Part shown: piece by piece, positions 1 through 64,000 of the stretch
Numbering within the stretch: position 1 is the first letter of the stretch
How the letters are laid out: every line of letters begins with the position of its first letter
Source: Amoebidium appalachense
Lineage: Eukaryota; Protista; Ichthyosporea
DNA: 64,000 nt
Direction: 5' to 3'
NCBI GenBank assembly: GCA_963693365.1
Contig: CAVNZM010000004.1
Location: 9,142,468 to 9,206,467 of the forward strand
Made by a program: the position numbers and the translations under genes
Notes under the pieces: model-generated
What the model was told of the DNA's origin: nothing
Databases searched by the model: none
Seen by the model: the letters and a program-made list of their open reading frames with translations, nothing else

Positions 1-380
1 TTCCACCTGCAATGCAGCTGTTCTGTTGGGCCTGGAACAGTCTGTATGCCCCCCCCCCCCCCCCCCCCCTCCACCAAAGAAAATTGCATTGCTTTTGCGA
101 TCACTCTAGCAGTAGTATTTTGAGAAAAGCCACGGTACACAAGGGTTGCTATTGCAGTTTGATGCAGTCCTGTTGTTTGCGACGCAACGTATCATCCGAT
201 TACTGCAGAGCCCCCCCCCCCCCCCCCCCCCCCCCCCTCCTTCTAGGGTAGATGGACCCTGTTAATGATGGATACCCTGTGCGTGTTCTTTGCGAAATCT
301 GCCTTATGGTGTTCGTCGTGAATGTGCACTTTACACCCTGTGGCACGTTCTATTCCCCCCCCCCCCCCCCCCCCTCTTGT

Positions 381-974
381 GCCCTCCCTGAAGATGGGCT
401 CTGCTTATGACGCATACTTTGCGCATGGCTGATGTTGCATACTTCAATGTTTGCCTTTGCATGTGTCCTGCACGATGCTTCTCATCGTGTATGCGTACTT
501 CGTATCGTGTTTTGCATTTAAACCCCCCCAGTCTTCTTTCAGAGGTGTCCTTTCAGGACAGACCACTGTGTGGAGACATCTTTACTTCCATGCAACCGGG
601 CATGGTTGCTCTGTGTCGTGCATCTGTAAGCACATACGCATTTTTCGCTGCACTGCATTATTTTGCACACACACCTTCACCGTTTTGCTCACCTTGCTTG
701 CATAAGCAACCCTGCTCGTCTTTGATCAAGACGGGTTGACCCACCCAAGTTCAGTTGATGCTGCTGTCTGAATTGGAGCGTCGTATATACGCGGGCTAAG
801 GGGTCGAAACTCAGACGCAATTGATGACTTGGGCCCTCCCTGAGGATGGGCTCTGCTTATGACGCATACTGTGCGCATGGCTGATGTTGCATACTTGAAT
901 GTTTTCCTTTGCATGTGTCCTGCACCATGCTTCTCATCGTGTATGCGTACTTCGTACCGTGTTCCGCATTCAAA
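381..974 (+). mobile_element. Non-autonomous ~452-bp repeat element, copy 1 (5'-truncated unit + full unit), putative Penelope-like/retrozyme element
   Basis: 381-523 repeats at 835-974 (period 452). Ends CATTCAAA + poly-C. Near-identical to 12336-13019 and 47755-48350. No credible ORF. Confidence 0.85.
701..861 (+). ncRNA. Putative permuted hammerhead ribozyme, copy 1 (G>A at 772 in stem III, possibly impaired)
   Basis: Has GTCGAAACTCAGAC, CTCC-CTGAGGA-TGGG and closing helix CATAAGCA/TGCTTATG. Reads GTCTGAATT where other copies have GTCTGAGTT. Confidence 0.6.
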
Positions 975-1370
975 CCCCCCCCCCCCCCCCCCCTCTCCTC
1001 CCCCCCCCCTCCCGCCCCCGCCCTGGCCGCCCACCCGCCCGCCCGCCCGCCTGCGTGCACCTCTTCATAACCTGGGAAGCAAAAGCAAAGGATAAGAATA
1101 AAAGCAACATGGGAAAGAAAGAAAGCCCAGAAGTGTGGGTGCCATTGGTAATGGAGGAGTGAGGGAAAAGAAAGAAGGTAAGCCAAATAACAGAAAGAGG
1201 GAGGGGGAGAAGGAGAACAAAGTGCACAAAAAAGCCCAGCTAGTGCTGTTGATGTTTACCTTTGTACGACAGCTAAAGATGGAGGAAACTTGAAGATAGT
1301 ACTTTTTTTTGTTTATATGTCCTGTTCGGGCTGACACTTGTTGGGGACTAACAAAAAATAACCTATCCAG

Positions 1371-1890
1371 GAATGGGCCTATATCTACGATCTACACCTT
1401 ATCGAATGCTTCAGCCGCGCGATCCGATATGTCGACATTGTATCTGAGGTTATGTCCGGTGTGCAACGAGTACTTCGTGCAGTGGGTGCCACACACCTTC
1501 ATGTGGTGGTGGATGGAAGTCCGGCATCTTACGGCGCGGCCCTTGGTGCTTCTATAACAGGTGTATCAGTCGATGGAATAGGGATAGGAGTTGAGTGCAT
1601 GTCGGCACTATGTTCTTTAAGTTGGCTGGCGAAACAGGACGGTGGGATGTCTGCCGGTGGTCGAGCTATCGCAGTGCCAATTAGCAACGCGCAAACTGAA
1701 GACAGGTGTGATGTTTGTATAGAGAGATGTCTCATTAATCCTTCCCCCTTTTCCTTCAAGTTTCCTCTATTCCAACCCTGCAAGCTTGGTCGTTTTCATC
1801 CCGACACCACATCTTTTTCTGCTTGGTTTCCCTTTTGGCTAACGTCTCTGCTTCGTGCTCTTGTATGCGCGCCCGTGTGTGTATGTGTGT

Positions 1891-1934
<44 letters not shown>

Positions 1935-2027
1935 AAAAAAAAAAAAGGTGGGGGGGTGTGGGGGGGGGGGGGGGGGGGTGCCCTGGCTCCTTTCTTCCGT
2001 GAATGTGTGTGAGTGAGTGTGTGTGTG

Positions 2028-2076
<49 letters not shown>

Positions 2077-2856
2077 GGGGGGGAGGAGGAGGGGGGGAGG
2101 GGGGGGGGGAGTACTCCTGTGGTCGACAGCTTCCTTTCCTCTAGGTTTTTTCATTCCGTAGAAGCAGGAGCATTCTTTCCGTAGAAGCAAGAGTGAAGGG
2201 TGGAGAGAGAGAGGGGGGGGGGGGGGGGGGGGGGGGTATTTTGATGTTGTAAATGTTGATATTTCTGAATTTCTGAAACATGTCGAATCTAAAGTTCAAA
2301 CCCTATGTCCTGCTGCTGGATTCACGGCCCTTTCTGTTCAAGCCACATTCTAACACCAGTCTTTTACATGTTTGCACTGTCAATCGTGGCTCCATCGTGA
2401 AAAATCTCATACAAGCAAACGAGGCGAGACACCAATACCGTTTGGTTGCAGCGGCTCGTTTCTAATTCTGATTTCTGCAGGGTTCTATGCACCAAGCTAT
2501 ACAACAACTTTTTGGATTCGGTGCCCGCCAAGACAAAGTTTGTTGAAGGGTCGTGGGCCCTGCAGGCGCCTTCTATCCAGCGCCCATACATATCCCCTGA
2601 ACGAAGTGTCACTGTCATTATGACTGTGTTTAGACGCCCTGGAGAGTTCAAGCGTGTTCTGGCTTTGCATCTGAATCAGGTGCGTTTTTTTCTGCTTTTT
2701 GTGGGTGTGGGTGGTGCGTTGGGGTGTACAGGTGGGTGGAAGGTGAAAGGGGTATTGGGTGAATTTGTTGTCTCTGTACGGAACTGCCTGGCTAAAGGAG
2801 AGAGGGGGGGGGAGGGGAGGGGGGTTAGGGGAGGGGAGGGAGAGGGGGGGGGGGGG

Positions 2857-2893
<37 letters not shown>

Positions 2894-3219
2894 GGGAGGG
2901 AGAGAGAGGGGGGGGGGGGGGGGGGGGGAGGGGGAGGACAAAATATACGAGCTGTTGTAATTCTCGAGCGATGTTTTAGGTTGTGTGTGTATTCTCTGAG
3001 GATGATGTTTGAGTAGAAGTGCATACATGCAAATGTTTATATACATACATAGAAGTGATCCATTCACCTGTTCTGTGCGAGTGCATAGGATTGGCCATGA
3101 TGGTGGGTTCTTCTTGCCTGCACAGCTCTTGTTTTTCTTTAGGTAATTTTAAAGTTTTCCCGTGTCCTACTTTTTTTTTTTACTTGCCTTCTCCCTCTCC
3201 CTCTCTCCCCCCCCTTCCC

Positions 3220-3257
<38 letters not shown>

Positions 3258-3353
3258 TCTCCCTCCCTCCCTCCCTCCCCCTTCCCGCCCCTTTCCCATC
3301 TCTCTTCCTCTCTTCCTTCCTTCCCTCCCTCCCTCCCTCCTTCCCGCCCTCCC

Positions 3354-3408
<55 letters not shown>

Positions 3409-3517
3409 CTCCCTCCCTCCCTCCCCGCCCCCCCTCCCTCCCTCCCTCCCTCCCTCCCTCCCTCCCTCCCCCTTCCCCCCTTTGTTCCTTTTACCTCTTC
3501 GTATGCCTCCAATTATC

Positions 3518-3549
<32 letters not shown>

Positions 3550-5547
3550 TTCCCCCCCTCCCCCCTCTCCCCCCCCCCCAAATCCGTTTTTCTCTAACGT
3601 TGTTCATTCCTTGTCTTGTGATCCAATAATGTATCTGGCTCGTGCATTTGAACAACAGCACTGCTCTCTTTTCCGTTTTATCAGCGCACACACCCTCCTG
3701 TACCGATCCATTGACATTGACACAATGCTAATACACTTGTTTCCTTTACAGACGGCATATGTCAAGGAGGTGTGGGTCAATGCGCTTGGGGGGCCCTATG
3801 TGGACCAGTTCAAGCAGCTGGCTGCTGAGGCTGCTAGGCTGGACCCGAGGGTGAAATATTTCGGCAGCAAGCAAAACCTCGGGTATTTTGGGCGCCTGCA
3901 GCTGGGATTGTTGGCTACCACCGACTATGTGGTGTTTATGGATGACGACATCACCCCAGGACCAAGGTGGGTAGGATGTTGGTGTTTTTACTGAATTGGA
4001 AATACTGTTTGCATCGACAATGTATTGACCATGTACCAGTGAACCAGTGCATTGTTTAACCCATATCTATTCCCGCTCACTGTCCTAGATGTGCCCTCTG
4101 GTATTATCTAGGGCAGCTGGGATACACATAACGGGTATTAGCACTTGTCGGTAATAGCTGTGTGTTGGGTTGTGTTTTTGAGTTGGCCCCATCATCTCTA
4201 CTTTTCAAATGTTTTGTAGTGGCGTTTCCCGTCTGCCACATGAGGGTAGTTACCTTACACGGATATACAAGCAACCAAACGTATGCCGGATCTATGGCGC
4301 GCAGTAGATTGAGACAGTTATGGAGATAGACAGCTTTAATTGGTTGGATGGCTTCTTAGGAACAGAAGGGCCTGCCACACCTAATGATATATTCTCGCCA
4401 AGTTTTCTTTTGACACATGCAAAGGTGGTTGCTCACCATTACCTATTTTTAACCCCAGATATTATTGGTACGGTTGCTCGCAAGTAGCTGGATTTAACCC
4501 AGATATGATAGGCACAGTTGTTGAATCATTTTATTATTAGCTATATTAAACCCCAGATATTATTAAGGTGGTTGCTCACCATGTGCTTTGTTTACCCGCA
4601 GATACTATGAGCTTCTGGTCCATTCCATGGGCACTGAGAGATACCAGGGGGTGCTTGGCTGCCGTGGGGCCCAATACAGCGGGTGTGATGCCAAGGAGGG
4701 AACCGTGTGCAACCAGCGCTACAAATCACACCAGTAGGTTTTCCCGTTTTGAAATCATCGTATTGTGAATGTGATAAGATTTCGTGTTAACAATTCATAA
4801 TGCGATTGTGATACTTTCTTCGTGATGTGATTCCGGATGGAAAGTGCTGACTCCGTATATGAATGTGTTATGTTTTTTCGTGTTGCTGATTCACTTATTT
4901 GTGATAGTTTTTGGCGTTGCTAATCATGTATGTGAATGCGATAAGTTTTTCCTATCAATAAAACTGTGTGAATGTGATGCTTATTCTGTATGTGAATGTG
5001 ATATGTCCATGCAACTTTACCGCTTGGTTATGTTATGTTTGATGTGCTTTTGGCAGTGGATAGAAGGACATTAGGAGACATTTGAAAAATGTGGCTGTCG
5101 GGTGCTTGCTCCCGAGACGCTAAAATAGTTATAAAGGTTGTTTTTATAACATGCTCTCAACGTGCTACTTGTAGGCCAATAAATGGTTAAATCATTTTTT
5201 TGTTATTGTTTTTAAAACTCATGTCTGTAACGTACCACTCGCAGGCCAGGTATCGAGGTTGATGTGCTGTTTAGCACCCAGTTCATCGAGACAGCTGCGG
5301 CCCCGTTGCTATTCCGCGAAGAGCCTGTGACGTTTCTGACTGCTGAAGACATGCACATATCTTATTCCATGCGCAAGTATGCAAGCATGCGGTCGGTAAA
5401 GTTCTACTCGAGCACGGACGATAGTTTGAGGGGCTGGAACGACCCGGAGATCATGGTATGGTGTCACTATGGACACCAGACGCACACGAACACACGTGCA
5501 TAAGCTCGTACGTGCACACTCATGCACATACACAAACACACGCACAG

Positions 5548-5584
<37 letters not shown>

Positions 5585-5668
5585 TTCGCATACCAATAAC
5601 ACACACATGCATGCATGCACACCCGATTACACTCAAGCGCACACTGAAGGGCACATGCATGCAGAAAG

Positions 5669-5699
<31 letters not shown>

Positions 5700-5794
5700 T
5701 CGTTTTTATGCACGCAAAAGCGCCCCCTCACTACAACAGGGATGCTCTCCTCCCTCTGTGCAGCATTAGCACACAGAAATTGCTGGATAGGACC

Positions 5795-5837
<43 letters not shown>

Positions 5838-7300
5838 AGTCCCCACCACCACCACAGGATGGACTATACATATGATGCATGCTCGTTGTGCGTGCCTTGC
5901 AGTATCTGAATTGTGCTGTCCCACGTGAATGTGTACTTCGTATGGTGCGCGGCGCGATCCCACAAACACAAATGCCCGCGCAACCAAAAATCGGTCGGTA
6001 AAAGGAAATGCGCTCAGGTAAGTGTGGTTTCACACAGTAATGGAACCCCAAAACGCGGTTTTGCAAGTTTCCCGGCATTCAGACACCTGAATTTGTTTAT
6101 GGATTCTTATTTTTCCAAAATGACGTCAAAGTGACGTCATCATGCCTATATTTAGATACAGATGACTTCAGATTACTATTTTTAGCACAACAGTTTTGTC
6201 ACGCACAGACCGGTCACCTATAGCTATACTGTGACCGCCAACGGCCCACAGCGCGTAGCGCGTGTTCAGTTCTGGGCTGAGAGTGAATAGTTCAACCTAA
6301 ATAGATACTTTGCTTAGACAATTCGCTATCTTTTCAGTGATTTCACTATGAGGCCCCCTGTTGCCGAGGACCCAAAGGGGCCTCGCCGCAACACAGCCAA
6401 CGTTGCCCAGATTACGTGTACACGTTCAGAGACTGCATCCTAGCGCCAGCCTGCAAGTCAAACTTTGCGCTTGGGGTGGCAGCAAGTGCTATTGGCATCA
6501 ATGCCCCGTCGTTTTTTAGTCTGTAAAGAAAAATCAGACACAAATAAAAACCAGTGTGGGGAATGTTTGTGTGGGCAACAGGAAAAAAAAAAGAAATACG
6601 AAAACGTGCACACACGAAACGGCCCCGCGCCGGCGCGTACTGCGCCGTACATGTGCGCATTGTGCATGGCTGGCGTCACCGTGAAGCGCATAACCCATAT
6701 TTTAAATTTTAAAGCGACTAGTTTCACTTTAAAATTTTAAAATAGACTTTCTAACTTTAAAGATCACATAGAAGCCTAGCCGATATGTCTTTATCCAGGT
6801 CTTATTTTTCGGGACCAATAGTAAACTTTGAACCCCTATACCTTTTTTCAAAATGCTCACCTCGACTTCGGACTAGGCAAACTTTGGAGAACACATGTCG
6901 GGCTGTCGAATTTGCCTAAAATCAAGTCAATTCCCCTAATTCCAAGGGGACTCAATAATCTGGCGGCCGCCGGGCATTTGTGTTAGTGGGATGGCGACCT
7001 GCGTCATACTATGTAACACATTCAACCCCCCCCCCCCCCCCCCCCCCCCCTGCCCTGCCCTGCCCTGCCCCCGAAGGGGTTAGTGTACTGACACTGAGCA
7101 CCCCTCCTTACGATGTGGAGGTCTGGTTACTTTTTTCTGAGTCTCCGTTTCAGAATCGGTTGTGGGCAAAAAAAAAAAAAAAAAAAGGATTTGGCATGAA
7201 TGAGTCAGTCAAAACATGTACCACACCTGCATTGAATTTTTAGAAATGGAAATACTAAGATAGTTTTGCTAAAGCACTTCATTTTCTGACAGCCACATAG

Positions 7301-7343
<43 letters not shown>

Positions 7344-7750
7344 CGGCGGCACATTCATCTTCATTCTTCGACTGGCATTACTAATTATCTGGTTTTTTTG
7401 TTGTTTTTTTTGTGCAGGAAAAAGACCGCAGTTGGCTAGACAGCAACGAGAATGTGTGGGTGGACCCCAAGTCTGCCATCGAGGACGACCCCAAGAAGAG
7501 AAACCACAACGTGCTGAGAGACCATGTCTGGATGGAGCTCTACACTAGAGGTCTTGGCCCTATCTCTCTCTCCCTCCATTCTCCCCCCCCCCTCCCTCCC
7601 CCCCCCCCTCCTCCCCCCCTTACACACACACACACACACACATATGCACATACGCGCGCGCGCACGCACGCACGCACACACACACACAGACACACACACA
7701 GAGACACAGAGACATATGCACATTCACACACATACGCACGCACGCACACG

Positions 7751-7781
<31 letters not shown>

Positions 7782-8487
7782 GTGCGCGCGCGCACACAGG
7801 TGTACACTTGAGAGCTTGTCTCCCCCCCCCCCCCCCAAAAAAAAAAAAAAAAAAAAAAAAAACGAAAAACAAGGCATGCAGGGGAGCCTGTCCGTCTGCC
7901 CGATGGCTCACGAAGCAGCCCGAATTTGGCTTTGCCCTTGGCGAATGTATTACCTGGTTAGAACAGCACTTTTGTATGTGCACGTTCAAGCGTTGGCTTT
8001 TAGCAATTGAAAAGCTTTTAGCAATTGAAAAGCAAGGCAATCAGGAGTGCCTATCCTTGGTTGGGTGCTTAACGATGTGTGTGGATGTGTGTGCGTGCAT
8101 GCATGTGTGCACGCATGTGTATGTGCGTGTGCGTGTGCGTGTGCGTGTGCGTGTACCTGCGCCCAGGCGTGTGCATGTGCATGTGCGTGCGCGCAGGCAT
8201 GTGCGTGTGCGTGTGCGCCTGCGTGTGTGAGGGTGCGCGAAGGGAGGTGAACGTGAGCAATATCCTTGCAGGTCATCGCATCACACAGGCGCAGGCATGG
8301 AGCACCAACTGTGCCAACCTGTACTTTGTGGACACAATGGAACATGCACGCCTGCTGGCTGCCGAGATCAACACGCCAACGTGGAAGGGCATGTGCCATG
8401 CTGTTGCCATCAGTGGACTTGCGCCAAACAGGTGTGTCGAGGTGGACGTGGCGGGGGGGTAAGGGGGGGTATGGGTGAGGGTGGTGG

Positions 8488-8521
<34 letters not shown>

Positions 8522-9992
8522 GGATCTGGCATTGTTATTCGTTTGTGTTTGCCTTTTTATCACTTGCATGCTTTTTGTAGGTTCACTTAGGGGAATGGGA
8601 GGGAGCCATGTGGTGTTGGTAGGGTCCACTTTTCCATTTTTTTCTTTTTGTTTTCTTTGTCTTTTTTTTTTCCTGTTGGTGATGGGTGTGGGGTGGGTGG
8701 TGTGTGTGTGTGTGTGGTGTTGGGGTGTTGGGGTGTGGTGGTGGTTATTGCATTTGTTGTAGTGATATATAGATATGTGTGCAAACAGTATTTCGAAAAA
8801 GGTTGTTATCACTGTGATTAGACAGGCGAGAGGTGCGTATGGTGCAAGCTAAGAGTGTAGGTGAAGAACTAGCGACATCGAACAAGAACAGATGTACACA
8901 CGTACACATGAAAACAAAGGGGAAACAAAACAAAACAAACCAAGACAAAACAAAACAAAGCAAAACACGTAACGAAACAACCCTGGTGCTCCGTGGCTGC
9001 ATCAGTCCGGCGCCAGGTGAAAAATGAAAGGTGGTTATTACATTTGTTTTAGTGATATAGTATGGTTTTACGGTGTTGTAAGGTATGTGTTGTGTGTTGT
9101 GTGGTGCCGTTGTTGGTGTACATAGAGTGTTTCGTATAACCAGCTATGCTATAAGGTGCTCAGCCTAACAGTAGTTACATAAAAAGGAGGTGAGACCTGG
9201 GGAGGCCATTCACCACACCTCCCTAGCTACTGAAGGTTTAGAGTGCAATTGACACACCCTAATGGACTAGCACTAAGTCCCTGCCCCAGGCGTACCTATA
9301 GCTATGCGTGCTGGTAGTGCCTGATGTATGGCTTGTGCTCACCCCTGAGAAGCACAAACGAAATAGGATGTGTACACCGTGGACTGTGTGTGTGTGTGTG
9401 TGCGTCGCCAAACTGTGCGGGTGTCTAATGTACATTTGTTTTTTGTTTGTTTTTTTTTTTGTGGGGGGGGGGGGGGGGGGGGGGAACCTCGTGGTCGAGC
9501 TAATGGGTGTGCTGTGCTCAAACAGTCGTGAGGTTATCTTCCCAGCGCTGGGGATCGATGACTTACAGCGCAGGAGGGAGCAATGGGCAAATGTGTTTGA
9601 CCTCTCTGTGGGTGTGCACTATCCAAGACAGCCCCATCCGGTCGACATAGTGGCGGAAACTATGCTGAGCATCCAGCCTGTCCTAGAAGCAATGCTTCCT
9701 GCAAAGGTATGTGACGTCATCCGCTCTATCCTGTAATGGGTTAATGAAATGGGATTTGCCAGGTTGAAGTGAGTGAGATTGTAGGTGGATTGGCAAGAAC
9801 ATTACGGGGTTTTTTGGGTAATTGTGTTGATGGAAATTGGTGATGAAGCTGGTGTGCTTATGGGAATAGGTTTGTCTGTGAGAAGGTGAGACCATGGGCC
9901 TGTTGCCGACACACACATGGCTGTTGTGGGGATTTTCGGGTGTAAGGGTGGTCAGGCAATGAGGGCGAAGGGGTGGGGGTGGTTTTTTTTTT

Positions 9993-10050
<58 letters not shown>

Positions 10051-11394
10051 CTACGATGCTTTTGAGAGTGTGGATATCCGCCTGTTTTTTCCTCTGTGAT
10101 GCTGCTCTGGGGTGCACATGCGCGCAAGTCGCTCGCAGAATATTCTCACAGCATTGTTTGATCAGTGTAATCGTCTGCCAAGCCACATAGACCTTGCCCC
10201 CCCCCCCCCCCCCCCACACACACACACAAACACACGCGCGCACACACACACAAACACATACACACGTGCGCGCGCACACACACACACACAAGCACATATA
10301 CGCACACAACTTCGCCAGCCAGCCTGGGGTTTTCTGACCTTTCTCTCACTTCACCCTCCCCTTCTTCCCTAACTTGCACCCTCGTCCACATCCACACACA
10401 CCCTCTTTCGATCATTTGTCCATCTCCCTTGCCCTCACTCGACACCCAACTACAAACATGCATATGCACACTTACATGCCCACACACATTACACAAACAC
10501 GCCCATCGGCACTTGTGCACGTTCTCCTAAAATGCTTCGTCTATGAACTTCAAAACAACCCCCCCCTCCTCTCCCCTCCCCCCCTGTATGCTCTTTCTGT
10601 AACACATTCTTCCCGACATTTTGTGTCTTGTCTTTGATGTCTCCTCCATATATCCAACCCTAGTGCATACATCCCCCCCTCCCCCCCCTCCTCCCCCTTG
10701 TCCATCGTGACCCATGTTACTTTGTACTCTGTAACGCATCCTAATCCCCCCCCCCCACCCCTCCCTCCTCCCCCCCCCTCCCCCCCCCCCCCCCTCGCCC
10801 CCCTCCTCCCCCTTGTCCATCGTGACCCATGTTACTTTGTACTCTGTAACACATCCTAATCCCCCCGCCCCTCCCCTTCCCTCCCCTCCCCTCCCCCCCC
10901 CCCCCCCTCCCTCCCTCCCCCCTACCCCGTCCCCCCGTCCCCCCCCCCCTCCTCCCCCCCCCCCACCCTCTCTCTCTCTCCCCCAGGTCACGGTTGTCAT
11001 GGATGGCAGTGCATCGGCTTTAGGTGCAGCCATTTCCGCTGCCCTGTTGGGCATCCCGGTGGTGGTTGTGGAAGTGCCGGGGCACAACTATGCAAACGAT
11101 GTGATGTCAAGTCTTATAAAGACGGTCAGTCATGTGTCTGTGTTTGGAACTCGACAAGTTTTGGAGTATTAGAGGTGATGAAGTGTAGATTAGAATAGAA
11201 GAAGGTCTAATAAAAGGTAGATTTGAAAAATATGTGAAGTTGAAGGGGCTTTGGATGGGTGGGTGAGTGGGTGGTTTTGGTCTTCTTTAAATGTATAATA
11301 TTTTGTCTTTTATTTTAGTTTATTCCTTGTATTTTATTTTTATTTATCTATTTTTTTTTTATTTGTTTATTTTTTTTTATTTTTTTTTATTTTT

Positions 11395-11425
<31 letters not shown>

Positions 11426-11816
11426 GGGGGGGATGGATCTAGCCGCATCATTGTATTTTTGTGAGGGGAATGAAATTCAGTCGATGTGTTTAGGTTGCTT
11501 GATGATTTTCATGGTATTGCTACATTTTTCTCCGATTTATATATGCATGTATGACAAAGAGGCCCGTGACGCGATGTAAAGCCTAAGGTATGTAAAGGTG
11601 TTATATATCCTGCATCAAGGCTTGTGGTATGCTCTCATCAGGGTTAATTAGATGTACTAGGGATGTGAGTGTCGTCCTACTCGAGGGTTATTTTTTATTA
11701 TTTATTTATATATTTTGAATCCGGAAATAGGACCTGATGATAGACTATGTGCACAATATGGTTGTTGTGCGCCTCAGGTTGTCAGTGCGCATGCGCATGT
11801 GACGTACACGTATTAG
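1371..11816 (+). CDS. GT-A fold (GT2-like) glycosyltransferase with a repeated C-terminal-type module; 5'-partial, spliced
   Basis: Phase-compatible GT-AG exons 1371-1705, 2481-2679, 3752-3966, 4602-4733, 5245-5455, 7418-7550, 8272-8431, 9526-9706, 10987-11124, 11778-11816 (last exon tentative). Motifs [34 protein letters not shown] (DxD) and [12 protein letters not shown] resemble, from memory, the plant/protist 'glycosyltransferase family 2' proteins. Confidence 0.85.
4423..4582. repeat. Short degenerate intronic tandem repeat (AACCCCAGATAT / GGTGGTTGCTCACCAT)
   Basis: AACCCCAGATAT-like motif occurs three times and AAGGTGGTTGCTCACCAT twice. Confidence 0.6.
5959..6990. mobile_element. Non-autonomous DNA transposon with TIRs (CMC/EnSpm-like, CCC..GGG ends)
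   Basis: CCCACAAACACAAATGCCCG (5959-5978) is the inverted repeat of CGGGCATTTGTGTTAGTGGG (6971-6990), 19/20 match. AT flanks both ends (2-bp TSD). No transposase ORF. Lies in an intron of the glycosyltransferase gene. Confidence 0.75.
9140..9314 (+). ncRNA. Unclassified structured, possibly pseudoknotted intronic element
   Basis: Complementary pairs CCAGC/GCTGG, GCTATA-AGGT/ACC-TATAGC, CAGTAGTTA/TAGCTACTG, GGAGGTG/CACCTCC, AGTGC/GCACT, and a crossing CCTGGGG/CCCCAGG. Confidence 0.4.
10690..10866. repeat. Local ~55-bp direct duplication between poly-C tracts
   Basis: CCCCTTGTCCATCGTGACCCATGTTACTTTGTACTCTGTAAC...CATCCTAATCCCC occurs twice. Confidence 0.8.
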
Positions 11817-12083
11817 TAGGTACATACACGATAACTTAGCTTTGTCCCACACACATGTACACACACAATCACACTGCTTGATCAGTGTGGCACTTAATAT
11901 TCAGTCTGCAAGTAGAGTGCTGCATTTGAATGTAAACCCCTCTCTCCCCCTGGGCCCCCCGAAATCTATATCTCTCTGAGAGCCTCCCTCTCCCTCTCTC
12001 TTTCCCTCACTCACCTTGTCCCTCTAACTCTCCCGCTCTAGATCTAGACCGTCTCGGGCACTCTCTCCCGCTCTCCCTTTCTC

Positions 12084-12122
<39 letters not shown>

Positions 12123-12335
12123 CACACACACATACACCTCACTACATCCTCCTTCTTACGTTAAGCTCGTTCCTTCCCATCCTGCACTGTGATGACTCTC
12201 TCTCTCTCCGTAAACCCATACACGGCAAAAGTTACAGCTTCTCTTCTAGCCTCCTTGGCCTCCTATCACAAACAAGCAGCATAACACTACTACAACACAA
12301 ACGCATGCACCCACTGTTCATGTCCCCCCCCCCCC

Positions 12336-13017
12336 CCCAAGTTCAGTTGATGCTGCTGTCTGAGTTGGAGCGTCGTATATACGCGGGCTAAGGGGTCGAA
12401 ACTCAGACGCAATTGATGACTTGGGCCCTCCCTGAGGATGGGCTCTGCTTATGACGCATACTGTGCGCATGGCTGATGCTGCATACTTGAATGTTTGCCT
12501 TTGCATGTGTCCTGCACCATGCTTCTCATCGTGTATGCGTACTTCGTACTGTGTTCCGCATTCAAAACCCCCCCTGTCTTCTTTCAGAGGTGTCCTTTCA
12601 GGACAGACCACTGTGTGGAGACATCTTTACTTCCATGCAACCGGGCATGGTTGCTCTGTGTCGTGCATCTGTAAGCACATACGCATTTGTCGCTGCACTG
12701 CATTAGTTTGCACATACATCTTCACCGTTTTGCTCACCTTGCTTGCATAAGCAACCCTGCTCGTCTTTGATCAAGACGGGTTGACCCACCCAAGTTCAGT
12801 TGATGCTGCTGTCTGAGTTGGAGCGTCGTATATACGCGGGCTAAGGGGTCGAAACTCAGACGCAATTGATGACTTGGGCCCTCCCTGAGGATGGGCTCTG
12901 CTTATGACGCATACTGTGCGCATGGCTGATGCTGCATACTTGAATGTTTGCCTTTGCATGTGTCCTGCACCATGCTTCTCATCGTGTATGCGTACTTCGT
13001 ACTGTGTTCCGCATTCA

Positions 13018-13019
<2 letters not shown>
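12336..13019 (+). mobile_element. Non-autonomous ~453-bp repeat element, copy 2 (about 1.5 units), inserted in poly-C
   Basis: Period 453 (12451 vs 12904). Starts inside a poly-C run and ends CATTCAAA + poly-C. Its 5' truncation point differs from copies 1 and 3. Confidence 0.85.
12746..12906 (+). ncRNA. Putative non-circularly permuted hammerhead ribozyme, copy 2 (intact core)
   Basis: Stem III GTCTGAGT (12811-18) / ACTCAGAC (12854-61). Predicted cleavage after U12819 (GUU). Stem I GGAG (12820-23) / CTCC (12881-84). CTGAGGA at 12885-91. Stem II GACCC (12783-87) / GGGTC (12846-50). GAAA at 12851-54. Confidence 0.7.
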
Positions 13020-13049
<30 letters not shown>

Positions 13050-13473
13050 ACCGCCCCACAAACACACAGCACAACAATTCAAAACAAAAGAACCCACCGT
13101 TCCCCCCCCCCCCCCCCCCCCCCCCCCAAATAGCCTAGGCCTTGTACCCCAGCTATCCCGCACACAGCTATCCCCCAAAGCGCGCCGACACACTCACCAC
13201 ACTTTATACTTAACAGCCACACCAGACCAAACCTCCCCCCCCCCCATCCTACACCCCCCTCCAACCACGAAGGAAAATAAGCCCCACCGTTACACATTCC
13301 CATATTTAGAAAACCCCGCCTCCTCTCTTCCTAACCTCTTTCAATCCTACGGCACCACCTCCCCCCCCCCCCCCCCTCCTCCTTCAACCCCACACAGCCC
13401 ATGTCTCCCCTCCTCCTACTCATGCCCCACATCCCTCACTATTACCCCGTGCCCCACAAAACCAGTCCAGTAC

Positions 13474-13722
13474 CTGTTGGGTCATACTGGGGCTGCCGTT
13501 GTGCCTCGACAGTACAAGAAGTTGGCCAGGCAGCGGAAGGCCACGCATTGGTAGGCCGGCCACCTACAGTCACGGGAGAGAGGTAAGCGAGGGACGAAAG
13601 GAAACGGGAAACGAACGTAGTCGGAAAGTAAAGTTCCAAACGCACCGGAAACAGTCACCATTCCACAGGCGGTTGGTGCGTGTGCGGTCGAAGCCACGCC
13701 AAGCAGAACAAGGAAGAGCCAT
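13474..13722 (-). CDS. Possible first two exons of an unidentified small spliced gene
   Basis: ATG-started segment MALPCSAWRGFDRTRTNRLWN, a GT..CTGTAG intron, then in-frame GGRPTNAWPSAAWPTSCTVEAQRQPQYDPT followed by a GTAC donor. No homology recognised. Confidence 0.25.
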
Positions 13723-14083
13723 GGTTTTGTATTGTCTGTGTGCACTCAACCGTTGACGGTTTCAAAAAAAGGCGCGGAGGGAACCGAAGGAAAAGGCGCG
13801 AAGCGAAGTTTTTCACGGCAAAAAAGACTTTGGCGCCAACAACAGGGAACACAGCAGGCACTCGCAAAGACAACAGGAACGCAAAAAGGCGAGAATACGC
13901 GTTCATGATTGGCACGTGATCGTCAAGGGAAAAGAAGAGGTGGGCAAAAGAGGAATTCAAGGGTTTCATTGGAGGGTGTGTCACAGCCAATGAACAAGAA
14001 AAAAGCATACATGTGGGACCCCCCAAACCCCCGTCTCTCTAGATTATACTGGATAGAGATCTATGGATAGGAGAGGTACGGTC

Positions 14084-14118
<35 letters not shown>

Positions 14119-14756
14119 TCCTAACGAGGCCGACCTCCATATTTCTCGGTAACCCATGGACAGTTTTCTTTCTTTGTGACACCTGCCAGAATCAGGCACT
14201 ATAGGGCCTCTAGGCCTCTGTGAGCATGCCTCGAGTAAACAGCATTAACTCCCCAGATTCTGACGCTGTTGCCGTGCTTTCACTGGTTTTTGGGACCGGT
14301 AGGCTCCTTCAGTCCGCTACTCCACGAGATCAAATATGAGTAGGGTTCGAAAGATCATCGTGGAGGGGGGAGGTGAGGGGAGGCCAGGGTAGCTGCGAAT
14401 ATATGCGTTTGCCCAATTGCTGACACGGATTTTGAAGAGCAAATAAGTGGGTGTTTATAGCCCCGAAAACGAACGGACTCCGAACGGATACCGGGACAAA
14501 TACTGTAATTTGAACTTTTGGGGTACGAAGTTTGACAACTTTGGGGGTCTCTACATAAATGCGCTTGGAGAATGTTCCCCTAGGCCTATCTCGGTACCAA
14601 TTGTCTAGATCGTTGCGCTAGCGTTTGCAGCGAGCGCGGCAATGCGTTTTGGGCAGCTATGGCACGTTGCCTCACAGCGCGGCTTGCTAGGAATAAATGA
14701 CTCAAAAGCTGTGGCCAAGCGTACATTAAGGATAAGATTTTGAGAGAGATCAGATT

Positions 14757-15028
14757 GGGGGTTTACGCTGTTTACTCGAGGCAAAGAGAGACCAGTCTCA
14801 GGTATGGGGGGGTTTTGCTCGGAATATCCCCTCAGCGGTATATCATGATCACGTACATAGCTGTCGGGTGATGATTATATTATCTATGGGGTTTACGCTG
14901 TTTACTCGAGGCAAAGAGAACCAGTCTCAGGTATGGGGGGGGGGGGGGGTTTGCTCGGAATATCCCCTCAGCGGTATATCATGATCACGTACATAGATGT
15001 CGGGTGGTGACTATATATCAGGGTTTAC
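14757..15028. repeat. 130-bp tandem direct repeat (2 units + short third start)
   Basis: GGGTTTACGCTGTTTACTCGAGGCAAAGAG...GTCGGGTG recurs at 14761 and 14891; GGGTTTAC again at 15021. Confidence 0.9.
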
Positions 15029-15085
15029 TTTCTCTACGAGACACCATAAAGACTACAAGGAGAAATCAATTAGTTGGGGTTCCCC

Positions 15086-15134
<49 letters not shown>

Positions 15135-15166
15135 GGGCTCCCCTCGGGACACTCGGTATCAGCTGG

Positions 15167-15217
<51 letters not shown>

Positions 15218-15238
15218 GTGTGTGTGTGTGCGCGTGCG

Positions 15239-18200
15239 CTATAATTTTGTAGTGATGTGTTTCTCAAGCCAATCAATACATCTAATAAACAGGTCGTAGT
15301 TACGCGTGTTTAGTATAAAATCAAGGATGTTGTAATTTACAGGTAGGCTATCTTTCTGGGTGTCTGTTGTGAATGTGACGTGTGTGTGTTGCGGTATTAT
15401 GTGGTCTATCAAACTACATTTGGCGATACATGACCGGTTAAACTGGTGTGTGTGTGTGTTGTTTGGGCATGCAAATGATGCCACCTTATACTTATTAGAT
15501 CTCCACTGTATAGCACGTGTACAGTAAAAGCGTGGTAATTGATCAATAATACCATCAGCTAGAGAAAGACCAGTTCTACAGGAAGGTAATATGTATTTAG
15601 GTGTTATACACTTGCGAGTGCCATATTTGGCAATATGGTTGAGGCGGTCAGTATATATAAAACGAGACATAAGGCTTAGTTTTTCAAGGTGTATGCTTTC
15701 ATCGGGTCTAGTGTCGTGTGGTATCTTTTTCCATTTGTTATATTGCGTGATTATCTTGTGATTGTGTACATGTTTAATAAGTAAGTGGCAGTCCAAAGTC
15801 ACACACACACTATTGCGGGGTTTATTTGTATTTGTGCCCAGGGGAGAAGGGGAGAGAGAGGGGAGGAAAGAGGGGAGAGGTGAGGAGGGGACAGGTCGGA
15901 TAGAGAAGAGAGGGTGGGAGGGCAAATACTTCTTTAAGCGGCTTATGTGCTTATTGAATTTCAGCGCGAGATAGGATACTCTAGCAGCTATTGGGACCAG
16001 ACCATATATCGAGAGCGTTACAGGCCCAGGTTTACAACAGTTGTTAGATAGAAAGGAGGCAACTTCTGCTTCAAGGAAGGGTTTAAGCGCTCTAGTTCTC
16101 TCTTTCTTGATCCAAGCGGCGAGAAGGGGTAAACCATATTCACATGCCGGGAAGACAAAAGTGCGAATAAATGTAAGTCTAATAGAAGGATGGAGGGGTG
16201 TGTCTTTAAAAATATTAGCCGAGAAGAAAGCTAACCGCTTACGAGCCAACTCTACCCTCTTTTCGACCATATGGGGAAACATAACACCAACAGAATCAAC
16301 CGGAACACCAAGATATTTGTATTCTGGAACTATAGGTACAGGTTTAGATGATAATGTAAATGTGTGTAAATTGTTAGCTATATCAGGTACAAGAACACCA
16401 CATTTGTCTATGTTAAGGATCATAAGGTTTGCCTTGCACCACTCTGACACTACATCGAACAATCTTTGCAGGCGTCTAGGGGTACGGGCAAGGAGGGACA
16501 GATCATCAGCATAGAGAAGTGCAGGCGGAAAGTTATTAATAGGGTCATCGTTTTCGGCGTAAATCTTGACAGCCAAATCATCTATAAATAGGTTAAACAA
16601 AAAGGGGCTAAGCAATGAACCCTGCAAGAGACCTCTAGTACGAGCAAAACCATATGAAAGATGCCCATTAACCACAGCTCTACCATAGGTTTGAGACAAG
16701 AGTGCTTCTAACAGAACACCAATGCAGTGTGGTACACCCCGTGCAGCAAGCTTTTCCCATAGGAGACCAGGGGAGACAGAATCGTAAGCAGTTTTCCAAT
16801 CAATAAAGCCAACATATTGTGCACCAACTTGCATAGAATCGTGCAGTGCCATTATTTGAACATAACATGAATTGTTTTTACGAAAAGCGGATTGGCATGG
16901 GTGTATGTGAAGAATAGATTGAAACCTAGGGTGATGTGCAAATAACCTAAGTAAGCAAGCTTCAAAGAATCTACGAACAACCTGGGTTAGTGTAATGGGG
17001 CGAAAGGATGATATGGGGCCCTCAGAGTCCTTCTTAACTATGGGGATCACTAAGGTATCTAACCAAGATGACGGGACATGTCCACATTTAACACACCAAG
17101 AAAAGAGAGAGCTTAACATGATAGTAAGATCAGGTTTAATAGCACGATCACTTTCCTTTTGTGGGTAGGAGGGAACAAGGATTTTAAGAAACCCAGCAGG
17201 GAGTCCATCAGGTCCACAAGACTTACTAGAGCTATAACTAGATATCACAGACCATATGGCATCGGGACTGAAAAAGGGGAGGATCGATTCTATGGGGATA
17301 GATGGGTCTACAGGCCACACAATAGGTTTCTGAGCGGGGGTCCTATCTTTAAACAGTTCCGAGAAATACTTATCAGAGTCTATGAGGGGGTCTCCAGTGG
17401 TATCACCAATAATACGAGCAGGGGGGCCAAATCGATTCATACTAGCAAGCCGGCGCAAGCTTTCCTTTTGAGACAGGGGTTCACCTAGTCTAGCGGGAGT
17501 GGTGTTTGGTAACAAGAGAGCATCGGGATATTCCTTCCTACCACCGCCAGCATAATCACCGAGATCTATCAAATCATCAACAATAAAGTTAGTGCATGTA
17601 TCTAGTACGAGATGTGAATCTGGCCTGGCTTGTGCAGATTCTAATAGGCGCATATATATAGGGTGTTTCATAGCATAGCATACACATACATCAACTCTAC
17701 CCCACTGTGACTTAAGCTGGGATAGACGGAGGCGAAAGGTGGGAGGGGGAGGGGGGAGCAGATCAAGGGAGATCTTAGGTAGGAAAAGGATAGGAGAGTG
17801 GTCAGATGACCTAGAGAGGTTAGGAGGGAGAGAGAGTTTTGACATGGTTGATGGCCAAAAGGCCACTCCCCAGTCGGTGTTGTGGGCATGGGATATTTGA
17901 GGGAACCGCAAAGTGTGACTTTGGACATACCTTGCTAAAGGGATAGCACGCTCCGGGGGCTTAGATGGGTACCCGACACTCACTTGCAGTGTGTCTGTGT
18001 GGTGGAGTCGCGTGTTAAAATCACCTAAAATAACAGTGGACATTGGTAACTGTGACAACTCGTGAGTCAATTCGACAACCGACATAGATGGTGGGTAATA
18101 TACAAAAGTAAAAACATTAGAAAGAAACTCTATAGAAACCGAGAATTCCGTTTTTGCTACCGGTTTGCACTTCACTCTCACGTGTGGTGCGGCAAGTACA

Positions 18201-18424
18201 ATAATGCCTCGGTTTTTCGCGTAACCGGGGTGTGTGGATGTGTCGACCAATGTAGAGTTGAATTTGTGGTGGTTTTTAAACTGTGTTTCGCAAATCACTG
18301 TAAACGTGTGGTTGTTTGTCTGTTGTTGTATGTAGCTGATTTTATCGTCGAGTGTCCCGGGGGGGAGGCCCTTTTGGGGGCCCAGTGTCCGAGCATTCCA
18401 GAAGAAGAAGGATAAATTAGGCAT
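15239..18424 (-). CDS. ORF2: apurinic-like endonuclease + reverse transcriptase (1061 aa)
   Basis: APE motifs FWNARTL, ICETQ, ILGDFN, SSDHSPI. RT motifs KSCGPDG, FRPITL, FIDWKTAYDSV, GLLQGSLLSPFLFN, LYADD, YKYLGV. Confidence 0.97.
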   Translation of the reverse strand: MPNLSFFFWNARTLGPQKGLPPGTLDDKISYIQQQTNNHTFTVICETQFKNHHKFNSTLVDTSTHPGYAKNRGIIVLAAPHVRVKCKPVAKTEFSVSIEFLSNVFTFVYYPPSMSVVELTHELSQLPMSTVILGDFNTRLHHTDTLQVSVGYPSKPPERAIPLARYVQSHTLRFPQISHAHNTDWGVAFWPSTMSKLSLPPNLSRSSDHSPILFLPKISLDLLPPPPPTFRLRLSQLKSQWGRVDVCVCYAMKHPIYMRLLESAQARPDSHLVLDTCTNFIVDDLIDLGDYAGGGRKEYPDALLLPNTTPARLGEPLSQKESLRRLASMNRFGPPARIIGDTTGDPLIDSDKYFSELFKDRTPAQKPIVWPVDPSIPIESILPFFSPDAIWSVISSYSSSKSCGPDGLPAGFLKILVPSYPQKESDRAIKPDLTIMLSSLFSWCVKCGHVPSSWLDTLVIPIVKKDSEGPISSFRPITLTQVVRRFFEACLLRLFAHHPRFQSILHIHPCQSAFRKNNSCYVQIMALHDSMQVGAQYVGFIDWKTAYDSVSPGLLWEKLAARGVPHCIGVLLEALLSQTYGRAVVNGHLSYGFARTRGLLQGSLLSPFLFNLFIDDLAVKIYAENDDPINNFPPALLYADDLSLLARTPRRLQRLFDVVSEWCKANLMILNIDKCGVLVPDIANNLHTFTLSSKPVPIVPEYKYLGVPVDSVGVMFPHMVEKRVELARKRLAFFSANIFKDTPLHPSIRLTFIRTFVFPACEYGLPLLAAWIKKERTRALKPFLEAEVASFLSNNCCKPGPVTLSIYGLVPIAARVSYLALKFNKHISRLKKYLPSHPLFSIRPVPSSPLPSFLPSLSPSPLGTNTNKPRNSVCVTLDCHLLIKHVHNHKIITQYNKWKKIPHDTRPDESIHLEKLSLMSRFIYTDRLNHIAKYGTRKCITPKYILPSCRTGLSLADGIIDQLPRFYCTRAIQWRSNKYKVASFACPNNTHTHQFNRSCIAKCSLIDHIIPQHTHVTFTTDTQKDSLPVNYNILDFILNTRNYDLFIRCIDWLEKHITTKL

Positions 18425-18914
18425 CGGTTTGGTCCGACACCTGTGGGGTTGGTTCCCACTTGTCGCTTACGGGGTCGTATGCACGACCTTCCGCCAGCGC
18501 GAACAGTTCGCAGAAGAGCTCGATTTCCATCTCGCATCGGCGTTTGCGCTCGAGCAGTTTCTCACCAGAAAACATTGGTTCCTTCGTGTCCGTGTCTATC
18601 ACGCTCGTAGCATCGTTTTCCAACTTTGCGAGGAACTCTTTTGCCTTGCTGATGCGTACACGACAACGTGTGGCGCACGCATTCTTAGCAGACACTTTAC
18701 GTTCTTTGTCTGCTTTCTGAATGTTTTCCGGCGCGCATGGGTCGTAGCTTGGGAGGTGGGTGAAGAAGCTTCCACACCCCTTTGTCGCGTCACGGATGAA
18801 CGCACGGTTATAGTCGCCCCGTACTGCTACTTCCAGCACATCATATATAATGCGTTGTTTGCCGGACCTCAAATCCGGAATCTGGAGGGGACCTAAGGCC
18901 ATTTTGTGAGGCAT
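18417..18914 (-). CDS. ORF1 of the non-LTR element (~165 aa, basic, probably coiled-coil)
   Basis: Complex-sequence ORF directly upstream of ORF2. Its TAA overlaps the ORF2 start (ATGCCTAA). Confidence 0.7.
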   Translation of the reverse strand: MPHKMALGPLQIPDLRSGKQRIIYDVLEVAVRGDYNRAFIRDATKGCGSFFTHLPSYDPCAPENIQKADKERKVSAKNACATRCRVRISKAKEFLAKLENDATSVIDTDTKEPMFSGEKLLERKRRCEMEIELFCELFALAEGRAYDPVSDKWEPTPQVSDQTDA

Positions 18915-19380
18915 CAAAAACCATCGAAACGTTGCTTAGTTGTTTTTATGACATCAAAATCGCTAAATACTCTTGCGATACTAATGAAAAAGCCTAAAAT
19001 AACTAAATATTTGATAATGAGAAAATTGAAATATAGTGCCCTAAAGTTGGGCCCGAGAGGATGTACGTACTCGGGGCTTTGAAATAAAAAGAAAAAAACC
19101 AGCGGTTTCGGAGTCTACTGTGAACACGCTGGGCTGAATGACGGCAGAGGTCAGGTGATTCCCGTATCAAAACGTTTTTTTTAATTTCTAACCCAGAGTG
19201 GAACGCACTTTCTTTTAGAGAAATTCGGCGACATTTTTTTTTACAAAGTACTATATCATTGGTACAACGACATTTTGAAAATTTTAATGAAATAGAACTA
19301 CCAATCCAATCACAAAAACCTCAAAGGTCTGCTAACACCGGTTTAGGGGGACACGGGGATGAGGACGGCAAATTCTATAT

Positions 19381-19461
<81 letters not shown>

Positions 19462-19726
19462 GGCCTGTGGCACACACACAGTTACAACGCCAAGTTACGT
19501 GTAGCAGCAAGATGCATTTATTTCTACCCGTACGCAAAAAAAAGGGCGGGGGGGGGGGGGGGGGGGGGAAGCGTGAGGCGGGGGGGCCAGGGAGGGGGGG
19601 GGGGAGGGAGGTAACAACCACACAACCCAACATCCCAACAACCCAACATCAATAACTGTCTCGTTATGTTTTGGCGCCGGCGACAGCCGTTATGACAGAC
19701 CTACTTGTATCTTTAAAGACTTAGAA

Positions 19727-20896
<1,170 letters not shown>

Positions 20897-21185
20897 TGCC
20901 CATGCAAAAGTCACTCTCGCACAATATATGCACGCAAGGGAGTCGAGGTAGGGTTGGCTTTAATGTGGAGTGGGCTCCCGATTTGCTATCTGTGCGAAGA
21001 TGGTATACTACGGTAAGTGGGGGGGGGGGGGGGGGGGGGGTTCTCTTTTTTTTTTTTTTTGGGGGGGGGGGGGGGGGGGATTCATTGTAATGCATTTGTG
21101 ATATAAGGGATTGATGAAGTGGACGTGATGTTGGGACCCCGGGTAGTTTATGTGCTGCACTAAGTGTGTATCTTTTTTTTTTTTT

Positions 21186-21216
<31 letters not shown>

Positions 21217-21398
21217 GAGGGGGAGGGGGAGGGGGAGGGGGGGGTTGGGGGGGGGGGGGGGGTTGATGATGGGGATGTAATGTTGGGACCCCGTTTTCCT
21301 TCAAACTAAGTTTGTGTCTGTTTTGTGTGTGTGCGTCCGTGCATGCCTTGTGCGCGCGCGTGTGTGTGCGTGTGTGCATGCTGCGTGCATGCATGTGT

Positions 21399-21448
<50 letters not shown>

Positions 21449-21474
21449 GGCGGTGTGTCTGTGTGTGTCTGTGT

Positions 21475-21591
<117 letters not shown>

Positions 21592-21604
21592 TTTCTCGTA
21601 CACG

Positions 21605-21838
21605 CTGTGGAGAAACCATGCCCACACGGTACTTTCAGAGCTGGAACCCCGGCCTTACTACTTTGTACGTGGCACGTGGTGGAGAAACAATGCCCACACG
21701 GTATTATGTACATGTGGTGGAGAAACAATGCCCACACAGTACTATCAGAGATGGGACCCCATTCTGCAATTATGGCCTCAGCAATATCAACAAATTATAT
21801 GTACACGTGGTGGAGAAACAATGCCCACACGGTACTAC
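21605..21838. repeat. Minisatellite, 4 copies of GTGGAGAAACAATGCCCACACGGTA with variable spacers
   Basis: Motif at about 21607, 21680, 21717 and 21810. Confidence 0.85.
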
Positions 21839-22121
21839 CAGAGTTGTAACACAGACTCTGCAACTTTGTTTTGGTCATGTGTCTAAAAGCATATGGCCAC
21901 CCATCTGCAAAGAAGTTCTTTCTAATTGGGTGGGACGTGTGTTTATTAACACCCCCCCCCCCCCCCCCCCCCCCTACTCCCCCCCCTCCCCCCACCCCAC
22001 CCCTCTCTTCCTGTCCCAAACGCCCAAAGGCTTTCCCCGCACACGTACCTCCTAGTTTCTCGCGACAGGAACCGTGACACATAAACACACACAAACACAC
22101 ACACACACACACACACACATG

Positions 22122-22157
<36 letters not shown>

Positions 22158-22482
22158 GCACACTGTGATACAATCAGAAACACACACACGCACACACGTG
22201 TACACACATGAGCACATGCACACACACATGACGTGGATCACAAACACACACACTCTTCAACATTCGTTTTCTCATAACAGTTTTGGATTGTACCTGCGCG
22301 AGGGGCATGAGCCACCGGCCCATCTAGCAGACGGGAGCCCCGCATTCGCCTGCCAGTATCTTCTCTACAAAACACGGCACTTGTATCTGCGTGGCGGCGT
22401 ATTGATGATGTACAAATCTATACTTTCTGGCAGATGCAGCCATGCCCCCCAATCCCTCCTCGAGCTCAGCGGCCCGCCCCCA

Positions 22483-22517
<35 letters not shown>

Positions 22518-23491
22518 CGGGCCACACCCTCCCGCGCCCCCCGCCCCCCCTTCCCTAGGCCTCCCCCCCTCCCCCCCTCCCCTCCCCCCCCCCCCCCCCC
22601 CCCCCCCCCCTCTCCCAACCAGCCCACGTACCATTGCCCCCACAGTCAGTCACCCACCCGCCTGGCAGAGGCCCCCAGGCTGACTGATGCGGTAGTAATG
22701 GCGTGTTGCAGTACGGTGGGTGTGGGCCGCGGCGTGCATGTGTGTTTGCGTGCTTGAGAAAGAATGCGTGTACACCCGAGGTTTGTGCGGGATCTGGCTG
22801 GAATGCCAGGAATGTGTGTGTGGTGCATGCCGCTGGGATAAAAACTAAACGTGAGTCATATGTGACACTGTCACGGCTGTGCTGCGTGTGCAGTGCTTGT
22901 GAGATAGTGGTACGTACGTTTCGTGACCTTCATCATACATAAACAGTTTTCCTTTTTTTTTTTTTTTTTTTTATGCGGGAAGCTGTTAACTCCTCGCGGG
23001 ACATTATATACACGTTCCAATATACGGGGCCTTAGTTATGGCATACGCGTGCCACTGATTCTGTTATTAACATTAGAGCCAATGAACATGGTGGCTTGAT
23101 GGTTTTTTGCTCTTCAACAATGGGCCAGGTTTTACTCCCATCATAAAGTGCACTTGAGTTCGCTACATCATGCCTGTAATTGAAACTTTGCTGATCCGTT
23201 ACTGAGCCTAAAGAGGAAACTCGACAATTTTTAGCATAGACTTACCACAAGTATTCGAGTACTTTCTATTAGAAAGCCACGGATTACTAATGGCAACCCA
23301 TCCAGTTGCACAATTTGAGAAGTTGACTATGCACGTTCCTTAGTTAGCACTTTGAACCAGAATATACCAGTCAAGCAGCTCACCAAAAGCTTCTCCTTTT
23401 TTTTTTTTCAATAGGTTAAAGGCCAACAATTTCGAACGGTGCACCATCGGGTAGTTAGTGCTACCTGTAAACATTTTTTGTATTTGCCACA

Positions 23492-29304
<5,813 letters not shown>

Positions 29305-30176
29305 GTTCTATAGCAGCTGCTGTAGTTGAAGTAGACCGTTTTATTTCAGAAATGAAGTGCGAAGTTGTACCATATTGGGCTTGTGAGATTGATTATAAAT
29401 GTATGTTTATAGGTCGTTGTGTGTAGATGATGGTATAACTACGGGTACACATAAGTGTCATGAGGCTTCTTTTTTTTTTTTTTTTTTTTACCGGTAGATC
29501 TACTACCTAATCCGGGCGCGAAAATTCAGCCAGATGAAAGTACGATAAATATATGAGATAATGCGTAGAAGCACGCAAACTAGCACTGAGTACATCATAA
29601 GTTGATTGTTATTACAATATCCTGGCCTAAAGGCGGGAGAGAAATGTACGTAGATAATATAAAATGTCTGCTCGAATATTGTAATTTTCTGAATTTTGCA
29701 TAGCACGGGCCATGGGATACAAACAGCTACGTATATCGCACGCGTGTGGGGTGGAGTGTTGAGGGTGGTGATAATGATGGGCACATATTGCATGCCTGCG
29801 TGGTTGGCCGTACGTGTGTGTATCTACACATGTAGTGTGTATTTGAGTACTAGTGGGGTTTGAGTGTGAGTGTGTACTTGGGTGTATGTGTGTGTGCACT
29901 TCAGGATACGTTTGCTGTCCTTGAAGACTGTGCTCAGAAGGTATCGCCGGAATATCAGAAGACATCGATATCTGACGTGAGACGCGCGGGGAGGGGGGGG
30001 GGGGGGGGGGGTCGAATGTGTTTCAGAGGACACATGTGTATGCTCACGCCGAACAACACAATCCATATCGCCCACAGTGTATTAACTTGATATATTGGGA
30101 GTTGAAGACTGTTTGTACAGTGGACGGTGGTGGACCAGGTAGTGGCGTGTGTGTGTGCACGTGTGTGTGCACCTAT

Positions 30177-30226
<50 letters not shown>

Positions 30227-31345
30227 GGAGGGGAGGGGGTAAGCTGAGAGGGGGTAGCTTTATTGTCCAAGTCTGCATGCTCGCATGCTTTCCCAAGGGA
30301 ATCGGGATTTCACCACTGCAAATGTAAAAATTAAAAACGTTACCTGCAGCTTTTTCATTCACAACTGCTGCCCGCAGCTGCAGCATACCACTGTTCTGCC
30401 AAGTTCATCCGGGCCCGGCCACACACTATTAGCCAAAAGATGAGGGCCAGGGCCGCCCAGAGTGCTGGGAAGAACTGAATGGGGCATCGATGCATGGAAC
30501 CTGAATATCCCGGCTTTTCAGCCCAGTTTTTTTTTATTCCATCATTCGTGTTTTCAGATTTAACAGGCTTAATTAAAGCCATGATCAATCAGATGATAAG
30601 CGTACATGGAGTATAGGTAGGGCCCCCTTTCGTAAAAACGATTTTTTGAATTTCCTTATATGGTTAATCCGATCGTATCGTCGAATCATCTTCTTAGTCA
30701 TGTACAGAACAATACATGAAACCAAAGGTTCATTTTAGTCACCTAAACCTAACCTACAATAGAAAGGGGGAAAAAGAAAAGGGCGGGGGGGGGGGGGGAG
30801 AGGGGGAAGGTACGGTTGCAGAACTTGCACTAGAAACCTAGAAGCTCCCACCCAAACCAACTCAGTCGAACCGAAAATCCGCAAAAGCTGAGCCCATATG
30901 GATCCGAGGTATTTATTGGATTCCTGATATAACACCTCTTGTACACTATTACAAAACACATTGCAATGCCATGACCCAAAACCGGTTATAGCTCCGTCAA
31001 CATGACAACTCTTTCTCACCATGACAAGCGTCTCAGTTGATAAAAAAATTATTATACATGTCGGGTTTCTTGTACAACTATACTAAAATACAACTGGAAC
31101 CACATTTCATTGACGAAAAAGCTTCCCCAATAACACTGTGTAATACCCCACCCAATCGTACGGATCCCATTACTGCATGATCATTCGCTTTGTATGTGCG
31201 CATACAAGGATGGGTTAAACCGTTATGTTCAAGCGAAAATGGTTAACGAAATGCTCACTATCTGTCGGCATGAAAGCCTTGAATCTTTGATTTGTACAAA
31301 AAGCACAACCTGAACTCCTATGCCTACATCCAATAACCCCCCCCC

Positions 31346-31419
<74 letters not shown>

Positions 31420-31666
31420 CCCCCCCTCCCCCACCACCACCCAAAAAAAAAAAAAAAAAAAAAAAAAAAAGGTGTTCGGTGCATACACCTACGTGCATAT
31501 TCGTAAGCTTGAGATGATCGTGTGGGCATGCATCCACCTTTCTCCTCGTAGAACGTTTCACCGTTCCATGCACAAACGAAAAATCATGCCAACACGCCAG
31601 GAAGTACAATGCGAAGTCGCATGGTATCCCGGAGTAACCTTTTCGCATATTTGAATCGGTGGCAGG

Positions 31667-41848
<10,182 letters not shown>

Positions 41849-42223
41849 GTCGAGAGGGCCGTCCAAGGCTGCGTGCATAAGTTTTAAAAACTATAAAGGC
41901 AACATGCAAGCTTGGAAAGAGTTTGTCGCCAATTGGCCCACCGAGACCTCAAATTTAACACAAGTAGCTATGTTGAGGGGAAAGAAGAGAGGGAAAGTGG
42001 GTGTGTATGTGTTGGTGGGGGTGGGGGGAGAGGGAAACAGAGTACGACGGAGGACAAAGAAAAAGGAAGGCAAAAAAACGCTGAACTCAATCCTGAACCA
42101 AGAACTTAGTATCAAACAGACGACAGCCTTGCAGCTGTCCACTTCCCCTCAACTCACCCCGTTGGTTCCCCTGCTGCCCTGCTTCCTGTGCTGCCCCTGC
42201 CCCTCCCCCCCCCCCCCCCCCCC

Positions 42224-42257
<34 letters not shown>

Positions 42258-43273
42258 TTCCGGCCCCCTCCCCGACCCACCACTACTACCCCCCCGCCGC
42301 TGCCACCGGCCCTAGCTGCTCTTCCTCATCTCTGAGCCTTAAGACATGATTGTTATTACGATGAGCTGGGTAGACTTGTGCTAAAAGCCAAGATTGACCA
42401 AACACTTAAAAAGGAAGAACTTCAATTACGCATTTCGGTGCTCACTAGTGCCATAGCAGACTTACCTTAACGGCTCTGCTCAGTTTTTGAGGCACAAATC
42501 CTTTGCACACCCAGGGCTGCAGTCTGATCTGATGGAGAGGACGCCTCGCGGGCAAAGATCAAAGCAGTGATCGCAGACAGGTAAGTGATGAACCCCCTTT
42601 TTAGAAATAAGTTGTTAAACCTAAAAGCTTGGACCATATATTGATTGGGTAGCTAAGATGTGAACTTGTCCTCAACGGCTTTCATTGAATAGTGTCACTT
42701 GCAAACATGAAACCTCTCTTACAGCAGGCACCCAAAAGAACTGCTTATTCGTGTGCTGAACTAGTCAGATATTCCGAACTCTAAACAGCTGAGCTGCCTG
42801 TAAATTGAACCACAAGTTTTGCAAAGCTCTAAGCTCCCAAAGCGGCATACCCCATACAACTTTGCTCATAATGCATCTATGCCCCAAACATGGAATACAG
42901 CATTGTTGTAGACCGTGCGTGACTTTGATTTGCCAAGTAGCGGCTTTACTGTGGTGAGTCTGAGGCGACTCGAGTTGTGTACACACAAGCTACGTCATCG
43001 AAGTATTTGATTGGCTCTTGACGGTATCGCAAGAACAACCTACACTCCTAAATGGGGGGTGCTAAAGCAACATCAGCGTTTAAAAACAGTTGAATACCTA
43101 CAGTGCAGGCTGATTTCTCTACTTTTGGATTGGTGCAATATTTAATATTAGCAATATTGTATTTTACAGATGTCTAAACAAATTATTTTTGATTTCATTT
43201 ATTTAAGTTCCTCATAGTTAGCAAGTCTGACTAACAGACTAAGCCTTCATAACATTTCATAACCCCTCCTAGG

Positions 43274-44598
43274 GTGTTTGGGGGGAATATAGTGAGCAGC
43301 GAGCCAGCTACAGCAAGAAGCTGCCCAAGCCGGCACTTGTTCGGTGCTGAGTACTGGCACGAGCCGCTATCGATATCAGATGTGCAGGCCACCTACGCTG
43401 CCCTTGATGCATATGCGTCCCTGCAGGTCTACTCGGCCGTGGTCGATAGGCCAAACCTGTCAGGTCACATCCCACCTGCTTTTTGCCCCAGTGCTTATGT
43501 GCTTATGCCAGATATAGAAAGATTGTGGGCCCCTCAGAGGAGAGGGGGAGGGGGGGAGGGGGGGGGAGGGGGGGGGGGGGGGGGGGGGGGGTGGCTGACC
43601 ACATGGGCCAGTGTTCCAGTTGTGTTATGCTGGGTGTTGGGTGGTCAAAGGAGGGGGGCAGCCTGATTGGTGGCGGTGGTGGTGGTGGTGTGTGTGTGTG
43701 TGTGTGTGTGTGGGGGGGGGGGGGGCTATAGCACTGTTAACACTTGCAAGCGCCACACAAGCTGGGCACTGGGAGAGGGGGGGGGGGGGGGGGGGGGGGG
43801 GGCAGGGAGAAAGGGAGGGGGGGGGGGGGGGGGGGGAGGGGGTTGCTAAGGAATTTGCATTTGATATTTGTGGAGCGAAGAGAAAAACGTTGGTGTTGTG
43901 GCTTTTTGGCTGAGTTTTTTGCTTCCCTCTATGACATGCAGCGCGGCTTCATGCAAAGGCACTCGGGGAAGGGGTTGAGATTGTGCCCAGGCGGCGCCCA
44001 CATGCTGCAGCAGCCACCGGGGTGGTGCTGGCTGTGCAGCCGGAGCGCTGGGGGGGCATGAAGGTGGGCAAGAAGCATGCAGTGGTGCGGGTGGATCAGG
44101 TGCTGTCGCCGGCCATGCAGGTGCCCTTTGGCCCCGACAAGGGCAAGACCCTGGGCGAGCTAGGCCCGCCGCCCTTTGAGCTGATGGTGCACCTGCAGTG
44201 GCTACGGCCCTTTCAGCCACCACCGGACCCAGGTGCCGATGTGCCGGTGGTCCCTGACCCAGCCCCTCCCCCTGCCAGTCCTCCCCCTGCCGAGCAGCAG
44301 CAACCCCTTGCCGGCCCACACGCTTCCCCCCAGGACCCCCAGGCAGCCCCCGGGGGCCTTGAGGCAGCCCCAGGGGGCCCCAAGGCAGCTCCCAGAGAGG
44401 GCATGTTGGGCCAGGCACCGCCTGGGGAGGTGGTGTGGCAGACTGTGCTGAATGACGCCTTCCACTCCACTGCAAACACGGCGGACGGCACGTACAAGTC
44501 ACACCCCCGCAGGGCTGAGTACGCACGCGCACTCAGCGAGGCAATATTTGTGTGGAATGAAGAGGATTACGGACATGTGAAGGTGCCCCCCCCCCCCC

Positions 44599-44636
<38 letters not shown>

Positions 44637-45274
44637 ACAACAACAACATGCGTGACGCGCTCACACACATACACTCTTTAGCACACACTCACCATTTCCA
44701 CCCACAACATACACCCTCGACAAAACTTAAGAGTCTGAGGGAAGAGAGAGCCTGAGCCTGAGAGAGGGGGGGCAAGGGGGGGGGGGAGGGGGGGAGGGGA
44801 GGGGGGGGGAGGAGGAGAGTGGGGGTTATTCATATGCCTAGAGAGAAATAATGTAGGGTTGTGGGGGGAAACAGCCACATGCATTTTTTACTTGTGTTGG
44901 GGGAGAAGATGGGGGGGGTGGAGGGGAGGGGTCCTACAATAACGGCAGCTATCAAACATCCAGGCCCGCACCACCCACATGGCTGGCCCCCACCGTGGGG
45001 CATCATGCCGCCTCAGCCCGGCCCTGCCTTCCCCATGCCTGGGCCACTGCCGCAGCACGGTCCCCATCCTTACTTGGGCCATGTGGGCCAGCCCTCGGCT
45101 GCTGGGCAGTTCCCTCCCCCTTCTCGTGCATCTGCTGTCCTGGGCCTGCCGTTGCCACCTGCTGGAGAGACGCAGCTGCAATGGCACGATCGAAAGCAAA
45201 GTAATCGTGGCCGCAAGTCTGGAGGCAGCCAATCAGGATCTCAGAGAAGTCAGAGTAGGCAAACTATTGTCTAA
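43274..45274 (+). mobile_element. Probable Dada-superfamily transposase fragment (DEDDy exonuclease tail + DxxH motif), spliced or internally deleted
   Basis: YWHEPLSISDVQATYAALDAYASLQVY (ExoIII motif of WRN/EXD-type DEDDy 3'-5' exonucleases) is followed by TVLNDAFH...HPRRAEYARALSEAIFVWNEED (DxxH at 44454-44465) and a Pro-rich terminal segment. Confidence 0.55.
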
Positions 45275-45692
45275 TATTGGAATGTACACCAATGTAACGG
45301 ATCTCATATGTGTTGTAGCGCTTCAAGTTATACCTGTTCTTCGTACAGTCATGTTTTGGGGGGGGGGGGGGGGGGGGGGGAGGGGGCTAGCTTTCATTCC
45401 GAAGTTTACTGTTAAGAATTAAAAATCTGAGTAACTTACAGAGCCATTGCACTTTTCTCTGTTTGTTAGTAATTCTTTGTGATCGAGAGTATAGTGTGTT
45501 AGACTACTGGTGTTAATGTGTCCTGGAAGGTGTATAATGTCTGCTGGCCGCAGTCAGTATTTGTTTTTAGGTATATATATTTATAAATGTTGGCCGCTGG
45601 CCAATAAATAGCAAGTAATAAACACACGATAAAGTCAACAGTGTGCCAAAAAACTAATCCCCAGCGAGCGCACCCAGTGATGTGTGTGTGTG

Positions 45693-45723
<31 letters not shown>

Positions 45724-45725
45724 TT

Positions 45726-45820
<95 letters not shown>

Positions 45821-45833
45821 CGCGCGTGCGTGC

Positions 45834-45866
<33 letters not shown>

Positions 45867-46398
45867 GTGTGGTGTGTGCACGGCTTGTACATCATCGTGT
45901 TCATGTGCACCTGTGTCGGACCGAGGAAGTACATGAAAGTAAATTTTGACAGTATCTGCTGGTGTGTATGTGTATGTGTGCCAGTGCAGCAGGTGCGCCT
46001 TGTAACTGATAGCTTCGCTTTTTAACGTGTGTGTGTATATAGTTACGGTACACGGTAGACACTTGCTGATCATTCGGATCGACATTAATATTTAATCTGT
46101 CGGTCCGCGGTTTTTTGAGTGAATGATGATCAGAGTGTAAGCATTCACTTAGCAAGTATTAATGCTGCAGAGGCTAGCTGCAGCTGCAAGCGTCGGATGC
46201 ACACTGACAATTGTCTTTTCAGCGAGTCTAACCTGCAGGCTGCAGCTGCACACATACAGGGTTGTTATCTTGCCCACTGAACTCGCCTATTTTCTCTTTT
46301 TCGTGTATGACCCTGCTTTTTTGTGCAGCGTGAAATCACTGCCTTTTTGGCCTCCCGGTAGTGGATTTTGCTACCACCTACTGAGGCGGTGTCTCCTT

Positions 46399-46433
<35 letters not shown>

Positions 46434-47112
46434 TTAAAAGGGACCGACCGCCTGAGTAGAGGTAAAAACGTCGCACGTGCGGCAACACGTCAGTACGTGT
46501 TAGTGGATTTTGCAGGATTTGACCGGTTATAGTCCTTTGAGCGACTGTCTCCCTGCGGCCGGGCTCAACATACCTTGTTTGTTGCCGCAGGCGACAGTCA
46601 CTAGACAAAGTTTCTGATTGCGCAAACAAATTATTTAAATTTACAGCACATGATTGGTTCAAAGTCGCATTAATAGTTTAATAGGAATTAAGGAAGCGTT
46701 GCTATTGTGTAACAACAATTTAGGTAAGTGTTCCTATTGCCCAACAGAAAATACAGCATTCCTATTGGACCTACAAGATAACCAAGCGTTTCGATTGCCC
46801 AACAGGAATTCATAGACCCAACCGGAGACGTCCCGCGGCGTAGTAGTGCTATTTCTATATCGTTTTCCTGAGTTCAGTTCGTTACTATGATATACTATTT
46901 ATACTGGGGGGGGGGGGAGTGCTAATATATCAGTTTCTCATTTCAATAACAAGTCATTAGAAGAAAGAACCATTCTTCTTGCTTGCAGGCCAACCAACCA
47001 GCCTGACAACTATGCTTTCGAGCTGCTGAAAAGTTAAAGCAAGTTTGGAGGGCTTCAAACCCACATAGCAACAGGCTTCCTTCTATCTCTTCCGCCCACG
47101 GCCAAAGCTACG

Positions 47113-60671
<13,559 letters not shown>

Positions 60672-61555
60672 GCACATACACCCCCACGGCTATAATCTAA
60701 TTTAAAAAACATATAAACTTTAACTAGGTTGCTTTAGCTTGAAGGGCCATAAGGGCAAACATGCTTCTGCTATAGCAAAACGCGGCAATAAGGATCACAG
60801 TCATTTCAAACCCTTTTGTTGTCCACACTTCGTGTTTATTCTTGTGAGTAATGCTCATGAATTTGAAACTCTACTCGACAGTTTGTATAGTAATCCGAGC
60901 AGTATGTACTCTGAAAAGAAAGCGTGATAATCATGTCAGAATCCGCCCTTTTACTGTGTACCTTCCTACCTTCAATTTTTGAGTATGGATTCGAATGCGA
61001 CACAAGAAACATTATACTAGACTAGGCGGGACAGGCTAACTTGTTGTCGTGTACACCTGGAAAATTTTGCTGGACTTTTGGTAAGAACATACTAGTAGTA
61101 CGTATATTCCTACTTTTTTGTCGTTTTATAAAAAGCTCTCTGGCGTTCCCTCGAAAGTAAATCCATAGCTAACCCGTTCTGATATAAACCGCACTAATTT
61201 ACTGTGTATCCGAGTCAATTGCCTTCTGAGCCAACAATAAATACTATCACATTCAACACTTGACACAAACCGTGTAACCCGGCCACCATCGCCATCCAAA
61301 TGATTGTCAGGCTACTTAGACTAGTTTTAGTCACACACGCATGTAGCAACCGCTGGGCCAGGCGCTGTAAGATTATAAGTTACGGAATTTCCTAAATGAT
61401 CCTTTCAAAAGAAGCTTACAACTGAGTATCACATGATAATACTTGGTAGAACCCCCCCCCTCCTCCCCCCCCCCCCCCCCCCCCGCGCCCCTCCCCCCGG
61501 CCCCCCCCCCCCCCCCATCTCTCTCTCTCTCTGTCTCTCTCTCTCTCTCTCCCCC

Positions 61556-61596
<41 letters not shown>

Positions 61597-61727
61597 TTCA
61601 CGAGGCCATTAAAATTTTGAAAAGGGGCTATTCTTAGAGTTCGAACCCACCAGCTGAAGTAGCCCTCTGGGGATCCGGGATTCCGGAGCTCCGGTGGGGA
61701 GGGGCCGGAGGAGGTGGGGGAAGCCTT

Positions 61728-61802
<75 letters not shown>

Positions 61803-62180
61803 CTGAGATACATCGCTATATTGTTGAATTTCGAAGTTTTAATGAATAGAAACGGACGTTTTGCACTTCAATGGTGGGGTTTTTGCTTGTTTTGGGCTCT
61901 TTTTCGAGCTCTCCTTTGGGTATCTCATGAAGTTCGCCGAAATGAACGGTATCCGAATCCGATCTCAATCACGGAGATTTCGATTACGCCGATTTGGAGA
62001 CCGATGTTTACATTTCGAATATGGAATTCGGCTGTTAGCGGGCACGGTGTAGCCTACACCGTTCACTTCGCCACATGTACACAAACTTACACGAAATCAA
62101 GTGTTTTCATACTCTGGCACACTCTTACATTCTCAGGTGTAGCACACAGCAACTGTACGCATAGGCGTGTGGTTGTTCAG

Positions 62181-64000
62181 ATGCACGCAAAGGTGTCTTG
62201 CAGATGGGGCCGCCGCCGCTTTCTCCTTATCCTATTCCCCGTGGTTTTGTACTTCCTTCTTCGCACCACACACTTCAAACACAACACTTACCAGCTAGCA
62301 CTAAGGCCACATGACGCTAGATGTGAGGGATTTTCATGCAGCAATTGTGATCCTCAACCACACACCTATTTGAAGTGTATAGATGGTGTTTGGCGAAAAG
62401 ACTGCACGATAGCAGACCTGTGCACCTCTGGAGATGCACCCTTTCCCAACCAAACCACATACCCAAAAAAGGAGGATTTCGAAGCATTTGCACCCTACGG
62501 GCCACTTGTAGGGAGAAATGCAGCCTCTCCCTCACATGAGAACTCGAAGTTGGCCGTGGTGTTCGTCGTGGACGGATCTAACGTTCGTGATGCAGTTGAA
62601 TCTGTAAGGAAATGGGGGCAGGATGGGAGTCGGCCGTGTGAAATCGGGCAGCAGAGGCAACAAGCGGAGTTGGTGTTTTTCGGAGAGGCAAAACATGCGC
62701 AAAGAGCCTACCAGGAGTATGCCCAGGTAGATGGATTATCCTCCTGTTTCACACGTGTACAACTTCTAAGCGAAAAACGCTCTTCAATTCCCACATTACT
62801 GCAGCTGTTTGAGGTGCACGGGACGAATGGTTTCAAGCCGGATTTCGTTTTCATATTGGACCCTTCAGTCACCCCGGTTCGGAACGGCTGGCTAAAGAAG
62901 GTTAAGGAGGAAACACACGATGCCTCCTACTATTGGGTTAAGGGGACCATAAGACACCATGACAACACGCGGGAACTCAGATACTCGCACATTGGCAGTT
63001 ACGACCACACGTTTTTCGCGTTGCACCCGGCTGCAATTTACAACTTCTGGGATCCATATTTTCGTAATTTTACCGAACAAATCCATCAGAAGGAAAAGTG
63101 GTCGGGGCCATGGTTTGCAAGTAGGCAGCAGAGAGACGTGTGGTTTAGCGGCCAAATAGCGGAGTATGTTTGGGGAAACCATAATCACGTAAAGCTTTTC
63201 TTGAATTTTTTCGTCTATAGCAACTTTCTACTCAACGAACCACGGCCTTTTCTTCGCCACGCACTATCGCCAAACACGTTTTTTGTGGTCAACCTTATGC
63301 TTGAGTCTGAGTGCAGCACGGGCACTAGCCCATCGGGCAAGGTCTGTGATTTCCAAATGTCGTATTCCGAAAACAAAAACCCCGGAATCACGAAAGAAAA
63401 CCGGAGACCTACGGAGCCACGACTAGCCATCGTTATGCCATACACAACCAAGCAAGTGACTTTCGCCGTTCTAGCCGTCGGTTTTTGGCACAAGAAGTGG
63501 CCATGTAGCGAAAAAACGAAAGGAAAACCGGATTTAATTCTCCAGGGGCCCTCCGTGATGAATAATCGTTTGCTGGGCACCATCACGCGTTTTGCCCCCG
63601 TTTCGCAGTGTTTTCGTCGCGTTTTTTGGCGAAACAGCACCCTTCCCCCCGAAATTGACACGTACGAGTATGGCCCCCCTGTGCTGTTTTTCGATATGAT
63701 GTCGTCTGATTTAAGGCACGAATATGACTATGTGTATATGATGGAGCCCGACACGAGCCCCTTAACCGGACAGTGGCTGGATAGGGTATATGCGGAGCTG
63801 GAGGATTCAAGTCCATTTTGGGTTAAGGGTAACATCGGCGTGCATTTTGACGAGTCAGACGCCGTTGGGGGGACCTATTTTATGGGAAAACCCGGAGAGC
63901 CCTTACCGTTTCAGCCGATCGGGCCGCGTATTTTGCATATTAATGGTAATGGTATATACAATTTATGGGATGATGAATTTGCTCTGTTTTTACAGAATTT
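62181..64000 (+). CDS. Intronless type II membrane protein with two tandem glycosyltransferase-like domains; 3'-partial
   Basis: Open from ATG 62181 to the window end by manual translation (absent from the track because there is no stop). N-terminal RRRFLLILFPVVLYFLL anchor. Repeat 1 DFVFILDPSVTPVRNGWL..YWVKG..AAIYNFWD; repeat 2 DYVYMMEPDTSPLTGQWL..FWVKG..HINGNGIYNLWD. Confidence 0.85.
   Translation, partial: MHAKVSCRWGRRRFLLILFPVVLYFLLRTTHFKHNTYQLALRPHDARCEGFSCSNCDPQPHTYLKCIDGVWRKDCTIADLCTSGDAPFPNQTTYPKKEDFEAFAPYGPLVGRNAASPSHENSKLAVVFVVDGSNVRDAVESVRKWGQDGSRPCEIGQQRQQAELVFFGEAKHAQRAYQEYAQVDGLSSCFTRVQLLSEKRSSIPTLLQLFEVHGTNGFKPDFVFILDPSVTPVRNGWLKKVKEETHDASYYWVKGTIRHHDNTRELRYSHIGSYDHTFFALHPAAIYNFWDPYFRNFTEQIHQKEKWSGPWFASRQQRDVWFSGQIAEYVWGNHNHVKLFLNFFVYSNFLLNEPRPFLRHALSPNTFFVVNLMLESECSTGTSPSGKVCDFQMSYSENKNPGITKENRRPTEPRLAIVMPYTTKQVTFAVLAVGFWHKKWPCSEKTKGKPDLILQGPSVMNNRLLGTITRFAPVSQCFRRVFWRNSTLPPEIDTYEYGPPVLFFDMMSSDLRHEYDYVYMMEPDTSPLTGQWLDRVYAELEDSSPFWVKGNIGVHFDESDAVGGTYFMGKPGEPLPFQPIGPRILHINGNGIYNLWDDEFALFLQN

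What the first reader, a model, noticed from the sequence alone, without database searches (positions are those of the whole stretch)
12746..12906. Hammerhead ribozyme core in a non-circularly permuted, pseudoknotted topology, supported by covariation
Seen: a ~160-nt module (also 701-861, 48077-48237, divergent 56498-56651) has all hammerhead core strands. Their order is stem II strand GACCC, then stem III-GUU-stem I strand (GTCTGAGTT|GGAG), a small hairpin, GGGTC-GAAA-CTCAGAC, and finally CTCC-CTGAGGA. The divergent copy keeps CTGAGGA, CGAAAC and GAGTT unchanged while partner strands change together: GACCC/GGGTC becomes GACCTA/TAGGTC, GGAG/CTCC becomes GGG/CCC, CCCAAGT/ACTTGGG becomes CCCATGT/ACGTGGG, and the stem III extension is rebuilt. 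G-U pairs point to the + strand. Known: type I/II/III hammerheads all share the cyclic order NUH strand, CUGANGA strand, GAAA strand; here GAAA comes before CUGANGA, so no circular permutation gives it. Natural non-circularly permuted hammerheads have been reported but are rare, and I cannot check whether this one is among them. Inference: a self-cleaving RNA whose 5'/3' closing helix (CATAAGCA/TGCTTATG) and an extra hairpin sit between A9 and stem II, which standard descriptors would miss.
Basis: partly seen in the sequence, partly recalled or inferred. Interest (0 to 1): 0.92.

Follow-up and report, generated by a model that had tools for sequence, protein, structure and literature searches.

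The report
Split-core hammerhead in Penelope-like repeat
A short repeat, likely a jumping element in a single-celled relative of animals, carries every part of a hammerhead self-cutting RNA in a scrambled order also readable at the ends of several Naiad retroelements reported to lack one, and its predicted shape suggests it would cut only when two copies pair.

Summary
The module is real. All 13 hammerhead core positions are kept between two diverged families, and five base pairs change compensatorily. A descriptor hits 4 times in the window and 0 times in 30 shuffles.

The block order is the published non-circular type SGC. But the stem II 5' strand is not next to A9: a closing helix and a hairpin are inserted there, which the published six-permutation scheme excludes.

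By eye, the same layout ends 9 Naiad Penelope-like consensus sequences (6 sequence types, 4 animal phyla) reported to lack canonical hammerheads. The scan's earlier notes report this layout on other DNA too.

Here it sits in a 453-bp non-coding unit, inserted in poly-C as 5'-truncated partial tandems. Host proteins match Amoebidium parasiticum.

Additions here: a predicted kink-turn, a 16-layer stem III arm too long for monomer folding by rough estimate, and two conserved palindromes. These suggest a two-copy ribozyme. Cleavage (predicted after 12819), expression and the mobilising element are untested.

New variant of a known kind; interest 0.8.

The parts
12332..13019 (+). Element B: 1.5 head-to-tail copies of a 453-bp non-coding unit, flanked by poly-C, fixed 3' end, truncated 5' end
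376..975 (+). Element A (1.3 units); module 701-861 has a mismatch at stem III position 16.2
47755..48352 (+). Element C (1.3 units); module 48077-48237; one change breaks the linker palindrome
56300..56738 (+). Element D, diverged family 2, about one unit (5' end approximate); module 56498-56652
12746..12753 (+). P0 5' strand, pairs 12899-12906 and closes the module; CCC 12755-57 may pair GGG 12893-95
12759..12781 (+). P5 hairpin; 7-nt loop holds the 6-nt palindrome UGAUCA in both families
12783..12787 (+). Stem II 5' strand (G10.1 = 12783), displaced from A9; pairs 12846-12850
12789..12794 (+). P4 5' strand, pairs 12873-12878; joins the distal ends of stems I and II, as the interaction helix of type SGC does (equivalence inferred)
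12796..12803 (+). Predicted kink-turn, bulged strand: 3-bp C helix, 3-nt bulge, G.A and A.G pairs with 12868-12872
12811..12823 (+). Block S: stem III 5' strand, U16.1, U17, stem I 5' strand; predicted cut after 12819 (56569 in family 2)
12827..12836 (+). Perfect 10-nt palindrome in the S-G linker; family 2 has a different 10-nt palindrome at 56575-56584
12846..12861 (+). Block G: stem II 3' strand, GAAA, stem III 3' strand
12881..12891 (+). Block C without its stem II strand: stem I 3' strand and CUGAGGA
12332..12453 (+). 5'-truncated second module in element B (blocks S, G, C present; P5 and the stem II 5' strand absent), 453 nt upstream
13012..13020 (+). Fixed 3' terminus CATTCAAAC running into poly-C, shared by 4 of 4 elements

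Best explanation
The module holds all hammerhead core strands in the order S-G-C with the stem II 5' strand moved upstream, inside a 453-bp repeat that is likely a non-autonomous Penelope-like element, and it is predicted to cut after GUU (12819), most likely only when two copies assemble. Shown by sequence: the core, the stems, compensatory changes, a kink-turn sequence pattern, two palindromes, and partial tandems in poly-C. Inferred: helices P0 and P5 are inserted at the A9/G10.1 step. P4, the kink-turn and stem III form a bent rod whose tip (blocks S and G) cannot reach its own base (block C and the stem II strand). So the tip of one unit would dock on the base of another, helped by the palindromes. 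Tandem transcripts would then be cut to 453-nt units, while a lone unit or circle would stay intact. A Penelope-like reverse transcriptase would copy the RNA from its C-tract into genomic C/G tracts, giving more-than-unit copies with a fixed 3' end. Rough odds: hammerhead fold under selection 0.9; cleaves 0.8; needs two copies about 0.6 if it cleaves; Penelope-type mobilisation 0.75.
For: Core 0 of 13 changed against 22 of 47 unpaired columns. 5 compensatory pairs. Descriptor 4 hits against 0 in 30 shuffles. Stem II via the upstream strand is stronger than via the strand after A9: -8.5 and -7.0 against -5.4 and -2.2 kcal/mol. The same layout with unrelated stems can be read by eye in 9 Naiad records, and in several of them A9 is followed directly by P0 with no U-G, so G10.1 must come from upstream. 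The kink-turn pattern has 16 layers on the stem III side and 9 bp on the P4 side in both families, with 0 of 5 key positions changed; the two octopus Naiad ends have a kink-turn pattern at the same junction, reversed, with a 5-bp stem III. Estimated monomer gap is 47-59 A here against 19-32 A for a 5/9 arm. There are two different perfect 10-nt linker palindromes (387 and 218 of 20000 shuffles). The P5 loop holds a 6-nt palindrome here and in 3 of 6 Naiad types (by eye). The three common variants that family 2 does not explain (12788, 12824, 12879) all fall on linker positions (P = 0.024). Precedent for dimeric hammerheads that spare monomeric circles: PMC4209133. 4 of 4 elements share the 3' end at a C-tract and 3 of 4 are partial tandems; Chlamys elements target (C)n, and 5 of 6 such ends seen finish in AACCCC.
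Against: No cleavage data. Window covariation comes from two families only. The geometry is a coarse triangle estimate using recalled helix dimensions, not a 3D model, and Eckert et al. saw a similar distance problem in type-SGC RNAs that did cleave. The kink-turn descriptor also hits 115 and 119 of 2000 shuffles, and its -1b:-1n pair is A:U, which is rare in ribosomal k-turns (0.2%). Copy 48077 has lost the linker palindrome. The Naiad versions have 0-6 nt linkers and mostly short arms compatible with a monomer, and 3 of 6 types lack a perfect P5 palindrome. Stem I is only 3-4 bp. No autonomous Penelope-like element lies in the window, and the 6 Chlamys ends seen show no such motif.
Confidence: 0.5

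Rival explanations
1. Same split-core hammerhead, but it folds and cuts as a monomer. The rod bends or partly melts so that P4 reaches stems I and II.
For: Most Naiad versions have short arms that fit a monomer by the same estimate. Published type-SGC RNAs cleave despite a similar distance puzzle. The middle of the family 1 rod is weak (U.U, G.U, C.A).
Against: Family 2 has 12 continuous pairs in stem III. P4 forms with probability 0.93-0.94 and covaries. The estimated gap is 47-59 A against about 31 A of slack. The palindromes would be unexplained.
Confidence: 0.3
2. Ordinary type SGC: G10.1 is G12893, directly after CUGAGGA-U, and the upstream GACCC strand is an inhibitory or auxiliary partner. 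In a hybrid form the two strands share stem II, switching at a G.G mismatch.
For: CUGAGGA-U-G matches the spacing of the published SGC descriptor. The contiguous register gives G-C, G.U, mismatch, C-G, U.G in family 1. The octopus ends also have UGG after A9.
Against: The duplex is weaker and has two mismatches in family 2. The compensatory C-G to U-A change involves the upstream strand. Naiad records of Beroe, Clytia, Acropora, Morbakka and Pomphorhynchus have no U-G after A9 yet keep the upstream strand.
Confidence: 0.08
3. A non-cleaving relic or protein-binding scaffold: the structure is kept for recognition by the reverse transcriptase or an L7Ae-family protein, not for catalysis.
For: Penelope-type minimal hammerheads cleave poorly in vitro. 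All more-than-unit copies read through the predicted cut site. The core is opened at A9/G10.1.
Against: Every catalytic position is kept between families, and the core motifs and an N-U-H site recur in 6 Naiad sequence types with unrelated stems.
Confidence: 0.12

Closest known systems
Type-SGC hammerhead ribozyme (HRIMA-1 and variants; Eckert et al. 2023, PMC10085705)
   Same: Block order S-G-C; intact core; an extra helix joining the distal ends of stems I and II.
   Different: Block C is split and the stem II strand lies 5' of block S. P0 and P5 are inserted at A9/G10.1. S-G linker is 22 and 18 nt (descriptor 0-8). G-C linker is 19 and 16 nt (descriptor 0-15). [quoted passage not shown]
Naiad Penelope-like elements (Craig et al. 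2021, PMC8557442), reported to lack canonical hammerheads; some flagged HHR_core or HHR_half_core
   Same: By eye, the same P0-P5-II-P4-S-G-C layout near the 3' end of 9 consensus records; 5' truncation and partial tandems.
   Different: The paper gives no structure for these cores in the passages read. Naiads are autonomous, animal, often (TA)n-targeted, with short linkers. This element is non-coding, (C)n-inserted, long-armed and likely from an ichthyosporean.
Chlamys Penelope-like elements and their non-autonomous forms (same paper)
   Same: (C)n targeting, AACCCC 3' ends, head-to-tail non-autonomous copies.
   Different: No such motif seen in the last ~560 nt of 6 (C)n-targeting Chlamys consensus records.
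Non-LTR retrozymes and dimeric (double) hammerheads (PMC7229834, PMC4209133, bioRxiv 10.64898/2026.07.22.740005)
   Same: Few-hundred-base non-coding tandem units with one hammerhead each; dimer-dependent cleavage with palindromic loops; proposed Penelope origin.
   Different: Those carry type I hammerheads made dimer-dependent by a short stem III. Here stem III is long, and any dimer need would come from strand order and arm length.
Standard kink-turn (Kt-7 and box C/D types; PMC5061560, PMC5689011)
   Same: 3-nt bulge, G.A and A.G pairs; 3b.3n is U.U in family 1 (box C/D-like) and A.G in family 2 (Kt-7-like).
   Different: -1b:-1n is A:U and the C helix is broken by a bulge after 3 bp; folding and protein binding untested.

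Membership tests
Hammerhead ribozyme | CUGANGA, GAAA and U16.1-H17 core | tested here: met
   0 of 13 changed between families
Hammerhead ribozyme | Stems I, II, III with A15.1-U16.1 and G10.1-C11.1 | tested here: met
   G10.1 supplied by the upstream strand; two families only
Hammerhead ribozyme | A9 within 0-2 nt of G10.1 on one strand | tested here: not met
   P0 and P5 intervene; rule stated in PMC10085705
Hammerhead ribozyme | Match to an Rfam hammerhead model | tested here: not met
   none among 37 matches at E<=1
Hammerhead ribozyme | Site-specific, core-dependent self-cleavage | not testable with these tools
   needs in vitro transcription
Type-SGC hammerhead | Block order S, G, C | tested here: met
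Type-SGC hammerhead | Uninterrupted block C (stem I strand, core, stem II strand) | tested here: not met
Type-SGC hammerhead | Linkers within the published descriptor (0-8 and 0-15 nt) | tested here: not met
   22/18 and 19/16 nt
Type-SGC hammerhead | Helix joining the distal ends of stems I and II | tested here: met
   P4, one pair changed on both sides; equivalence is my inference
Kink-turn | 3-nt bulge, tandem G.A/A.G, Watson-Crick C helix | tested here: met
   against the definition; descriptor background about 6%
Kink-turn | Kinked fold or L7Ae/15.5K binding | not testable with these tools
   -1b:-1n = A:U is atypical
Non-autonomous Penelope-like element | 5' truncation, fixed 3' end, partial tandems | tested here: met
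   3 of 4 partial tandems, 4 of 4 same 3' end
Non-autonomous Penelope-like element | Microsatellite (C)n targeting as in Chlamys | tested here: met
   4 of 4 end in C-tracts
Non-autonomous Penelope-like element | 3' similarity to an autonomous element of the same genome | not testable with these tools
   no genome held; none seen in the window
Non-LTR retrozyme | Type I hammerhead in each unit | tested here: not met
   order is S-G-C; definition
Non-LTR retrozyme | Unit-length linear and circular RNA in vivo | not testable with these tools
   only contigs available

The most novel reading that the evidence does not exclude
A hammerhead wiring outside the six published permutations, opened inside its catalytic core, is the hidden ribozyme of many N-terminal-endonuclease Penelope-like elements and reaches beyond animals. 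In this lineage it has become a two-copy sensor: a kink-turn and one extra helical turn block monomer folding, palindromes pair two units, and only tandem transcripts are cut.
Probability: 0.35. Interest if true: 0.92.

Novelty: new variant of a known kind. Interest (0 to 1): 0.8.

Why it matters
It would break the assumption that the CUGANGA block cannot be interrupted, on which the six-permutation scheme and current search descriptors rest. It offers a testable answer to why Naiad elements seemed to lack hammerheads. It places non-circularly permuted hammerheads in eukaryotic DNA, likely including a non-animal holozoan. If two copies are needed, it is a natural ribozyme gated by geometry, with a tolerated insertion point in the core that RNA engineers could use.

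Tried and rejected

Rfam: no ribozyme. tRNA scan: 0.

Viral contigs: 0 hits with two patterns. Metagenome scan: 2 hits, which read as chance matches in bacterial-looking coding DNA (my reading, not annotated).

Sequencing runs: no RNA holder listed. Run X12 is only guessed to be RNA, so says nothing on expression. Contig depths were not used as copy numbers.

RNAcofold prefers a strand-swapped dimer by 11-12 kcal/mol, but linker-shuffled controls give nearly the same (-10.3 and -11.9; 9 and 2 of 60 as low) and the palindrome-broken copy gives -9.9. It is therefore not evidence for a dimer. The predicted pairing of the two palindromes in element B (0.97) had no control and was not counted either.

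The circular 453-nt unit folds no better than shuffles to any clear degree (-139.7 against -133.0, sd 5.8).

Twister and HDV readings of the module were considered by eye and dropped.

The LINE at 15239-18466 ends in poly-A, not poly-C, so it was rejected as the partner.

A loose-end consensus with 0.64 agreement was not used as a variant.

Literature searches that found no description of this layout: non-circular permutation + hammerhead, type-SGC (50), hammerhead + kink-turn (35), dimer/palindromic/Penelope (36), domain-swapped dimer (64), Naiad + ribozyme (81), Amoebidium + Penelope (88, 0 papers), and the Eckert supplement (53). The library lacks most subscription journals.

Full report
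1. Observation. The module is at 12746-12906 as described, with near-identical copies at 701-861 and 48077-48237, a diverged family-2 copy at 56498-56652 and a 5'-truncated copy at 12332-12453. Listing the pairs confirms P0, P5, stem II (12783-87/12846-50), P4, stem III, H17 = U12819, stem I (12820-23/12881-84), GAAA and CUGAGGA (family-2 P0 corrected). Between the families, 0 of 13 core, 17 of 96 paired and 22 of 47 unpaired columns differ. On the 4-row alignment, 97.4% of 194 cells pair and 5 of 49 pairs change on both sides; 1 of 500 shuffles reaches this and slid structures give 0-1. This is one comparison between two families. My S-G-C descriptor hit 4 times on the + strand, 0 on the - strand and 0 in 30 shuffles; the 701 copy fails through a stem III mismatch. 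Rfam has no ribozyme among 37 matches.

2. Relation to published permutations. Eckert et al. (PMC10085705; read: abstract, methods, results parts 3-4, first part of the discussion, supplement parts 1 and 8 and a term search) divide the hammerhead into blocks S, G and C, assume none can be interrupted, and validate type SGC by cleavage. The window's order is S-G-C, and P4 joins the distal ends of stems I and II as their interaction helix does (my inference). But the stem II 5' strand lies upstream of block S, with P0 and P5 between A9 and G10.1, and the linkers exceed their descriptor limits. A rival exists: CUGAGGA-U-G could supply G10.1 directly. That register is weaker (-5.4 and -2.2 against -8.5 and -7.0 kcal/mol) and has a G.G mismatch at pair 3. 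That hammerheads tolerate a bulged nucleotide between 9 and 10.1 is stated in PMC4209133 (passages).

3. The same layout in Naiad elements. Craig et al. (PMC8557442; read: abstract, passages, supplement part 1 and term searches) report that Naiad and most Chlamys elements lack canonical hammerheads, flagging 10 cores and 8 half-cores. I read consensus ends by eye. The order P0, P5, stem II strand, P4, S, G, P4', C, P0' appears in 9 records: Beroe (Bfor), Clytia (Naiad-3_Chem), three Acropora, Morbakka (Naiad-2_Movir), Pomphorhynchus (Plae) and two octopus records. That is 6 sequence types in 4 phyla, with unrelated stems. Names come from the next header and the file order; two Acropora names and Obim rest on order alone. 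I saw the 3' ends of about 23 of 54 Naiad records; the rest were covered only by motif searches (60 of 61 places shown for three 7-mers; line breaks hide some). Other Naiad ends differ: none seen in Mley, Omin, Dcar, Chem1, Chem2, Dst3 or Esco; twister-like motifs in two; CUGANGA before GAAA in nematode and spider records. I first read these last as canonical; after note e1-10585213 I re-read Naiad-3_Nbra and found its cleavage strand inside loop II (type CSG). Four earlier scan notes report the split layout on other DNA. I saw them after reaching this reading and do not count them as support.

4. Kink-turn and geometry. Between P4 and stem III both families have a 3-bp Watson-Crick helix, a 3-nt bulge ending in U, and G.A/A.G pairs, with 3b.3n U.U or A.G. 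This fits the definition in PMC5061560 (passages and section 13). Both have 16 layers to A15.1-U16.1 and 9 bp on the P4 side, although the intervening sequence is rebuilt. Against: the descriptor hits about 6% of shuffled modules, and -1b:-1n = A:U is atypical (PMC5689011, abstract and sections 11, 13). The octopus ends have the pattern at the same junction, reversed, with a 5-bp stem III, 11 layers shorter. With stems II and III stacked, a 30-60 degree kink (50) and recalled dimensions (2.8 A per pair, 6.5 A per nucleotide), the base of P4 lies 47-59 A from the end of stem II. About 31 A of slack is available; a 5/9 arm gives 19-32 A. This is a coarse estimate, and it shrinks to 29 A if stem II were bent 90 degrees.

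5. Palindromes. The S-G linker holds a perfect 10-nt palindrome in 3 of 4 family-1 modules and a different one in family 2 (387 and 218 of 20000 shuffles). The P5 loop holds UGAUCA in both families, and by eye a U-NNNN-A palindrome in the P5 loop of Beroe, Clytia and Morbakka, but not of octopus or Pomphorhynchus and only imperfectly of Acropora. Dimer-dependent hammerheads with palindromic loops, active in tandem and silent in monomeric circles, are known. Cofolding energies did not discriminate.

6. Element and host. The module lies in a 453-bp non-coding unit present as 1.3-1.5 head-to-tail copies (376-975, 12332-13019, 47755-48352) or about one unit (family 2, 80% alike in the module only). 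All 4 end at CATTCAAAC plus a C-tract and begin in C-rich sequence. Contigs of public runs join the unit's end to its start. The element is held by 20 of 24 listed runs under six organism labels, and thousands of distinct contigs lay on each family in some runs (4,824; 10,221). In one search, seven module positions varied at 5% or more. Four match family 2; the other three are linker positions (P = 0.024). Partial tandems, 5' truncation and (C)n targeting match Chlamys elements, 5 of 6 of whose ends seen finish in AACCCC, though none of the six shows the motif. Retrozyme context: PMC7229834 (passages) and bioRxiv 10.64898/2026.07.22.740005 (parts 1-2 of 5; its supplements were not read). A LINE protein (98%) and a Sec1-family exon (100% over 71% of the query) match EukProt proteins of Amoebidium parasiticum. 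That this is an ichthyosporean, a single-celled relative of animals, is recalled. No autonomous partner was found in the window, and none could be searched for.

7. Mechanism. Shown: anatomy, conservation, context. Inferred: a transcript through tandem units folds each into a bent rod; the tip of one unit docks on the base of another, forming a core that cuts after GUU and releases 453-nt units; single units or circles persist; a Penelope-like reverse transcriptase primes at the C-tract and copies past unit length. Confidence 0.5 for the whole chain, 0.3 for a monomeric cutter, 0.12 for a non-cleaving scaffold, 0.08 for ordinary SGC.

8. Verdict. It works like a hammerhead, but it is not a member of type SGC or of the type I retrozymes by the features tested. 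I found no description in the searches named under Tried and rejected. New variant of a known kind; interest 0.8.

Noticed in passing
window 15239-18935 (-): Apparently intact LINE: 1075-aa reading frame with an RT domain, a short upstream frame, a (CA)n and poly-A tail; 98% identical to an EukProt Amoebidium protein. A truncated second copy lies near 19724-20896.
   Followed up: partly
window 5856-5942 (+): Degenerate 3' fragment, 72% like family 2, next to a poly-C/poly-A tract; possibly a third, older family.
   Followed up: no
table 5c (run X1): A 36-nt insert shows a third sequence variant of the G-to-C part of the module, with a different stem III strand but the same kink-turn and P4 positions.
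   Followed up: no
PMC8557442 supplement, ends of Naiad-1_Movir and Naiad-4_Chem: Twister-like motifs by eye, suggesting Naiads swap ribozyme classes at the same position.
   Followed up: no
PMC8557442 supplement, end of Naiad-3_Nbra: Type-CSG hammerhead by eye, with a 9-bp stem I-II helix.
   Followed up: partly
window 47100-60100 (+): Intron-rich Sec1-family gene (Pfam PF00995 on the matching protein); elements C and D appear to lie in its introns.
   Followed up: partly
window 61809-64000 (+): Long uninterrupted reading frame (over 700 aa) with an internal repeat, unlike the intron-rich neighbours; not searched.
   Followed up: no
window 35000-35680: Tandem array of a roughly 31-bp unit.
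   Followed up: no
whole window: Very dense poly-C/poly-G and (CA)n tracts, which supply many targets for a (C)n-inserting element.
   Followed up: no
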